Source of the DNA: Nitrosopumilus sp.
GTDB taxonomy: Archaea > Thermoproteota > Nitrososphaeria > Nitrososphaerales > Nitrosopumilaceae
Assembly (NCBI GenBank): GCA_965218785.1
Contig: OZ244650.1
Span: 1,792,001 to 1,856,000, forward strand
DNA length: 64,000 nt
Reading direction: 5' to 3'
The translations under genes and the position numbers were made by a program. Below the pieces are notes generated by a model. The model ran no database searches and was not told the DNA's origin. It saw only the letters and a program-made list of their open reading frames with translations. Below are positions 1 through 64,000 of this stretch, in pieces (position 1 is the stretch's first letter; every line of letters begins with the position of its first letter).

Positions 1-109
1 AATCCAAGACATCATGTGGTAAACGTGGCAGGAAAGTCGGCCATACGCATATCCTGGAATACGCATCCTAAAATGGCAAAAAATGCCGGTATGTGAACCT
101 AGATAGTAG

Positions 110-183
110 CGGGTCTAAAGGGATTCGGACCCTTGACAACCGGATTAAGAGTCCGGTGCGCTACCTGGCTGCGCCATAGACCC
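110..183 (-). tRNA. tRNA-Lys(CTT)
   Basis: Reverse complement GGGTCTATGGCGCAGCCAGGTAGCGCACCGGA-CTCTTAA-TCCGGTTGTCAAGGGTCCGAATCCCTTTAGACCCG folds as a cloverleaf with anticodon CTT; CCA not encoded. Confidence 0.95.
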
Positions 184-242
184 ACCGAAATTAATAAATC
201 CCGAGTTGTTATTAATCTTGAGATTTTAAAATAAATCAAAAT

Positions 243-845
243 TTAGTTTTGTGCCTTGGCTTCAATTTCATTGTACTTTTCAATAATTGCCGTAAGTGCA
301 GTCGAAACTGGAACATCATTCATCTTTTTCTTTTCAGCGAGCAGTTTTTGATACGCATCTAGGGTAATGTATACAGGAATAGAGCCGTTTCCTTCAAGCA
401 GGCCTCTAACGTTGTAAAGAGCCGTCTCCATACCCCTCTCAGCAGATTTGGCAAATTTTGCTTTATCCAAAATTGCTCCTAGCGGACCAAATGGCATCTC
501 ATATTCTACTGACATGGTTACTCTAGTAAGATTATTACCTAATGCCTTGAATTCATTGATAATTTGCCATTTCTTGAAGGGACCTTCAATCTGCTTTGCA
601 GAGATCTTTTCATTTCTAACAAATTCAGTTGTCTCACAATCCCATTCGAGCCGTTTACCGCTAAAATCACCGATAATTCTAAAGGTTGTACCTACACCCA
701 TTCCTTCTTTGATATCCATAGGAATCACTGTCATGCCTACTGTGTCGGATTTTATTTGGTCAGAAACGTGTTCTGGTCGTGCAAAGTAGGTAAAAACATT
801 ATCTACTGGTGTTTTGACATCTATTGATTTAGTAACAAAAGTCAA
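243..845 (-). CDS. SRPBCC/polyketide-cyclase (START-like) protein with a short C-terminal ribbon-helix-helix-like tail
   Basis: SIDVKTPVDNVFTYFARPE...GPFKKW...TRVTMSVEY pattern typical of SRPBCC; tail PVYITLDAYQKLL...VSTALTAIIEKY. Confidence 0.8.
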   Translation of the reverse strand: MTFVTKSIDVKTPVDNVFTYFARPEHVSDQIKSDTVGMTVIPMDIKEGMGVGTTFRIIGDFSGKRLEWDCETTEFVRNEKISAKQIEGPFKKWQIINEFKALGNNLTRVTMSVEYEMPFGPLGAILDKAKFAKSAERGMETALYNVRGLLEGNGSIPVYITLDAYQKLLAEKKKMNDVPVSTALTAIIEKYNEIEAKAQN

Positions 846-940
846 CGATTGAATCTCTTGTCAATTGGGATTTAAAGGTTTTGAAGATTTTTGTAAGGAA
901 ATTGATTTACAATATATTCATCTACTTTATAATAATCTAG

Positions 941-1459
941 ATGACTAAAAAGCGATCAATTTTTCTGATCTTTGTTTTGCTGCTTTCTTCCATTTCAATT
1001 TTTGAGTATGCCCATGCCCATTCAATGTTTAATTCCGCTGAAAAATTTGAAAGCGGTTATAGGGTTCAGGTAGCCACTGCGCCGGAATTTCCACAAATTG
1101 ACGAGCCATCACAGTTTTTGATCAGGGTTACGGATACAGATTTTGAGGAAGTTGATCAATTCACAATGGGAATAAAGTTTTTCTTTAATAATCAACAGAT
1201 AGATGCAATTCCACCCACGTCAATTGACGGCGCCCATTGGGATTTTGATTATGTATGGAAAAATCAGGGGAACCATATTGTAGAAATTTACCTGTATGAT
1301 GTCGGAGATGATTCAAAAGTAATTACCTACAAGTTTAACATGGGAACACAAAGTCCGTTTGGATACATCTTCATTAGTGCAATAACGGTGGGAGCATTAT
1401 GTTTTGTAGGGATTATGGGATATATTTTTCTGCCTAGAATTTTCAAAAAATCTAGGTAG
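941..1459 (+). CDS. exported membrane-anchored hypothetical protein
   Basis: N-terminal signal peptide (..EYAHAH) and C-terminal TM helix with a basic tail. Confidence 0.75.
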   Translation: MTKKRSIFLIFVLLLSSISIFEYAHAHSMFNSAEKFESGYRVQVATAPEFPQIDEPSQFLIRVTDTDFEEVDQFTMGIKFFFNNQQIDAIPPTSIDGAHWDFDYVWKNQGNHIVEIYLYDVGDDSKVITYKFNMGTQSPFGYIFISAITVGALCFVGIMGYIFLPRIFKKSR

Positions 1460-1892
1460 TTAATTTGGAATATTTTGATATTCTAAATGCAAATAATGTA
1501 GTTAACAGCACCATTGCAAATAACCAAATTCCTATTCCCAAGTGTATTGCAACTAGTACTGCATGAAGTTTTGTATCAATTACCAAGGCACCCAAGGTAA
1601 TTTGAGTAATTACCAACACAGTTGCAAACAAGCTTGTAATTTTGATTTTTGAATCGGCATTCTTGTTAATGAAACTTGCAATCATGGTCGCAATAATTAA
1701 TACCCCGGTTGTTGCAGCAGTAGTTCTATGAATCCATTCGATAAGATATTCTTCTGATGGCATTATTCCATTAGGGCATAAGGGCCATTCAGGACAAGTC
1801 AGTCCAAGTCCGGCCGCTGAAATATATCCGCCAATAAACATCAGTGAATACAAGACTATCATCGTTGTTAATGCAAGATATTGAATTGCCAA
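1452..1892 (-). CDS. ctaA: heme A synthase, short single-domain COX15/CtaA type
   Basis: GLTCPEWPLC and EWIHR motifs, 4 TM helices, last gene of the cox operon. Confidence 0.85.
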   Translation of the reverse strand: MAIQYLALTTMIVLYSLMFIGGYISAAGLGLTCPEWPLCPNGIMPSEEYLIEWIHRTTAATTGVLIIATMIASFINKNADSKIKITSLFATVLVITQITLGALVIDTKLHAVLVAIHLGIGIWLFAMVLLTTLFAFRISKYSKLTT

Positions 1893-1904
1893 AATTATTC
1901 GACT

Positions 1905-2912
1905 CTAATTTACCGTGATGTTGCCAATCATCCAGGGATGAAGCAGGCAATAGTAAGGATATTCCCCGGATTCATCAAGGGTTAAAGAGAATGTATCGCC
2001 TGCTACAAACAAACTGCTATCAAAAATCCCATCGGGAGCTCCTGGTAATCCACTTGTTACAGTATGAGCTACAAAGTCATCATTGGACCAGATGATTTCT
2101 TCACCTGCTGAAACTAGGACATGGAATGGAGTATAGCATGAGTTGGTATCATTACAGCCAATAATTCCAGAACCGTCTGGAATAGATATGACCTCGTTAA
2201 ATTCCACAGGTGCGGGTTTTGGTTCCATGACTTTATCTGTTACCTCTGGTTCCATGACTTTATCCGTTGCCTCTGGTTCCATGACTTTATCTGTTGCCTC
2301 TGGTTCCATGACTTTATCTGTTACATCAACATCACCTACAATAATGCTACCAACCATTCCTTGTGCTCTGTGACCTGGAACAGTACAGATATAGTAATAA
2401 ATTCCATCCTCACCTGCGATAAATTCAGAAGAATCACCTTCGCCGGGCCTTAATGGGTTTAACGCTAGTCCAACTTCAGTTCCGGGAATGATTCCTCCAA
2501 CGCCTTCAGGCTCGGAAGTGACGCCAAAAGAGTGGAATGATTGTCCCGCATTATCTACATTAAAGATTACCTTATCACCCTTATTCATGTAAATTGTCGG
2601 GTTGTTGTCAGGCTCCCCGGGTAATGCATTAAACGCCAAAGTTATAAAATCTGGCGCTTCGATAAAGTGAAGATCTTGTGTAATGGTGTCTCCCGTGTGT
2701 ACTCCGATCTCAGCAACATCAGTTTCCCCTGCCATCATTGCTACAACCGGGGCAGGCTGTGAAACCCAATAGTCCCACAATGAAAAGAAAATTACTCCGC
2801 CGACAATACAAATGCCCAGCATTATGACCATCATTTTTGTAGTCCTACCGGTAGTTGTTCTGTATATCTGAGGTGATGCCTCGCCAACTGGATGTTCTAT
2901 CTCGTTACTCAT
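1905..2912 (-). CDS. membrane-anchored blue (type 1) copper protein with two cupredoxin domains
   Basis: TM helix; domain 1 HSFGV..YICTVPGHRAQGM; domain 2 HTVT..YYCLLHPWM; start taken at ATG 2912. Confidence 0.9.
   Translation of the reverse strand: MSNEIEHPVGEASPQIYRTTTGRTTKMMVIMLGICIVGGVIFFSLWDYWVSQPAPVVAMMAGETDVAEIGVHTGDTITQDLHFIEAPDFITLAFNALPGEPDNNPTIYMNKGDKVIFNVDNAGQSFHSFGVTSEPEGVGGIIPGTEVGLALNPLRPGEGDSSEFIAGEDGIYYYICTVPGHRAQGMVGSIIVGDVDVTDKVMEPEATDKVMEPEATDKVMEPEVTDKVMEPKPAPVEFNEVISIPDGSGIIGCNDTNSCYTPFHVLVSAGEEIIWSNDDFVAHTVTSGLPGAPDGIFDSSLFVAGDTFSLTLDESGEYPYYCLLHPWMIGNITVN
2221..2324. repeat. 27-bp tandem repeat, about 4 copies, encoding (TDKVMEPE[AV]) in the interdomain linker
   Basis: ggttccatgactttatc[tc]gtt[ag]cctct at 2221, 2248, 2275 and (partial) 2302. 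Confidence 0.95.
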
Positions 2913-2923
2913 ACAATTCACTC

Positions 2924-4450
2924 CTAATGATGTGGATTCCTCGCTTCAAACGGATAGTAATACTTGCCACCTAGACCAAATGGATCTTCAGTGTTTGCAG
3001 GTCTTCCTTTTCCTGAGCTGTGAATCATATTTGCCAGGAAGATTGCCATGCTGACACCGATGATCATTGCGCCTACAGATGCAATTTGGTTCATGGCAAT
3101 CCATTCTGGAATTGGCGGATAATCGAAAATTCTTCTGGGCATGCCATACAAGCCAAGTATGTGTTGTGTAAAGAAGACCATAACGGTTCCTACAAAGGAC
3201 ATCAAAAAGTGTATCTTGCCCATGGTTTCGTTGTACATTCTGCCTGTGACATACGGGAACATGTAGTAGAGGTAGCCAATCGAGCCAAATGCAATAGTAC
3301 CCATTACAAACAGATGAAAGTGTCCAACTACCCAGTATGTGTCGTGTGTTGAAAAGTCCAAAGGCATTGCACTATTTACCACGCCGCCTGCGCCTGCCGA
3401 GAAGAACAACGCAATTCCTCCAACTGCCCACATCATCGGTGTTGAGAATCTTATTCTTCCGTTCCACATTGTTGCAATAAAGTTAAACACGTGCATGGCA
3501 GATGCCGGAACTGCTGCAAGAGTTCCCACCATGAAGACTGTTTTTTCGGTAAATGACATTCCGGTCGCATACATGTGGTGTGCCCACGATGAAAAACCGA
3601 CGATGGATAACAATACAAATGCAAAGACACCAGAGTTATAGCTGTAAATCGGCTTTCTTGAAAATCTTGGAATAATTTCATACATCATGCCAATTGCCGG
3701 AATTACCAGAACATAGACCTCCGGATGGAATGTAAACCAGAACAAATGCGCATAGGCAATCGGGTCTCCACCCATTGCAGGATTGAAAAATCCACTTACG
3801 CCGAGTCTGTCAGTCAGAAGCATCAGCAGGGCTGCTGCAAATGTGGGAATTGCGACGATAATAATCAGGGATGATGACAAAAAGGACCAAGCCAGCAGTG
3901 GAACCTGGCCAATGGACATGTCAGGATGCTTGCATTTGAGAATTGTCACGACAAAGTTGATTGCACCAAGTACTGATGAGATTCCTAAAATCTTTAGTCC
4001 GAATATCCACATGTCAGCTGCCGGACCGGGTGCGCTGATAATAGAGTACGGCGGAGTCGCATACCACGTAAAGTCTGCAAAACCCAACCAGATGAGTGCA
4101 CCAGATGGGGGAATCATCCAAAATGCAATTGCATTAAGTTTTGGATATGCCATATCTTTGTATCTGACCATTATTGGAACAAAGTAGTTGCCAACTGCAG
4201 ATGCAAAAGGAATGATAAACAAGAAAATTAACGTTGTACCGTGAACGGTAAACATCCTGTTAAAGGTCATAGAATCTGCGATAATTTGCGAACCTGGCAA
4301 GAACAGTTCTGCTCGAATCGCAAGTGCCAGTGTACCACCTAAGAACAAGAATGCCAGTGATGTAATAAGATAAAGCAGTCCAACATCAGTGTGATGTGTT
4401 GAAAACATTATTTGCCAGATTGGACGCGGTTTTTGTAGTTGTAGAACCAT
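2924..4450 (-). CDS. coxA: heme-copper oxidase subunit I
   Basis: HLFWFTFHPEVY, WAHH and GHFH metal-ligand motifs; probable start MVLQLQ at 4450. Confidence 0.97.
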   Translation of the reverse strand: MVLQLQKPRPIWQIMFSTHHTDVGLLYLITSLAFLFLGGTLALAIRAELFLPGSQIIADSMTFNRMFTVHGTTLIFLFIIPFASAVGNYFVPIMVRYKDMAYPKLNAIAFWMIPPSGALIWLGFADFTWYATPPYSIISAPGPAADMWIFGLKILGISSVLGAINFVVTILKCKHPDMSIGQVPLLAWSFLSSSLIIIVAIPTFAAALLMLLTDRLGVSGFFNPAMGGDPIAYAHLFWFTFHPEVYVLVIPAIGMMYEIIPRFSRKPIYSYNSGVFAFVLLSIVGFSSWAHHMYATGMSFTEKTVFMVGTLAAVPASAMHVFNFIATMWNGRIRFSTPMMWAVGGIALFFSAGAGGVVNSAMPLDFSTHDTYWVVGHFHLFVMGTIAFGSIGYLYYMFPYVTGRMYNETMGKIHFLMSFVGTVMVFFTQHILGLYGMPRRIFDYPPIPEWIAMNQIASVGAMIIGVSMAIFLANMIHSSGKGRPANTEDPFGLGGKYYYPFEARNPHH

Positions 4451-4503
4451 TAGTTGATCTCCCCACTTGAAACGATGAAAGATTGTGACAATAGTCCCAT
4501 CAT
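4450..4503 (-). CDS. putative 17-aa micro-ORF (MMGLLSQSFIVSSGEIN) bridging coxB and coxA
   Basis: ATG overlaps the coxB stop (ATGA) and its TAA overlaps the coxA start (TAATG); fills the gap exactly. Confidence 0.35.
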   Translation of the reverse strand: MMGLLSQSFIVSSGEIN

Positions 4504-4931
4504 GTTGTTGGTTCCTCCACGTATAGTGTGCCACGCATGTTATAGTGGATTAATCCACAGTATTCTCTGCATTGAATATCATGAACTCCCGGTGCATCAG
4601 GGGCAAACCACACAGTATTGACTCTGCCTGGAACTGCATCCATCAAAACGACATAATCATGAATGTTAAAAGAATGAATTACATCTGTTGCCATTATCTC
4701 AAATTTGTAGGCCGTTCCGGCTTTAACATGAAGTTCGCCGATCTCTTTTGTTCCATCTTCATGTTCAAATGTCCAAAACCATTGCTGTCCAGTTACTTTG
4801 ATAACTTCGGCATCCTCTGGAATATGTTCTACAAGTCTTTCTGCTTCCCATGCCTCAGCTCCCACCCAGGTCATCAACGCAATTACAATTGCAACATAAA
4901 TCCATTCAGGCCAGTTAGAGTGTCCACCCAT
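4500..4931 (-). CDS. coxB: heme-copper oxidase subunit II (CuA domain, single TM helix)
   Basis: QQWFW, DVIHSF and CREYCGLIHYNM CuA motif. Confidence 0.95.
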   Translation of the reverse strand: MGGHSNWPEWIYVAIVIALMTWVGAEAWEAERLVEHIPEDAEVIKVTGQQWFWTFEHEDGTKEIGELHVKAGTAYKFEIMATDVIHSFNIHDYVVLMDAVPGRVNTVWFAPDAPGVHDIQCREYCGLIHYNMRGTLYVEEPTT

Positions 4932-4933
4932 TT

Positions 4934-5194
4934 CTACCAGTCCTTGCCCTCGTATGCAGTAGGTGTTGCTTTTGGATGGGATTCTCTAAATCTCCAGCAC
5001 AGCCAGATGATTGTTCCTGAAACTACCGCACCGACTGTAAATGCAACAGTCATCATTCTAAAGAATAAATTCCAGATAATCACCCTGCGATCAAGATATT
5101 CTCCAGGTTCGTCACCTGCGGCAAATGCCGATTCTAAAGCTGGAATCATTACTGAAACTGCCAATACTAAGAATAACCATACAATACTCTTCAT
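4934..5194 (-). CDS. small membrane protein, first gene of the cox operon (resembles the N-terminal TM part of subunit II)
   Basis: Signal-like segment plus TM helix ending WRFRES; 2 bp from the coxB start. Confidence 0.75.
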   Translation of the reverse strand: MKSIVWLFLVLAVSVMIPALESAFAAGDEPGEYLDRRVIIWNLFFRMMTVAFTVGAVVSGTIIWLCWRFRESHPKATPTAYEGKDW

Positions 5195-5224
5195 TAGCGA
5201 TTGACTGTCGTGCCTTATAATTTC

Positions 5225-5239
5225 TATTTAAGGGTTTTC
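5225..5239 (-). promoter_or_regulatory. BRE/TATA promoter of the cox operon
   Basis: Minus strand GAAAACCC-TTAAATA about 30 nt upstream of the first start codon. Confidence 0.5.
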
Positions 5240-5250
5240 AAGATTATTAA

Positions 5251-5874
5251 CTACCAACTTTGATCGAAGCGTGACGGATGCATTACATTGAGTCCAGAAA
5301 GTGAGAACTTGCTGTCTTTTTCTCTAAAGATGTTCAGGGAGGCATTTGCAATTATTAGTTCAAAGAGGTTCGTAGGAGACAGGTCTACGATGGTTGAAAG
5401 CATTGCCTTGATTGGATCCATATGAGTTACAAGCAGCACGTTCTGATCGGGATGTTTTTCCAGCACATGGTCAACTATGCCTAAAATTCGTTTTCGAACA
5501 TCTGAGAAGGTTTCTACTCCATTATGGGCAATCTCAAGTTCGCCATTATAAAACTTCATAAAGACATTGCCATGGCTGTTAATGATTTCATCGTATGGCA
5601 TTCCGGTAAATTTGCCCATATCAAGCTCGATTAAACGATCGTCAGTTGTAACATCAAGTGAATTGTTTTTTCCGACAATTTCTGCAGTATGCTTTGCCCT
5701 TTCAATTGGACTGGAATAGATCGCAGATACATTCATGAGTTCAAGCAGCTCAGAAGTATGTTCGACCTGCTTTATTCCGGCGTCAGTTAATGGAACGCCT
5801 TTTGTTCTGCCTGCCAGAATTCTTTCAACGTTATTTTTTGCCTGTCCATGTCTGAGGAAGATGATCTGTCCCAA
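5251..5874 (-). CDS. histidine phosphatase / phosphoglycerate mutase family protein
   Basis: LRHGQ, SSPIERAKHTA and LLVTH motifs. Confidence 0.9.
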   Translation of the reverse strand: MGQIIFLRHGQAKNNVERILAGRTKGVPLTDAGIKQVEHTSELLELMNVSAIYSSPIERAKHTAEIVGKNNSLDVTTDDRLIELDMGKFTGMPYDEIINSHGNVFMKFYNGELEIAHNGVETFSDVRKRILGIVDHVLEKHPDQNVLLVTHMDPIKAMLSTIVDLSPTNLFELIIANASLNIFREKDSKFSLSGLNVMHPSRFDQSW

Positions 5875-5925
5875 CTTGATCGGAGTTCAAATAGAGATAA
5901 TAATAACATTCTCAGATAGATAACC

Positions 5926-6597
5926 GTGAAAGTAGGGATTATTGGTGGAACAGGCGGAATGGGAAAAGGCTTTGCCATCAGGTGGTCTCAAAACCATGAT
6001 GTACTAGTCGGATCCAGGGATGCCAAAAGGGCGGCAGACTCTGCAGTGGAATACACCGGTCTTGCAAAGGAAGCATTTGGGGAAATAAAGGGAAGCATTT
6101 CTGGAAATGATAATCTTTCAGTTGCAAAAGAAAGCGATGTTTTGATTTTATCAATCCCATATGAGAATATAGATTCGACGTGTTCTGGAATCCTGCCGGA
6201 GGTAAAAGATAGTTGTGTTGTTGTATCTCCAATTGTTCCGATGACAAAGACAGATGTTGGATTTGAATGCATAGCAATCAAAGAAAACAAACCGTTTTCA
6301 TATCAGCTGGTACTAAATCATATGAAGAACAAATCAAGACTTGTTTCAGCATTTCATGTGATTTCAGAAAAGAAGCTTGTCAATCCGGCACTGACACTTG
6401 ATTATGATATCTTTGTGTGCGGAGACGATGATGAATCAGTTCAGATAGTAAATGGATTGATTAATGAAATCACGGGACTAAGGCCGATTTACTTGGGTCC
6501 TGTGGAGTTATCCTATTTTGCAGAAATGTCTACGCCGCTCTTGCTTAATGCAATGATAAAAAACAAGATAAAAAATCCAGGGATCAAAATCATCTGA
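5926..6597 (+). CDS. npdG: NADPH-dependent F420 reductase
   Basis: GIIGGTGGMGKG Rossmann motif, GSRD, VSAFH. Confidence 0.9.
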   Translation: MKVGIIGGTGGMGKGFAIRWSQNHDVLVGSRDAKRAADSAVEYTGLAKEAFGEIKGSISGNDNLSVAKESDVLILSIPYENIDSTCSGILPEVKDSCVVVSPIVPMTKTDVGFECIAIKENKPFSYQLVLNHMKNKSRLVSAFHVISEKKLVNPALTLDYDIFVCGDDDESVQIVNGLINEITGLRPIYLGPVELSYFAEMSTPLLLNAMIKNKIKNPGIKII

Positions 6598-6616
6598 ATC
6601 AATTTTTTCATTCATC

Positions 6617-6850
6617 ATGAATTACGAATACCACAGACGGGGCAGAAATTGGTTCACGGCAATGGGTGTGCTTTTTTCTATAATGGCCGCAATAGTACTG
6701 GTCAGGCAGATGTTGATCTGGGGGTGGGAGTTTGTTGTAGAATTTTTATTCAACATGGAAATAACAAATGAAAAAATCTCTGTTGCAATGCTGGGCTTTG
6801 GGATTTTTATGATAGTGCTAGGATTTGGAAAACATGAACAAGCGAGATGA
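6617..6850 (+). CDS. small two-TM hypothetical membrane protein
   Basis: Two hydrophobic helices; operon-like spacing with both neighbours. Confidence 0.7.
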   Translation: MNYEYHRRGRNWFTAMGVLFSIMAAIVLVRQMLIWGWEFVVEFLFNMEITNEKISVAMLGFGIFMIVLGFGKHEQAR

Positions 6851-7235
6851 ATTTCTAAAATCACAAAAAGTGCTGCGGCTTGCAACTATTGATAAGAACA
6901 AAACTCCGCATATTGCACCTGTGTGGTACGTGTATAGTGGAAAAAAGATCTACGTAGGAACAAACACAAGTACGAAAAAGGCCAGAAACGCAAGGAGAAA
7001 CAAGCGTGTTTCGTTTTGTGTGGATGTGGGTGTAAATGCCCCAGACATTTATGGGGTCATGGGGCAGGGCAATGCAAATTTAATTTTAGAGGGCAGCAAA
7101 GTAAAAACGATCGCAAAAAAAATTCTCCGAAAGTATTTTAAGACATTAAAGACAAAGTCGGCAAAAGAACTGCTTGATGATACTGACTGCATTATAGAGA
7201 TAACCCCTGAAAAGTTTTCAGTCTGGAGTTACTGA
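6834..7235 (+). CDS. pyridoxamine 5'-phosphate oxidase-like (split beta-barrel, possibly F420-binding) protein
   Basis: LRLATI..PHIAPVWY..KKARNARRNKRVSFCVD. Confidence 0.85.
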   Translation: MNKRDEFLKSQKVLRLATIDKNKTPHIAPVWYVYSGKKIYVGTNTSTKKARNARRNKRVSFCVDVGVNAPDIYGVMGQGNANLILEGSKVKTIAKKILRKYFKTLKTKSAKELLDDTDCIIEITPEKFSVWSY

Positions 7236-8404
7236 CTAACAAAATCCTCGATTTTGTTCATTGCAGAATCTAGTACCTGAAGACTGGGAAGATAAACAAG
7301 TCTAAAATGTCCGCTTCCAAACTGTGTTCCAAACCCGGAGCCAGGAACAGTCAGTACGCCCTTGGTTTCTAAAAGTTTTGTGACAAATTCCTTGTCCGTG
7401 CCAAATTTGTTCTCCTCAATCTTAGGAAATGCGTAAAATGCGCCTTTTGGGTTGGAACAGGATATACCGGGCATTTCATTGAGACGTTTTACAACCAAGT
7501 CTCTTCGTTTTTTGATTTCAGATACAAAGTCGGCAATGTAACCCTGAGGACCGCGAAGGGATTCCAAGGCAGCGTGTTGAATCGGCAGATTAGTTGCAAT
7601 TCGGACCCTTGCCAGTTTTGGAAGATTCTCTTTTAGTGCTTCAAGCTGGGGTGATTGATTAAATGCAATGTAGCCAATTCTCCAGCCGGTCATGAGATGA
7701 ACTTTTGAGAATCCGTTTAGGATGATTACAGGCGAATCCTTTGCAACCTTGCCGATTCCCACAAATTTTTCATCAAAAATTATTTGATCATAAATTTCAT
7801 CACATATTATGTAGAGGTTATGTTGGTTTGCAATATCTACTAGTTCTTTAAGTGAATTCTCATTAAATACCACGCCCGTAGGATTGTTTGGGCTAATCAA
7901 ACAGATTGCAACAGTCTTTGAAGTAATTTTGGATTTGATATCATCAATATCAGGTGTGGAATTAGTCAGGTCTACTGCAAATTCTACAGGAACACCTCCA
8001 TGAAGTCGCACATATGACGCATATGGCGGATAGTATGGACCGGGCAATAGTACTTCGTCGCATTCTTCCACGATAGAAGAGATTACCATGTCAAGTCCCT
8101 CAGAAACGCCGTTGGTAACCAAAACATCATCAGCTGAAATTGATAGTCCCTTTGCATTTTCTTTGCTGGCAATCTCCTGTCTTAATTCCAGGAGGCCTTC
8201 AGAAGCAGAATAATAGTTTTCTCCCTTGTTAATTGCATTAATCAGTGCTTCTCTGACATTATCTGGCGGTTGAAACCCAAACTGTACGGGATCGCCGATG
8301 TTAAGATAGTCGACTTGCATGCCTTTTTGCTGCACTGCTCTAGCGGCTAAAACGATGTCCCGAATTGCATACTCGACGCCTGCAACTTTTTTTGATATTT
8401 TCAA
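7229..8404 (-). CDS. class I/II PLP-dependent aminotransferase (alanine aminotransferase-like)
   Basis: YAIRDI, LNIGDP, NNPTG, DEIYD, FSKVHLMTGWRIG. Confidence 0.92.
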   Translation of the reverse strand: MKISKKVAGVEYAIRDIVLAARAVQQKGMQVDYLNIGDPVQFGFQPPDNVREALINAINKGENYYSASEGLLELRQEIASKENAKGLSISADDVLVTNGVSEGLDMVISSIVEECDEVLLPGPYYPPYASYVRLHGGVPVEFAVDLTNSTPDIDDIKSKITSKTVAICLISPNNPTGVVFNENSLKELVDIANQHNLYIICDEIYDQIIFDEKFVGIGKVAKDSPVIILNGFSKVHLMTGWRIGYIAFNQSPQLEALKENLPKLARVRIATNLPIQHAALESLRGPQGYIADFVSEIKKRRDLVVKRLNEMPGISCSNPKGAFYAFPKIEENKFGTDKEFVTKLLETKGVLTVPGSGFGTQFGSGHFRLVYLPSLQVLDSAMNKIEDFVSQ

Positions 8405-8853
8405 AGTATCTAGACAGATATTCAGACCATACTTTACTATATCGATTTTTACTCACTTGATTAATAATTCCAAGTCTTAATTCCCAGATTAGCGTGGGAT
8501 TTTCAGATGTATCAGAATAGATAACCATCTGTAGAACAATGCTTTGCAGGTACTATCATACCATCTGATTTTTTTTCTTTACTCAATAGTTACGTGCGGA
8601 AGATCATGTTTGATTTTTCAACAACCTGCCTTGTCTCAACTCTCAAAATAAAGCCGTTCTGTAAGATCCTCGATCAAGTGACGATCCGACAGATTAGATG
8701 CCCATCGAGCCATTTCAAATCTAATTTAGCCATGATTTAGACCGTTCGGAGTGGATTCTTTGTAACTGTCCCCCCTCATCAAAAGAGATTATAAATCATC
8801 CCGAAAGCGGAATCTCACCATGGTTTTATTATGATTAAATGATTAGTATGCAT

Positions 8854-8968
8854 AATCGATCCCAGACGGACACGCCATGAATATGTAAACGACGTCAGTC
8901 GCATCCGGGATTACGATCTGAAAAACTTGCCCGTGTGTTAGTTGCTTGTTGGGTCAAGTACGCATAAA
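8854..8968. repeat. dispersed ~115-bp repeat, copy 1 (possible MITE/IS remnant)
   Basis: Core 8902-8947 matches 53496-53541 at 41/46 nt; flanking AATCGATC, ATGTAAAC and GTACGCATAAA also shared. Confidence 0.85.
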
Positions 8969-10216
8969 TTTTAATAATTCTTTAGCTCTATCCAGTGAAA
9001 TCTTCTTCTCTTCAATCATTTTTTGAACAATTTTATCTATCTGCTCAGACTTGGCTCCTGCAGCGGCGGCAAGATTTCTTGCATGCAGGCGCATGTGTCC
9101 TTTTTGAATTCCCTCAGTTGCAAGCGCTCGGATGGCGCTATAATTTTGAGCCAGACCGGCAGCAGCCATTACGCATGCAAGTTCTTGGGCAGATGAAACG
9201 CCAAGAATCTTTGCGCAGACTTTTGCCGCAGGATGAACGTTTGCAACACCACCGACAATGCCAACAGAGAGTGGAAGTTCCAAAGTTCCAACCAAATTAC
9301 CGTCATCGTCCTTGTTCCATTTGCTAAGAGAACGGTATTTGCCAGATTTGACGGCATATGCATTTGCTGCGGCCTCGATGGCTCTACTATCCTGTCCGAC
9401 TGCATTTGCAACAGATATGGTTCCATTCATGATTCCCTTGTTGTGAGTGACTGCGCGATAGACATCATTATCTGCAAACTCAAAGGCCAGGACAATATCA
9501 TCAACGATCTTTTCTCCCCCGACTGCCTCTTTTTCAAATACCGCCGTAGCTTTGGCAATTCTTCTAGTGGAATAGTTTGACAATATGCGAAGAAGGGTTC
9601 TTCCACCGGTAATCTTTTCAATTAATGGGGAAACGGCTTCGCACATGGTATTTGTAATATTTGCACCCATAGCGTCTCCAACATCAATTAAGATTTCAAC
9701 GATTAGCATCTTTCCAGAAGGGGCATCAATCTCTTTACAGGAGATTTCCTTTGCACCTTTGCCCATTTTGGACAAAGTGCTGCTTTTGGAATTTGCCAGT
9801 TGTAGAATTTCACTTGAGGAATCATTGATTTTTTCAGATGCAGAAGCAATGTCGGCATCCAAAACTTGAATTTGTCCCATACTGTAAGATTCATCTGCTG
9901 TAACTAGGAACCCCCCTTTGATTCGCGCAGTTTTGGCCCCCTTGGATGCCGCTGCAATCACGGATGGTTCTTCAATAACCATTGGAACAAGGTAGTCCTT
10001 TCCATTAATCGTGAAATTCGTTGCAAGTCCCAATGGTAATGAGAATGTACCAATGGCATTTTCTACCATCTTATCGGCGCATTCAAAAGAGAGCCCGCCA
10101 TTACTGCTTCGTAAAACATTTAATTCTTCATTAGAAAGATTTGCAAAATCTGCAACAATGTCCAGTCTTTGCTCCCTTGACTTTTCAAAAAATTTTGAAA
10201 TTGATGAATCAGGCAT
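8954..10216 (-). CDS. mvaA: hydroxymethylglutaryl-CoA reductase, class II
   Basis: ENAIG, EEPSVIAA, DAMGAN, THNKGIMNG, GQDSRA, GIQKGHMRLH. Confidence 0.95.
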   Translation of the reverse strand: MPDSSISKFFEKSREQRLDIVADFANLSNEELNVLRSSNGGLSFECADKMVENAIGTFSLPLGLATNFTINGKDYLVPMVIEEPSVIAAASKGAKTARIKGGFLVTADESYSMGQIQVLDADIASASEKINDSSSEILQLANSKSSTLSKMGKGAKEISCKEIDAPSGKMLIVEILIDVGDAMGANITNTMCEAVSPLIEKITGGRTLLRILSNYSTRRIAKATAVFEKEAVGGEKIVDDIVLAFEFADNDVYRAVTHNKGIMNGTISVANAVGQDSRAIEAAANAYAVKSGKYRSLSKWNKDDDGNLVGTLELPLSVGIVGGVANVHPAAKVCAKILGVSSAQELACVMAAAGLAQNYSAIRALATEGIQKGHMRLHARNLAAAAGAKSEQIDKIVQKMIEEKKISLDRAKELLKFMRT

Positions 10217-10217
10217 C

Positions 10218-11309
10218 TTATTTCAATATCCTCAGTAGTTTATCATCCATACTATCAGGAAAACCTTTTCCATCGGTATTTGAAGTAATCACATAAAGAC
10301 TCCCATCTGGATCTTCGACGACATCACGAATGCGGCCAATTCCGCTAAGAATGGATTGTTGGGAGCTGAGTCCCTCTTTGAAATCCAACTGATACAAATT
10401 GGCGGCCCTCATGGAGGCCAGGATAAACGGAAATTCAAAATCAAGCGTGTCCCCGGTATAGAAAAGAATGCCGCCGGGTTCTATACTTGGATCGTAGCAA
10501 AGAACGGCATCCTCAAAAATTTCATCTCCCGAACACTGCTCTTCAGGCCAGCCATAATTTTTTCCCGGTTGAATCAGATTGATTTCATCATTTTTTTCCG
10601 GTCCAAATTCGGCTACAAACAGATTGCCGTTATCATCCCAGGTCATTCCCTGAGGATTTCTGTGACCAATGGAATAGACCGGAGAACCTGAAAATGGATT
10701 ATCATCAGGAATGCTGCCGTCATCGTTTAATCTCAGAATTTTTCCAGACAAGGAGTCAGGATCCTGTGGAAGATGGGAGGCATCAGAAGTGGTTCCGGTG
10801 CCTACATATAATTTTTCATCAGGTCCAAATTTTATAAAACCGCCGTTGGTAAATGAAGAGCCTGGAATTTTATCAAGTATGGTTGTGACATCTTGTAGTT
10901 TGTTTTCAAACTCGGTTATTTGCAAAATCTTATTCCACAAATTTCCATCTTCCTCATATGTTAAAAATACGTAGATAAAGTGGTTATTTGAAAAGTCCGG
11001 ATGCAGTGTAATCCCCAACAATCCACCATCAAACACGTTTGGAGTACGAAACACGGCCAGGGGTGATTCTAACAAATTATTGTCCTGAATAACTCTGATA
11101 AAACCGTCTTTTTCGGTCACAAAAATCCGATCATCAGAAACGGCAATTGCGCGGGGTTTGTCAAGATTTTCAGCCAGAATAGTTACAAAATCATTTTGGG
11201 AGTTTGATGTGGGTTTTGGTATCGGGAGAGGATCAGAGGGCGAAGTCAGGACAGATACTGAAAATATCACAGCTCCAACAATCGCGATGATTTGAATTTT
11301 TTTGTTCAC
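10218..11309 (-). CDS. PQQ-dependent sugar dehydrogenase (glucose/sorbosone dehydrogenase family), exported
   Basis: GGLLGITLHPDF, GHRNPQG, DEINLI..GKNYGWP, GRIRDV. Confidence 0.9.
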   Translation of the reverse strand: MNKKIQIIAIVGAVIFSVSVLTSPSDPLPIPKPTSNSQNDFVTILAENLDKPRAIAVSDDRIFVTEKDGFIRVIQDNNLLESPLAVFRTPNVFDGGLLGITLHPDFSNNHFIYVFLTYEEDGNLWNKILQITEFENKLQDVTTILDKIPGSSFTNGGFIKFGPDEKLYVGTGTTSDASHLPQDPDSLSGKILRLNDDGSIPDDNPFSGSPVYSIGHRNPQGMTWDDNGNLFVAEFGPEKNDEINLIQPGKNYGWPEEQCSGDEIFEDAVLCYDPSIEPGGILFYTGDTLDFEFPFILASMRAANLYQLDFKEGLSSQQSILSGIGRIRDVVEDPDGSLYVITSNTDGKGFPDSMDDKLLRILK

Positions 11310-11389
11310 AAAAGAAGTCTTTTCAAATCCTATTAATTACTTTCAAGAATTTGATAAAGCGTATATACGGCTGACCTTCATTTATGATC

Positions 11390-11479
11390 AGCGGGGTGGG
11401 GAAGTCAGACTGTTTAGGACTAGGTCATCCCGGCGGGCTCATAACCCGCAAATCAGTAGTTCAAATCTACTCCCCGCTA
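11390..11479 (+). tRNA. initiator tRNA-Met(CAT) with a 15-nt non-canonical intron in the D-loop (11409-11423)
   Basis: A1-U72 pair, anticodon arm GCGGG-CTCATAA-CCCGC, T-arm AGTAG-TTCAAAT-CTACT; bulge-helix-bulge AGTC/GACT with bulges AGA and AGG. Confidence 0.92.
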
Positions 11480-11481
11480 CT

Positions 11482-12810
11482 TTAGTCTCTATAAACGCAA
11501 AACCATGAAAGAGATTCATCAAATTTAGAAATTTTGTTAGACAGCCCCAATCGCTGCAATGGCCGCGTTAAATGCCGATGGGCAGACATTTCTGGGAGAT
11601 AGAGTTGTTTTTTGATTTTTCTTGGGATCTCAACTGATATCTTTTTGGAGGCTTTTTTCCCACATCGGATACATTGAAATCCCTGGTTCTGACCTTGGGA
11701 TTTCATTTTTTTGTTGCACTTTTTGCAGGGAGGGTTGGATTTTGAAACGTTCTTTTCAAGATCAAGAACGTCGATGAATTCAAGATTGATGATTCGGGGG
11801 AATTTTTTTGATGCTTTTCTAACACCTCCGCCTACGCGTATCTTATCACCCCTTGTCAAATTCGAGGCAACAGATGAAATTCCCGTAGGTTTGTAGACTG
11901 CGCACCAAAACTCGTGATTTTGGGAAATGATTTTAAAAAATACATGACCGCCATTTGCTATTTTTGGCGTGTCTGATACAACCCCAGTTATTTTTCCAGA
12001 GGCGTATGGTTTCATGCTCTCCAAAGTTAATTCATTTTTCAAATGATCACCTGTCCCCTGATTAGATTTGAAGATCATGTAACCGTCCAATTTTTCATCA
12101 CTCTTCAGAATCCTTGTGGCGTACACCAACGACGAAACATTTTCACCCCTGACACCATAAAATACCGGATCAGGTCCGTGGGGAGTAATCAGAATTCGTC
12201 CTTTTTTGGTATCAAAACTATTAAACGTATCAGGAAAAGTCTTTTCCTGCATAATTTTCACACTTGATGCACAGATACTCCTCTGCTTTCCGAATTTGGT
12301 TTTTTTACGATAACTCAATAGTTCCAATGTGTGATCTTCAAAGTCATATCCTATTGCACCGATTGCGCCGACAAGTCCCTGTCCGTTTCCCTGATAGAAA
12401 AAATCAAGATCGTTTTCTTGTGCAAATTTTTTTGCATTTTTTCTGTTAATTAATTGCCACATAGCCAAATTGCTGAAATTTGTAAGGTCGGGTGGAATTT
12501 CATCACTTTCAAAAAACACCAAGCCGGGATTTGCGCCGTTTTTAACATCAGAATATTTTGAGACAAGATTTCTAATCTGTGTTTTTATCCTAGAGGGATT
12601 TGCAGTCTTTATTTGGATTGAGACTGCGCCGTTTCCGCGAGTTTTCCATGGAATATTGGGATTAAATCGAACCAGTCTTGGAAAATCAAGGAATTCTGTT
12701 TTCTGTTTTTTCAGTGAATCAACGATTTTGTATGCCAGAAACGTGGTACACATTCCCTTGGGGGAGTCAGTGTCATCAAATCCAACATGAAGCGTTGTTT
12801 TTTCGGCCAT
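11482..12810 (-). CDS. tiaS: tRNA(Ile2) 2-agmatinylcytidine synthetase
   Basis: GFDDTDS..GMCTT, NPNIPWKTRGNGA, PHGPDPVFYGVRG, SNQGT, C-terminal Zn ribbon, RHLTRP. Confidence 0.95.
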   Translation of the reverse strand: MAEKTTLHVGFDDTDSPKGMCTTFLAYKIVDSLKKQKTEFLDFPRLVRFNPNIPWKTRGNGAVSIQIKTANPSRIKTQIRNLVSKYSDVKNGANPGLVFFESDEIPPDLTNFSNLAMWQLINRKNAKKFAQENDLDFFYQGNGQGLVGAIGAIGYDFEDHTLELLSYRKKTKFGKQRSICASSVKIMQEKTFPDTFNSFDTKKGRILITPHGPDPVFYGVRGENVSSLVYATRILKSDEKLDGYMIFKSNQGTGDHLKNELTLESMKPYASGKITGVVSDTPKIANGGHVFFKIISQNHEFWCAVYKPTGISSVASNLTRGDKIRVGGGVRKASKKFPRIINLEFIDVLDLEKNVSKSNPPCKKCNKKMKSQGQNQGFQCIRCGKKASKKISVEIPRKIKKQLYLPEMSAHRHLTRPLQRLGLSNKISKFDESLSWFCVYRD

Positions 12811-12892
12811 GAATCAGCAGGGGTGGCTCGGACATTTTTAGTTGTTGGAGGTACAGTTGATTTAAATTAATAATGCCCGATTCCAAGCTGAA

Positions 12893-13888
12893 TTGATAGT
12901 AATAGACCAGGACAGAATCTTCAGGGAGATTGAGGAGAAAAATCCCGCATCTGTTTCATTAAACGGTCCTGATGGAATATTGCCCCAGGTTCAAGAAATG
13001 GCCATGAAGATTACGGAAAAATTCGCAATTCCTGCATATATTTTGGCAGACACCACGTGGGGAACCTGTGATCTGAATTCAAATGGTTCTAAAATACTCG
13101 GGGCGGAGATCCAGTTTAATATCGGACATACAATAAACACCGAGTCACCAGAGGAGAATCTAGTCCTAATTGACGCATTTGATAATGTCGAATTTGACAG
13201 TGTTGCAAAAAAATGTGCCAATACTTTGAAGGGAAAAACAATTTCACTAGTTACAGATAGTCAGCATCTGCACCAGATAGACAAGGTTGAAAAAATTTTA
13301 ACAGAAAGTGGAATCAACGTAAGGATTGGAAAGGGAAAGGGGCAGTTAAATGACGGTCAGGTGTTTGGCTGTGAATTTTATCCCGCATCGGAATTAAAAA
13401 GAGAGGTTGATGCGTATGTCTTTCTAGGACAGAGCAATTTTCATGCGGCAGGAATCGCACTATCAACGAATTTGCCAACCTATGTCTTGGATCCCTACTT
13501 TAATGAAGTAAGAGAGGTTACAGAGTTTGCACAGAAATTAAAAAAGAAAGCTACTCTTGCAATATACAAGGCAGCAGAGGCAAAATCATTTGGGGTGATT
13601 GTGGGGCTAAAGGAAGGACAGCTATCCAAGGTGTTTGCCTTGAAGATCAAAAGAGAGCTGGAAAAAGAGGGGAAACAGGTTCAATTGTTTGCACTAACAG
13701 ACATTACAAATGAGAGATTGAAGAATCTCAGGGGAATTGATGCTTTTATTCAGGTCGCATGTCCAAGAATTTCCACAGACAATCAATTTGACAAGCCGTT
13801 GTTATCCACGCCACAGGCAAACGCCCTGCTCAAAATTTTACGAAATGAGAGCATCGATGAATATCTACAGATACCACATTGGTTATAG
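12893..13888 (+). CDS. dph2: diphthamide biosynthesis enzyme Dph2
   Basis: TWGTCD, GQVFGCE and QVACPRI Fe-S cysteines. Confidence 0.93.
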   Translation: MIVIDQDRIFREIEEKNPASVSLNGPDGILPQVQEMAMKITEKFAIPAYILADTTWGTCDLNSNGSKILGAEIQFNIGHTINTESPEENLVLIDAFDNVEFDSVAKKCANTLKGKTISLVTDSQHLHQIDKVEKILTESGINVRIGKGKGQLNDGQVFGCEFYPASELKREVDAYVFLGQSNFHAAGIALSTNLPTYVLDPYFNEVREVTEFAQKLKKKATLAIYKAAEAKSFGVIVGLKEGQLSKVFALKIKRELEKEGKQVQLFALTDITNERLKNLRGIDAFIQVACPRISTDNQFDKPLLSTPQANALLKILRNESIDEYLQIPHWL

Positions 13889-14488
13889 TCAGGACACCAA
13901 TTTTTTAAATCTGGAATTCTCTGATAATTTTTCAAATGATTTGGATTTTTTTGCCTTTATTTTGTACTGTGCTCCCTGCGAAATTGCGTGCTCAAGCAAG
14001 TCAAGTGCACTGTCAACTTTTGACAGCATTGCAAGAACACATGATTTGTCAAAGAGGACATCGCCATTATCCGGATAATCCTTTAGAATGATATCACAGC
14101 ATGAAAGGGATTCATCAAACCGCTTCATGGAGGATAAAATTCGTTCCTTGTGGTATAATACGATATTATACTTTGGATTGTCATTTAGAACGTCATTACA
14201 CAGTGATAACGCCTCGACAAAATCCCCTTTTTTTCGAAGGGAGGATATCTTGTTAATTAATACGGAGAGATCATCTGGATGTTTTTGTAAGGCAGTGTCA
14301 TAGCACCTTATTGCATTATCAAAATCCCCGAGTTTGCTTAGGGCATATCCCTTATTGTTAAGCGAACTGAGATGAGCCGGGTCGTCATCTAGAATTTTCT
14401 CATAATACGAAATTGCCTCTTCTAGCTTGCCCTGAAGAAACAGCCTGTTGCCCTCGTCTAAAATTGAATTGGTTTTAGGATCGGTCAT
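13889..14488 (-). CDS. tetratricopeptide repeat protein
   Basis: Repeated NNKGYAL..GDFDNAIRCYD-type TPR units. Confidence 0.9.
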   Translation of the reverse strand: MTDPKTNSILDEGNRLFLQGKLEEAISYYEKILDDDPAHLSSLNNKGYALSKLGDFDNAIRCYDTALQKHPDDLSVLINKISSLRKKGDFVEALSLCNDVLNDNPKYNIVLYHKERILSSMKRFDESLSCCDIILKDYPDNGDVLFDKSCVLAMLSKVDSALDLLEHAISQGAQYKIKAKKSKSFEKLSENSRFKKLVS

Positions 14489-14489
14489 A

Positions 14490-15569
14490 TCAATCAGGAT
14501 TTGGTTTCATCAGGATTTTGCCAAAACGTCCCTTTCCTTTGAGCATTTTTGTATGAGCTTCGGCTGCTTGCTCTAGTGGATATGTTGAATCAATTATGGA
14601 TCTTATTTTTCCCCGGGACATCCAGTAAAGACCCTGTTCCAGCTCGGCCCTGGTTCCCTGGGTCGAACCTAGAATGTTGATTCCTTTAAAGAAGATATAG
14701 CGCAGGTCAGTCTTGGCATCATAACCCGTCGTGGCGCCAGTTGTCACAATTGTTCCACCGTAACTTAGCAGGGAGAGTTCTTTATTCCAATGAGAGCCGC
14801 CAATATGCTCAAAAATCACATCGACTCCGGGAACATCGCCGTATGGTTTGGAAAGTTTTTTTGAGATCGCTCTAACCTCTTTGTACCAATCATCGTTTCG
14901 GTGATCTACTGCATAATCAGCACCTAGTTCCAATAATTTATCTAGTTTGTCAGGACTGGCAGTGGCAATCACCGTGCATCCAAAAAGTTTTGCAATTTGA
15001 ATTCCATAATTTCCAACACCGGAGCTTCCGCCCATAATCAAAACCAGTTGTCCGGGCCGGATTTTTGCCCTGCCAATAAGCATGTGCCATGATGTAACTA
15101 GCGTCATCGAGGCGGCTGCGGCATCATCATACGATACGCCGTCTGGAATCCTTACAACATTGACTTCGGGAAGATGAGTCTCCTCACAGTATCCGCCCCA
15201 GAGTGGACCGGTTTGAAAACCCCAGATTGTTCGCTTTGTACAGTCGTATTCCCGTCCATCAGTACAGGCTTTGCAGACTCTGCATGAAATGTTTCCATGA
15301 GATACCACCCTGTCTCCAACTTTGACGTGTCTTACATTGCGGCCGACTTTGATAACCTCCCCTGCGGCATCGGTTCCAGAAATATGAGGCAGCGGAATTG
15401 CCAGGGGTTTTCCCCTCATTCCCCAGATATCATCATAGTTTAATGACGCTGCCTTGACCTTGAAGATAACTTCATGGGGCGCAGGCTCTGGAGAAGGAAC
15501 GTCCTTGATTTTTAAAATTTTAGAAAAATCATCATTATCAGCATATTGATCATACACCAGGGCTCTCAT
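14490..15569 (-). CDS. MDR-family zinc-binding dehydrogenase/enoyl-CoA reductase (acryloyl-CoA reductase candidate), paralogue 1
   Basis: Structural Zn CRVCKAC...C and GGSSGVG; catalytic Zn Cys replaced (SLNYDD). Confidence 0.88.
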   Translation of the reverse strand: MRALVYDQYADNDDFSKILKIKDVPSPEPAPHEVIFKVKAASLNYDDIWGMRGKPLAIPLPHISGTDAAGEVIKVGRNVRHVKVGDRVVSHGNISCRVCKACTDGREYDCTKRTIWGFQTGPLWGGYCEETHLPEVNVVRIPDGVSYDDAAAASMTLVTSWHMLIGRAKIRPGQLVLIMGGSSGVGNYGIQIAKLFGCTVIATASPDKLDKLLELGADYAVDHRNDDWYKEVRAISKKLSKPYGDVPGVDVIFEHIGGSHWNKELSLLSYGGTIVTTGATTGYDAKTDLRYIFFKGINILGSTQGTRAELEQGLYWMSRGKIRSIIDSTYPLEQAAEAHTKMLKGKGRFGKILMKPNPD

Positions 15570-15652
15570 GGTTTTTTTTAAATTTTTAGAGATATATGAT
15601 TTGCCAATGTCTCACCACAAACAATTATAATCATAACAGCGAAAATCATATC

Positions 15653-16204
15653 ATGTCAAATAATACAATATTTCCAGGGGACAAAATAGCATCTATTGAG
15701 GAATATGAGGCAGGATACAACGCTTTTGATGATGGGGATATGGTCAGAGCGGCAACAGTGGGGCAAAAAGAAACGGATAGCAAGACACGAACCGTCAATA
15801 TCAGGCACCCAAAATCCCTGTCAATTCCAAAAGTAGGGGATATTGTTATCGGGACTGTGGCAGCAGTGATGTCATCTATGATTGCAGTATCAATAGACTA
15901 CATCAACGGCAAGCCTACCATATCAAAAGTAGAGTGCATATGTTCAACGCGAAATATCAGAAGAAAGAACGTGGCCCTAGTTAGTGATATAATTACATTG
16001 AAGATACTTAATCATCTTAATGGAACAATTCATGCAACAGTTGATGAGCCACATCTGGGGGTATTATTTACAAAATGTAGAAAATGTGGAAATAAGGTTG
16101 TTTTAATGCGCGATGCCATAAAATGTACAGAATGCTCTTGGATTGATGAGAGAAAGCTTTCTGCAAATTTTGGCAACGGTGATTTTGTAAAACTGAGAGA
16201 CTAG
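15653..16204 (+). CDS. csl4: exosome RNA-binding subunit Csl4
   Basis: FPGDKIASIEEY, S1 domain, CRKC..CTEC Zn ribbon, ERKLS. Confidence 0.92.
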   Translation: MSNNTIFPGDKIASIEEYEAGYNAFDDGDMVRAATVGQKETDSKTRTVNIRHPKSLSIPKVGDIVIGTVAAVMSSMIAVSIDYINGKPTISKVECICSTRNIRRKNVALVSDIITLKILNHLNGTIHATVDEPHLGVLFTKCRKCGNKVVLMRDAIKCTECSWIDERKLSANFGNGDFVKLRD

Positions 16205-16207
16205 GAA

Positions 16208-17022
16208 ATGATACGTGTTTCGTTCCAAGGTGAACGGGGGCATACAGTGAAGCTGCGGCAAGATCATTTTTTAATGAAGAAAGTCAGGCTGTTCCCCTTG
16301 CAACATTTGCAGAGGTTTTAGAGAATACGGCTAGGGATAAAACAGAATATGCAATTTTGCCTGTGGAGAATTCATTGGAAGGAAGTGTTGGTGAGAGTTA
16401 TGACCTGCTTTATTTAACATCCTTGAATGCCACAGGCGAGATTTATCACAGAATTGAGCACTGTCTGATCGGAGTCGGAAAGCTAGAGGAGATAGATACC
16501 GTGTATTCACATCCCCAGGCATTGGGTCAGTGCAGGAAATTCATCGAACGGCACGGCATGAAAACAATTCCCTCATACGATACGGCAGGCAGTGTAAAAA
16601 TTGTCAAGGAGCTTGACAACAAAAATTATGCGTGTATAGCCAGCAAAACAGCTTCGGTCATATACGACATGCCTGTTATCTCCGAAAACATTGCAAATAA
16701 TTCAAACAACCATACGAGGTTTTTGGTCCTGTCAAAAAAGGAATCTCCGGAAACAGGAAATGACAAGACATCAATAATTTTTTCCATCAAACACGAGCCA
16801 GGCTCATTATATAGGATAATGGAGAATTTCTACAAAAATGATGTCAATCTTACAAAAATAGAATCAAGACCCACTAAAACCAATACATGGGAATACAACT
16901 TTTATGTGGATTTTGAGGGTCATAAAAAAAATACCCGGATTTCAGAAATGTTGGAAAAAATAAAGCAGGAAACGTTATTCATGAAGGTATTGGGTTCGTA
17001 TCCCTGTGCAAAACTAGGCTAA
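16208..17022 (+). CDS. pheA: prephenate dehydratase, frameshifted at a G5 run (16236-16240); pseudogene or sequencing error
   Basis: MIRVSFQGERG in one frame continues as AYSEAAA..PVENS..SHPQALGQC..NHTRF..ESRP in another; adding one G restores a single ORF. Confidence 0.88.
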
Positions 17023-17486
17023 AATCCCTTGGGTTTTCTCAAGGTAAAACCCATACTAAACCCGATAATGACCATGCCTGAAATAATCACCATGAGATCA
17101 AAAGTAAACCAGATTGGATCGGCGCTTCTAACTAACACTCCCGTAATTTCCAATTCCGTACTTCCTGTATTTTGAATTTGGATCTTTGTTTCACCATCCA
17201 CTAGATGGGTCCACGCAAGACTGGCTTTGTCCTTATAGGATTCTTGTGGAATCTGCAATCCATCGCCGGGACTTGCAAGTTTTAGATCAAAGGAGGCACC
17301 CACGATTTCCATGGACTGTTTGGTGTTGGCAGGTGCGGGAATTATGTAACCTGCAGAATCGCCGACAACGACTAGATAATTTTCATTAATGGTGATTGGC
17401 CCAATATGCTGAATTAAGGAAATGCCGCCAATTCCAATAATTGCACTTCCGATTACCAGTCCAATAATGGTTCTTTTGGAGAGCAT
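17019..17486 (-). CDS. hypothetical membrane protein (N- and C-terminal TM helices)
   Basis: Hydrophobic termini around a beta-rich middle. Confidence 0.75.
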   Translation of the reverse strand: MLSKRTIIGLVIGSAIIGIGGISLIQHIGPITINENYLVVVGDSAGYIIPAPANTKQSMEIVGASFDLKLASPGDGLQIPQESYKDKASLAWTHLVDGETKIQIQNTGSTELEITGVLVRSADPIWFTFDLMVIISGMVIIGFSMGFTLRKPKGF

Positions 17487-17521
17487 GATTCACTAGATTC
17501 AGATACCGTTTAAAAAATTAT

Positions 17522-18952
17522 CTACATCAAGGAGACATCATGAGGCTGGCTTTCTGCAAATCCAGCCCGTGACATTTTGATAAATTCTGCATTTTCCTGC
17601 ATTTGAGGAATCGTATGTGCGCCACAGTAGCTCAGTCCGGAACGCACGCCTCCCGTAAGTTGTTTTAGAATATCAGTCACAGTTCCCTTGTAGGGAACCA
17701 TGGCTTCCACCCCTTCTGCGACATAATCATTAAGATCATCATCAAGTGAAATAAAGCCTGTTTCCTTGGATTTTCTGCCAATCGAGGCTGCAAGAGAGGC
17801 CATTCCGCGATAGACTTTGAAGCGTTTTCCATTTTTAGTCAAGACCGTGCCAGGTGACTCGTCGGTGCCGCCAAGTATGCTGCCCACCATTACAGATGAC
17901 GCACCTGCGGCCAATGCTTTTGTTGCATCACCGGAAGTTCTAGTACCGCCATCGGAAATTATTGGAATGTCATGATCCTTGCCGACCTTTGCACAGTCCA
18001 TTACCGCAGTCAACTGGGGCACGCCTGAACCGGTGATGACTCTGGTAATACAAATTGACCCGGAACCTACGCCGACTTTTACTGCATCGACTCCCGCCTT
18101 TATCAAATCCTCGGCTCCCCGGGCAGTTGCAACGTTGCCTGCAATTAATTCACAGGCTGGAAATGCTTTTTTGATATTATGAATTGTGTTTAGTTCGTTT
18201 TCACTGTGGCCGTGTGCGATGTCAACAACAAGTACGTCAGCTCCTGCCTCCAAAAGGGATTCACTTCTTTCTAAAAAATCCCCCTTCACACCAACTGCCG
18301 CCCCGACTAGCGGTCTTCCTTTCTTGTCTTTGGATGCATTTGGATAATCCGCATTATTTGTAATGTCTTTGCTTGTAATCAGGCCCTTGATAATTCCCGA
18401 ATCATCAACTATCGGCAGTTTCTCAATTCTATGCTTATGTAAAATGGATTTTGCCTCATCTAGTGTAACCCCGGGTTTTGCAGTTACAACGTCCCTGGTC
18501 ATAACATCATGAATTGGATTGTTGGTATTGGCAAACAGTGAATCCCGTTCGGTTATTATTCCCACCAATTTAGAACCGGAATCAACTACCAAGAGGCCGG
18601 AGATTTGTTTGTCTTCTGCATAGTCTAAAGCATCCTGTACAGATTTATCAGAAGATATGGAGTATGGGTTTTCTATCATTACGCTTCCTGAACGCTTTAC
18701 CTTGAGGACCTCGTGGGATTGTTCTGAAATAGTCAAAAACCTATGAATAATTCCCAGACCGCCGGCACGTGCCATGGCCATTGCCATGGATGATTCTGTG
18801 ACAGTATCCATATTTGCGCTAAGAAAGGGGATGTTAATTGAGATGTTTTTGGATAGTTTGGTACTCAGATCGGTTTGACTTCTGCTTGTAATATCTGAAT
18901 ATTTGGGTACAAGAAGAACGTCGTCAAAAGTTAATCCTTCTCTGAATTCCAA
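17522..18952 (-). CDS. guaB: IMP dehydrogenase
   Basis: [11 protein letters not shown] pair, [17 protein letters not shown]. Confidence 0.97.
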
Positions 18953-18997
18953 TGAAACCTTGTTAAGAAAGTTGAATATTGATTATAAGCCTTTGTG

Positions 18998-19849
18998 TCA
19001 TTTTGACAGTCCTGAGGCAATTGTTATTGCCTCCTTAGTTGCATCAACACTATGGGTACGAATAATGTCGGCGCCATTAATAACAGATATCGCCTCGGCA
19101 GCTATCGATCCAAATAATCGATCAGACGGATTTTTTTTGCCTAAAATACTTCCTAGAAAGGATTTATTTGAAACAGAGACCAATATGGAATGGTTTTGCT
19201 TTATAGATTTCAAACTTTTAATGACGGATAGATCCCTTTCCACCCAGTCTGACTTTATTTTTGTAAAAAACGGACCCTGCCCGGTTTTTCGGAAAAATCC
19301 TATGGCAGGATCCAATACGATTTTTTCAGATGGAACATGGGATTTTTTTGCAATTTGCAAGCTTTCCTTGAGTAGTTTCCGGGTTGCAGTTACAGCATTC
19401 CCAAGGACGGTTTTGGAATCATATGCACATAAAATCAGAGACGGGGCAAATTCTGAAACAACATCCTGCATCTTTTTATCATATTTTAATCCGGAGATAT
19501 CATTGATTATATCAACACCGTGTTCTAATGCATCTCGGGCAACTCTGGCCCTGCAGGTATCAACAGAAACCGGCAGATTGGAAACATTTTGGATTATTTT
19601 GATGGCATCAAGAATTCTTTTTGATTCGAGTTTTTCTGAGATTATTGTGGACAGATAAGGGGCAGTAGACATGCCGCCAACATCAATAAAATCCGCGCCC
19701 CCGTCTTCCATTTGTTTTACGGCGTTTTTTACCTGTGTTTTGGTTATGTGAACGGATTTTTTGTAAAATGATTCAGGACTGGTGTTTAGAATGCCCATTA
19801 TACGTACGGGGTTTTTTCCTCCTACCCGTACATTTCCAATTCTGGTCAC
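18998..19849 (-). CDS. folP: dihydropteroate synthase
   Basis: MGILNTSPESFY, DVGGMSTAP, SVDT, DPAIGF, SNKSF, IIRTH; start placed at GTG 19849, divergent from the mptE-like gene. Confidence 0.9.
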   Translation of the reverse strand: MTRIGNVRVGGKNPVRIMGILNTSPESFYKKSVHITKTQVKNAVKQMEDGGADFIDVGGMSTAPYLSTIISEKLESKRILDAIKIIQNVSNLPVSVDTCRARVARDALEHGVDIINDISGLKYDKKMQDVVSEFAPSLILCAYDSKTVLGNAVTATRKLLKESLQIAKKSHVPSEKIVLDPAIGFFRKTGQGPFFTKIKSDWVERDLSVIKSLKSIKQNHSILVSVSNKSFLGSILGKKNPSDRLFGSIAAEAISVINGADIIRTHSVDATKEAITIASGLSK

Positions 19850-19883
19850 AGGGTTTATCAAAAACCAATCCAATTTGAGTGAT

Positions 19884-20618
19884 ATGATGGTTTCAGGTTG
19901 GAATAAGAGGTATTTGGATATTTTAAGGGAATTCAAGTATAGCGGGGAAAAAGACAGGGAATCGGCCATCCTGTTGAATTCAATACTGCGAAATTCTGAC
20001 GGTGAGAGAAAAATTATCAATTTGCTCAAAGCAAGGACTGTCTTTGTAATAGGTTCCGGTCCCTCCCTGTCAACTGCGATTAAAAAATTACAAAATTACA
20101 AAAGCGCAATAAAAATTGCAGCAGATAGCTCAGTTAAAGCACTGATAGAAAATGGAATCATTCCAGATATTGTTGTTACTGACTTGGATGGGGACATGGA
20201 GGCATTAAGGAAAATCGCAAAAACAAAATCGATGTTTGTCGTACATGCGCACGGGGACAATATGGAAAAGCTGGAATTGGCAAAAAAATTCAGGAACTGT
20301 ATTGGTACGACCCAGTCAAAACCTCTTGGCAGGCTTCAAAATTACGGGGGATTTACTGACGGGGACAGGGGGGTTTTTCTAGCCAGTCATTATGGTGCAA
20401 GGAAAATTATTCTGTTCGGGATGGATTTCGGAGATCGAATTGGAAGATTTTCAAATACAAAAAGATCAGAGAGGAAGATAAAACTGATGAAGTTAAAAAG
20501 GGGCGGGGCGCTGTTGGAATGGCTTTCAACTACTACAAAGTCCGAATTATTTACCACGTCAAGGCCGATCAGGGGGTTTAAAAAAATATCCTACAAAGAA
20601 CTAGATGCTGCCATCTAG
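19884..20618 (+). CDS. mptE: 6-hydroxymethyl-7,8-dihydropterin pyrophosphokinase MptE-like (DUF115)
   Basis: GSGPSL, VTDLDG, HAHGDN, GGFTDGDR, GMDFG. Confidence 0.88.
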   Translation: MMVSGWNKRYLDILREFKYSGEKDRESAILLNSILRNSDGERKIINLLKARTVFVIGSGPSLSTAIKKLQNYKSAIKIAADSSVKALIENGIIPDIVVTDLDGDMEALRKIAKTKSMFVVHAHGDNMEKLELAKKFRNCIGTTQSKPLGRLQNYGGFTDGDRGVFLASHYGARKIILFGMDFGDRIGRFSNTKRSERKIKLMKLKRGGALLEWLSTTTKSELFTTSRPIRGFKKISYKELDAAI

Positions 20619-20654
20619 AATGCATTTAATACCCATTCCCTCATTAATCAGATT

Positions 20655-21227
20655 ATGAAATTTACCGAAGAGCAGGTCAAAGATATCGTCACCCTGAAGG
20701 AAAATTTGAACCGGCAAATCAGCAAGCATCAGAAAAATATAGTAATGTTGGAAAAAAACCTCGTAATTTTAGATCTGGTCTTAAAGGAATCCAGTTACAC
20801 AAAAGCCTCACAGCTAGAAAGGAAAAAAACGGAAATTCAAAACAAGGCAGAGACCACGCAAAAGCCTGCAGAAAATTCCATTCCAATTACAAGGGGAAAT
20901 GATGGCAAGGTAATTGCCAATGCATTTGTCACGCCAGAACAGGTTTCTATAATTTTAGATGATGCAATCGAGATTAGCGATGAGACGCCTCCATTCAAAT
21001 CGTTCTTCTTAGATAGAGTCATCGGAGAGATGAAGAAGAAGGATTTCGCAGAGGTGGAAAACGGGAAAATCCAGAAGGAATCAATCATTGACTTTGTTAT
21101 AAACAAGAATGGCTCGGACATGAGGGAGATTATTATCAAAAATTACAGGCAAAAGGAGAGAGTAAGTGAATTGATCAATACGGCAGGCTGGTCACTAACA
21201 CGAATGCTTGAAAACATCAACAAGTGA
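20655..21227 (+). CDS. conserved hypothetical protein with N-terminal coiled coil
   Basis: Clean 190-aa ORF in operon with guaA. Confidence 0.75.
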   Translation: MKFTEEQVKDIVTLKENLNRQISKHQKNIVMLEKNLVILDLVLKESSYTKASQLERKKTEIQNKAETTQKPAENSIPITRGNDGKVIANAFVTPEQVSIILDDAIEISDETPPFKSFFLDRVIGEMKKKDFAEVENGKIQKESIIDFVINKNGSDMREIIIKNYRQKERVSELINTAGWSLTRMLENINK

Positions 21228-21231
21228 TGAT

Positions 21232-22755
21232 ATGGACAAAATTCTAGTTTTAGATTTTGGATCACAGTACAGCCATTTAATTTGTAGAAGAATCAGGGAA
21301 TTTTCCGTTTATGCCGAACTTGTTCCCTTTGATATCAGTTATGAGGAATTACAAAAACATGATCCAAAGGGAATAATTTTTTCAGGAGGCCCGTCAAGTA
21401 TTTACAATTCAGACGCACCGCTTCCGGACAGTAAAGTTTTTGAGATGAATTTACCATTGCTTGGAATTTGCTACGGTCATCAACTGATTGTAGACAGGTA
21501 TGGCGGAAAAGTAAAAAAGGCAAACAAGGAATACGGTTCATCCTTACTTACGATTGATAATGACGGGGATCTACTAAACGGTATAGGGGAATCAGTCAGG
21601 GCATGGATGAGTCATGGTGACGAAGCAGAAGAAATCCCGCCAAAATTTCAGGTCATAGCACATACGGAAAGTGCAAAAGCTGCGGCAATTGCATTAGAGG
21701 AAAAATCAGTTTATGGCATCCAGTTTCATCCAGAAGTAGTGCATACAGAGCATGGTACAGAGATTCTGAAGAATTTTGTTTTAAAAGTGTGCGGGGCAAG
21801 ACAGGATTGGACCATGGAGGGTTTTGTCAAGACGGCCGTGGAAAAAATCTCAAAGATAAAAGGAAACGTACTTTGTGGGGTCAGCGGAGGCATAGATTCA
21901 ACGGTAGCTGCGCTGATAATCCACAGGGCCATCGGAGACAGGCTAAAGTGTGTTTTTGTAAATAATGGTTTGCTGCGACTAGATGAGGAGACGGAGATTG
22001 AGGCGATGTTCAAAGACAACTTTAATGTGAATTTTACAGCAGTCAATGCGGCTGATGAATTTCTGGGAAAGCTTCAGGGAATCGAGGATCCCGAGGAAAA
22101 AAGAAAGATTGTCGGGGAGGAATTCGTCCGTGTTTTTACCGAATTTGCTGAAAAAAACGGCCCCTTCAAATGGCTGGCTCAGGGCACGCTTTATCCAGAT
22201 GTGATTGAGAGCGGGGTATCAAAAGGACCTGCAGCAGTAATAAAATCCCATCACAATGTAGGCGGATTGCCAGACTGGCTTGATTTGGATATTTTAGAAC
22301 CGTTAAGGGAGTTATACAAAGACGAGGTAAGAAAGATGGCAAAAATTCTCAAGGTTCCAGAAAACCTTCTGATGAGACACCCGTTTCCCGGCCCGGGTTT
22401 GGCCGTAAGAGTGATGGGAAAAGTGACTCCGGCAAAGCTGCATATTGCCAGGGTGGCAGGTAAGATTGTCGAGGATGAACTGATGAAGGCAGGCTGGTAT
22501 GAGAAGATTTGGCAGGCTTTTGCCGCAGTCGGAGATGACAAGGCAGTCGGCGTGGTAGGAGACAAAAGAAGATATGGGAATGTTGTAATGATACGAGTTG
22601 TGGACTCTGTTGATGCAATGACTGCGGATTGGACGAGACTTCCACACGGTGTTTTGGAAAAAATAAGCAATAGAATTACAAATGAGATTGAAGACGTTAC
22701 ATGGGTGAGTTATGTGATTTCAAGCAAGCCGCCTGCAACAATCGAGCCGCAATAG
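21232..22755 (+). CDS. guaA: GMP synthase (glutamine-hydrolysing)
   Basis: DFGSQY, GICYGHQ, QFHPEV, SGGIDS, IKSHHNV, KPPATIE. Confidence 0.97.
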   Translation: MDKILVLDFGSQYSHLICRRIREFSVYAELVPFDISYEELQKHDPKGIIFSGGPSSIYNSDAPLPDSKVFEMNLPLLGICYGHQLIVDRYGGKVKKANKEYGSSLLTIDNDGDLLNGIGESVRAWMSHGDEAEEIPPKFQVIAHTESAKAAAIALEEKSVYGIQFHPEVVHTEHGTEILKNFVLKVCGARQDWTMEGFVKTAVEKISKIKGNVLCGVSGGIDSTVAALIIHRAIGDRLKCVFVNNGLLRLDEETEIEAMFKDNFNVNFTAVNAADEFLGKLQGIEDPEEKRKIVGEEFVRVFTEFAEKNGPFKWLAQGTLYPDVIESGVSKGPAAVIKSHHNVGGLPDWLDLDILEPLRELYKDEVRKMAKILKVPENLLMRHPFPGPGLAVRVMGKVTPAKLHIARVAGKIVEDELMKAGWYEKIWQAFAAVGDDKAVGVVGDKRRYGNVVMIRVVDSVDAMTADWTRLPHGVLEKISNRITNEIEDVTWVSYVISSKPPATIEPQ

Positions 22756-22763
22756 GAGAAGAT

Positions 22764-23117
22764 ATGGAATACGAAAAAATCTGTGATGAAATTTTAGGAT
22801 GTGATGAGAAGATCAGATATGTGGGCGTGTATGATTATGGCGAGCTATATGATAAAATGAGGCAGGGACTGAAGAATCATCTATCAAGGGCAGAAACAGA
22901 GTTGTCCTTATCTCAGGCAGTTTACAGGTGGTCTACACGTAAAAAAACTGCAGAAAAGACCGGGAGGCCTATTTTCGCATTAGCAAAATATGAAAAAATT
23001 TACCGGGTGACCATCCCCATAGGAGGGGCGGGATTAATTTTGATTAGTACCGAGTTAAATGCAGACATAATTGAAATTGTTGATAAGGTTTTGAAGATAA
23101 AAGACGGGTTTTCCTAA
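22764..23117 (+). CDS. small roadblock/GAF-like thaumarchaeal hypothetical protein
   Basis: CDEILGCDEKIRYVGV...YEKIYRVTIP pattern. Confidence 0.7.
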   Translation: MEYEKICDEILGCDEKIRYVGVYDYGELYDKMRQGLKNHLSRAETELSLSQAVYRWSTRKKTAEKTGRPIFALAKYEKIYRVTIPIGGAGLILISTELNADIIEIVDKVLKIKDGFS

Positions 23118-23134
23118 TGTGAAATGAAATCTCA

Positions 23135-24004
23135 TCAGAGCAAGCATGCTCCAAAAACTCCGGCAGAATCGCCTAGTTTATTTTTCAGGATCGGAGTATC
23201 AATCGAGTCTGAAAAAACTTTGCTGTAAACTGACTCTTTTCCTTCGGTATATAAAAAATCAATATTGGATAGACCGCCGCCCATGACTATTACATCAGGA
23301 TCCAAGATGTCTATAACATTGGCAAGGCCGTATCCGAAATTTTCTAAAAATTCATTTTTCCATCTTCGGCCAATTTCATTGTCGATGCTAGTAAGGATTT
23401 CAGGCAGGGATATTGATTTTCCAGACAATGCCGCCCATTGTTTTTCTAATGAAGGGCCGCTGATACAAGTCTCCACGCATCCTGCCTTGCCACAATAACA
23501 GGGATTTCCATTACGATGCAGGGTGTGATGTCCCCATTCTCCGGCGATGTTGGTTCTGCCAGAATAAAGTTTGCCGTTAATTACAATCCCGCCGCCGACA
23601 CCCGTACCCATGATTACGCCAAATACTGAATCAAATCCGGCTGCAGCACCCATTTTAGCTTCGGCCATGGCAAAGCAATTGGCATCATTTTCCATCGAGA
23701 TTTTTTTCCCCAGTTTCTCCTCCAGATCCTCTTTTAACGGCTTTCCAATCAGACATTGGGTATTACTATTTTTGATCAGGCCCGTTTTTTTGGAAATTGC
23801 ACCGGGAGTGCAAATGCCTAAGGAAAAATCAGCGATGTCTTTAGAAACATCTAAAATCAGAGACGAGATGGCATCAATGATTTTGTGATAATCATTTTGT
23901 GGAGTCGGGATTCTTTTTCTTTCTAAAACATCCAGATTTTCATCAAGTAGGACAGCTTCTATTTTTGTCCCACCTAGATCAACGCCTATTTTATTTAACA
24001 ACAA
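23135..24004 (-). CDS. ROK family sugar kinase
   Basis: GVDLGGTKI, ENDANCFA, GTGVGGG, GEWGH, CYCGKAGCVE. Confidence 0.93.
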   Translation of the reverse strand: MLLNKIGVDLGGTKIEAVLLDENLDVLERKRIPTPQNDYHKIIDAISSLILDVSKDIADFSLGICTPGAISKKTGLIKNSNTQCLIGKPLKEDLEEKLGKKISMENDANCFAMAEAKMGAAAGFDSVFGVIMGTGVGGGIVINGKLYSGRTNIAGEWGHHTLHRNGNPCYCGKAGCVETCISGPSLEKQWAALSGKSISLPEILTSIDNEIGRRWKNEFLENFGYGLANVIDILDPDVIVMGGGLSNIDFLYTEGKESVYSKVFSDSIDTPILKNKLGDSAGVFGACLL

Positions 24005-24028
24005 TTTATGAAAACTAGAGGGTTTGTC

Positions 24029-25651
24029 TTATCCCATTGGAGGCATGCCGCCGCCGCCCGGAGCTCCGGATATGGCAATTACATCGTCTATTCTGAGAAT
24101 CATGCACGCCGCCTCGGTTGCAGACTTTATAATCTGTTCTTTGACTACGGTTGGTTCTATAACGTTGATTGTCAGCATATCTGCAATCTTTGTATTTTTA
24201 GCATCAATACCAGTCCATTTATGACCCTGATTCTGTTTTGCCCGCAGGTTGGCCATCGTATCAATTGGATCCATTCCGGCATTTTCAGCAATAGTTAACG
24301 GGATTGTTTCTAATGCTTCGGCGTATTTTTTTATTGCAAGTTGTTCTCTTCCATCAAAATTATCAGCCCAGTCCTTGAGTTGTGAGGCTGCAAATGATTC
24401 AGGCGCGCCTCCACCGGCAACAATTTCCGGCTTTTCAATCACGTCTTTTACGACCATCAAGGAGTCATGTATTGAACGATCAACCTCATCAATTACTCTT
24501 TGAGAGCCGCCGCGGATCAGCAGTGTAACAGATTGCGGATGTTTGCAGCCTTCTACAAACACCCATTTGTCAGATTCAACCTTTTTTTGTTGAACTAGAT
24601 CAGCATGACCTAGATCGTTTTCTGAGAGATCATCTAGATTACTAATTACATGTCCATCCGTGGCTTTGGAGAGTTTAATCATATCACTTTCTTTAACACG
24701 ACGGACTGCCAGAATACCGTACTTTGCAAGATAGTGTTGTGCAATATCATCAATTCCTTTTTGACAAATCAGGACATTAACACCGGCATCATGTAGTTTG
24801 TCAACCATGGTCTTTAGCATTCTATTTTCTTCCTCCAGGAACATCTGCATCTGGGTGGGATCAGTAATCCTAATTTCAGAACTCATCTCTGTTTTTTCAA
24901 TTTCTAATGCTGAATTTATCAATGCAATTTTTGCTTTTTCAATCTTTGTAGGCATTCCACTGTGAACGATTTCCTTGTCTAAAACAATGCCCTTGATAAC
25001 TCGAGTGTCTTGAATTGAGCCGCCTGCCTTTTTTTCAACCTTGATATTTTCAAGATCCACGCTGTAATTATCGTCTTTTTTGGTTACAATACTAAAGATT
25101 GCATCAACGATAATTTTTGATAATATGTCGCTATCTTCAGAAATTAATTTGGATTGCATGCTAGTTGTTGCAACTTTAAGAAGGGATTCCTTATCATCGG
25201 GTTGAATCTTTTTTGATAATTGGGAGTAAATTTCAAGGGTCTTTTCAGCAGCTGCCTGATAGCCCTCAACAATAGTCGAAGAATGAACCTCTTTTTTGAG
25301 CAAATCTTCTGCCTTTGCCAATAATGCGCCTGCAAAAACGACGGAAGATGTTGTGCCATCGCCTACTTCGTTATCCACGGTCTTGGAAATCTCGACTATC
25401 ATTTTGGCCGCAGGGTGCTGAACGTCAATTTCCTTTAAGATTGTGGCACCATCATTTGTAATGGTAACATCACCCAAAGAGTCAACTAGCATTTTATCTA
25501 GGCCTCTAGGTCCAAGACTGCTTTTGACTAGTTCGGCAACTAGTTTTGCTGCGGCAATATTGTTTTGTTGAGCGTCCTTGCCTTTTTGCTGTAATGCGCT
25601 CTCTTTGAGAACTAAAACAGGTCCATTTGGGCCTTGTTGGATTGATGCCAT
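24029..25651 (-). CDS. thermosome (group II chaperonin) subunit
   Basis: [26 protein letters not shown]-like tail. Confidence 0.97.
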
Positions 25652-25695
25652 TTAGATTCAGCTTGATCCCATAAAACCCCCCTTTTTAATATTAC

Positions 25696-27453
25696 TTAGT
25701 TGATCGGGTCAAGATAACATCGTTTTTTCACATCTACAATTCCGCCTGAGAGAATTCTAACAGATGGCAGAGCCAGGAATGGCAGGAATAGGGGAATAAG
25801 ATGAGGTCTGGTAAACTTGCATCCTGAATCCACAATAGATCGGTTGATTCTTTTAAAATTGGCTGAAACCTCTTCAAATGAATCAGTTGAGATGATTCCT
25901 CCAAATTGCAAGGGCATTGAGGCCAGAATTTTGCCTGATTTGGCCACGGCAAGACCCCCCTGGTTCTTGATGAGATGGTTTGAGACTAGTGCCATATCAG
26001 AGTCATTGGAGCCTATCACGATCATGTCATTTTCATGAAAACTCCAGGTTGAAGCAAATGCCCCGATATCAGCTCCAAAATTTTCTAGAAATCCAATACT
26101 ATATCTGGATGTTCCATGAGTTCTATCAAATGCGGCAACTTTCCATACATCCGAATCTAAAGAGGCAGAAATATGACCGTCCTTGGGATGCAGCTGGGCG
26201 GATCCAATTTTTGTAATTATTTCAGTCTGCAGAAATATTGTATTTGCCAGAACGTCTTTCTTTCTTGATTTGACAAGAAAATCATCTTTTGAGAATTTTT
26301 TCAGTTTGACGGTTTTTTTAATCCAGGACGGAATTGTTTTTTTCCTGAAAGGTACGACAAGGCGCCCATTTGAAACCACGAGCTTTCCACCCACAAAGAC
26401 TTGGGTTGGTTTGAATGATTTCAAGTCGTTAAAAATTAGAATGTCTGCCAGTTTTCCAGGTGCTATTCCGCCAAGATCTTTTCCCATGTTGTAATAGTCA
26501 AAATTATTCTTGGATGCCATTGTAACTGCATCTATGGGCTTGAGACCAAGTTTGATTGATTCCCTTATGCAGTGATCAATATGGCCGAATTTTACAATAT
26601 CTAATGGATCAAGACCGTCAGAACAGAACATTAGGCGATTAAGATAGGTTCCATGTGTTAGGAGACGTGGAATAATTTCCTTCAAGTCACGTCTTATCGA
26701 GCCCTCCCGAATCATCACCCACATTCCAAGACGCAGCCGTTCTAGGACCTGATCAAAATTAATCGGCTCATGACAGGAGAGTATCCCTGATGAAACATAT
26801 GCGTTGAGTTTTTTTTCACTCATGCCTGCAGTATGTCCATTAATTATACAGTCACCCTCCAACATGGTACAAAGGGATTTCATTGTTTTAGGTTCGCGTA
26901 AAATAACTTTGGTCCATGAAAAGACTTCCCCCAAACCAAGAACGCCGGGATGCTTTATTGCAGATTTTTCTTGCGATAACGAGAGATGCCTGCTGTTACT
27001 GAATTTTGCATCCACCGGAAGACCTCCTGGAACCACTTGAAAAATCCTTATCGGCAGATCTTCCCCAAGCCTGAGAAATTCTTGAAAGCCTTTGTAGCCT
27101 GAAACACTGACAATATCAATTGGATCAGAAAAAAGGGAGGTAACGCCGCAAAGAAGCGCCTTTTTTGCAAATTCAGATGGCAGGACAAACTGGTCAATGT
27201 GCAAATGAGGATCAGCAAAGCCGGGACTGGCATACTTTCCACCCACATCAATAATTGCCGTTTTGGGACCCATTGCATGCATGGCATCCGGACCAACATA
27301 GGCAATTCTGTCATTAATTATGGCAATCTGGATTTTTGGAATGATCTCCTTGGTATATACGGACAGCAAGTTACAGTTTTTCAAAATCAGATCGGCTTTT
27401 TTTTCACCCATCGCTACAGAATTCAACGAATGGATCGAATGGGCCAGACTCAT
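25696..27453 (-). CDS. ade: adenine deaminase family amidohydrolase
   Basis: PGFADPHLHID, NGH, SCHE, MIREGS, FCSDG, adenine-deaminase C-terminal domain. Confidence 0.85.
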   Translation of the reverse strand: MSLAHSIHSLNSVAMGEKKADLILKNCNLLSVYTKEIIPKIQIAIINDRIAYVGPDAMHAMGPKTAIIDVGGKYASPGFADPHLHIDQFVLPSEFAKKALLCGVTSLFSDPIDIVSVSGYKGFQEFLRLGEDLPIRIFQVVPGGLPVDAKFSNSRHLSLSQEKSAIKHPGVLGLGEVFSWTKVILREPKTMKSLCTMLEGDCIINGHTAGMSEKKLNAYVSSGILSCHEPINFDQVLERLRLGMWVMIREGSIRRDLKEIIPRLLTHGTYLNRLMFCSDGLDPLDIVKFGHIDHCIRESIKLGLKPIDAVTMASKNNFDYYNMGKDLGGIAPGKLADILIFNDLKSFKPTQVFVGGKLVVSNGRLVVPFRKKTIPSWIKKTVKLKKFSKDDFLVKSRKKDVLANTIFLQTEIITKIGSAQLHPKDGHISASLDSDVWKVAAFDRTHGTSRYSIGFLENFGADIGAFASTWSFHENDMIVIGSNDSDMALVSNHLIKNQGGLAVAKSGKILASMPLQFGGIISTDSFEEVSANFKRINRSIVDSGCKFTRPHLIPLFLPFLALPSVRILSGGIVDVKKRCYLDPIN

Positions 27454-27523
27454 AGTTCCTAATTGGATTTTGCACCTATTATAGATTCAATGCTTAAATT
27501 ACGGTTGAAGAGGTTTTGTTGGT

Positions 27524-27805
27524 ATGAACATTCCCAAGGTGATCAGAAAGTATTGTGCAAAATGTAAAACACATACCGAACAAAAGGTCTCCATTTACAA
27601 GGCCGGAAAAAGACGCGGTTCTGCCAGAGGTGAGCGTCGACATGCAGAACGCAAACACGGGTACGGCGGGCAGAAATTCCCAAAACTGGCAAAACCGGCC
27701 AAAGTTACAAAGAAGGTTACTCCCATTATGACATGTACGGTATGCAAAAAGAAATACAACAAGCCGGGCATTAGAATTAAGAAATTTGAGTTGGTGGCAA
27801 CATGA
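27524..27805 (+). CDS. rpl44e: 50S ribosomal protein L44e
   Basis: YCAKCKTHT, GYGGQKFP, CTVC. Confidence 0.97.
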   Translation: MNIPKVIRKYCAKCKTHTEQKVSIYKAGKRRGSARGERRHAERKHGYGGQKFPKLAKPAKVTKKVTPIMTCTVCKKKYNKPGIRIKKFELVAT

Positions 27806-27999
27806 AAAAAGATCACGTGGAGATTCCAAAACCATCAAGCACGTTTCAAAAGGTCAATTGTAACGAGTGTGGTGAACTTCAAGTGGTCTATTCTCATGCA
27901 TCAACATTAGTTACATGTAACTCCTGTGGTAATACCATTGCAAAAGCAACAGGTTCCAAGGCAGAAATAAACGGCAAAATCTCAGGCAGTGCCGAGTAA
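27802..27999 (+). CDS. rps27e: 30S ribosomal protein S27e
   Basis: PSSTFQKVNCNEC...YSHA..VTCNSCG. Confidence 0.95.
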   Translation: MKKDHVEIPKPSSTFQKVNCNECGELQVVYSHASTLVTCNSCGNTIAKATGSKAEINGKISGSAE

Positions 28000-28566
28000 G
28001 TCATAGTCTTGTTTTGTATTTAGATTAAATGCGATCCTCTTATCATCAATTACAACATAAGATTCGTCCAAATTTTCAAGAGAGGAGATACTTTTGGAAT
28101 TTACCAGAGATATTCCAGTATAATGACATTTCTGATCTTCAAAATTGATTGAATAGTCAGACTTGATTCCAAGAGAGGTTAGAAATTTGTTTGTAACAAT
28201 AATGCTAGTCCAGATGTTCCGGGGATTGTATCGGGTGAGAATTTTTTGTATAATTTCTTCATCCAACAATGGCAGATCACCGGAAGTTACAAGGACGTCA
28301 TCATTGATGGTGTAAAGTACCGAATTTAGATCCTCGACATAGCCTGCTCCAGAGGTATCAAAAGTCGCAACGTCGTTTTCTTTGAGTAATTTTTTTGTTT
28401 TAGGTGAATTGGAGCTGGTAACTGCCAGAATTTCTGAAAAACGGTTTGAGTTTTTCAACGAGTCAACAACATGGAGGATTACCGGTTTTTTGTATCCGAG
28501 TAATAGTTTTTCACCATCCAGACTCATGCGGGTTCCTTTGCCACCTGCCATTACAATTCCAATCAT
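27982..28566 (-). CDS. cobY: adenosylcobinamide-phosphate guanylyltransferase (NTP transferase)
   Basis: MAGGKGTRM..EKLLL, GYVEDL, SGDLP, NLNT; cobalamin operon context. Confidence 0.85.
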   Translation of the reverse strand: MIGIVMAGGKGTRMSLDGEKLLLGYKKPVILHVVDSLKNSNRFSEILAVTSSNSPKTKKLLKENDVATFDTSGAGYVEDLNSVLYTINDDVLVTSGDLPLLDEEIIQKILTRYNPRNIWTSIIVTNKFLTSLGIKSDYSINFEDQKCHYTGISLVNSKSISSLENLDESYVVIDDKRIAFNLNTKQDYDLLGTA

Positions 28567-29291
28567 ATTGAGACAAACACCATCAATGAGGCCAGTCTTG
28601 CAAGTTCGTTGGTTGCACCAAGGACATCACCAGTGATTCCGCCAAAACTGCGAGTAGAGATTGCCAGCAGGAAAATTGTCAGAGTAACTGCAGCTGCGAG
28701 CATCACAAGTCCGGTAGTTCCACCAATAACGGCAACGGGAACAAGCATGATGATAAAAGCCGCGGCAAGCCTTCTCTTATCTTTCATTGCTGAGATGAAG
28801 GGGGAGTTTGAGCCCGGTGAGGCCGAGTTTCCCAGGCTGGCCATCAGCACCATTGAGAATTTGGCCAAAATTTCACTAATCAGAATTGCCCTGAACAAAT
28901 CAAACCCGTCTGTAAAAGAGATGGTGATTACCAGACCCATAAGATACAAGGCAGTTCCGGCAGTTCCGGCAGAACCGGTGGAAAGATCTTTCATTGCTTT
29001 TAGTTTTCTGTCTTTGCTGCCTTTGACCATAAGACCGTCTGCAAAATCAGCCAATCCATCTACATGATGAATTCCCGTTATAATTACAAGGGAAGCTGCC
29101 ACCAGCAGACTGACTAGCAGGGGATCTAAAAAGAAAGACAATCCAAAACCAAGCGAGCCGACTAAAAGTCCGATTACGATTCCGACAATCGGAAAAATGT
29201 ACATGTACTTTGCAGTGTTTTCTAGCGTGACATTTGATGATGATGGGAGGATGGTCAGAAAAGAAAAGACGGAACTGATTTCTTTAAGCAT
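28563..29291 (-). CDS. cobS: adenosylcobinamide-GDP ribazoletransferase
   Basis: FLTILP, TGIHHVDGLADFADG, MKD..GSAG, GGITGDVLGA. Confidence 0.95.
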   Translation of the reverse strand: MLKEISSVFSFLTILPSSSNVTLENTAKYMYIFPIVGIVIGLLVGSLGFGLSFFLDPLLVSLLVAASLVIITGIHHVDGLADFADGLMVKGSKDRKLKAMKDLSTGSAGTAGTALYLMGLVITISFTDGFDLFRAILISEILAKFSMVLMASLGNSASPGSNSPFISAMKDKRRLAAAFIIMLVPVAVIGGTTGLVMLAAAVTLTIFLLAISTRSFGGITGDVLGATNELARLASLMVFVSI

Positions 29292-30255
29292 GAATCCACC
29301 ATCCAATCACAGATAAAATAGAAATTATTGGAACGGTGATTATTCCAAAGAAAAGGATTGATGTTATCTTCATTATTGTAATTGCAGAGCAGACATGCTG
29401 TTTTGTTAGTGTGATTTTGCCATCACCTAATTCATAATGATTGATCTTTTCAAATTTTGTCCCAAGTGCGCCTGCAAATGCAGCCATGGGGTACCCGGCA
29501 TTGCAGCTTTCCGTGTTTTTACCATCACGCATCATTATTTTGTATGATTCCTTCCAATTATTTTGTAAAATAGCAGCCGAGATGATCACAAGTAATCCCG
29601 TGATTCTAGAGGGAATGTAATTTAAGATGGTGTCACATTTTGCCGCAAACCATCCGACATTTTTGAAGATATCAGTCTTGTATCCAATCATTGAATCAGC
29701 AGTATTGATAACCCTGTACACAAAGGCTCCAGGCAAGCCAAAAAGAGCATAATAAAAGAGAGGTCCGGTAACTCCATCAACGGTATTTTCGCTGATACTT
29801 TCAAGCACGCCTGAAATTACGTGGTTTTTGTCTAGGTTTTTGGTATTTCTCTTTACTATCATGGCCAGATTTGTTCGTGCAGAATCCAAATCGTCTTGTT
29901 CCAGGGAATTTACCACCGCTAGGGCAAAATGTTCCATGCCTCGAACTGCCACAGTAGTCTTGAGCAGGATTGCTCCAACTGCGACTGTAACGACTAGGAT
30001 TATCCAGTCAGTTGCAAGAAACGAGATCCCCAGATTTAAAGTTGAAAGCAACGCAGTGACGATTCCCACGGATATTACAATTACAAAAACCCCTCCAAGT
30101 TTTTCAACATATGCATTATGATTTTTAGCCAGCGGTGTCAGATTTGCAATTAGTGTGCCAATCCAGGAGGTGGGATGGTATTTATTTTTAGGATCCCCAA
30201 AAACAAAGTCCAATCCCAGGGCAAGGGCGGCAATTACTATGGATTCTAGAATCAT
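29284..30255 (-). CDS. cbiB: adenosylcobinamide-phosphate synthase
   Basis: GDP..HP, ESISENTVDG, YRVINTADSMIGY, NAGYPMAA. Confidence 0.95.
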   Translation of the reverse strand: MILESIVIAALALGLDFVFGDPKNKYHPTSWIGTLIANLTPLAKNHNAYVEKLGGVFVIVISVGIVTALLSTLNLGISFLATDWIILVVTVAVGAILLKTTVAVRGMEHFALAVVNSLEQDDLDSARTNLAMIVKRNTKNLDKNHVISGVLESISENTVDGVTGPLFYYALFGLPGAFVYRVINTADSMIGYKTDIFKNVGWFAAKCDTILNYIPSRITGLLVIISAAILQNNWKESYKIMMRDGKNTESCNAGYPMAAFAGALGTKFEKINHYELGDGKITLTKQHVCSAITIMKITSILFFGIITVPIISILSVIGWWIHA

Positions 30256-31091
30256 TTCAACATCCTCTCGATTGCCTTGATATTTAGATTGCTTTTTGTA
30301 ATCTTTGCTAGTTTGCCTATCTCTTTGTCAATTTTAGAGATGTTATTTCTGGTCCAAGCAACCTCTTTTGGTGTTACATCAAGCGAGTCCTCTTCTGGTA
30401 AATCAATTTTCAGCATTGGTATGGTTCCTAAAACTGGAACCTTTGTAATTTTTTTTATCTTTGTAAAGCCCGGTTTTAGTACATCAATATCCCCGCGAAA
30501 CTTGTTGAAAATAAATCCCTTGATCATCTTTTGATGTTTTTTTTCCAACAGAGTCATGGTTCCTACTAAACCTGCAAAGGATCCCCCCCTGTCAATATCA
30601 GATACCAGCAAAACGGAGGCATTTACTTTTTCAGCAATAGACATGTTTGCAATATCGAATTTTTGCAAATTTATCTCTGCGGGGGAACCTGCACCCTCCA
30701 GAATCACCAGATCATGGTTTTTTTCAAGCCTGGTCAGGGAATCAGTTGCAGCCCTGATTCCTTTTGATTTTACAAATTTTGCATAATAGTCCTTTGCATG
30801 CATTTTCTTGTAGCGCTTGCCGTTGAGATAGACTGTACTATAGTAATTTCCCAGTGGTTTGAGCATGATAGGATTAAGATCCGGGGTGATTTGGCATCGG
30901 GCACCTATTGCCTGAATTGCTTGGGCCCGAGATATCTCAAAATCAGGCGTGGCATAGCCAAAATTTGACATATTTTGTGATTTGAATGGTGCAACACTGT
31001 AACCCTTGTCAGCAAAGATTCGACATAATGCTGCAACCAATGTTGTCTTTCCAACACCGGAGGCAGTTCCCTGTATCATTAAAGAATTCAT
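30252..31091 (-). CDS. cobQ: cobyric acid synthase, synthetase domain only (279 aa)
   Basis: GTASGVGKT, PFKSQNMS, EGAGSPAEINL, DIDRGG, NKFRGD, LPEEDS; ends without a glutamine amidotransferase domain. Confidence 0.9.
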   Translation of the reverse strand: MNSLMIQGTASGVGKTTLVAALCRIFADKGYSVAPFKSQNMSNFGYATPDFEISRAQAIQAIGARCQITPDLNPIMLKPLGNYYSTVYLNGKRYKKMHAKDYYAKFVKSKGIRAATDSLTRLEKNHDLVILEGAGSPAEINLQKFDIANMSIAEKVNASVLLVSDIDRGGSFAGLVGTMTLLEKKHQKMIKGFIFNKFRGDIDVLKPGFTKIKKITKVPVLGTIPMLKIDLPEEDSLDVTPKEVAWTRNNISKIDKEIGKLAKITKSNLNIKAIERMLK

Positions 31092-32167
31092 GCTACTATC
31101 TCCAATGCATGTATCAGTTTTAGATTCTCCTTATGGGATTTTACCGCAATTCTGATATAATGATTGTTTAAACCTCTAAAACTTTTACAGTCACGTATTA
31201 GGATTTTATGTTTTAGCAGCTTTTTTTGAAGTACCGTAGAGTCTTGTCTTGTTTTAATTAGGATAAAATTAGTTGATGATGCATGGCATTCAAATCCTTG
31301 GATACCGGCAATCCTGTTTTTAAGAAAATTGGATTCTTTTTTTATTATGGATTTTGCTTTTGTAATATGGATTTTGTTTTTGATTGCAGTTAATCCCGCT
31401 TCTTGAGCAAGTGCATTGACACTCCAAGGAATTTTCGTCTTTTGTAAGATGTCTATAATTTGTTTTGAAGCTGCGGCATATCCGATTCTAATACCGGCCA
31501 AACCGAATGATTTTGTAAGTGATCTCAGTACAAAGAGATTATCGTATTGTTTTATTAAATTCAATATTGACTGGTTTGATTCAGGAACTAGTTCAATAAA
31601 ACATTCGTCAACAAATACAAAACAGGATTTTATTTTGGCAGCAGAGATAATTCTGGTTAGCTGTTTTTTTGACAGGATTGTTCCAGTGGGATTATTAGGA
31701 TTGCAAATGAAGACACATCCATTGGCGGGGATCTGGCAAATAAATGAATCAATGTGTTCAGAAAGATTCATTGTTTTAAAAAAAACAATTTTACAATCAG
31801 CCAGCCTTGCAGCAGCCTCATATTCTCCAAACGTGGGAATTGGTATTAGAATGTCTTTTTTTGGCAAAAAGACGCTGCAAAAATTATAGATTATCTCAAC
31901 TGCACCGTTTCCAACAATCAGGTTTGATTCTGGCAGTATAACATATTTTTTGAGACCGGCTATCAGGTCACTTGAGTTAGAGTCCGGATAATGCTCTATT
32001 TGTCCCAGTCTTTTTTTCAGATGTGGTATTACGGATTTTGGCATTCCGGCAGGACTTGTGTTTGAGCTAAAATCCACGATTCGGGGATCCCTGACAGATA
32101 CGGAGTATCTTCCCCCATGAGGCACGGGATTATGTGCCGTGATGGTGGATTTTGTCCTTATTTTCAC
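31088..32167 (-). CDS. cobD: L-threonine-O-3-phosphate decarboxylase (HisC-like)
   Basis: HGG..DFSSN, CNPNNPTG, DECF, RSLTKSFGLAGIRIGY; first gene of the cob operon. Confidence 0.85.
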   Translation of the reverse strand: MKIRTKSTITAHNPVPHGGRYSVSVRDPRIVDFSSNTSPAGMPKSVIPHLKKRLGQIEHYPDSNSSDLIAGLKKYVILPESNLIVGNGAVEIIYNFCSVFLPKKDILIPIPTFGEYEAAARLADCKIVFFKTMNLSEHIDSFICQIPANGCVFICNPNNPTGTILSKKQLTRIISAAKIKSCFVFVDECFIELVPESNQSILNLIKQYDNLFVLRSLTKSFGLAGIRIGYAAASKQIIDILQKTKIPWSVNALAQEAGLTAIKNKIHITKAKSIIKKESNFLKNRIAGIQGFECHASSTNFILIKTRQDSTVLQKKLLKHKILIRDCKSFRGLNNHYIRIAVKSHKENLKLIHALEIVA

Positions 32168-32391
32168 AGTATCAAGTAGGAATAGTCAATATAGTATCTT
32201 TTGGTAGTTTGGCAGTTCTCGCATTATCATGGTATCTGTTTTCTGAATTTACGCTGAAATCCTGTCTGTTTGATGCCAGATATCAAATGCGGTGCCTTGG
32301 CCTGTTTTCTCCAATATTACAGGCATGAGAAATTACGCATCAATATGGAGTTTGAAAAACGATTATTAATTGAAATCGATCAGTTTTAGAT

Positions 32392-33468
32392 ATGGAAAAG
32401 AAAAGAGTGGCAATTATCGGAGTAACTGGTGCCGTAGGACAGGAATTTGTCCAATCTCTTGAGAATCACCCATGGTTTGAGGTAACTCAGATTGCCGCTT
32501 CTGAACGTTCGGCAGGCAAGAACTATCTGGACGCAATCAAGGATGCAAGTGGAATTATTGCATGGGATGTCGGTGGAGAGATTCCAGAATACATCAGATC
32601 AATGACTGTCAGAAAGACAGATGATCTGGATGTATCACAGTTAGATCTGGTATTTTCAGCAGTGGAATCCGTGGCAGCACGTGATATTGAAACTAAAATG
32701 GCAGCAGATTTGCCGGTAATTTCAACTAGTTCTGCATATAGATATGAGGAAGATGTTCCGATTCTTATTCCAGGTATAAACGATGAACAGTCTGAGCTGC
32801 TCGAAATCCAAAAGAAAAACCGTAATTGGAAAGGTTGGGTAGCACCCTTACCAAACTGTACTACTACCGGTTTGGCGATCACATTAAAGCCCTTGCTGGA
32901 AAAGTATGGTGTAAAGAAGGTTATGATGACCTCAATGCAGGCCATCTCAGGAGGTGGAAAGTCCGGAGTTTCTGCAATGGGAATTACTGACAATATTTTA
33001 CCATGGATTCCAAAAGAAGAAGATAAAGTCAAAATTGAGACACGAAAGATTCTAGGCAAATTTAAGGACGGCAAGATAGAGAATGCAGACATTAGAGTCA
33101 GTTGTACCTGTACCCGGGTTCCCGTAATTGACGGACATACTGAATCAGTCTTTGTAGAAACTTCAGAACATATTGATTCTCCAAAAGCCAAAGAACTTTA
33201 CAACTCTTACAATCAATGTATTTCAGTTAAAGGATTGCCTTCGGCTCCAGAAAAATACTATGCATTTCATGATGACCCGACAAGACCTCAACCAAGAATG
33301 GAAAGAAGCGTCGGAGGTGGAATGACGACAACCATTGGAAGGGTGGAAAAAGAGGAATTATTTGATAATGGTCTAAAGTACATGTTGTTCTCACACAACA
33401 AGAAGATGGGTTCAGCAAAAGGCGCAGTGTTGTTAGCAGAAATGCTATACAAAAAAGGCAAGATTTAG
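32392..33468 (+). CDS. asd: aspartate-semialdehyde dehydrogenase
   Basis: GVTGAVGQ, PNCTT, QAISGGG, RVPVIDGH. Confidence 0.93.
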   Translation: MEKKRVAIIGVTGAVGQEFVQSLENHPWFEVTQIAASERSAGKNYLDAIKDASGIIAWDVGGEIPEYIRSMTVRKTDDLDVSQLDLVFSAVESVAARDIETKMAADLPVISTSSAYRYEEDVPILIPGINDEQSELLEIQKKNRNWKGWVAPLPNCTTTGLAITLKPLLEKYGVKKVMMTSMQAISGGGKSGVSAMGITDNILPWIPKEEDKVKIETRKILGKFKDGKIENADIRVSCTCTRVPVIDGHTESVFVETSEHIDSPKAKELYNSYNQCISVKGLPSAPEKYYAFHDDPTRPQPRMERSVGGGMTTTIGRVEKEELFDNGLKYMLFSHNKKMGSAKGAVLLAEMLYKKGKI

Positions 33469-33906
33469 ACTATTTTTGCAAACACGAAATACCGTTGAGA
33501 CAAGCGAATTAAAGCAGTGATTCGAAAAACACCCCCAAAGGCATTGAAAATATCATTTCCGGAAAAAAGATGATAGTTATGGTACGATACGCAGGTATGT
33601 CCTGCAGACAAAGAACAGAGAAAAAATACATACTTTGCAGGAAAAAAACACAGATAGGAGCACCTGATGGGGAGACCAAATGGGTATTCTGATGCAATCA
33701 AGACAATACAGGCAGCACGCACACGATTTCAGTCTGCCCAGGGGTTACGGAACAAATTGGCAGAGGGGAAATAAGGGCCTGTGGAGCCGGTTTTTTCATT
33801 CCATCAAACTCTAGACAAAATGTCTCAGAAAATCCAATCTTTTTTGCAAATTTTACAATAATAACTTTATAAGAACCAGAAATCTAGATCGACTCGGGGG
33901 TTTTGA

Positions 33907-34374
33907 TTGGTTAAAGTAGATGATTTGGATTTGCAAATTTTATCAGAATTGTCCAACGATGCATCGATTTCTGTTCCACAATTATCAAAAAAGATCAAAG
34001 TCAACTCATCAGTGATATATTCAAGAATCAAGAGATTAAGCAAAAGAAAACTAATTGAGCGTTTTACAATTGTTGTTAATTATGCCGAACTTGGCTATAA
34101 TGTCAAAGCTCTGACTGGAATTAACATGGACACAAAAAAACGCGATCATATAATTGACGAATTATTCAAAATTGATGGGGTACGAGAGGTTGCCGAAGTT
34201 ACAGGCAGATTTGACATATTGATAACCATGTATTCAAAATCGTTGGATCAGATGCATAAAATGGTCTCTGAACAAATTGGCAGGATTGACGGAATCCAGT
34301 CTTCAGAGTCGTTTATTGAGATGAAATCGCGAACAAAAGTAATGCCATATATGTCATCAAAGGATACAGACTAG
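33907..34374 (+). CDS. Lrp/AsnC family transcriptional regulator
   Basis: DDLDLQILSEL HTH, EVTGRFDIL. Confidence 0.92.
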   Translation: MVKVDDLDLQILSELSNDASISVPQLSKKIKVNSSVIYSRIKRLSKRKLIERFTIVVNYAELGYNVKALTGINMDTKKRDHIIDELFKIDGVREVAEVTGRFDILITMYSKSLDQMHKMVSEQIGRIDGIQSSESFIEMKSRTKVMPYMSSKDTD

Positions 34375-34376
34375 TA

Positions 34377-35306
34377 TTGCAAAAACAAAAGTCAGAATCT
34401 CGTATAGCTGTATATTATGAATTAACAAAACCAAAGATCTGGTATTTACTGGTGTTTACTGCATTTGGGGCAGCACTAACGGCATCTAATATTTACGGTA
34501 TTGAAGTTTCTCCTGCCACATGGGCATTAATGTTGTTTTCAGTTGCAGCCGGTTCTGCTGCTGCCAATACTTTGACAAACTACCATGACAGGGATATTGA
34601 TGCAATAATGGAGAGAACAAAAAACCGACCTCTGCCATCAAAGAGAATTCATCCGGCATCAAAGGCAAGAAATTTTGGATTTGCACTAGCTGGAATATCA
34701 CTGGTTTTAGCATTTGGAATTTCATTTACAACAACATTGGAACAAGGTGTGTGGGCAACCACGTTCATTGCATTTGGATTGATAAACAATATTCTCGTTT
34801 ATTCATATGCATTAAAACGAAATTCAAGAACCAACATAGTTTTAGGGGGATTATGTGGCGGGTCACCACCGATGATAGGATGGGTGGCTGTAAGCATGTC
34901 GGATTTGTGGACAATGGGTCTTGCAATGGCAGGACTGGTGTTTATTTGGATTCCAATGCACATTTGGGCATTGACTTTACATTTCAAGGAGGATTATAAC
35001 AAAGTCAATGTGCCAATGCTGACTGCAGTACAGTCTGAAAAGACATCAGCGAGGGTAATTGCAGCTTCGACTGTTGTAATGGTATTATTTTCAATTGCAC
35101 CATTTTTTATAACAACTGAAAATGGGGAAGAAATGGTGGGCAGTGTATATCTATGGACCGCAGTTGCATCAGGGGCATTAATGACTGCATTGTCAATTTG
35201 GGTCATAGCTAAACCTATGGAAAAAGCTTCTTGGACACTGTTCAAATTTTCTAGTCCCTACTTGGCAGTATTGTTTATTGCATTAATGGTGGATACCGGA
35301 TTATGA
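34377..35306 (+). CDS. cyoE: protoheme IX farnesyltransferase (heme o synthase)
   Basis: ELTKP, DRDIDAIMERTKNRPLP, WIPMHIWAL, DY..VPML. Confidence 0.95.
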   Translation: MQKQKSESRIAVYYELTKPKIWYLLVFTAFGAALTASNIYGIEVSPATWALMLFSVAAGSAAANTLTNYHDRDIDAIMERTKNRPLPSKRIHPASKARNFGFALAGISLVLAFGISFTTTLEQGVWATTFIAFGLINNILVYSYALKRNSRTNIVLGGLCGGSPPMIGWVAVSMSDLWTMGLAMAGLVFIWIPMHIWALTLHFKEDYNKVNVPMLTAVQSEKTSARVIAASTVVMVLFSIAPFFITTENGEEMVGSVYLWTAVASGALMTALSIWVIAKPMEKASWTLFKFSSPYLAVLFIALMVDTGL

Positions 35307-35510
35307 AATACTGCCATTATCATCAAGACTGTTAAGATCTTTAGTAATTTTGGAGTGTTTTTCCACTAATGTTTCAAGTTCATTTTGTAGCTGTGTAGAA
35401 TCCCATTTTGATTTGATCATGGAGGATAACTTTGAAACAATACTCCATTGAAGATTGTTCTGCTCATCAATTAATTCTAAAAATCGCTTGCCTTTTGCAT
35501 CATCATTCAT
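35301..35510 (-). CDS. small helical hypothetical protein
   Basis: 69-aa ORF with ATG start and amphipathic helices. Confidence 0.65.
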   Translation of the reverse strand: MNDDAKGKRFLELIDEQNNLQWSIVSKLSSMIKSKWDSTQLQNELETLVEKHSKITKDLNSLDDNGSIS

Positions 35511-35597
35511 AATTTTCCGACATAATACAATGATAAAAAGTTAGCATGGGTAATAATATAATTTCAAAGTGTTATTAGGAAATACGGAATATCTGAT

Positions 35598-35762
35598 ATG
35601 TTGAAATGCAGTATATCAAAATGTGGGTTAAAAGCGGTGGAAACCGTGAAAATCAGTTTTAAAGAAACAAGAAAGCTGTGCGAAAATCATTATAAATTAT
35701 TCAAAAATAAGGAGAAAAAGTACCCTGCAAATTTTACCAAGGCGTCAAAATCAGATATATAA
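35598..35762 (+). CDS. 54-aa putative zinc-finger microprotein (below the ORF-track cutoff)
   Basis: MLKCSISKCGLKAVETVKISFKETRKLCENHYKLF...: C-x4-C ... C-x2-H. Confidence 0.6.
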   Translation: MLKCSISKCGLKAVETVKISFKETRKLCENHYKLFKNKEKKYPANFTKASKSDI

Positions 35763-35828
35763 TACTTGGAATTTTTCAAACTTCAAAATTATTGAAAGAT
35801 TTAACACATACGGTTTTTAAACAAAAGT

Positions 35829-36299
35829 ATGGTCGCCAATAAGGAGATTATTAAAAACAAGTCAGCTACAAAGAAGACCACAAAGCCAAAAAAACAAGCA
35901 AAATCTTCAACAAAAAAACCTGAATTTGAAAAAGCGTGGTCAGAATACAATTCGGCACTAAAGGGGTGGAAGGAATCCCTTGCACAATGGCAAAAAGCGA
36001 CAAATGAAACCCTAATAACATATCATGATGCGTGTCAAAAGGCATTAGAATCAGACTCGGAATTATTGAAGAAAGTAAGTTCAAGTTGGGAAAATACATG
36101 GGAAGAAATCGGTCCTGAATATATCAAACAGCAGACCAAGATGATGGAAAATATTTTCAAAGAAACTAATCTTGAATCAATGAAAAAATTCAATGACCAG
36201 TGGGAAAGATTTCTTAAAACATCAGGAGATGATTCGATAAAAGCATATCAAGAGGCCATCAAGAAATTCAATCAAACGTGGCAATCTCAACGGGTGTAA
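35829..36299 (+). CDS. W/Q/E-rich amphipathic helical protein with Lys-rich N-terminus (paralogue of 38812-39255)
   Basis: Clean ORF that aligns by eye with the 147-aa ORF. Confidence 0.75.
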   Translation: MVANKEIIKNKSATKKTTKPKKQAKSSTKKPEFEKAWSEYNSALKGWKESLAQWQKATNETLITYHDACQKALESDSELLKKVSSSWENTWEEIGPEYIKQQTKMMENIFKETNLESMKKFNDQWERFLKTSGDDSIKAYQEAIKKFNQTWQSQRV

Positions 36300-36318
36300 T
36301 TCCATAAATTTAAATTTA

Positions 36319-37521
<1,203 letters not shown>

Positions 37522-37629
37522 TAAAAAATAATAGTTATTTTCTAGTAAATAAGCAAGTCTAAGAACAGCAAAATAATGAATTAGCCTCAAAAAATAAGGT
37601 TATAATTGGTTCAACAATACCGTAAACAA

Positions 37630-38013
37630 ATGGAAATATCAATAGAGCCATGGAAAAAGCTGGTTATTCATGAGGTAATTGAATACAAATTTGAAGACTG
37701 GGTAAAACAAATAGCATTTAGTACAAGAACATCAGGCGGTGGAATACCAACAATGCAGTGGACAAATGGGATTGTTTTTTCACCAGCAAATTTTCCAACA
37801 ACAAATTCCACTGTTGAAGAGCAATTAAAGGGAATTTTGCATTGGTCCTCAGTATCTTTTGCGATTAAGGAAAAATTTGAAAAACAGATCGTAAAAGAAA
37901 ATGCCACTATTAATCTAGTTGATGTTAGCGTAAACGAGATCTTCAAGGAATTGGCGATAAATTTGAAGACACGATCAAAATATGCTGTAGTTAAATCCGA
38001 CAAAGACCAATGA
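37630..38013 (+). CDS. conserved archaeal hypothetical protein
   Basis: EPWKKLVIHEV..WTNGIVF; ATG at 37630. Confidence 0.75.
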   Translation: MEISIEPWKKLVIHEVIEYKFEDWVKQIAFSTRTSGGGIPTMQWTNGIVFSPANFPTTNSTVEEQLKGILHWSSVSFAIKEKFEKQIVKENATINLVDVSVNEIFKELAINLKTRSKYAVVKSDKDQ

Positions 38014-38687
38014 ACATCGAAGAAACAATCAAAAATTGTGAAATATCTCTAAAGCAGATTAAACAATATGATCCTGATCCTTACTATGTAAATCATTTTT
38101 TTAATAAATACATAGACTCTGTAAATGATACAATAAATGGAATTTTTGAAGAAGGAAACAAGGATTTTGGATTGTTTATTTCAGAAAAGATTTCACAGAA
38201 AAAATTTGATGAGAATGCCAGAGAGAAAAATGATGAAAATGCTATGAAATTTTCAGAGTGGTATTCAATGCAGTATAATCATGAACATCAGAATACATAT
38301 CCAAATTTTATAAAAAAAATCTGTCAATTCAAAAATAAATTCGGAAAATTACCTGAAATTAAAGTTATGATCATAGCATCAGAAAGATACAAAAATGACA
38401 TTTATCAGCAAATTAAAATTAATTTGAGTCATGAAAAATTACGTTCAAAAGAAGAGTTAGAAATTGAGATAAAAAGACAATCACCAATATTTTTAGAAGT
38501 AATCAATCATAAAAGAAATGAGAGTGGTGAGCCCAAAGTAAATAAAAATCAAGTAATCGCATCCGCGTTTTTAGATATTGGGGAAGACAAAGATGTGGAA
38601 ATTGTTTATGCGGCTCAAATTTACATCCAAGTCATAAAACGCCTGGTTGAGAAATCAAGAAAGAAAATAAAGGAATTAACTGCATGA
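38010..38687 (+). CDS. hypothetical protein
   Basis: 225-aa ORF with ATGA overlap with the upstream gene. Confidence 0.7.
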   Translation: MNIEETIKNCEISLKQIKQYDPDPYYVNHFFNKYIDSVNDTINGIFEEGNKDFGLFISEKISQKKFDENAREKNDENAMKFSEWYSMQYNHEHQNTYPNFIKKICQFKNKFGKLPEIKVMIIASERYKNDIYQQIKINLSHEKLRSKEELEIEIKRQSPIFLEVINHKRNESGEPKVNKNQVIASAFLDIGEDKDVEIVYAAQIYIQVIKRLVEKSRKKIKELTA

Positions 38688-38811
38688 AAATAATCTCAGA
38701 AAGATTAAATCCAAAATGTGTCAATTCATGATGGATGATAATATCTAACGCTGTAAACGTAATCTCCCGGCACTAGAAGAATAAACCAATGTAGACTTGT
38801 TTCCATTTAGA

Positions 38812-39255
38812 TTAATGACTTTTGGGCCACATTAAAGTCCAAGTTTCAGCAAATTTTTTCATCATTTCCCCATATGCTTGCATTTGTTCCAATCCGGATG
38901 TACTCAAAGTCTTTTGCCAATTTTCAGTAAATTGTGTGAAAACAGAAGTGTTGGAATCATTGAAGGATTTTTTCCAGTTTTCACTAAATTCTTTGAAGGA
39001 TTGAATTCCTACTTCATTCATTGCCTTTTGCCAGTTTTCGCCAAATAATTTCATGGTTTCTGCACTGGATTCAGCAGTGGCCTTGTCCCAAACCTGATTG
39101 AATTTGATTTGCATTTCATTACTTGCATTTTGGATTTGTTCAAAAAGAGATTTCCAGTTTTCAAGAGATTTTGTATATTCCTGCCATAAGGAATCCCATT
39201 CATTTGTTTTTTCTTGTTCAGATATTTCATCTGTTTTTTCATTTTCAGACATCAA
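38812..39255 (-). CDS. W/Q/E-rich amphipathic helical protein with 19-aa internal repeats
   Basis: F-x-ENW-x-K repeated with 19-residue period; paralogue of 35829-36299. Confidence 0.78.
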   Translation of the reverse strand: MMSENEKTDEISEQEKTNEWDSLWQEYTKSLENWKSLFEQIQNASNEMQIKFNQVWDKATAESSAETMKLFGENWQKAMNEVGIQSFKEFSENWKKSFNDSNTSVFTQFTENWQKTLSTSGLEQMQAYGEMMKKFAETWTLMWPKSH

Positions 39256-39305
39256 TTGGGGATAGTTTTCATTATTCTTAAATGGATCTATGAAAATCAG
39301 ATTAA

Positions 39306-40637
39306 TTACTTGAAATATTTCTCTAATTTGATGTTATCAAGTTTTGGAATTCTTGCTAATTCAAATCCTTCTGGACGTTTTGAAAGAGAGCGGGTGGCAT
39401 CAATGCCCATTTTTGCAGTACGTAATTTCTTTTGATCACTGGAGGGATCAAGACTGGAACCACGGACGTTTTTTATAATTATCAAATCTTTATCTGCTTG
39501 AAACCTGGTAGCCATTGCATACTCTACTGATTCTGCATTATTAGGATCAATATCTTCATCAACTATAATTACCTGTTTTAGAGAACGGTGGGATTCAAAT
39601 GCCTTTTTAATAATTTTTTTGGGATCGGACTCGTTTTTCTTTTTTATTTGTACAACAGCATGTAGCCAATTGCATCCGCCGTTAGTCATTGAAATTTGTC
39701 GTGTTTGGGAATAACTTTTCTTCAGTTCTCCATTTAGTTTTGATTCTATGGGCATGCCCATCAAAAACCTATGTTCTGAATAACCAGACAGAACATCATG
39801 GAAGATAGGATTGTTTCTAAAATACAGATTTTCAAGTTCAAAAACTGGTTGAGATCTTTTGTGATCATACGTCTGCAGCATTTCAACCATCCATTCAGGA
39901 TGAGTTTTGTCATGAAGAATTCTTCCTTCCATTACAATTTCAGCGCCGGAGGGTACACTTAATCCCGTAAAGGGGAGTTTTGCCAGAGTTAATTTTCCAT
40001 TCAAAAGAGAATTGGCAATGTCAATTTCATCTTTTCCCCATTCAGCTTGATATGCACCTGCAATAGAAATTGCAGGATGAACTCCTACAGTAAGTGCGAT
40101 TTTTAGATCATCACCGTGTTCTTTGGCGTCAATAAAACATCGGTGCAGATGACGTCCTTCTACCATCCTAATTGAAAAATGAGTTTTATCAATTGGCATT
40201 AATCTGTGAAAAGAAGAATTTTGTTTCTTAGTTTCGGGGTTTTTGACATATGCAATTGAGGATGTGATAAAGGGTCCGGATTCCTTTTCAAAGTGGGTTA
40301 CAATAGGCATAGAAAAGATGTTTTTTGACTTGTTTTCCATGAATTTTCCAGAAGGGATGGTTTTTGGTTTTTTAGCTTTTTTTATTGCTGAAATAATTTT
40401 TTGATGAATGTTATCTTCTGTTCCTCCAACGGCAAGAGCAAATCTTTTTCTAGTCCCTACCAGATTAGCAACTAAATTAAAATTACTTTCCTTGATATTT
40501 TCAAACAAGACAGCATGAGAACCGTCAGCTTTTGCGGTAATTCCTGCAATTTCAAATTTTGTAGAAACTTTTGTTTTTACAATTTTAAGATCTTTGTTCT
40601 TTTTTATTTGAGAAATATAATTTCTTAAATCACTCAT
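39306..40637 (-). CDS. UbiD family prFMN-dependent decarboxylase (possibly anhydromevalonate phosphate decarboxylase)
   Basis: EIVMEG, VDEDID, AMATRFQ, SSLDPS, KMGIDAT. Confidence 0.9.
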   Translation of the reverse strand: MSDLRNYISQIKKNKDLKIVKTKVSTKFEIAGITAKADGSHAVLFENIKESNFNLVANLVGTRKRFALAVGGTEDNIHQKIISAIKKAKKPKTIPSGKFMENKSKNIFSMPIVTHFEKESGPFITSSIAYVKNPETKKQNSSFHRLMPIDKTHFSIRMVEGRHLHRCFIDAKEHGDDLKIALTVGVHPAISIAGAYQAEWGKDEIDIANSLLNGKLTLAKLPFTGLSVPSGAEIVMEGRILHDKTHPEWMVEMLQTYDHKRSQPVFELENLYFRNNPIFHDVLSGYSEHRFLMGMPIESKLNGELKKSYSQTRQISMTNGGCNWLHAVVQIKKKNESDPKKIIKKAFESHRSLKQVIIVDEDIDPNNAESVEYAMATRFQADKDLIIIKNVRGSSLDPSSDQKKLRTAKMGIDATRSLSKRPEGFELARIPKLDNIKLEKYFK

Positions 40638-40971
40638 TCTCAATCATCTCAATAATCTCAGACATTAAGGCTTTTGCAGTTTTTGGTTCCAATTCCTTTT
40701 GAATAAACGCAGAAACCAAGGCAATGCCCCGCATCCTGGTACTAATCCGCTCAGACACAAGTTTTAGAAAAAGAGATTCTGTTTTTGATGGTATGACAGT
40801 AGTTGTAACCGGAGTGGGACCAGTTGATAAAGAGGCGACAACAGAACCAATTTTGTTAGATCCTTCTGTTATAGAGACAAAATATCCATTTTCAAATTTT
40901 TGAATCTGTAAAAAAAAACCGCGACTCTCCAAATTTACCATTTTTTGGAAAAATCCATTTGGAGAGATCAA
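40630..40971 (-). CDS. conserved hypothetical protein (proteasome assembly chaperone-like)
   Basis: 113-aa ORF overlapping the ubiD-family start; the fold guess is tentative. Confidence 0.6.
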   Translation of the reverse strand: MISPNGFFQKMVNLESRGFFLQIQKFENGYFVSITEGSNKIGSVVASLSTGPTPVTTTVIPSKTESLFLKLVSERISTRMRGIALVSAFIQKELEPKTAKALMSEIIEMIENE

Positions 40972-40988
40972 TAAGCTATGAACAAATC

Positions 40989-41450
40989 TTATGCTTTTAT
41001 TGCTATTGATTCATTTTCTGAGGAGGTTTTGATGTCTGGGTTTTTCTTGCAATTCTTTTCGTGTTTGTCTGGATAAACAAACAATTTTTCACAGTATTTG
41101 CAAGGAGTCTTTTCCTTACCTGTCACTTTTGATTTGATTGTCTTTGTTTTTGCAGTTTTAGATTTGGATTTTGTTTTTGCTTTTACAGCAATAACTTCAA
41201 TCTCTTCTGCTTTAGCATTAGCAACAGATTTAGCTTCCATAGAATCAGCCTCAACTCTAGCACGTAATTTTGCCTTGTATTTCAAATTACGTGGTTTTGT
41301 TCTTAATCTATATCCACAACATGGACACCAAAGTCCCTCCCATTTGATGAATATTTCACAAATTTGGCATCGACGCTGTCCAGAAGCATATCTTCCGGTT
41401 CCAACAGGCTTTTGAGCCTTGTATCTAACACAAATTCCTTTACAAGTCAT
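40989..41450 (-). CDS. Cys-rich zinc-binding protein with Lys-rich linker and second C2HC finger
   Basis: CKGIC..RCQICE..CPCCG; CKYCEKLFVYPDKHEKNC. Confidence 0.8.
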   Translation of the reverse strand: MTCKGICVRYKAQKPVGTGRYASGQRRCQICEIFIKWEGLWCPCCGYRLRTKPRNLKYKAKLRARVEADSMEAKSVANAKAEEIEVIAVKAKTKSKSKTAKTKTIKSKVTGKEKTPCKYCEKLFVYPDKHEKNCKKNPDIKTSSENESIAIKA

Positions 41451-41709
41451 CTTGGTAATTTCTTATAGAATTCACAGCTATATAAGGTTGGATCGATAAA
41501 ATCTATAAAAAAAAATCAAAAAATATGAAAATATTTTGAATAATTATGCGATCAGCCTAATTAGTTTCAAAAAAAACGGACAAATCATCAATAAATATGT
41601 ATAGCTGATTTCTGGATCAGATTTTTTGAAAAAATAACAGGTATCAATATAGTTGTTTAACTAAAAATTTCATTTTTTTAGAAAAAAAGACAATAAAATG
41701 TAGGAATCC

Positions 41710-41990
41710 TCATATATTCATCATCATTACGCCTTTGATTACAGTAGGATGATGTTCAAAAATATCCTCATGTAGTAGTAGCAGCGGTTTTTCACATTTT
41801 TTTGGGGATTCTTTTCTAGTAGTAAGAACCAGATGTCCTGAATAATCTAGAATTTCTTCAGGAAGTATAGAGTCAAATGATAATTTGAGGGTTTTAAGAT
41901 AGGTTGAAAATCTATAATATGGTTTACCATAGTCGCAATTCCAATACGGACATTCAGTAAGGGATCGATATTTTGTGAAACAATATATGG
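41710..41990 (-). pseudogene. probable decayed/truncated gene
   Basis: Start-less stop-free frame of about 95 codons (..YGKPYYRFSTYLKTLKLSFDSILPEEILDYSGHLVLTTRKESPKKCEKPLLLHEDIFEHHPTVIKGVMMMNI*); an overlapping frame gives a plausible N-terminus (..LLNVRIGIAT). Confidence 0.5.
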
Positions 41991-41999
41991 GATTTAGAT

Positions 42000-42335
42000 T
42001 TATGGCTTCAAAACAGTTGATACGACGTGTTTTACCGCTTCATCAAAATTGGCATCAATTTTTGACTTAATTTCGGATAATTTAGCATCACCTTTTTGAG
42101 AAATTTTTGCAGATTCTGCAGTCGCCTTTTCTTTTGAGGCATTAATGATAACTTCGGCCTCTTTTGTAGCTATTTCCCTGGTTTTTTCTAGCAGGGCATC
42201 AATTTCAGTCTGTGCCTTTACAGCAAGTTGTTTTTTCATATCAGCGACTTTGCCGTTTAGAGAATCCATATCATCCTCCAGGCTGTTCAAAGACTTTATT
42301 ATTCCAGTAACTTTGGATTCAGCCATATCACTCAT
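42000..42335 (-). CDS. coiled-coil protein resembling A/V-type ATP synthase peripheral stalk subunit H/G
   Basis: EA..II..AKEKA..E helical pattern, 110 aa. Confidence 0.65.
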   Translation of the reverse strand: MSDMAESKVTGIIKSLNSLEDDMDSLNGKVADMKKQLAVKAQTEIDALLEKTREIATKEAEVIINASKEKATAESAKISQKGDAKLSEIKSKIDANFDEAVKHVVSTVLKP

Positions 42336-42415
42336 TATACCCAAATTCGAATTTTCCATTAATTAAATCATTCAGTTTTTGCTTGATTTTAGGCACAAAT
42401 GGCACTTTTGTAGCT

Positions 42416-42524
42416 AGAAGCATGGTTGCTCTTGCAATCACCCTTGACCTAGAAAGGAAATAGAGAGGTGTAAAAATGGGTTATTTGAGAAGCATGATTG
42501 CTCTTGCAAGATCACCTTTGGCCT
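42416..42524. repeat. imperfect direct duplication of the nac 3' end
   Basis: agaagcatggttgctcttgcaatcacccttgacct (42416-42450) vs agaagcatgattgctcttgcaagatcacctttggcct (42488-42524). Confidence 0.8.
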
Positions 42525-42816
42525 CCTCTAAAGCATTTTTAGCCTTTTCCTCATTAACTCCGGTCTTTTGGCAGACTAGTTGAATATCATCATCTGAGAA
42601 GATAGGAACATCTAACTCACGTTCCTCATAACTATCTGTAGTTACTGTAAAAGTAGAACTATCCTTTTGTTTCATTTCAGAGACGGAGGGTTTGGAGATA
42701 ATAATCTCCTTTTTGTCGGTCTTAATTATTACCTCTTGAACATTTGGAATCTCGTTTATATCAACGCCCATTTTGTCCATCATTCTTCGCATTTCGCGAT
42801 TTCCACCCCGCATCAT
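42481..42816 (-). CDS. nac: nascent polypeptide-associated complex protein
   Basis: MRRMMDKMG, NAC domain, UBA-like DIQLV..GV..EKA..AL..GDLARAIMLL. Confidence 0.93.
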   Translation of the reverse strand: MMRGGNREMRRMMDKMGVDINEIPNVQEVIIKTDKKEIIISKPSVSEMKQKDSSTFTVTTDSYEERELDVPIFSDDDIQLVCQKTGVNEEKAKNALEEAKGDLARAIMLLK

Positions 42817-43292
42817 GATTTTCTCTCCTCTTTACGACTTTTTAAACTATCTCTGACCTTAATTGCTACACCCGTATCAAAATCTAAGATCATCTCACTA
42901 GATAGAACAGCCCTGCCAACTGCAATGACCTTGTCTTTGAACAGTACCGGAGTATCAGCAGAAATTCGTACTTTATTTCCACACCATACAACATGTTTAC
43001 AAAATACAGATCTGCCTTCTTTGACAAATGGGGCGGCATCTTTGTTGATCTCAATACAGTTTTCACGGAATACTTTGCTCTTTAACAAAATTTGGGCAAA
43101 ATAGAGACTGATTGCCAGACCTCCATCAATTCTCAAAGTGCACAGTAGCTTCCCTTTGTGTGTTGCAGTTCTTATTCTTCCGGTTTTTCTAGAAAAAGTC
43201 ATTTCAATGTCCTTGGGCAAATGTCTGGATACGCCATTTCCAAATAACGCATCAATGGAATACTGAAGCTTGAGAATTTGATCCATATACAT
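42813..43292 (-). CDS. PUA-domain protein (archaeosine TGT C-terminal-like)
   Basis: SRKTGRIR, LCTLR.DGG, PFVKEGRSVFCKHV, AVGRA..S. Confidence 0.88.
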   Translation of the reverse strand: MYMDQILKLQYSIDALFGNGVSRHLPKDIEMTFSRKTGRIRTATHKGKLLCTLRIDGGLAISLYFAQILLKSKVFRENCIEINKDAAPFVKEGRSVFCKHVVWCGNKVRISADTPVLFKDKVIAVGRAVLSSEMILDFDTGVAIKVRDSLKSRKEERKS

Positions 43293-43377
43293 AGACGATC
43301 CTTTGTAAATATTAGTTCAATGTAAAACTATATCAGAAATATCAAACTATATAGACCAGTTTTTTTCTCTTTAGATC

Positions 43378-44424
43378 ATGGAAGAAATAGGTGAGACAAG
43401 GAAAATCCAATTTACAGGAAAATCATCATACATAATTTCGTTACCAAAACAGTGGGTAATGGAGTTGGGCCTAAAACAAGGAGATCAGATTAGAATGGTC
43501 AGAAAAGGTTCATCAACATTAGAACTTTACCCACCAAAATTTGAATCTCGGACCCAAAAGAAGGAGGATGCAGTCATAGAGATTAATGTTGAAGAGGAAG
43601 CATCTTCAATCGTTAGAAAATTAATTTCTTTGTATTTTTTGGGATTCAAAACCATTCATGTTAAACCAAAAAATGGCAGACTAAGTCCGAATCAAAGAAA
43701 CACCGTAAAGGGTGCTGTTAAACGGATGTTGATGGGTTCTGAAATTATTTCTGATTCAAGTGTAGGAATCACAGTACAGGTTCTTGTCAATTTACTAGAA
43801 TTGTCAGTTGATGGAGCGTTCAAAAGAATGATCCATCTAGCAAAATCAATGTCCAGTGATGCAATTTTAGCAGTAAAGGAGAACAACCTGGATCTAGCTC
43901 AAGAAGTAATCAATACGGATGATGAAGTAGATAGATTCGGATTTTATATTATTCGTCAATTAAAGATAGCCATACAAAATGAACACATGTTAAAAGAGAT
44001 GGGTTTTAGAAACGCCAGAAATTGCCTAGGATATAGATTAATTGTAAAAAATATAGAAAGAGCAGGAGATCATGCGGCATTTATCGCAAAAGATCTTCTA
44101 GAGTTTAAAAAATCAGTCAAAAAAGAGATTTTAGAAAAGCTGCAGGAGATGAATGAATTTTGTTTGTCAGTACTAGATGAATCATGCCTGGCATTATTCA
44201 AAGAAGACTATTCACAGGCAGAAAAAACCATTAAAAAAACAGATGAAATTTCCAAATATGAGAAAAAGGTCAGAGATGCCTCAAAACTGCTAAAAGATGA
44301 TGAGGAAATTTGGAGGATTAGAAGAATGACTGAGAATATTCGAAGAGTATCTGAATATGCCAGTGACATTGCAGAAATTGTTTTGAATATGAATATAGAA
44401 AAGACACTAAAAAAATCAGGATGA
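43378..44424 (+). CDS. phoU: AbrB-PhoU family phosphate uptake regulator
   Basis: RKIQFTGKSSYIISLPKQW; DDEVDR, ERAGDHA and RRVSEY..DIAE PhoU repeats. Confidence 0.92.
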   Translation: MEEIGETRKIQFTGKSSYIISLPKQWVMELGLKQGDQIRMVRKGSSTLELYPPKFESRTQKKEDAVIEINVEEEASSIVRKLISLYFLGFKTIHVKPKNGRLSPNQRNTVKGAVKRMLMGSEIISDSSVGITVQVLVNLLELSVDGAFKRMIHLAKSMSSDAILAVKENNLDLAQEVINTDDEVDRFGFYIIRQLKIAIQNEHMLKEMGFRNARNCLGYRLIVKNIERAGDHAAFIAKDLLEFKKSVKKEILEKLQEMNEFCLSVLDESCLALFKEDYSQAEKTIKKTDEISKYEKKVRDASKLLKDDEEIWRIRRMTENIRRVSEYASDIAEIVLNMNIEKTLKKSG

Positions 44425-44480
44425 TTTATCAAAAACAGGTAGAATCTTTAACTCGAATTATGTGGAAGTATTGAATCAAA

Positions 44481-45599
44481 ATGAACTCGGCGATTTTAAT
44501 CACATATAACAAGGATGATGCAGTTAGTGAGGCAAAAGGACTATGCGATGCAGCAGGATACCAAATAGTTCACGTGATCAAACAAAAGTTCCTAAGAAAA
44601 CCAAAATACGGAATTAGCGGCGGGGTTTTAGAAGGACTAGAAGAGATGGCAGAAAAACTCAGGCCAGACGTAATTGTTTTTGATGAAATCCTAAAACCAA
44701 GCCAGAATTACAACCTTGCATCGGTTTTACACAGGGAGGTTTTAGACAGGGAGGCGCTGATTCTTGAAATTTTTGAAAGCAGGGCATCAAGTGCAGAATC
44801 AAAATTACAGGTAAAACTAGCACAATTAAGATATGAGATGGCAAGGGCAAAAGAAAAAGTCCGTCTTTCAAGTATGGGAGAACAGCCAGGATTTATGGGA
44901 ATAGGAAAATTCGAGGTGGATGTGTATTATAATGATATCAAACATAGAATGCAGACAGTAAGATCTAAACTCAAAAAAGCTGGAAAACAAAGAGAGCTCC
45001 ACAGACAGGGAAGAAAGAGAATGGGATTCAAGACAATCTCACTAGCAGGATACACATCTGCAGGAAAAACGACATTGTTTAACAAAATGACAGGAGAGAC
45101 ACGAACGCAGAGTAAGGAACTGTTTACAACTCTTTCAACGACTACACGAAGAGTTACGATTAAGCAAGAGCCGTTCCTAATTTCAGATACGGTAGGCTTT
45201 ATCAGTAAATTGCCTGCATACATGATAGATGCATTCAAATCCACACTAGAAGAGCTGGGACATACGGACATAATCATTGTTGTCGTAGATATTAGCGATT
45301 CAATGTTTGAATTAAAAAAGAAGTTTGCCAGCTGCATGAGAACGTTAAGTGAGTTAGAAATTCAAAAAGACAAGATGGTATATGCATTAAACAAAGTAGA
45401 TTTGTTGGAATCCGGAGAACTAGAGCAGAAAATTAACATGTTAAATTTAACTGAGAATAAAAAATTGATTTCAGTGTCTTCAAAAACAGGCAAGAACGTT
45501 AAGGAACTTGGAGTGTTAATCAAGGACATCATAGAAAGTCAGGATTCGTACAAATTCAAGGGGAATACTCTGGGAGTTGAAGAAACATTTGGCAATTGA
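44481..45599 (+). CDS. hflX: GTPase HflX
   Basis: [28 protein letters not shown]. Confidence 0.95.
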
Positions 45600-46122
45600 G
45601 GTAGTTAGAATTGGACAACGTCTTGTAAGGGATGACAGGGTTACGACCCATGTCGCATTAGTTTCAAGAGCATTTGGAGCTAGAAAGATTTTCATGACCG
45701 AGGTTAATCCAGAAATCAAAGAAACATTAGAAAAGATCAATGATACCTGGGGGGGAAATTTTGAAGTTGAATTTATTGATAAATGGAAATCCGTCATAAA
45801 AAAGAAAAAAGAAGATGGTTTTAGAGTTGTACACCTTTCAATGTATGGGGAAAAAATTGATGACGTACAGGAAAAACTCCGAAAAGAAGAAAATCTGCTA
45901 GTTGTTGTAGGTGCCGAAAAAGTCCCAAGGGAGATTTATGAATTATCAGACTATAATGTGGGGGTGGGAAGTCAGCCACATTCAGAAATTAGTGCGTTGG
46001 CAATACTGCTAGATCGTATCCAAAATGGAAGGCAATTTGAGAGGGAATTCCCAGATGCAAGAAGGAAGATTATACCCACGAAAATGGGTAAGAATGTTCA
46101 AGTAAAAGAAACAAGGGATTAA
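45589..46122 (+). CDS. trm56: tRNA (cytidine(56)-2'-O)-methyltransferase
   Basis: [40 protein letters not shown]. Confidence 0.95.
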
Positions 46123-46148
46123 TAATAGAAAATTGTCAGTTATTAGAG

Positions 46149-46664
46149 TTGGTAGACAAATACGAAGATCCTTTTGTTAGAATCGCCTCGATGATTGGAG
46201 GAGATGAGTATCTCAAAGTAGCAAGATCGCTGCTAAAAGCGGAAGATGCAACAGATGAAGAGATTGCCAGTTCCACAGGTCTTCGAATCAATATGGTAAG
46301 AAAGGTATTGTATGATCTGTTTGGAAAATCACTCATTACCGGAATCAGGGTAAAAGATGAGAGAAAGGGATGGTTTGTCTACAGATGGAGAACCAGAAGA
46401 GAAGAAGTCGAACATTTTATTGAAAATCAGAAAAAGAAAGTTTCAGACAGATTACAGCAGAGGTTAGATTATGAAAATGCTTCTGACTTTTATCATTGTG
46501 GTAATGAGGATTGCTCAAGAATAACATTTGAGGAAGCACTTGAAGGCATGTTCAAATGTCCGTCATGTGGAAACGTCCTAAATCTAAAAAAGAATGATAA
46601 ATCTAAAAAAGCATATTCAAGAAAAATTGATGAAATCAACAATGATATGCAACAAACATTCTGA
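46149..46664 (+). CDS. tfe: transcription initiation factor E
   Basis: TDEEIA..VRKVLYDL winged helix, GWFVYRW, CGNEDC..CPSCG. Confidence 0.93.
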   Translation: MVDKYEDPFVRIASMIGGDEYLKVARSLLKAEDATDEEIASSTGLRINMVRKVLYDLFGKSLITGIRVKDERKGWFVYRWRTRREEVEHFIENQKKKVSDRLQQRLDYENASDFYHCGNEDCSRITFEEALEGMFKCPSCGNVLNLKKNDKSKKAYSRKIDEINNDMQQTF

Positions 46665-46777
46665 TCGCATTTGGAAATAATCAAAATTTCAGTAATTTAA
46701 AGCGCCATATATGCAGAATTAATCCGTCAAGTGAAAAGCTGAGTATTCCTTAAGTATGATCTACGCGTACTATATGT

Positions 46778-46844
46778 GGCGAGGGTGCTCGATAACATCA
46801 GTTGTTAAGTAAGGATCAATGAGATCTTGGGAACGCCTTGAGCT
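46778..46844 (+). ncRNA. candidate small structured RNA
   Basis: TATA-like TTAAGTA at 46750; closing stem AGGGUG/CGCCUU enclosing hairpins AUAAC/GUUGU and AGGAUC/GAUCUU. Confidence 0.25.
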
Positions 46845-46862
46845 TTGAAATACATTCAGGGT

Positions 46863-47180
46863 TCATGATTCCTGTAAAGGAGGATCCTCGTCAAATTCTT
46901 CGTCGTCTTCTGAATCATCTTCTTCTGAATCATCCTCACACTCTTCCATCTCTATATGTGTAGGATTTCCATCTTCTCCAAAGTATATCTCGATGCATAT
47001 GTCGGTGGATAATGTAGTGGCTAGAGTTTCTACTAGTTCCTTAGGAAAGTTTCCTAGTCTGCTGGGATCTGAAGAATATCTGTATTGAGTAACTTCATCA
47101 TCATGATAGAAATCCACCTCGATATCTCCATTAGTAAATTTTCTAACTCCCGTTACTTGACCAAACAGGCTATAAGACAA
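46863..47180 (-). CDS. hypothetical protein with acidic C-terminal tail
   Basis: 105-aa ORF, D/E-rich tail, 2 bp from the upstream gene. Confidence 0.7.
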   Translation of the reverse strand: MSYSLFGQVTGVRKFTNGDIEVDFYHDDEVTQYRYSSDPSRLGNFPKELVETLATTLSTDICIEIYFGEDGNPTHIEMEECEDDSEEDDSEDDEEFDEDPPLQES

Positions 47181-47182
47181 AT

Positions 47183-47740
47183 TTAATTTCCCCGTCCAGA
47201 TACATCTCTTAGAAGATTTTCAGCCAGTTGATTGTAATGTTCTCTAGACTTTCCCAAATCTTTTAGTTTTGATTCTTCGATTTCATCGAGTTCTTGGTCG
47301 ACTTTTTCTGAAACATGCTGCAACCGTGCATCTGCCATCATGAATAACCTGTTGTTTTCTTTCCACAGATGTTCGGTAACATGTTCAATATATTTTTGCA
47401 TATCATCAATCAATTTTGTAGAATCATCTGACAAAAGATATTCTTTGGCGGATTCTTCCATTTGAATTCCAATTTCTCTTGTACGTTGATGATCAATTAA
47501 CATCATTGCAATAGGTCCCATATTACTTGGCATTCCAGATTGCTCTAATGCAGGAAACAATGATTTCTCTTCCTTGCTATGATGACAAACATCTGTAAAG
47601 TTTTTTGAAAAATCAATTACGGGAAGCAGGATTGATTCAGGAATTTTTTTACCGTCATTTAGCAGCTGGATGGTAGATTCCATAGCTTTGATAACTTTTT
47701 CAATTAAATCATGATCTCGTCTTAATGATGCAGTTGACAT
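47183..47740 (-). CDS. hemerythrin HHE cation-binding domain protein
   Basis: LRRDH, CHHSKEE, MLIDH, EHLWKEN. Confidence 0.92.
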   Translation of the reverse strand: MSTASLRRDHDLIEKVIKAMESTIQLLNDGKKIPESILLPVIDFSKNFTDVCHHSKEEKSLFPALEQSGMPSNMGPIAMMLIDHQRTREIGIQMEESAKEYLLSDDSTKLIDDMQKYIEHVTEHLWKENNRLFMMADARLQHVSEKVDQELDEIEESKLKDLGKSREHYNQLAENLLRDVSGRGN

Positions 47741-47839
47741 TGTAACTTTACAGAAATTCCAATATCTATATCCTATTTATTTTAAGATAAATAATTAAAA
47801 GATAGAAATTAGTTAACGATTTCGCGTTAACAAGTAGGT

Positions 47840-48073
47840 TTAACGGTTAGAAAGACTTTGTGATTTTACAAAAGCCCAAATCTTTTTAGTCATTTCACTT
47901 GGTGGGATTGCTTTGCGTCCAAAAACTTGTTCCAAAGTTTCTTTACGACCTGCAAAACTTATTACATAACCACCAAATGCGGGTTTTTTGGATGTTGATT
48001 TCGTCTTATTTTTTGTCGCAACCTTTTTTGTTGTTACAACCTTCTTTTTTGTTGGTTTCTTTTTTACTGCCAA
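47840..48073 (-). CDS. Lys-rich small protein with partial SWIB/MDM2 domain
   Basis: K-rich N-tail plus LEQVFG..IPPSEMTKKIWAFVK..L. Confidence 0.75.
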   Translation of the reverse strand: MAVKKKPTKKKVVTTKKVATKNKTKSTSKKPAFGGYVISFAGRKETLEQVFGRKAIPPSEMTKKIWAFVKSQSLSNR

Positions 48074-48108
48074 TGTCTTACAATTTTATTTTGAATTAAG
48101 TATATAAC

Positions 48109-48768
48109 TTACACCTTAACATAATGCAAAACAAGGTAATTTTTGAGCCTTTTAACTGCCTTGAGACGTAAAACAGGGGAATTTGAAATCTTTTCAAAGC
48201 CCCTTCCACCTGCAAAAGAAATGGCATCATCTCCCCCTCCAACTAAAAATGGGGATAATGTAACGATTAATTCATCAAAAATGCCATATTTAATAAATTC
48301 CCAATTAACGGTTCCACCGCCCTCGACAAGAATTGTCTGAATTTTTTTCTCTGAAAGTTTTTTCAGTAATAATTTAAGACTTGTAGATCTTTGACCGGCA
48401 ACGATTATGTCTACAGGAAATTCGTGTAGTTTGTCAAAATTTGATTTGTTGATTTTTTTGGATACGGCTATGATGGTTGGAATTTTATGACTTGTTTGTA
48501 GGATTTTTGATTTTCTAGATATGCTGCCATTAGAATCCAAAATTATTCTAATCGGATTTTTTCCTTTGATATGTCGTACAGTCAGCAAAGGATCATCTCT
48601 TAAGACGGTGTTTTTGCCAACAAGGATTGCATCCACTTTGGATCTTAATTTATGAAGTCTAACGGCATCTTGTTTTGAAGACATCTTTGAATCGCCTGTT
48701 CTAGTCGCAATCTTTCCGTCAATTGATATTGCCGCGCTTAGAATTACATACGGTCTAGATTTTGCCAT
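48109..48768 (-). CDS. arfC: 2,5-diamino-6-ribosylamino-4(3H)-pyrimidinone 5'-phosphate reductase (RibD-C type)
   Basis: RPYVILSAAISIDGKIA, DAILVG.NTV..DDPLLTVR, VEGGG; no deaminase domain. Confidence 0.9.
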   Translation of the reverse strand: MAKSRPYVILSAAISIDGKIATRTGDSKMSSKQDAVRLHKLRSKVDAILVGKNTVLRDDPLLTVRHIKGKNPIRIILDSNGSISRKSKILQTSHKIPTIIAVSKKINKSNFDKLHEFPVDIIVAGQRSTSLKLLLKKLSEKKIQTILVEGGGTVNWEFIKYGIFDELIVTLSPFLVGGGDDAISFAGGRGFEKISNSPVLRLKAVKRLKNYLVLHYVKV

Positions 48769-49945
48769 GTACGATTTTACCTCCAATCATTACTGCCTTT
48801 ATTGCGGATTCTGTTGCTCTGTGAACAATTGATGCATGCGGATTGTGCATTGGTTCCAAATCTAATGCATGTTTATCAAGAAAAATACAATCAGCAGTCA
48901 TTCCAGCTTGAATGATTCCAATATTTTTTTTCAAAATTTTTCCACCGTTTACCGTGGCCATTTTGAGAATTTCTTTAGGATTGATTCTTTTTTTATGAAT
49001 TCCCATAGTTGCCTTCCAAAGAAAATCCATTTCTCTGAACATGTCCGGAGAATTTATCATGACGTTATCTGTACCTAAAGCAATCGTGCATCCTGCCTTC
49101 CTCATTAGTTCTATATCTGGAATGCCCTCAGCCAAAGAAGAATTAGCTCTCGGACATATTACAATTCCCCGGGTTTTTTTTGCCGCTGTATGAAGATCAC
49201 GTTTTGAAGCATGAGTCATATGAACCAGAAAATGTGGTTTTAGCAATAATGCCCGAATTGTTTCAGATTTTCCAGTAATTTTTTTGGATTTAGAAACACT
49301 CTGCTTGGTTTCAGAAGAATGTATGACCCTGAGTTTTGTTGTTTTTGAATAATAATTGAGAACAGATGAGCTATTTTCATTTGCGCCACTAATGCCAATT
49401 CCATCACAGTTTTTGATTAATCCATCAAGATCCGTAATTTTTTCTCTGGGATAAGGCAGATTTTTTCTAATTTCGGCAGATTTTTGATAAAACTCGATCC
49501 GACCCAGAATAACTGCGCGTAGAGGAATATCCGATAATATTTTTTGGAGTAAAATAACGCCATCTAATCCGCCCTCTCTGAAATCCACAAATGTGGTGAT
49601 CCCTTTTTGGATCATAGAATAACACGTATTTTTCATAAAGGTGGATAAATTTTTTTGGGATGTGTTTTTTAGAATTTTTGATTTGGCTCCAAATACCGGA
49701 TGAATTCTTTTATCAACAGAACTGTCGAGTGTTACATCTTTCCCAATTGAATCACCTATGTGTGTATGGGCATTGATAAATCCTGGAATTAATAAAAGAC
49801 CTTGACAATCTATGGATTCCTCCCTGTTGTTTGGAGCGTATTTTGACTGAATTTTCTTAAAGGTGTCATTTTGAATGTGAATGTTAGTATCTGAAATGAA
49901 ATCTAATTCTTCACCAGATAACACACTTGTATTTTTTATTAACAT
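48755..49945 (-). CDS. amidohydrolase, nucleobase-deaminase subtype, within the riboflavin operon
   Basis: PGFINAHTH, HSSE, LVH, CPRAN, LGTDN. Confidence 0.88.
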   Translation of the reverse strand: MLIKNTSVLSGEELDFISDTNIHIQNDTFKKIQSKYAPNNREESIDCQGLLLIPGFINAHTHIGDSIGKDVTLDSSVDKRIHPVFGAKSKILKNTSQKNLSTFMKNTCYSMIQKGITTFVDFREGGLDGVILLQKILSDIPLRAVILGRIEFYQKSAEIRKNLPYPREKITDLDGLIKNCDGIGISGANENSSSVLNYYSKTTKLRVIHSSETKQSVSKSKKITGKSETIRALLLKPHFLVHMTHASKRDLHTAAKKTRGIVICPRANSSLAEGIPDIELMRKAGCTIALGTDNVMINSPDMFREMDFLWKATMGIHKKRINPKEILKMATVNGGKILKKNIGIIQAGMTADCIFLDKHALDLEPMHNPHASIVHRATESAIKAVMIGGKIVHGKI

Positions 49946-50691
49946 GATAATTCATAAACTTCAGGTTTTTCTTTTCCTGAATCCCGAATTTCTCGTATTG
50001 TATCAAGGGATTTTGTAGCTAACTTGACTGCTTCCCTAGCAGAATGTCCATTGCCAATCCCGCAGTTCAAAGAAATTTTGTCATCATTTTTAATCATGTT
50101 AATAAAATTCTGGACTGAATTTTTTGCATCATCAGTTGCAATCACCATAAAATTATCACCGCCCATAAAAAATGCAAGTGAATTTTTTGCCAGGAAGAAT
50201 TTTGACATTTTAGAATATAATTGGAAAATTATTGATGAAATTTCATAGGGAGAGTTGGTTTGTCTTCTTGAAGTAAGATCATCCACATCCAAATGCATTA
50301 TTGAGACACTTGAATCAGACTTGCCATTTACAAAACCAAAGATGTTATGTTCTTTATCTAGAATTGTCTCATTTTTCTTTCCCTCATATGCCTTCAGATT
50401 TGCCTCAAACGGGGATTTGCCGTAGCCAATTGAAATGGTGAGGCGTATATCAAATAATTTTTCAAGTGATTTTTGAATTTGAACATGATCATCTAATCCA
50501 AGTCCGTTTGATACGACAAAAAACTCATCTGCCCGATTTAGAAAAACCAGGCAGTTTTTTTCTGAGAATAGCTTTTGTATTTCTTTGTAAAGAGACGCCT
50601 GAAGCATTTGTAGTTCATGTTCTCTATCACTTCCCAACGTCAGTGTCCAGGGACCATATCCGGCAATTTTTAAAATACTAAGTTGGATCAT
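49939..50691 (-). CDS. gch3: GTP cyclohydrolase III
   Basis: GYGPWTLTLGSDREHELQ, HLDVDD, FMGGDNF. Confidence 0.92.
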   Translation of the reverse strand: MIQLSILKIAGYGPWTLTLGSDREHELQMLQASLYKEIQKLFSEKNCLVFLNRADEFFVVSNGLGLDDHVQIQKSLEKLFDIRLTISIGYGKSPFEANLKAYEGKKNETILDKEHNIFGFVNGKSDSSVSIMHLDVDDLTSRRQTNSPYEISSIIFQLYSKMSKFFLAKNSLAFFMGGDNFMVIATDDAKNSVQNFINMIKNDDKISLNCGIGNGHSAREAVKLATKSLDTIREIRDSGKEKPEVYELSC

Positions 50692-51104
50692 TTTTGAATC
50701 CTCTGTAATTCTTTTGAGATCTTTACCATTGCTTCAACTGCACGTTCTGCAACAGGTCTTATTCTAGCATAAGCGTGTCTTTCCTGCATTCCGGGGCCGG
50801 ATATTCCCAAGGAAACAGGTTTTTGGTATTTTATTGATAAATCAACAAGGGATCTTGCCACTGTATGAGAAATCACTTCATCATGCTTTGTTTGTCCCTT
50901 GATTATTGCACCCAAAGTGACTACGCCGTCAACATTCTTTTTCCTCAATAATGTATCAACAATAACAGGCATGTCAAATGCACCGGGAACCCTGCACGTA
51001 TAGACTATCTTTAATTTCATCAGGTCTGCCTTTTCTTGAGCTACAGAAAGCATCCTAGATGTCACTTTATCATTGAATTCTGAAACTATTACTGCAATAT
51101 TCAA
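50688..51104 (-). CDS. ribH: 6,7-dimethyl-8-ribityllumazine synthase
   Basis: VSEFN, VPGAFDMP, GAIIKGQTKHD. Confidence 0.95.
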   Translation of the reverse strand: MNIAVIVSEFNDKVTSRMLSVAQEKADLMKLKIVYTCRVPGAFDMPVIVDTLLRKKNVDGVVTLGAIIKGQTKHDEVISHTVARSLVDLSIKYQKPVSLGISGPGMQERHAYARIRPVAERAVEAMVKISKELQRIQK

Positions 51105-51106
51105 AA

Positions 51107-51772
51107 CTAGTGCACCTTGGCGTATTCTAAAAGTTCTTTTCCATCAATCAATGGAATTCCATGTTGTTTGCCGAATTTTTCTGCTTTATCTACAGATAAT
51201 GCAGTATACGTTTCAGCATCCATCATCTCACAAATTGCAGTAATTGGAGTCAGTCCGGCAATTTGAGCTAGATAAACAGACATTTCAGTATGTCCCTGAC
51301 GTGCGGCCAGTAGTCCTTTGGAGGCTATCAACAGGGGAACATGACCCGGAGTTTTAAAAGATGATGCGAATTTCTTTTGTTTGTTTTCAACGTTATAGAT
51401 ATTTGTCATTTCATTGATTGTCAACGCCCTGTCCTTGTCCGTAATTCCAGTATAAGTCTGATAGTGATTTATAGACAGGGAAAAAGTCGGGTGATCACCG
51501 TAGGGTGCCAAACCCATTATCATTTCTTTGTTCGAAATCGGGGAATCAGAAAGAATTTCATGCATGTATTTCAAGTCCAAAGATGCCGCAAAATTATGAT
51601 CTATTGCCATGCACAACAACCCGCCGGCATGTTGACGCATTCTTGCAATATGTTCGGGCGTGACAAATTCTGCAGGTACGACCATGTCAACTTCATTTTC
51701 TCTGCCAGCAGAGTCAAACAGTAAAACAAATTCCCCGCGTTTTAGGAATTCCAATGAGGATTCAAGAGGCAT
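51107..51772 (-). CDS. ribB: 3,4-dihydroxy-2-butanone-4-phosphate synthase
   Basis: D..GRENEVD, TGITDKDRALT, PGHV, RQGHTE, CEMM. Confidence 0.95.
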   Translation of the reverse strand: MPLESSLEFLKRGEFVLLFDSAGRENEVDMVVPAEFVTPEHIARMRQHAGGLLCMAIDHNFAASLDLKYMHEILSDSPISNKEMIMGLAPYGDHPTFSLSINHYQTYTGITDKDRALTINEMTNIYNVENKQKKFASSFKTPGHVPLLIASKGLLAARQGHTEMSVYLAQIAGLTPITAICEMMDAETYTALSVDKAEKFGKQHGIPLIDGKELLEYAKVH

Positions 51773-51850
51773 ATGCAAAAATTCCTGCAATCTAATTATA
51801 AAGTTTACTAAAAAATTGGTAATTACCACTAAAATTGTATATAATTGGCT

Positions 51851-52435
51851 TTATTTTAGGATGTATTTCCCAAGAATATCAGTTTCAATATTAACTTTAT
51901 CGCCTACTTTCTTGGTTTGAAAATTTGTCAGTTGGATAGTATGAGGAATTAATGAAACAGTTGCAAGGGTGTTTTTGATATCAACAACTGTCAGACTGAT
52001 TCCATCTACAGCGATGGATCCCTTTTTCACCACATATTTTGATAGTTTTTTAGGAACCTCAAACCAAACCCGGACTTCCTTGGGTTTTTTTTGAATTTTT
52101 CTAATAATTCCTACTCCGTCTACATGACCCAATACAAAATGTCCTTCTAATCTATCACCGGTTTTCAGACTTCGTTCAATGTTTACATGTCCGCCGACTT
52201 TGAGGTTTCCAAGATCTGTTTTTTTAGTTGTCTCTTCAATCATTTCAAAAACACAGTCAGATTTAGATAGTTTTGTGGCAGTAAGACAGACACCGTTAAG
52301 AGCAACGCTTTGTCCAATTTTCAGTCCTTTGGCATGTTTTCCCAGATTGACAGTCATTTGAATGGCGCTTCTATTTTTAGTATTTTTAGAAATCCGTCGT
52401 ACCTTGCCAATACCTTCAACTATTCCTGTAAACAT
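51851..52435 (-). CDS. ribE: riboflavin synthase, bacterial/eukaryal type
   Basis: MFTGIVE N-terminus, NGVCLT, GHFVLGHVDG, DGISLT. Confidence 0.95.
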   Translation of the reverse strand: MFTGIVEGIGKVRRISKNTKNRSAIQMTVNLGKHAKGLKIGQSVALNGVCLTATKLSKSDCVFEMIEETTKKTDLGNLKVGGHVNIERSLKTGDRLEGHFVLGHVDGVGIIRKIQKKPKEVRVWFEVPKKLSKYVVKKGSIAVDGISLTVVDIKNTLATVSLIPHTIQLTNFQTKKVGDKVNIETDILGKYILK

Positions 52436-52465
52436 TAAGAATTGGTACTGATTCTTTGTATAAAA

Positions 52466-53170
52466 TTATTTGGAATCATACGTTTCAAATTCATTCTCAC
52501 AAAATTGATGAAATACCGAACATTTGTTTTTCTTGGCGTCGATCTTAATTTGTTCCATGTTCTTGTTAAGCACTCCCTGTGCTGCTAAAAACGCATCGTC
52601 TTCCATACCTAATTTTCTTAGTAATTGTGATTTCGCAAGCGGGGCTTCCTTCAAGCTAGAATCAATCATCTGGACTTTATCATAATAGTCTACGGCGTCC
52701 TTGTAATTGCCCAGATGACTAAGGGAAATGGCCTTGTTCATCAGTGCAGTAACATCAGTCAAGTCTATTTGCAGGGATTTGTCATAACATTCAAGAGCCT
52801 CCTGGTGTCGATTCAGTTCGTTGAGGGACAATCCCATGCTGTTTAGAGTCCAAACATCCCGAGAATTCTTGGATAGAATTTCTTTACATAATTTTAAAAC
52901 CTGTTCGTGTTGTTTCAAGCTTTCAAGTGCGTAGATCTTGTTTTTTAGTGCATAAACATCCGATTTTTTTATTTTCAAGACCTTGTCGCAATAGAGAATT
53001 GCCTCATCATATTTTTTTAAATAAATCAAGGCCAGGCAGATATTCTGAAGTGCGACCATATCATTAGGTATTTTTTCAAGCAGGTTTTTGCAGTAATTAT
53101 ACATATCATCGTATTTTCCAGAATTAAACATTCTAGTGATTACATTTGTAGGATCAAGAAGATCAATCAT
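52466..53170 (-). CDS. tetratricopeptide repeat protein
   Basis: TPR units such as LNSMGLSLNELNRHQEALECYDKSL. Confidence 0.88.
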   Translation of the reverse strand: MIDLLDPTNVITRMFNSGKYDDMYNYCKNLLEKIPNDMVALQNICLALIYLKKYDEAILYCDKVLKIKKSDVYALKNKIYALESLKQHEQVLKLCKEILSKNSRDVWTLNSMGLSLNELNRHQEALECYDKSLQIDLTDVTALMNKAISLSHLGNYKDAVDYYDKVQMIDSSLKEAPLAKSQLLRKLGMEDDAFLAAQGVLNKNMEQIKIDAKKNKCSVFHQFCENEFETYDSK

Positions 53171-53450
53171 TTACTATGATTTTATTAGAATCCTCATGTC
53201 TTTAATGTATTCTAAGAGGTTCTGGGTACTTGACACCTGAAATCACGATCTTCCCAAGATTGAACCACCTCCAAACAGCCCTGAAAAAAAGCCAAGTCAT
53301 GGGATAATCACTCCCCATGGCGGTTCACCTACTGGGGCATCCCTGCATGTGACTGGAAACAACAGGGCATACATGCGGCAACATTACGCAATCTGGAGTG
53401 GTACATAACATCAGTTAGTGTGACGTTTTTAGATGATAGAGTTTATGGTC

Positions 53451-53565
53451 AATCGATCTTGGACTAGCATCTCGAATGTAAACTGGCATCGATCACATCT
53501 GGGATTATGATCTGAAAAATTTGCACGTGTGTTAGTTACTTTGGAGTAGGGTCAGTACGCATAAA
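53451..53565. repeat. dispersed ~115-bp repeat, copy 2
   Basis: Same-orientation homologue of 8854-8968. Confidence 0.85.
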
Positions 53566-53618
53566 CTCAGTATCTTGGGACACGAGCTATAAGATCAGAA
53601 ACCCGATCATACAGATTA

Positions 53619-54473
53619 TTATCTTACAAGTTCAAGCAATGCCTTGGCTTGCTTGAAATGTACCTCATCTATCATTTTTCCATCAACTGTTGTAGCGCCC
53701 TTTCCTTTTTTTGTAGAATTTAGATAGGTTTTACAGACTTTTTCAGCCCACAAAATTTCACTTTTGTTTGGATGAAACAGTTTGTGGACTGTTGATATTT
53801 GATCCGGATGTATGACGCACTTTCCAGAATATCCCATGCTTTTGCCAAATTTGCAGTCATTTTCTAATCCCTTGGCGTCCTTTAGATCCTGCCATATTGC
53901 ATCTATTGCAATTATCCCAGCTGCGCGCGCATCAACTGGGATCTTTGTTCTTGAATATTTGGCGCCCCTTGATTCTTTTGTGTATTCTATTCCCAGATCA
54001 TTTAACAGATCAAAAACCCCAAAAACTATCGCCGTAACTCTTTTTCCAAAGGAGGAGATATCATAGGCATTAACAACTCCCTTGGCAGATTCGATGGAAG
54101 GAACCAGTTGAATCGGTTTGAGTTTCCTTGTTTTTTCTAGTGTTGCCAGGGTTTTTTCAATTTTTTTTATCTCCTGAGTATTGTTTACTTTGGGAATCAC
54201 TATTCCATCAATGCCTTTCTGGATAATTTCCTTGAGGTCATCCGGGATTTTCCCTGATAACGGGGAATTTGTACGGACAAAGATTGAGGATTTGTATGAT
54301 TTTCTAGATTTTAAGGCAGACTTTATGAGTTTTCTTGCATTTGATTTTTCATTATCAGGAACTGAATCTTCTAGATCAAAACAGACAATGTCGGCTTTGA
54401 GTTTTTTTGCTTTTTCAAGAAATCTGGGATTGTTTCCTGGAACGAAAATAAGGCTTCGGAAGAACAGGGTCAT
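53619..54473 (-). CDS. CitE/HpcH family CoA-ester lyase
   Basis: RSLIFVPG, DLEDSV, IESAKG, GK.VIHPDQI, DGKMID. Confidence 0.92.
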   Translation of the reverse strand: MTLFFRSLIFVPGNNPRFLEKAKKLKADIVCFDLEDSVPDNEKSNARKLIKSALKSRKSYKSSIFVRTNSPLSGKIPDDLKEIIQKGIDGIVIPKVNNTQEIKKIEKTLATLEKTRKLKPIQLVPSIESAKGVVNAYDISSFGKRVTAIVFGVFDLLNDLGIEYTKESRGAKYSRTKIPVDARAAGIIAIDAIWQDLKDAKGLENDCKFGKSMGYSGKCVIHPDQISTVHKLFHPNKSEILWAEKVCKTYLNSTKKGKGATTVDGKMIDEVHFKQAKALLELVR

Positions 54474-54480
54474 TAAATGA

Positions 54481-55560
54481 CTAGGCGCCCTCGGGCTTCA
54501 TTAAGATTTTGCCAAAGAGTCCTTTTCCAGTTAACATCTTTGTGTGAGCCTCGGCTGCCTGCTCAAATGAGTAAGTTGAGTCGATTGCCGCCTTGATTTT
54601 GCCCTGACCCATCCAGTAAAGGGCCTGGTCAAGTTCAGCCTTGCTTCCTTGTGTTGAACCTAGGATGTTGGTTCCCTTAAAGAAGACATGTCTTAGATCA
54701 GTGTGTGCATCATAGCCAGTTGTTGCGCCACATGAAACTAAAGTTGCGCCATATTTGAGTAGAGTTAGCTGCTTGTTCCAGTGTGTTTCACCAATATGAT
54801 CAAATGAAACATCGATTCCTGGTACTTCGCCTTTCTTTTTTGCAATCTCCTTTGTGATTCCACGTACTTCCTTGTGCCAATCATCTTTTCTGTGGTCTAC
54901 TGCGTAATCTGCCCCCAATTTCAGACACTTGTCTAGTTTATCCGGGCTTGCAGTAGCAATGACATCACAATTGTAGAGTTTTGCAATTTGAATGCCAAAA
55001 CTTCCCACTCCTGAACCGCCGCCCATAATCAAGACGGTTTGTCCGGGAACAATCTTGGCTCTGCCAACTAGCATGTGCCAGGAAGTAAGTAGGGTCATTG
55101 ATGCAGCTGCTGCATCATCATATGAAACACCTTCTGGAATTTTTGAAATATTAACTTCGGGGAGATGTGTGACTTCTTGATAAGCTCCCCATGTTGGACC
55201 GGTTTGAAAACCCCAGATAGTCCTGTGAATACAGTCAAATTCTCTGCCGTCAGTACATGCTTTACATACCCTGCAAGACATGTTAGAGTGGGAAACTACT
55301 TTGTCTCCAACTTTGATATTTTTAACGTCCTCACCTATTGCAATTACATCTCCGGCAGCATCAGAACCTGAAACATGTGGAAGTGGAACAGGAACCGGCT
55401 GGCCCCTCATTCCCCAAATATCATTATAATTCAGGGCTGTAGATTTTACTTTGAAAACTACTTCATCTGCTTTTGGTTTTGGTTCATCCATATCCTGAAC
55501 TTTGAGGATTTTGGCATAATTATCATCTGGTGCATATTCATTGTATACAACGGCTTTCAT
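54481..55560 (-). CDS. MDR-family zinc-binding dehydrogenase/enoyl-CoA reductase, paralogue 2
   Basis: Collinear with 14490-15569 (both 359 aa); CRVCKAC..C, GGGSGVG. Confidence 0.88.
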   Translation of the reverse strand: MKAVVYNEYAPDDNYAKILKVQDMDEPKPKADEVVFKVKSTALNYNDIWGMRGQPVPVPLPHVSGSDAAGDVIAIGEDVKNIKVGDKVVSHSNMSCRVCKACTDGREFDCIHRTIWGFQTGPTWGAYQEVTHLPEVNISKIPEGVSYDDAAAASMTLLTSWHMLVGRAKIVPGQTVLIMGGGSGVGSFGIQIAKLYNCDVIATASPDKLDKCLKLGADYAVDHRKDDWHKEVRGITKEIAKKKGEVPGIDVSFDHIGETHWNKQLTLLKYGATLVSCGATTGYDAHTDLRHVFFKGTNILGSTQGSKAELDQALYWMGQGKIKAAIDSTYSFEQAAEAHTKMLTGKGLFGKILMKPEGA

Positions 55561-55713
55561 GAATAAATCAACTTTTTACCCATAATTATATTTTATCTGT
55601 ACAAGCCTCTCAAAGTGCTTCTTGAGAGCATCAATTCCCCCGACTAGAACGAGATCCACAGTTGATAGTTTGATTTTCAGTCATTTTGACCGTATCTGGG
55701 ACTGAAGAGGGGA

Positions 55714-55995
55714 TCAGATACGATTTATCTTAAAATTGTGTTTTGGTTGCTGAATGGAGATCAGTATCTGCTTTAGCTGATCATCAGATAGTCGACCGGG
55801 GATTTTTCCTTGAGTTGCCATTCCAATCAGGTATTGTTCAACTAGATCAGATAGTTCCGGTTTTACCATTTTGATGTTGTTTAGCCTTGCTCTTGCCTCA
55901 GATGTAAGAATTTGTTTTAGAATCTGCTCTTTTTGTGCAGCTAGTTCATGGTTTGTACTACCTTGAGGTTGATCGTTAGATTCCGGAAAACTCAT
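55714..55995 (-). CDS. PDCD5/TFAR19-like DNA-binding protein
   Basis: ILT.EARARL.NIKMVKPE..VEQYLI. Confidence 0.92.
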   Translation of the reverse strand: MSFPESNDQPQGSTNHELAAQKEQILKQILTSEARARLNNIKMVKPELSDLVEQYLIGMATQGKIPGRLSDDQLKQILISIQQPKHNFKINRI

Positions 55996-56002
55996 TTTAA
56001 AT

Positions 56003-56455
56003 CTAAGTGTACACTTTTAATTGAGGATTTTCAACAATTAGTTCTTTGAGAATTTCTGTTGCTATCCTGTCAAGTTTCTGCATGCCATGTTTAGAAACGA
56101 CACGTCCCTTCTTCTCGACTTGCACTATATAACCAAGTTTTTCTAATCCATGAATGGCATTACGTATAATTGCACCACTGGCATCTTTATGGTGTGCGGC
56201 CCCGTATCCAGACGGCCTGCCGCCGCCATAATCTTTTCTTAATTCATTAATTCCAATTGGACCATTAAGGTAAATTTTTCTCATTAATGATGCACATCTT
56301 GTATGCCACCATTCCCTGTCTTGCGGTGGTTTGTCTGCATGAGCCCCTGTTTTGACAAATGGGATCCATGAGGGTGCAGGAATGTCTTCATTCTTTAGAA
56401 TGTCTGCAAGTCTTCCTATCAACACATCTGCTGGTACGTCGTATACCTTTGCCAT
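56003..56455 (-). CDS. rps19e: 30S ribosomal protein S19e
   Basis: VYDVPA, W..FVKTG, WWHTRCASLMRK, SGAIIR. Confidence 0.96.
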   Translation of the reverse strand: MAKVYDVPADVLIGRLADILKNEDIPAPSWIPFVKTGAHADKPPQDREWWHTRCASLMRKIYLNGPIGINELRKDYGGGRPSGYGAAHHKDASGAIIRNAIHGLEKLGYIVQVEKKGRVVSKHGMQKLDRIATEILKELIVENPQLKVYT

Positions 56456-56546
56456 GAAGTGAAAAAATCGAGAATCGTCTTATAAATCATTGAGATAATG
56501 TGTCTAGTCAGTCAAGTTCAGCGTGGATTTCTTGTCTGTAACACCA

Positions 56547-56849
56547 CTATTTGGATATAATTTTACGATAAGTATGCCCGCATAAATTACAGGAGATTCT
56601 GATCGACTTGACAGATGCCCTCCCCATACGAATCCGGGAATTAATTCCAGGCGCAATAAAGGACTTGCATTTTTTGCAAAAAACCATCCTAAGATCATAA
56701 GGCATTCGAATTTTGTGCCTGGAACTGATCCTGCGGGCAAGCAAGGCCTGACGCTGAGAAAGCTGGGGGTTTGTTTTTGCATTACTGATTGCATTTTCAA
56801 TAAGAATCCGCATTCTTTCCATTGCGATTTTTCTAAGTGCGGGTTTCAC
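56547..56849 (-). CDS. rnp4: ribonuclease P protein component 4 (Rpp21)
   Basis: IA.ERM.IL, FCKKC..PG...R.R, SCNLCG...R. Confidence 0.93.
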   Translation of the reverse strand: MKPALRKIAMERMRILIENAISNAKTNPQLSQRQALLARRISSRHKIRMPYDLRMVFCKKCKSFIAPGINSRIRMGRASVKSIRISCNLCGHTYRKIISK

Positions 56850-56899
56850 AATTGTTTCTAGAAATACGCCTAAAAATTAGTTCTCATTATTATGAAAAA

Positions 56900-56973
56900 T
56901 GCAGTCAGCGGGATTCGAACCCGCGTCACAGGGTTGGAAACCCCGAATACTAACCAGGCTATACTATGACTGC
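56900..56973 (-). tRNA. tRNA-Gly(TCC)
   Basis: GCAGTCATAGTATAGCCTGGTTAGTATTCGGGG-TTTCCAA-CCCTGTGACGCGGGTTCGAATCCCGCTGACTGCA. Confidence 0.95.
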
Positions 56974-56995
56974 AACAGAATGGAAATTTTATATC

Positions 56996-57664
56996 CTACA
57001 TAAAAATGGTTTTTTCGTACTCATATAGCATCCTAGCTACTACAACATGGCCTTCAAAGGATTCATTACCAACAGAATACAAAGTGTTTATCTTGCTTTT
57101 GATTGAATCAGAGAAATTCCCCTTTTGAAATCCTCCAAAAACGATACATGCGTCATCTGAGATCTCTTTTGCAATATTTTCATACGAGTTTGGCGTACCC
57201 TGTGTCGAGAATCCGATAACTCGGGATGGGCGGATTTCATCCAATAGTTCTGAAAAGGATTTTTCTTTAATCTCAAGTAATGTTTCACCGTTTGCCAAAA
57301 TCGTTTTTTCCTGATACAGTTTTTCAATCAAACCCTCAAATCGGTGATATGATTTAGGCACATGCACGTTTTGACCAAAATAAATTATCTTCTCATCAGT
57401 TGTATGAACAAAAAGTTTCATCTTGCTTTGAAGGTATAATGGAATTGTAGTAGCTTCAAGTATTGAAAAGTGGACTAGATCCGGCCGTCCTCTTTTAATT
57501 TCATTTTTAATTCCTTTCATGGCTGCAAAATGCCAGGAATTATCCAGTAAAATTTCTGACGTATGTTTTCCAAGCTTTCTTGCATGTGAAATTACTGACG
57601 GGTGATCACTTAACTCAAAAGGTACCAGTTCTAATGCGGATTCGGATAAAATTATGGAAATCAT
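56996..57664 (-). CDS. nep1: Nep1/Emg1 SSU rRNA pseudouridine methyltransferase
   Basis: ESALELVP, RGRPDLVH, PKSYHRFEGL, GGFQKG. Confidence 0.93.
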   Translation of the reverse strand: MISIILSESALELVPFELSDHPSVISHARKLGKHTSEILLDNSWHFAAMKGIKNEIKRGRPDLVHFSILEATTIPLYLQSKMKLFVHTTDEKIIYFGQNVHVPKSYHRFEGLIEKLYQEKTILANGETLLEIKEKSFSELLDEIRPSRVIGFSTQGTPNSYENIAKEISDDACIVFGGFQKGNFSDSIKSKINTLYSVGNESFEGHVVVARMLYEYEKTIFM

Positions 57665-58794
57665 TAGTTGATCAATTCAATCTGTTTTTTAAATTCATTC
57701 CAGCCTGATTTTGGAACATCATTAACATCTACAAGACCTGCATTGCAGACATAATAATTTAGCCTTTCAATAACGTATTCACTACCACCCAGACCGGAAC
57801 TGCCCCCAACACTAATCTTTTTATCACCAATATCTTGCTGCTCCGTGGCACAGGTACCTTCGGGCCGGTCGTATTGTCTGTACCATGTCAAAAACTCGAT
57901 TTCAGACTCGTTCTCCGAATAAAATTCAAATAATTCCATCAAAAAGTCCTTTTGGGAATCTGTACTTCCACCTATAAAGTCAGACGTACTCCAACTGACC
58001 TCAAAAAATCCCACCTTTTTATTTGGCACAATCTCAAATGCCCTTTGCAAATCCTCCCTGCTCTCTTGAGGGGTGTTTACAATATCATTTAGGTTGTCAA
58101 CTGGAAAGTATGAAAATGCAACAAAATCACCGATGATTAAATCATCAACAATATGTGTCAGTTCTTTATTTAATACATGATGTAATGCAAATGAATTTCC
58201 AAGCTTCACATCGGGGTGTTTTTCCTTTATTTTTTCATAAACTCCAGAAAATAATTCCTTGTATACAGGAATGTTTTGTTCATGGTAGCGAAATTGGGAT
58301 TCTGTCTCACCGGCAATGATTACGGTATCTATGATGTGATATCGTGAAAGAATCGCATCAAGTACGCTGACGAGTCGTTGCTGGTCTATGGAATTAAGGG
58401 ATGGTCTTCCAATCCAATCAGGAAATGGACCTAGCGTTTCCCCGTTAATTACCGAGAAGAACAGTGTTACTTTTAGATCATTTTTTTCATTTAATCCCAT
58501 CAACACATCTGACTGTCTCCAATCAAATTCCCCTTTTTGAGGTTCAACTAGATTCCAAAATAGATACACGTTGTTTCGACCTATTCCAGATGATGCCGCA
58601 TCTGAAAAAACCTCGTCAACTCGTTGTAGTGATACTGACTGGTTTGACGTATTAATTACAAGGCCGATTTTTTCATTTTTTGTAATATTGAAAGTTTCCG
58701 AATCTGGCAAATCAGATGTGACAGATAACAAGACAGCAGCAGATGCTATGCCCATAATTACACCTGCAATTACGCCTGCGATCTTTTGGTTCAT
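57664..58794 (-). CDS. membrane-anchored clan GH-A-like TIM-barrel glycoside hydrolase homologue
   Basis: N-terminal TM helix; W..VEP.KGEFDW..D; AGETE and FFEVSW putative catalytic glutamates; FSYFP. Confidence 0.65.
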   Translation of the reverse strand: MNQKIAGVIAGVIMGIASAAVLLSVTSDLPDSETFNITKNEKIGLVINTSNQSVSLQRVDEVFSDAASSGIGRNNVYLFWNLVEPQKGEFDWRQSDVLMGLNEKNDLKVTLFFSVINGETLGPFPDWIGRPSLNSIDQQRLVSVLDAILSRYHIIDTVIIAGETESQFRYHEQNIPVYKELFSGVYEKIKEKHPDVKLGNSFALHHVLNKELTHIVDDLIIGDFVAFSYFPVDNLNDIVNTPQESREDLQRAFEIVPNKKVGFFEVSWSTSDFIGGSTDSQKDFLMELFEFYSENESEIEFLTWYRQYDRPEGTCATEQQDIGDKKISVGGSSGLGGSEYVIERLNYYVCNAGLVDVNDVPKSGWNEFKKQIELIN

Positions 58795-58839
58795 ACAGAT
58801 TGAAAAAGAAAAGAAAGTAAAAAAAGTTGTGATTCTTGT

Positions 58840-61491
58840 TTATCCGGAGGTACAACCGCTGTATCCGCATTCAATACAGATACTGCATCCTTCCACAAAG
58901 ACCAGGTTGTTTTTGCAGGTTGGACATAAGCGGTCCTCTGAGACATTATCCTGTTTTTGAGGTTCGACTTTGATCTCTTCATCGTGCACTTTAAGCGCAA
59001 GCGCGGCATTTACCTGGGATTTGATATACGGATTTGTGATGTGTTTCTTCACATAATCAGTAATGTACTCAGTTGGTAGAACCTCGAATGTTTTTTCTGC
59101 ATTTTGACTTGTCATGTGAAGTACCTGTTTATGTCTAGAGCCATCACGGTATACGGTGATTCCCTTGAGTCCCATCTCATGTGCTAACAGATATGCAGAT
59201 TTTACATCCTCTGCAGTTACATCGTATGGCATGTTGATTGTTTTTGCAATTGCATTTCCAATCCATTCCTGCCATACACCCTGGGCCATAAGATGATCAG
59301 CCCAGTGGATATCCATTGCCGTAACAAAGACATCTTGCATCCATTGTGGGATCTCTGGGATTCCCTTCAATGAGCCATAGTTGTCAGCAATCTTTTCAAG
59401 AATTTCATCGTTGTAAATATGATTTTCTTTCAGGACTTCCTCAACTATCTTGTTTGTATAGAAGAACCTTCCAACAGTTACTCTCTTTTCAAATACAAGG
59501 GCAAATGTAGGTTCCATTCCGTTTGAACAGTCAGCAATCATGGATAGTGTGCCAGTTGGAGCGACTGTGGTTGCCAGGACGTTTCTGATACCATATTTTT
59601 TGATTTTTTCAATTAATGCATCCCATTCGTAAGAGTGGAATTCCTTTGGTTTCTCATAGTATCCTGCCACCGGAATCTTTCCTTCCGGATATTCAGTCTT
59701 TGAACAAAGTGGGAACTCGCCGCGGGATTTGGCAAGGGCGACACTTTCTTCCATGGAATAATACGTCAGGGCCTCGGCCAGTTTTGATTGCAGATCATAT
59801 CCTTCTTTGGAATTGTATGGAATTCTTAGCTTGTACAGGAGATCTGCTACTCCCATGACTCCAAGTCCGATTCGTCTGGATTCCTTTGATGCCACGTTGA
59901 TTTCTTTGACAGGATAGGTATTCACATCAATGATGTTATCGAGGAATCTTGTCGTCTTTCTGATGGTCTCCTCATATCTTTGCCAATCAAATTCAAAAGT
60001 TCCATCTGCCTGTCTCTTGACAAGATTTACCAGGTTGATGGATCCCAGATTGCATGATTCGTATGGATAAAGACTCTGTTCGCCGCAGGGATTTGTTGCT
60101 CGTAGTGGTGCCTGTCTAGCTTTTGCAAACACGTTGTATTTGTTAATTTGATCAAAGAAGATCAATCCGGGTTCTGCGCTTTTCCATGCAGATAATGCAA
60201 TCAGATCAATTAACTGATGTGCGCTGATTTCTTTAACCGGTTTTTTGTCACGCGGACTGCGTAAAACATAGCTGCCATCTGTGGTATTGACAAGTGAGTG
60301 CCAAAAGTCCTCCCAGATACCAACACTTACGTTAAAGTTTTCCAAAACGCCCGGTTCTGTTTTGTTTGTGATGAATTTCTCAACATCAGGATGCCATGCC
60401 TCAATAATGCCCATGTTTGCACCGCGTCTTTTTCCCCCCTGCTTTACAACTTCAGTCACGGTATTGATGATATTCATAAATGATACCGGACCGGATGCTA
60501 CACCAGAGGTTGATGCGACAATATCGCCTTCCTCTCGTAGATCAGAGTAGTTAATTCCCACTCCTCCTCCGGATTTGAAGATCAATGCCGCATCAGAAGT
60601 CGACTTCATGATTTGTTCCATGCCGTCTTCCATTCCAAGTACAAAACAGGCTGAGAGTTGTCCCAGTCTTCCACCGGCATTCATCATTGTTGGCGAGTTT
60701 GGCAAAAAGTCCTGTGATGTCATTAGCTCAAAGTACTCTGTTATTTTGTCTTCATAACTATCAAGATTCTTTGCCGCCAACAACATCAGAAGATCCTTGA
60801 AACTAACTTTCATCTGGTTTTTCTTTGCAAGTGCCACATAGTGGTTGATCAAAGATCTAAAATGCCACTTGTTGAGATAGTAATTTCCCACCTTGAATTT
60901 ATAATCAAACGCATCTAGTTTTTCAAGATAAGACTGTGCTTCGTCTATATCTTGTGCTGTGGTTCCAGATTTGTCAAAGATTTGTGAGTCATAGAGAATA
61001 TCACCGATTCCGACTAGAATTGCGACTCTTTCAAACATTTGTGTAGGGGACTCTATGATCTCATTTTTGCCATTTCTGAAAAGATATCTTGATGCCAAGA
61101 CTCTCAGGCAGTTCAGGTCAAACTTTTTAGAAACAGGATCAAGGGACTTTAGATTCAGGATCCTCATTTTTTCGACCCTTAGTTTTCTTCTCTCCTGTCT
61201 ATACAGGATAAACGCTTTTGTTATATCGATGGGGCCGCTACTCATCAGGGTTAACTCTACCATATCCTGAATGTCCTCGACAGTAGGTGCCCTAGAGCTG
61301 GTAAATCCCTGTTCTACGAGTTTGTCAACTACGTTATCTGCGAGTTGATCGGCTAGACCACGATCGGCTTTAGAGGTGGCTGCCAATGCCTTGAAAATGG
61401 CATTTGAAATTTTGTCTTTATTAAAAGCCGTTACTGCACCACTGCGCTTACGGATTTCGTTGATAGTACTTTCTATTTGTGAATTATCCAA
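58840..61491 (-). CDS. nrdJ: class II adenosylcobalamin-dependent ribonucleotide reductase with N-terminal ATP-cone
   Basis: IRKRSG ATP-cone, PNSPT, LSACF, RRGANMG, TNPCGE, SCNLGS, APTGT, C-terminal Cys cluster. Confidence 0.96.
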   Translation of the reverse strand: MDNSQIESTINEIRKRSGAVTAFNKDKISNAIFKALAATSKADRGLADQLADNVVDKLVEQGFTSSRAPTVEDIQDMVELTLMSSGPIDITKAFILYRQERRKLRVEKMRILNLKSLDPVSKKFDLNCLRVLASRYLFRNGKNEIIESPTQMFERVAILVGIGDILYDSQIFDKSGTTAQDIDEAQSYLEKLDAFDYKFKVGNYYLNKWHFRSLINHYVALAKKNQMKVSFKDLLMLLAAKNLDSYEDKITEYFELMTSQDFLPNSPTMMNAGGRLGQLSACFVLGMEDGMEQIMKSTSDAALIFKSGGGVGINYSDLREEGDIVASTSGVASGPVSFMNIINTVTEVVKQGGKRRGANMGIIEAWHPDVEKFITNKTEPGVLENFNVSVGIWEDFWHSLVNTTDGSYVLRSPRDKKPVKEISAHQLIDLIALSAWKSAEPGLIFFDQINKYNVFAKARQAPLRATNPCGEQSLYPYESCNLGSINLVNLVKRQADGTFEFDWQRYEETIRKTTRFLDNIIDVNTYPVKEINVASKESRRIGLGVMGVADLLYKLRIPYNSKEGYDLQSKLAEALTYYSMEESVALAKSRGEFPLCSKTEYPEGKIPVAGYYEKPKEFHSYEWDALIEKIKKYGIRNVLATTVAPTGTLSMIADCSNGMEPTFALVFEKRVTVGRFFYTNKIVEEVLKENHIYNDEILEKIADNYGSLKGIPEIPQWMQDVFVTAMDIHWADHLMAQGVWQEWIGNAIAKTINMPYDVTAEDVKSAYLLAHEMGLKGITVYRDGSRHKQVLHMTSQNAEKTFEVLPTEYITDYVKKHITNPYIKSQVNAALALKVHDEEIKVEPQKQDNVSEDRLCPTCKNNLVFVEGCSICIECGYSGCTSG

Positions 61492-61526
61492 TTATAATCT
61501 CCACGTAAGGGGTATGATGAATGTGG

Positions 61527-61598
61527 TTATAACTGATTCTGAAATTAATTCCTCAGCAACGGTTCAATAATATTGACATCGCTACTATGAAGTTCATA
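61527..61598 (-). promoter_or_regulatory. putative nrdJ promoter (TTATAA) with two upstream 13-bp palindromes
   Basis: TTATAA at 61527-61532; TCAATA-A-TATTGA at 61564-61576; TATGAA-G-TTCATA at 61586-61598. Confidence 0.45.
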
Positions 61599-61693
61599 CC
61601 GGCATAATTTTAAGGATGTACGATGATCGCTAGATCTGAAAGTGATCCAATAGTTTGGAAAAATGATCGTAACTAGTTTCACTTTCACGAATT

Positions 61694-63787
61694 TCAGACG
61701 ATATATGGCGACTTGCACTGTGGGCACTTGTCTTCAAATGGCTCGTCTTTGAAACCACACTCGCCACATATTGCAATCCTCTTTACAGGCTTGAAGGAGG
61801 GGGTAAGGGCGGCTGTCTTTTCAATTGATTTTTTGATTAAATCGACCTTTGTGTCGTTGTCAATATTTAGTGTCACGAGTAATCCCCCATTGAGCAGCTT
61901 TGATAGCTTGTTACACTCTGAGATGGATTCGCTCTTGCTGGTATAATCGGCGACTTTGGATGCGTTAATCACCACGCCCTCAGAATAAGAATCACTTTCC
62001 ATTGAGTTGAGGGCAGAATTCTTGCCATATTTCTCGCCGTCTAGACTGGCAAAACGGTGTGAGCCCTCAGTTTCAATCATGGAAATAGTTACAGGATCGC
62101 CTAGTTCCTTGCCTTTCTTGGCTGCAACATCGACTGCAGTCTCGATGACTTTGTGAAGAATGTTACGACCTTCTTTGTTGTCTGGGAATCCAAGTATGTT
62201 AAAGACTGCTTCTTTGAGTCCCACCAAGTTTACAACAAGAGAGACAGAACTTCTTTGCATGTATTGTGTATTTTTTGCAAGAATTGGATTTAGTCCCCTC
62301 CTAGTAAGATCGGAAATATCTTTTTTTCTTAATGCCATTGAAGATAGTGCGGGTTTCATTAGTAATGCAAGTCTTGCTCTAAAGTAAGTTTCATCCTTGT
62401 TTGATTCAAAAGCAAGACGTGGAAGGTTTATGGAAACTGATTGCAGTGTTATTGAAAGTGAATCACTGTTCTTTGTAGAACCGTTTGTGACGCCATAGCT
62501 AGATATCTGACCTTTGGCAAACATTATTTTTCCACCAAGTGAGAATATTTCAGCAGCTGATTCTGAAACATCGGTAATCTTTCCCTTTTCGTGATCTATA
62601 ATCAGACCGATTTTTGGAACTGGTGTTATCTTTGTATAATTTTTGTATGCATTGATAATTGAATTGATTATTTTTGTGTCAGAGCCCAGTTGTAATCTAA
62701 TTGATATGTTGGTACTTGTTTTGTTGTATTTGGAGGTTGTAGATGCAGTTGCAAACGCATTAGTCAGTTTTTGTTCGAGTTCTGGGAGGGATTTTGAGTG
62801 TTTTGCAAACAATGAAACTAGTCCATCAAGTACAATTTCTTGTGAGGCCTCCTTTGAGAGAAGGGAGATTACGATGGATAATGAGCTTGTAATTTCATCA
62901 AGTTGTTTGGATGCAGGAATTCGTGATACATCGAGGTATTTTCCGCCAAGATCAATTCCATTTTCAATCAGTTCTTTAACGTTGACAAATACTGTATCGG
63001 GAATCATAGACCAGATTCCGGGATTGGTAATATGCAAGTCTCCAGAAAGATGCGAGTCTGCAACGTCTTTTGGTAGGATGTTAGTAAGTAGTTGTTCTGC
63101 AAACACTCTCTGTCCTGCGTTAAACAAAAGACCCTCAGCACCATTATCTATGTTATCTAGGTTTGACATCATCTCTTTGACGTCATTTACAGGCATGCCT
63201 AGGCGTGCAAGCTTGTTTCTATATTCCTCATGACCGTGTTCTAGGAGAACAGAGTTTACCATTTCTCGAATAAGCGAGCCTGTCAGATAGGTAGTCTGAT
63301 ATTTGTAGATTCTATTTTCCACCTCTTCAGTAATTTTTTGCGCAAGTTCCAACGGAAGGCTTCCCTCACGAACCAGCGATTGGATGATTTTATGGGAGTT
63401 AAATTCCTCAATGGACTCGTGTGATGTCCTAACATACATTTTTCCACTCTCAATAATTGATCTTTCTTCAATTTGCCGTGCCAGGCTCAAAACCAGCTTT
63501 CCCAGATTGGTAATGGTGTAACGTCTTTCAGATTTGTTGAGTGCAACGAGGGATTGTCTTAGTAATTTTCTCAGGTGGTATGCAAATTTGCCGCTCTCTT
63601 TTTTTGACTTGAAACCGGCCAGGGACTTTAGCTCAGAATAGGTCAAAGGACCCTTGGAATTTAAAATTCGAAGTATGTCTATTCTGTTAGGACTGGCCAT
63701 TACAGAGAAGATCATTCTTACGCGTTTTGATGTGGATTGTAATATTCCGCCTCTCTTTAATTCCGAGACTTCTTCACTTAGTTCCAT
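61694..63787 (-). CDS. ArsR-like winged helix + ATP-cone + degenerate class III RNR (NrdD)-fold fusion protein
   Basis: SPNRIDILRIL..TYSEL..FAYHLRKL..Y.IT.LG; VRTS..EEFNSHKI..IREMV; HLSGDLHI, SINLPRLA, RFASLD..KYG, CGECG..CPQC; no RxxGY glycyl loop. Confidence 0.9.
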   Translation of the reverse strand: MELSEEVSELKRGGILQSTSKRVRMIFSVMASPNRIDILRILNSKGPLTYSELKSLAGFKSKKESGKFAYHLRKLLRQSLVALNKSERRYTITNLGKLVLSLARQIEERSIIESGKMYVRTSHESIEEFNSHKIIQSLVREGSLPLELAQKITEEVENRIYKYQTTYLTGSLIREMVNSVLLEHGHEEYRNKLARLGMPVNDVKEMMSNLDNIDNGAEGLLFNAGQRVFAEQLLTNILPKDVADSHLSGDLHITNPGIWSMIPDTVFVNVKELIENGIDLGGKYLDVSRIPASKQLDEITSSLSIVISLLSKEASQEIVLDGLVSLFAKHSKSLPELEQKLTNAFATASTTSKYNKTSTNISIRLQLGSDTKIINSIINAYKNYTKITPVPKIGLIIDHEKGKITDVSESAAEIFSLGGKIMFAKGQISSYGVTNGSTKNSDSLSITLQSVSINLPRLAFESNKDETYFRARLALLMKPALSSMALRKKDISDLTRRGLNPILAKNTQYMQRSSVSLVVNLVGLKEAVFNILGFPDNKEGRNILHKVIETAVDVAAKKGKELGDPVTISMIETEGSHRFASLDGEKYGKNSALNSMESDSYSEGVVINASKVADYTSKSESISECNKLSKLLNGGLLVTLNIDNDTKVDLIKKSIEKTAALTPSFKPVKRIAICGECGFKDEPFEDKCPQCKSPYIV

Positions 63788-64000
63788 GCATTTTTCTAAA
63801 TGTGGGAGTAAATAAGACTTATGACTAGATCATTTGATATGATTTTTGATCAAATTTGTCATTAAAGAATAATAATTTGTAATATCAGCGATCTAATTTT
63901 AAAAAATTATAAAAGCGATCTTGTTTGGAGATCATTTGGGATCAGTTTTCATGTACATCAAGTGAGAACTCTGATGTAGAAAGTTTTTGTCCACATGAGG

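Follow-up and report, generated by a model that had tools for sequence, protein, structure and literature searches.

The large-subunit homologues of ribonucleotide reductase (RNR) of beta-herpesviruses are catalytically dead class I proteins that act on host proteins and carry no DNA-binding domain. The trigger enzymes RbkR, BirA, NadR and PutA, which are catalytically active, join a DNA-binding domain to an enzyme domain from the very pathway under their control; archaeal RbkR, a winged helix-turn-helix (wHTH) joined to a riboflavin kinase, occurs in Thaumarchaeota too, according to an excerpt of PMC5397151. RNR genes of bacteria have a specific repressor, NrdR, whose role is presented in excerpts of PMC9110341 and PMC12176259; it is a zinc ribbon combined with an ATP-cone.

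A 64,000-nucleotide stretch of Nitrosopumilus DNA (the window) encodes a protein, here called the candidate regulator, that resembles each of these systems in part. As in the beta-herpesvirus homologues, an RNR catalytic subunit is inactive yet retained for another role, but it derives from class III and has acquired a DNA-binding domain. [quoted passage not shown] The protein shares with NrdR the pairing of an ATP-cone and a DNA-binding domain and a genetic link to RNR genes of more than one class, and the logic proposed for it, in which the ATP/dATP state would govern promoter binding, is analogous. Unlike NrdR, its DNA-binding domain is an ArsR-type wHTH and not a zinc ribbon, it has 697 residues including a dead NrdD core of 480 residues (NrdR has about 150 in all), the Lys-Arg pair of the cone is replaced by Thr-Ser, and TIGR00244 does not match it.

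An ArsR-type wHTH, an ATP-cone, a full-length NrdD-like core and a four-cysteine zinc ribbon follow one another in the candidate regulator (Table 1). Its gene lies just upstream of nrdJ, the only working RNR gene of this ammonia-oxidizing archaeon. The RNR part is a class III pseudoenzyme, to which the ArsR-type wHTH and the ATP-cone are joined, and the whole most likely works as a nucleotide-sensing switch, not described before, that governs the supply of DNA precursors. In the reading favored here, to which a probability of about 0.6 was assigned, a duplicated and inactivated class III RNR would have given rise to a nucleotide-sensing transcription regulator that controls nrdJ. A protein conserved across the phylum that unites a DNA-binding domain with the entire allosteric body of an RNR is a concrete candidate for an RNR regulator and, if the reading is correct, a clear example of an enzyme that lost catalysis while its allosteric apparatus was put to new use in transcriptional sensing.

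Table 1. Features of the candidate regulator locus (window coordinates).
Feature	Coordinates	Strand	Basis or remark
Candidate regulator ORF, 697 aa, ATG start	61694..63787	-	ORF list; Pfam, NCBIfam
ArsR-type wHTH, residues 26-100	63488..63712	-	HTH_20 and DUF7347; putative recognition helix ~SGKFAYHLRKL
ATP-cone, residues 117-189	63221..63439	-	Pfam ATP-cone, 36.1 bits (cut-off 25.8)
NrdD-like alpha/beta-barrel core, residues ~216-660, catalytically dead	61808..63142	-	Profile against PDB; Foldseek
H252-I253-T254-N255 replacing NrdD HxHD	63023..63034	-	Alignment
V433 codon at finger-loop tip, NrdD thiyl-radical Cys position	62489..62491	-	21 residues before N454 of NLPR
Zinc ribbon C674, C677, C688, C691	61715..61768	-	Four Cys invariant in 56 members
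nrdJ, class II (B12-dependent) RNR with its own ATP-cone, 883 aa, TTG start	58840..61491	-	TIGR02504
Conserved TTATAA box (61527-61532) and GTGGAGAT Shine-Dalgarno-like block (61497-61504)	61497..61532	-	33 intergenic regions aligned
TGTCAATAT box with 13-bp palindrome TCAATAtTATTGA, candidate operator, post hoc	61564..61578	.	~47 nt upstream of TATA-like box
13-bp palindrome TATGAAnTTCATA, candidate operator, nrdJ upstream region	61586..61598	.	Conservation
Four GATC boxes upstream of nrdJ	61625..61668	.	Sequence
Six GATC boxes upstream of the candidate regulator gene	63828..63943	.	Sequence
Conserved zinc-ribbon ORF (CxxC...CxxC), 53 aa, 3' part	63942..64000	-	Start ~64103, past the window end

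A preliminary description of the locus had recognized a wHTH, an ATP-cone and NrdD motifs, and all of these were borne out; HLSGDLHI, SSYGV, SINLPRLA, RFASLDGEKYG, CGEC...CPQC and KSPYIV are present in the translation. The wHTH was matched by the Pfam families HTH_20 (residues 30-82, 32.7 bits against a cut-off of 27) and DUF7347 (residues 26-100, 40.7 bits), and the family profile, built from 56 members, matched chains of HlyU, ArsR and NolR with E-values of 0.003-0.005. The score of the candidate regulator on the NCBIfam model HTH_metalloreg was 23.7, under the cut-off of 55. Residues Y70 and H71 of the wHTH are invariant in the 56 members.

The ATP-cone is one of two in the genome, the other being that of NrdJ. 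Alignment of the two cones placed V-R120-T-S at the start of the candidate regulator's domain, where the usual start is x-K-R-x; among the 56 members R120 is invariant, T121 is kept in 45 and S122 in 52. In the Prevotella copri (P. copri) NrdD, the basic pair Lys7/Arg8 of the cone contacts phosphates (excerpt of PMC11226230). The V-R-T-S start also occurs in one group of intact NrdDs encoded beside regulators, so the variant may still work. The Thr-Ser replacement nevertheless counts against the regulator reading, and nucleotide binding by this cone is uncertain, if plausible.

The core was matched by Pfam NRDD over residues 445-693 (91.4 bits, cut-off 26.2). A single-sequence phmmer search of PDB sequences with the candidate regulator gave no matches, and NrdD was reached by the family profile only, with which solved NrdD chains matched over the whole core (E 4.5e-38 to 2.7e-31), aligning to profile positions 218-753. 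When the AlphaFold model (mean pLDDT 88.8, pTM 0.79) was submitted to Foldseek, the approximately 30 best matches were class III RNRs, with E-values of 7.6e-20 to 9e-12 and TM-scores of 0.5-0.65. The core, zinc ribbon and ATP-cone are homologous to those of NrdD (S. thermophilus 9D3X, P. copri 8P23, T. maritima 4COI and phage T4 1H78), and DAHLSG, NLPR and other motifs are common to both. The nearest NrdDs are archaeal enzymes that adjoin the regulator in some lineages, scoring 340-507 bits on the family profile as against 112-134 bits for the solved chains. A single branch with a support of 100 split 41 regulators from 39 true NrdDs.

Unlike NrdD, the candidate regulator has gained a wHTH and is without the thiyl-radical cysteine, the first-strand cysteine, the glycyl-radical loop, HxHD and an activase. 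Loss of the catalytic Cys and Gly residues had been claimed from the sequence, and alignment with bona fide NrdD confirmed it. The radical-initiator cysteine, which is Cys416 at the finger-loop tip of the P. copri enzyme (excerpt of PMC11226230), corresponds in position to V433, the spot at which the catalytic cysteine of solved chains aligns as an insert on the family profile; at the aligned column a cysteine was found in none of the 56 family members and in two of 41 locus-derived regulators. The second catalytic cysteine, on the first beta-strand (Cys171 in P. copri, same excerpt), was absent from all 41 regulators and present in nine of nine neighboring true NrdDs. Indeed, since the protein has only five cysteines (625, 674, 677, 688 and 691), it can have neither residue under any alignment. 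It ends six residues past C691, so that the glycyl-radical loop (RxxGY), a motif present in all 39 true NrdDs examined, is absent. The nine neighboring enzymes all keep HIHD, both cysteine sites and SR[IV][TV]GY.

The HxHD motif binds the substrate triphosphate in NrdD (excerpt of PMC11226230). Its degeneration to HITN here, and its incompleteness in all 41 regulators, weakened an earlier proposal that the former substrate site takes part in sensing. The TIGR02487 NrdD equivalog gave the candidate regulator 79.3 bits, under the cut-off of 326.35, and all NCBIfam NrdD cut-offs were missed. The absence of an NrdG activase, first remarked for the window, was extended to the whole genome (96.97% complete), where the best scores were 50.8 bits against a cut-off of 131.15 and 36.8 bits against 126.1; the best NrdG-like ORF scored highest on QueE models, likewise under their cut-offs.

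Retention of the barrel fold, with high model confidence, would also be expected of a protein that is still an enzyme, whether a reductase with a radical delivered in trans or a catalyst of other chemistry in the old barrel, and N454-L-P-R457 and several other core residues are invariant or close to it in the family. In a minority of distant relatives, moreover, the residue aligned with the radical glycine is still a glycine, and in two the finger-loop cysteine persists. However, no relative among the 41 regulators and 56 family members joins the Cys, Gly and HxHD features, the protein studied here has none of them, and the search for an activase in the genome was negative. The core is also evolving far faster than the N-terminal domains: identity in the wHTH, ATP-cone and core was 0.74, 0.60 and 0.35 among closer members and 0.33, 0.46 and 0.20 among distant ones. 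Residual catalysis is therefore considered highly improbable.

Of 7999 candidates scored, 4122 were homologues at E≤0.001, and 265 of the 401 genomes sampled from the phylum have a member of the family. The putative recognition-helix motif [EDH][AST]G[KR]F[AGV]YHL[RK] was found in at least 595 stretches of the reference genomes, and 593 of 595 encode a relative. A decaying pseudogene was rejected: no full-length copy among the 80 related loci has a broken frame, and selection acts on the family. As anticipated in the preliminary description, several sources annotate the protein as an anaerobic RNR; databases label the family either 'anaerobic ribonucleoside-triphosphate reductase' or HTH protein. 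The former label misleads, since it suggests that aerobic ammonia oxidizers make dNTPs by an anaerobic pathway. That no characterization was known had also been stated, and a full-text literature search likewise found no description of the wHTH/ATP-cone/NrdD fusion, although supplementary sequence lists or Nitrosopumilus omics tables could mention the gene; the passages of PMC3019208, PMC2795772, PMC9669993, PMC9531940 and PMC5397151 returned by term look-up do not mention it.

NrdR (TIGR00244) had no match in the genome or in any of the 56 genomes of its family, and was above cut-off in 24 of the 401 sampled genomes of the phylum. Complementarity between NrdR and the candidate regulator was considered and rejected. 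Families without the regulator are also without NrdR, and one family has both, each in 24 of 25 genomes, which indicates that the regulator is no simple substitute for NrdR.

The intact nrdJ noted earlier on the same strand scored 722.5 bits on TIGR02504 (cut-off 399.95) and 486 bits on Ribonuc_red_lgC. The order of regulator then nrdJ, on the same strand, was found in all 73 Nitrosopumilaceae loci whose downstream flank reached 400 nt or more, and nrdJ also lies 3′ of the regulator in two sister-family loci. In nine of 40 distant loci a genuine nrdD lies one or two genes downstream, with a glutaredoxin gene between in five; this placement of the regulator upstream of genuine nrdD was seen in two anaerobic families. 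Against the preferred reading, the true nrdD is located elsewhere in some regulator-bearing genomes. The pyrB or pyrI gene was within about 4 kb of the regulator in 19 of the 40 distant loci; 14 of the 40 had no nucleotide-metabolism gene nearby, a further point against that reading. Since pyrB is mostly convergent with the regulator, this association is one of synteny and implies no shared promoter. In the genome studied here pyrB does not adjoin the locus, and two OTCase-like genes are at C1:512383 and C1:1877902.

Synteny with pyrBI that involves no promoter sharing would suit a protein that is no sequence-specific transcription factor, but a nucleotide-binding pseudoenzyme acting through contacts with NrdJ, NrdD or other enzymes of nucleotide metabolism, its winged helix serving for protein binding or unspecific association with DNA. 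A simple repressor would have no need for the large core, which is intact at every locus seen, and the operator evidence described below is ambiguous. Against this, the wHTH is among the best-kept parts of the protein, and its ArsR-like putative recognition helix is rich in basic residues. Furthermore, the RNR partner switches class between lineages (NrdJ or NrdD), which fits a link at the level of the promoter better than a protein interface. Action through protein contacts is accordingly regarded as quite unlikely. The role in RNR regulation that was proposed at the outset gained from the linkage to nrdJ and, in distant loci, to genuine nrdD, and from conserved cis-elements common to the nrdJ and regulator promoters, but is still inferred.

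Three candidate operators, the palindrome, TGTCAAT and GATC, compete in the sequence upstream of nrdJ, and none is decisive. Among 73 related intergenic regions, TATGAAnTTCATA was exact in 37, had one mismatch in 10 and two in 6, and was absent from 20, its position being mostly 109-125 nt upstream of the nrdJ start. The genome contains one exact copy, with 0.44 expected. A regulon defined by this palindrome was rejected, given the single exact genomic copy and the location of nine of 11 other one-mismatch copies within genes. TGTCAAT was present in 30 of 73 nrdJ upstream regions and in seven of nine regions upstream of grx-nrdD in two other families, compared with 9 of 243 intergenic controls, and in none of 29 regions upstream of distant regulator genes. 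A TGTCAAT[AT]T regulon did not hold up either, the 17 intergenic genomic sites, with flanking genes unannotated, having no evident functional pattern.

GATC occurred at 13.1 per kb in the 73 nrdJ upstream regions, versus 4.4 across loci, and at 16.3 per kb upstream of the regulator in 73 related loci. When the 1040 intergenic regions of the genome were ranked by GATC enrichment, the region upstream of the regulator was second (p 2e-3, uncorrected) and the nrdJ upstream region alone was 19th (p 0.03). GATC is part of every top k-mer common to the regions upstream of nrdJ and of the regulator, one being TTTTGATC, which was found in 38 of 73 nrdJ regions, 26 of 73 regulator regions and 7 of 157 controls. 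GATC enrichment was not found upstream of distant regulators. Clusters elsewhere in the genome were rejected as regulon sites, several being coding repeats or a tandem repeat. A D12 (Dam-class) methyltransferase is encoded in the genome (222 bits), and the GATC boxes could therefore be Dam methylation sites.

Arrays of such boxes, often TTGATCA or TTTTGATC, might mark a wider DNA-replication/dNTP regulon, made up of the regulator's own promoter, that of nrdJ and the divergent RFC / GINS-MCM promoters. Of the 1040 intergenic regions, that between RFC and GINS-MCM has the strongest GATC enrichment (nine in 133 nt, p 1.2e-7), directly ahead of the regulator's own, and the cluster upstream of GINS is conserved, with at least four GATC per 200 nt in 25 of 30 family genomes (mean 5.9). 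With a D12-class methyltransferase present, however, the clusters may act as cell-cycle signals that depend on methylation, or may bind another factor, and distant regulators are without upstream enrichment despite a conserved putative recognition helix. The modest rank of the nrdJ region and the non-independence of related loci also argue against a regulon of this breadth, which is considered unlikely. A broader form of the idea, in which the dead class III reductase would be a master nucleotide sensor coupling dNTP supply to replication in much of the phylum, is similarly unlikely. Here the (d)NTP pool would be sensed by the ATP-cone, with the specificity site perhaps contributing, and the winged helix would be moved in response, in an NrdR-like manner and with replisome genes included; in Nitrosopumilaceae the sites would be phased GATC-type boxes at its own gene, at nrdJ and at the RFC / GINS-MCM promoter.

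The conserved TTATAA box and GTGGAGAT block are putative promoter elements of nrdJ. An unbiased k-mer search of 29 distant regulator upstream regions yielded nothing but a TTTTTTAAAC(T)A box, which is probably the promoter itself.

As a nucleotide-sensing regulator of nrdJ, the reading preferred here, the protein would dimerize like NrdD; a two-copy prediction of residues 14-215 scored 0.26, 0.35 and 0.28 (mark 0.42), values that count neither for nor against a dimer. ATP or dATP would bind the ATP-cone, and perhaps also a vestigial effector site, and would shift the cone relative to the core, as in real NrdD, so that the attached winged helices move. This movement would alter binding at the putative nrdJ promoter sites, and probably at the regulator's own promoter, with the result that nrdJ transcription would track the (d)NTP pool. 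Its counterpart in anaerobic relatives would have grx-nrdD under its control.

Upstream of the regulator, the conserved 53-aa zinc-ribbon ORF was found on the same strand at a distance of 65-369 nt in 79 of 80 related loci; at the 80th, where it was not counted, the upstream flank is only 74 nt.

The open reading frame proved to be real, and Pfam found in it an ArsR-type winged helix, an ATP-cone and an NRDD match (see the table), in line with the domain order of the preliminary description. Close homologues were named 'anaerobic ribonucleoside-triphosphate reductase', as had been foreseen, or 'helix-turn-helix domain-containing protein' or 'ArsR family transcriptional regulator'; none of the NCBIfam NrdD equivalogs came near its cut-off with the window protein (top 79.3 bits vs 326.35). 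As a single sequence the protein matched nothing in the PDB. A family profile built from 56 diverse members (alignment A1) aligned over positions ~218-753, and thus over the whole core, with the solved class III reductases of S. thermophilus (9D3X, E 4.5e-38), P. copri (8P23, E 5.4e-38), T. maritima (4COI, E 2e-35) and phage T4 (1H78, E 2.7e-31), and its N-terminus weakly matched HlyU, ArsR and NolR. The AlphaFold model on A1 had a mean pLDDT of 88.8 and a pTM of 0.79. In a Foldseek search of the PDB with this model, class III RNRs took all the top places (E 7.6e-20 to 9e-12, TM-score 0.5-0.65); matches to class I RNRs and to further glycyl-radical enzymes began only at ~1e-7.

According to the available part of PMC11226230, P. 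copri NrdD requires Cys416 at the finger-loop tip, Cys171 on the first strand and Gly711 in the C-terminal loop, and its HxHD motif serves the substrate triphosphate. The window protein has five cysteines in total, Cys625 and zinc-ribbon residues 674, 677, 688 and 691, and therefore both catalytic cysteines are missing whatever alignment is used. The finger-loop tip is V433 by spacing, 21 residues ahead of N454 of NLPR, a distance that presumably matches the Cys-to-Asn spacing of phage T4 NrdD; the profile alignment indicated the same spot. The HxHD position reads H252-I-T-N255, and the chain terminates 6 residues beyond the last zinc-ribbon cysteine and is thus without the glycyl-radical loop. 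Neither another PF13597 match nor an NrdG over cut-off was found in the window genome (96.97% complete), extending to the whole genome an absence of the activase that had been noted for the window; the top NrdG candidate, a 237-aa radical SAM protein, scored highest on QueE models.

The same losses were evident when 41 regulators (window protein included) were compared with nine neighbouring genuine NrdDs from the fetched loci. All nine NrdDs had the first-strand cysteine, the finger-loop cysteine, a full HxHD and SR[IV][TV]GY, vs 0/41, 2/41, 0/41 and none of the regulators, respectively, a minority of which had a glycine at the position aligned with the last motif. The regulator is, near certainly, a catalytically dead pseudoenzyme, and the earlier claims that the thiyl-radical cysteine and the glycyl-radical loop are lost were borne out.

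The regulator family is large and old. When all proteins of a 50%-identity library were read, 1185 representatives matched at E<=0.001, 179 of them even at E<=1e-30. A phylum-wide sample of 401 genomes was compared with the N-terminal 215 residues (winged helix and cone); 265 had a match at E<=1e-10, among them 56/56 of the family to which the window belongs, and in several other families no genome had one (e.g. 0/16, 0/23, 0/12, 0/15 and 0/12). Distant members are 740-780 aa long and still end in a tail that aligns with the glycyl loop but is degenerate. In an unrooted FastTree, the 41 regulators, on long branches, split from 39 true NrdDs of the phylum at one branch with support of 100. Identity to the window protein was 0.74 in the winged helix, 0.60 in the cone and 0.35 in the core for closer members, and 0.33, 0.46 and 0.20, respectively, for distant ones. 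That winged helix and cone are conserved far better than the core is what selection for DNA binding and for cone function would be expected to produce.

Gene linkage provided the strongest argument for a role in RNR expression. The next same-strand gene after the regulator is nrdJ, at a gap of 202 nt. In 73 of the best 80 reference-genome loci, all Nitrosopumilaceae, a same-strand nrdJ followed at a distance of 173-581 nt, and the remaining 7 had <=389 nt of downstream sequence; the order described for the window holds across related genomes. Of 40 distant loci from other families of the phylum, nine have a genuine nrdD in the same orientation, one or two genes downstream of the regulator; they belong to two families, and in five of them a glutaredoxin gene (grx) lies in between. 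nrdJ followed in two of the 40, both from the window's order, and one further locus had an nrdJ fragment at a contig end. It is this association with two reductase classes across the aerobic/anaerobic divide that carries the argument. pyrB and/or pyrI lay within ~4 kb in 19/40 distant loci, mostly convergent, a UMP-kinase-like gene was divergent and upstream in 4/40, and 14/40 had none of these neighbours (nrdD, nrdJ, pyrB/pyrI or UMP-kinase-like). Linkage is not universal: a survey of 151 genomes gave a true NrdD over cut-off in 76, and some of these (e.g. G016) carry nrdD away from the regulator. Directly upstream of the regulator, a small zinc-ribbon ORF, which matched no family over cut-off, was present at 66-96% identity in 79/80 related loci, where 65-369 nt separate it from the start of the regulator; the one other locus has too little flank. 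Zinc-ribbon gene, regulator and nrdJ form a conserved triad.

Only two ATP-cones were found in the window genome, in NrdJ and in the regulator, and no NrdR was found there. The regulator cone is atypical, with R120-T-S where a Lys-Arg pair is usual; in one group of neighbouring, intact NrdDs the cone begins with V-R-T-S as well, and Y189, R190 and R195 are nearly invariant among the 56 members of A1. NrdR was over cut-off in 24 of the 401 genomes, all of one family in which the regulator is present too, and neither protein therefore excludes the other. In that family nrdR lies within ~400 nt of genuine nrdD on the same strand (loci L172, L175 and L177 of genomes G148, G061 and G077), the wHTH-NrdD-like gene sits elsewhere, and pyrB is directly downstream of the latter in 3/4 fetched loci.

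Alignment of 33 regulator-nrdJ spacers (the window and 32 loci) revealed a conserved TTATA box ~40 nt before the nrdJ start codon, a GGGGAG Shine-Dalgarno-like block, the perfect palindrome TATGAAnTTCATA, a GGTGTCAA...TTGA block and several GATC boxes. The palindrome was exact in 37 of 73 spacers, had one mismatch in 10 and two in 6, and was absent from 20. TGTCAAT occurred in 30/73 nrdJ spacers vs 9/243 control intergenic regions, and upstream of grx-nrdD at a similar TATA distance in 7/9 loci of the two anaerobic families; picked after the data had been seen, in loci that are related, this motif is no more than a lead. Every candidate site is located upstream of the putative TATA box, a position that may be more compatible with activation or higher-order assembly than with simple occlusion.

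Features of the regulator locus, and GATC-rich regions and a methyltransferase gene elsewhere on the same contig (C1). Positions are those of the window unless a residue range or C1 is given.
Feature	Position	Strand	Remarks
376-aa ORF	57664-58794	minus	directly downstream of nrdJ; hydrophobic N-terminus; no Pfam match at E<=0.001
nrdJ	58840-61491	minus	intact class II reductase with own ATP-cone; TIGR02504, 722.5 bits
TGTCAAT box	61570-61578		candidate operator; inside palindrome TCAATAtTATTGA, ~47 nt upstream of TATA-like box
Palindrome TATGAAnTTCATA	61586-61598		candidate operator; sole exact copy in genome, 0.44 expected
Regulator ORF	61694-63787	minus	697 aa
DUF7347 (ArsR-type winged helix)	residues 26-100		Pfam
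HTH_20 (ArsR-type winged helix)	residues 30-82		Pfam
ATP-cone	residues 117-189		Pfam
NRDD match	residues 445-693		Pfam
Zinc-ribbon ORF	63942-64000, on to ~64103 (C1:1855942-1856103)	minus	53 aa, CxxC...CxxC
D12-class (Dam-like) N6-adenine methyltransferase	C1:320259-321011		222 bits on PF02086
DsbA-like thioredoxin gene/cbtA divergent region	C1:970682-970962		outside window; seven GATC in ~280 nt
Intergenic tandem-repeat array	C1:1741992-1742420		outside window
RFC small subunit/GINS-MCM operon promoter	C1:1766086-1766218		~26 kb before window start

Domain order, loss of catalysis, selection pattern, RNR-gene linkage and conserved promoter elements are established here. The proposal that an RNR pseudoenzyme was repurposed as a nucleotide-reading transcription factor thus stands in its first part; for the second, a role in regulating RNR genes in response to nucleotides has the best support among the readings, and we assign it a probability of roughly 0.6. 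The protein would dimerise as NrdD does, its cone would bind ATP or dATP, and the repositioned cone would alter DNA engagement of the two winged helices; cone repositioning in real class III enzymes is described in the available parts of PMC11226230 and PMC12662201. Such a regulator would resemble NrdR in function and shares descent with NrdD, yet it fails the defining membership tests of both. In design it is like RbkR, an archaeal enzyme-derived regulator (PMC5397151, as far as the accessible text goes), but its enzyme part is dead, unlike that of RbkR. Consistent with the preliminary description, which knew of no characterisation, a literature search including the main text of RNR and archaeal-regulator papers found no published wHTH-ATP-cone-dead-NrdD protein.

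Unbiased comparison of k-mers common to the nrdJ spacer and the regulator upstream region with the same loci's other intergenic regions returned only GATC-containing words. TTTTGATC was found in 38/73 nrdJ spacers and 26/73 regulator upstream regions vs 7/157 controls, and GATC density was 13.1 and 16.3 per kb, respectively, vs 4.4 per kb overall. Genome-wide, the regulator upstream region was the second most GATC-rich of 1040 intergenic regions; the first was the RFC/GINS-MCM divergent promoter (9 in 133 nt, p 1.2e-7), and the cluster before GINS was kept in 25/30 genomes of the window's family. GATC boxes common to the nrdJ, regulator and RFC/GINS-MCM promoters suggest a replication and dNTP regulon, a bolder variant of the RNR-regulator reading. 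However, no GATC enrichment was seen at distant regulators, the nrdJ spacer by itself was only nominally enriched, and a gene for a D12-class adenine methyltransferase is present in the genome. The boxes may instead be part of a system that relies on methylation, or of yet another one, and GATC methylation could underlie the clusters at replication-gene promoters.

In the tandem-repeat array, which is not near cdc6 (C1:8237), GATC, CATATG and TTCATA/TATGAA words are abundant, TATGAAcaaTTCATA and TTTCATATGAAA among them. The GATC cluster at cbtA, a probable cobalt transporter subunit gene, may matter, as NrdJ needs cobalamin.
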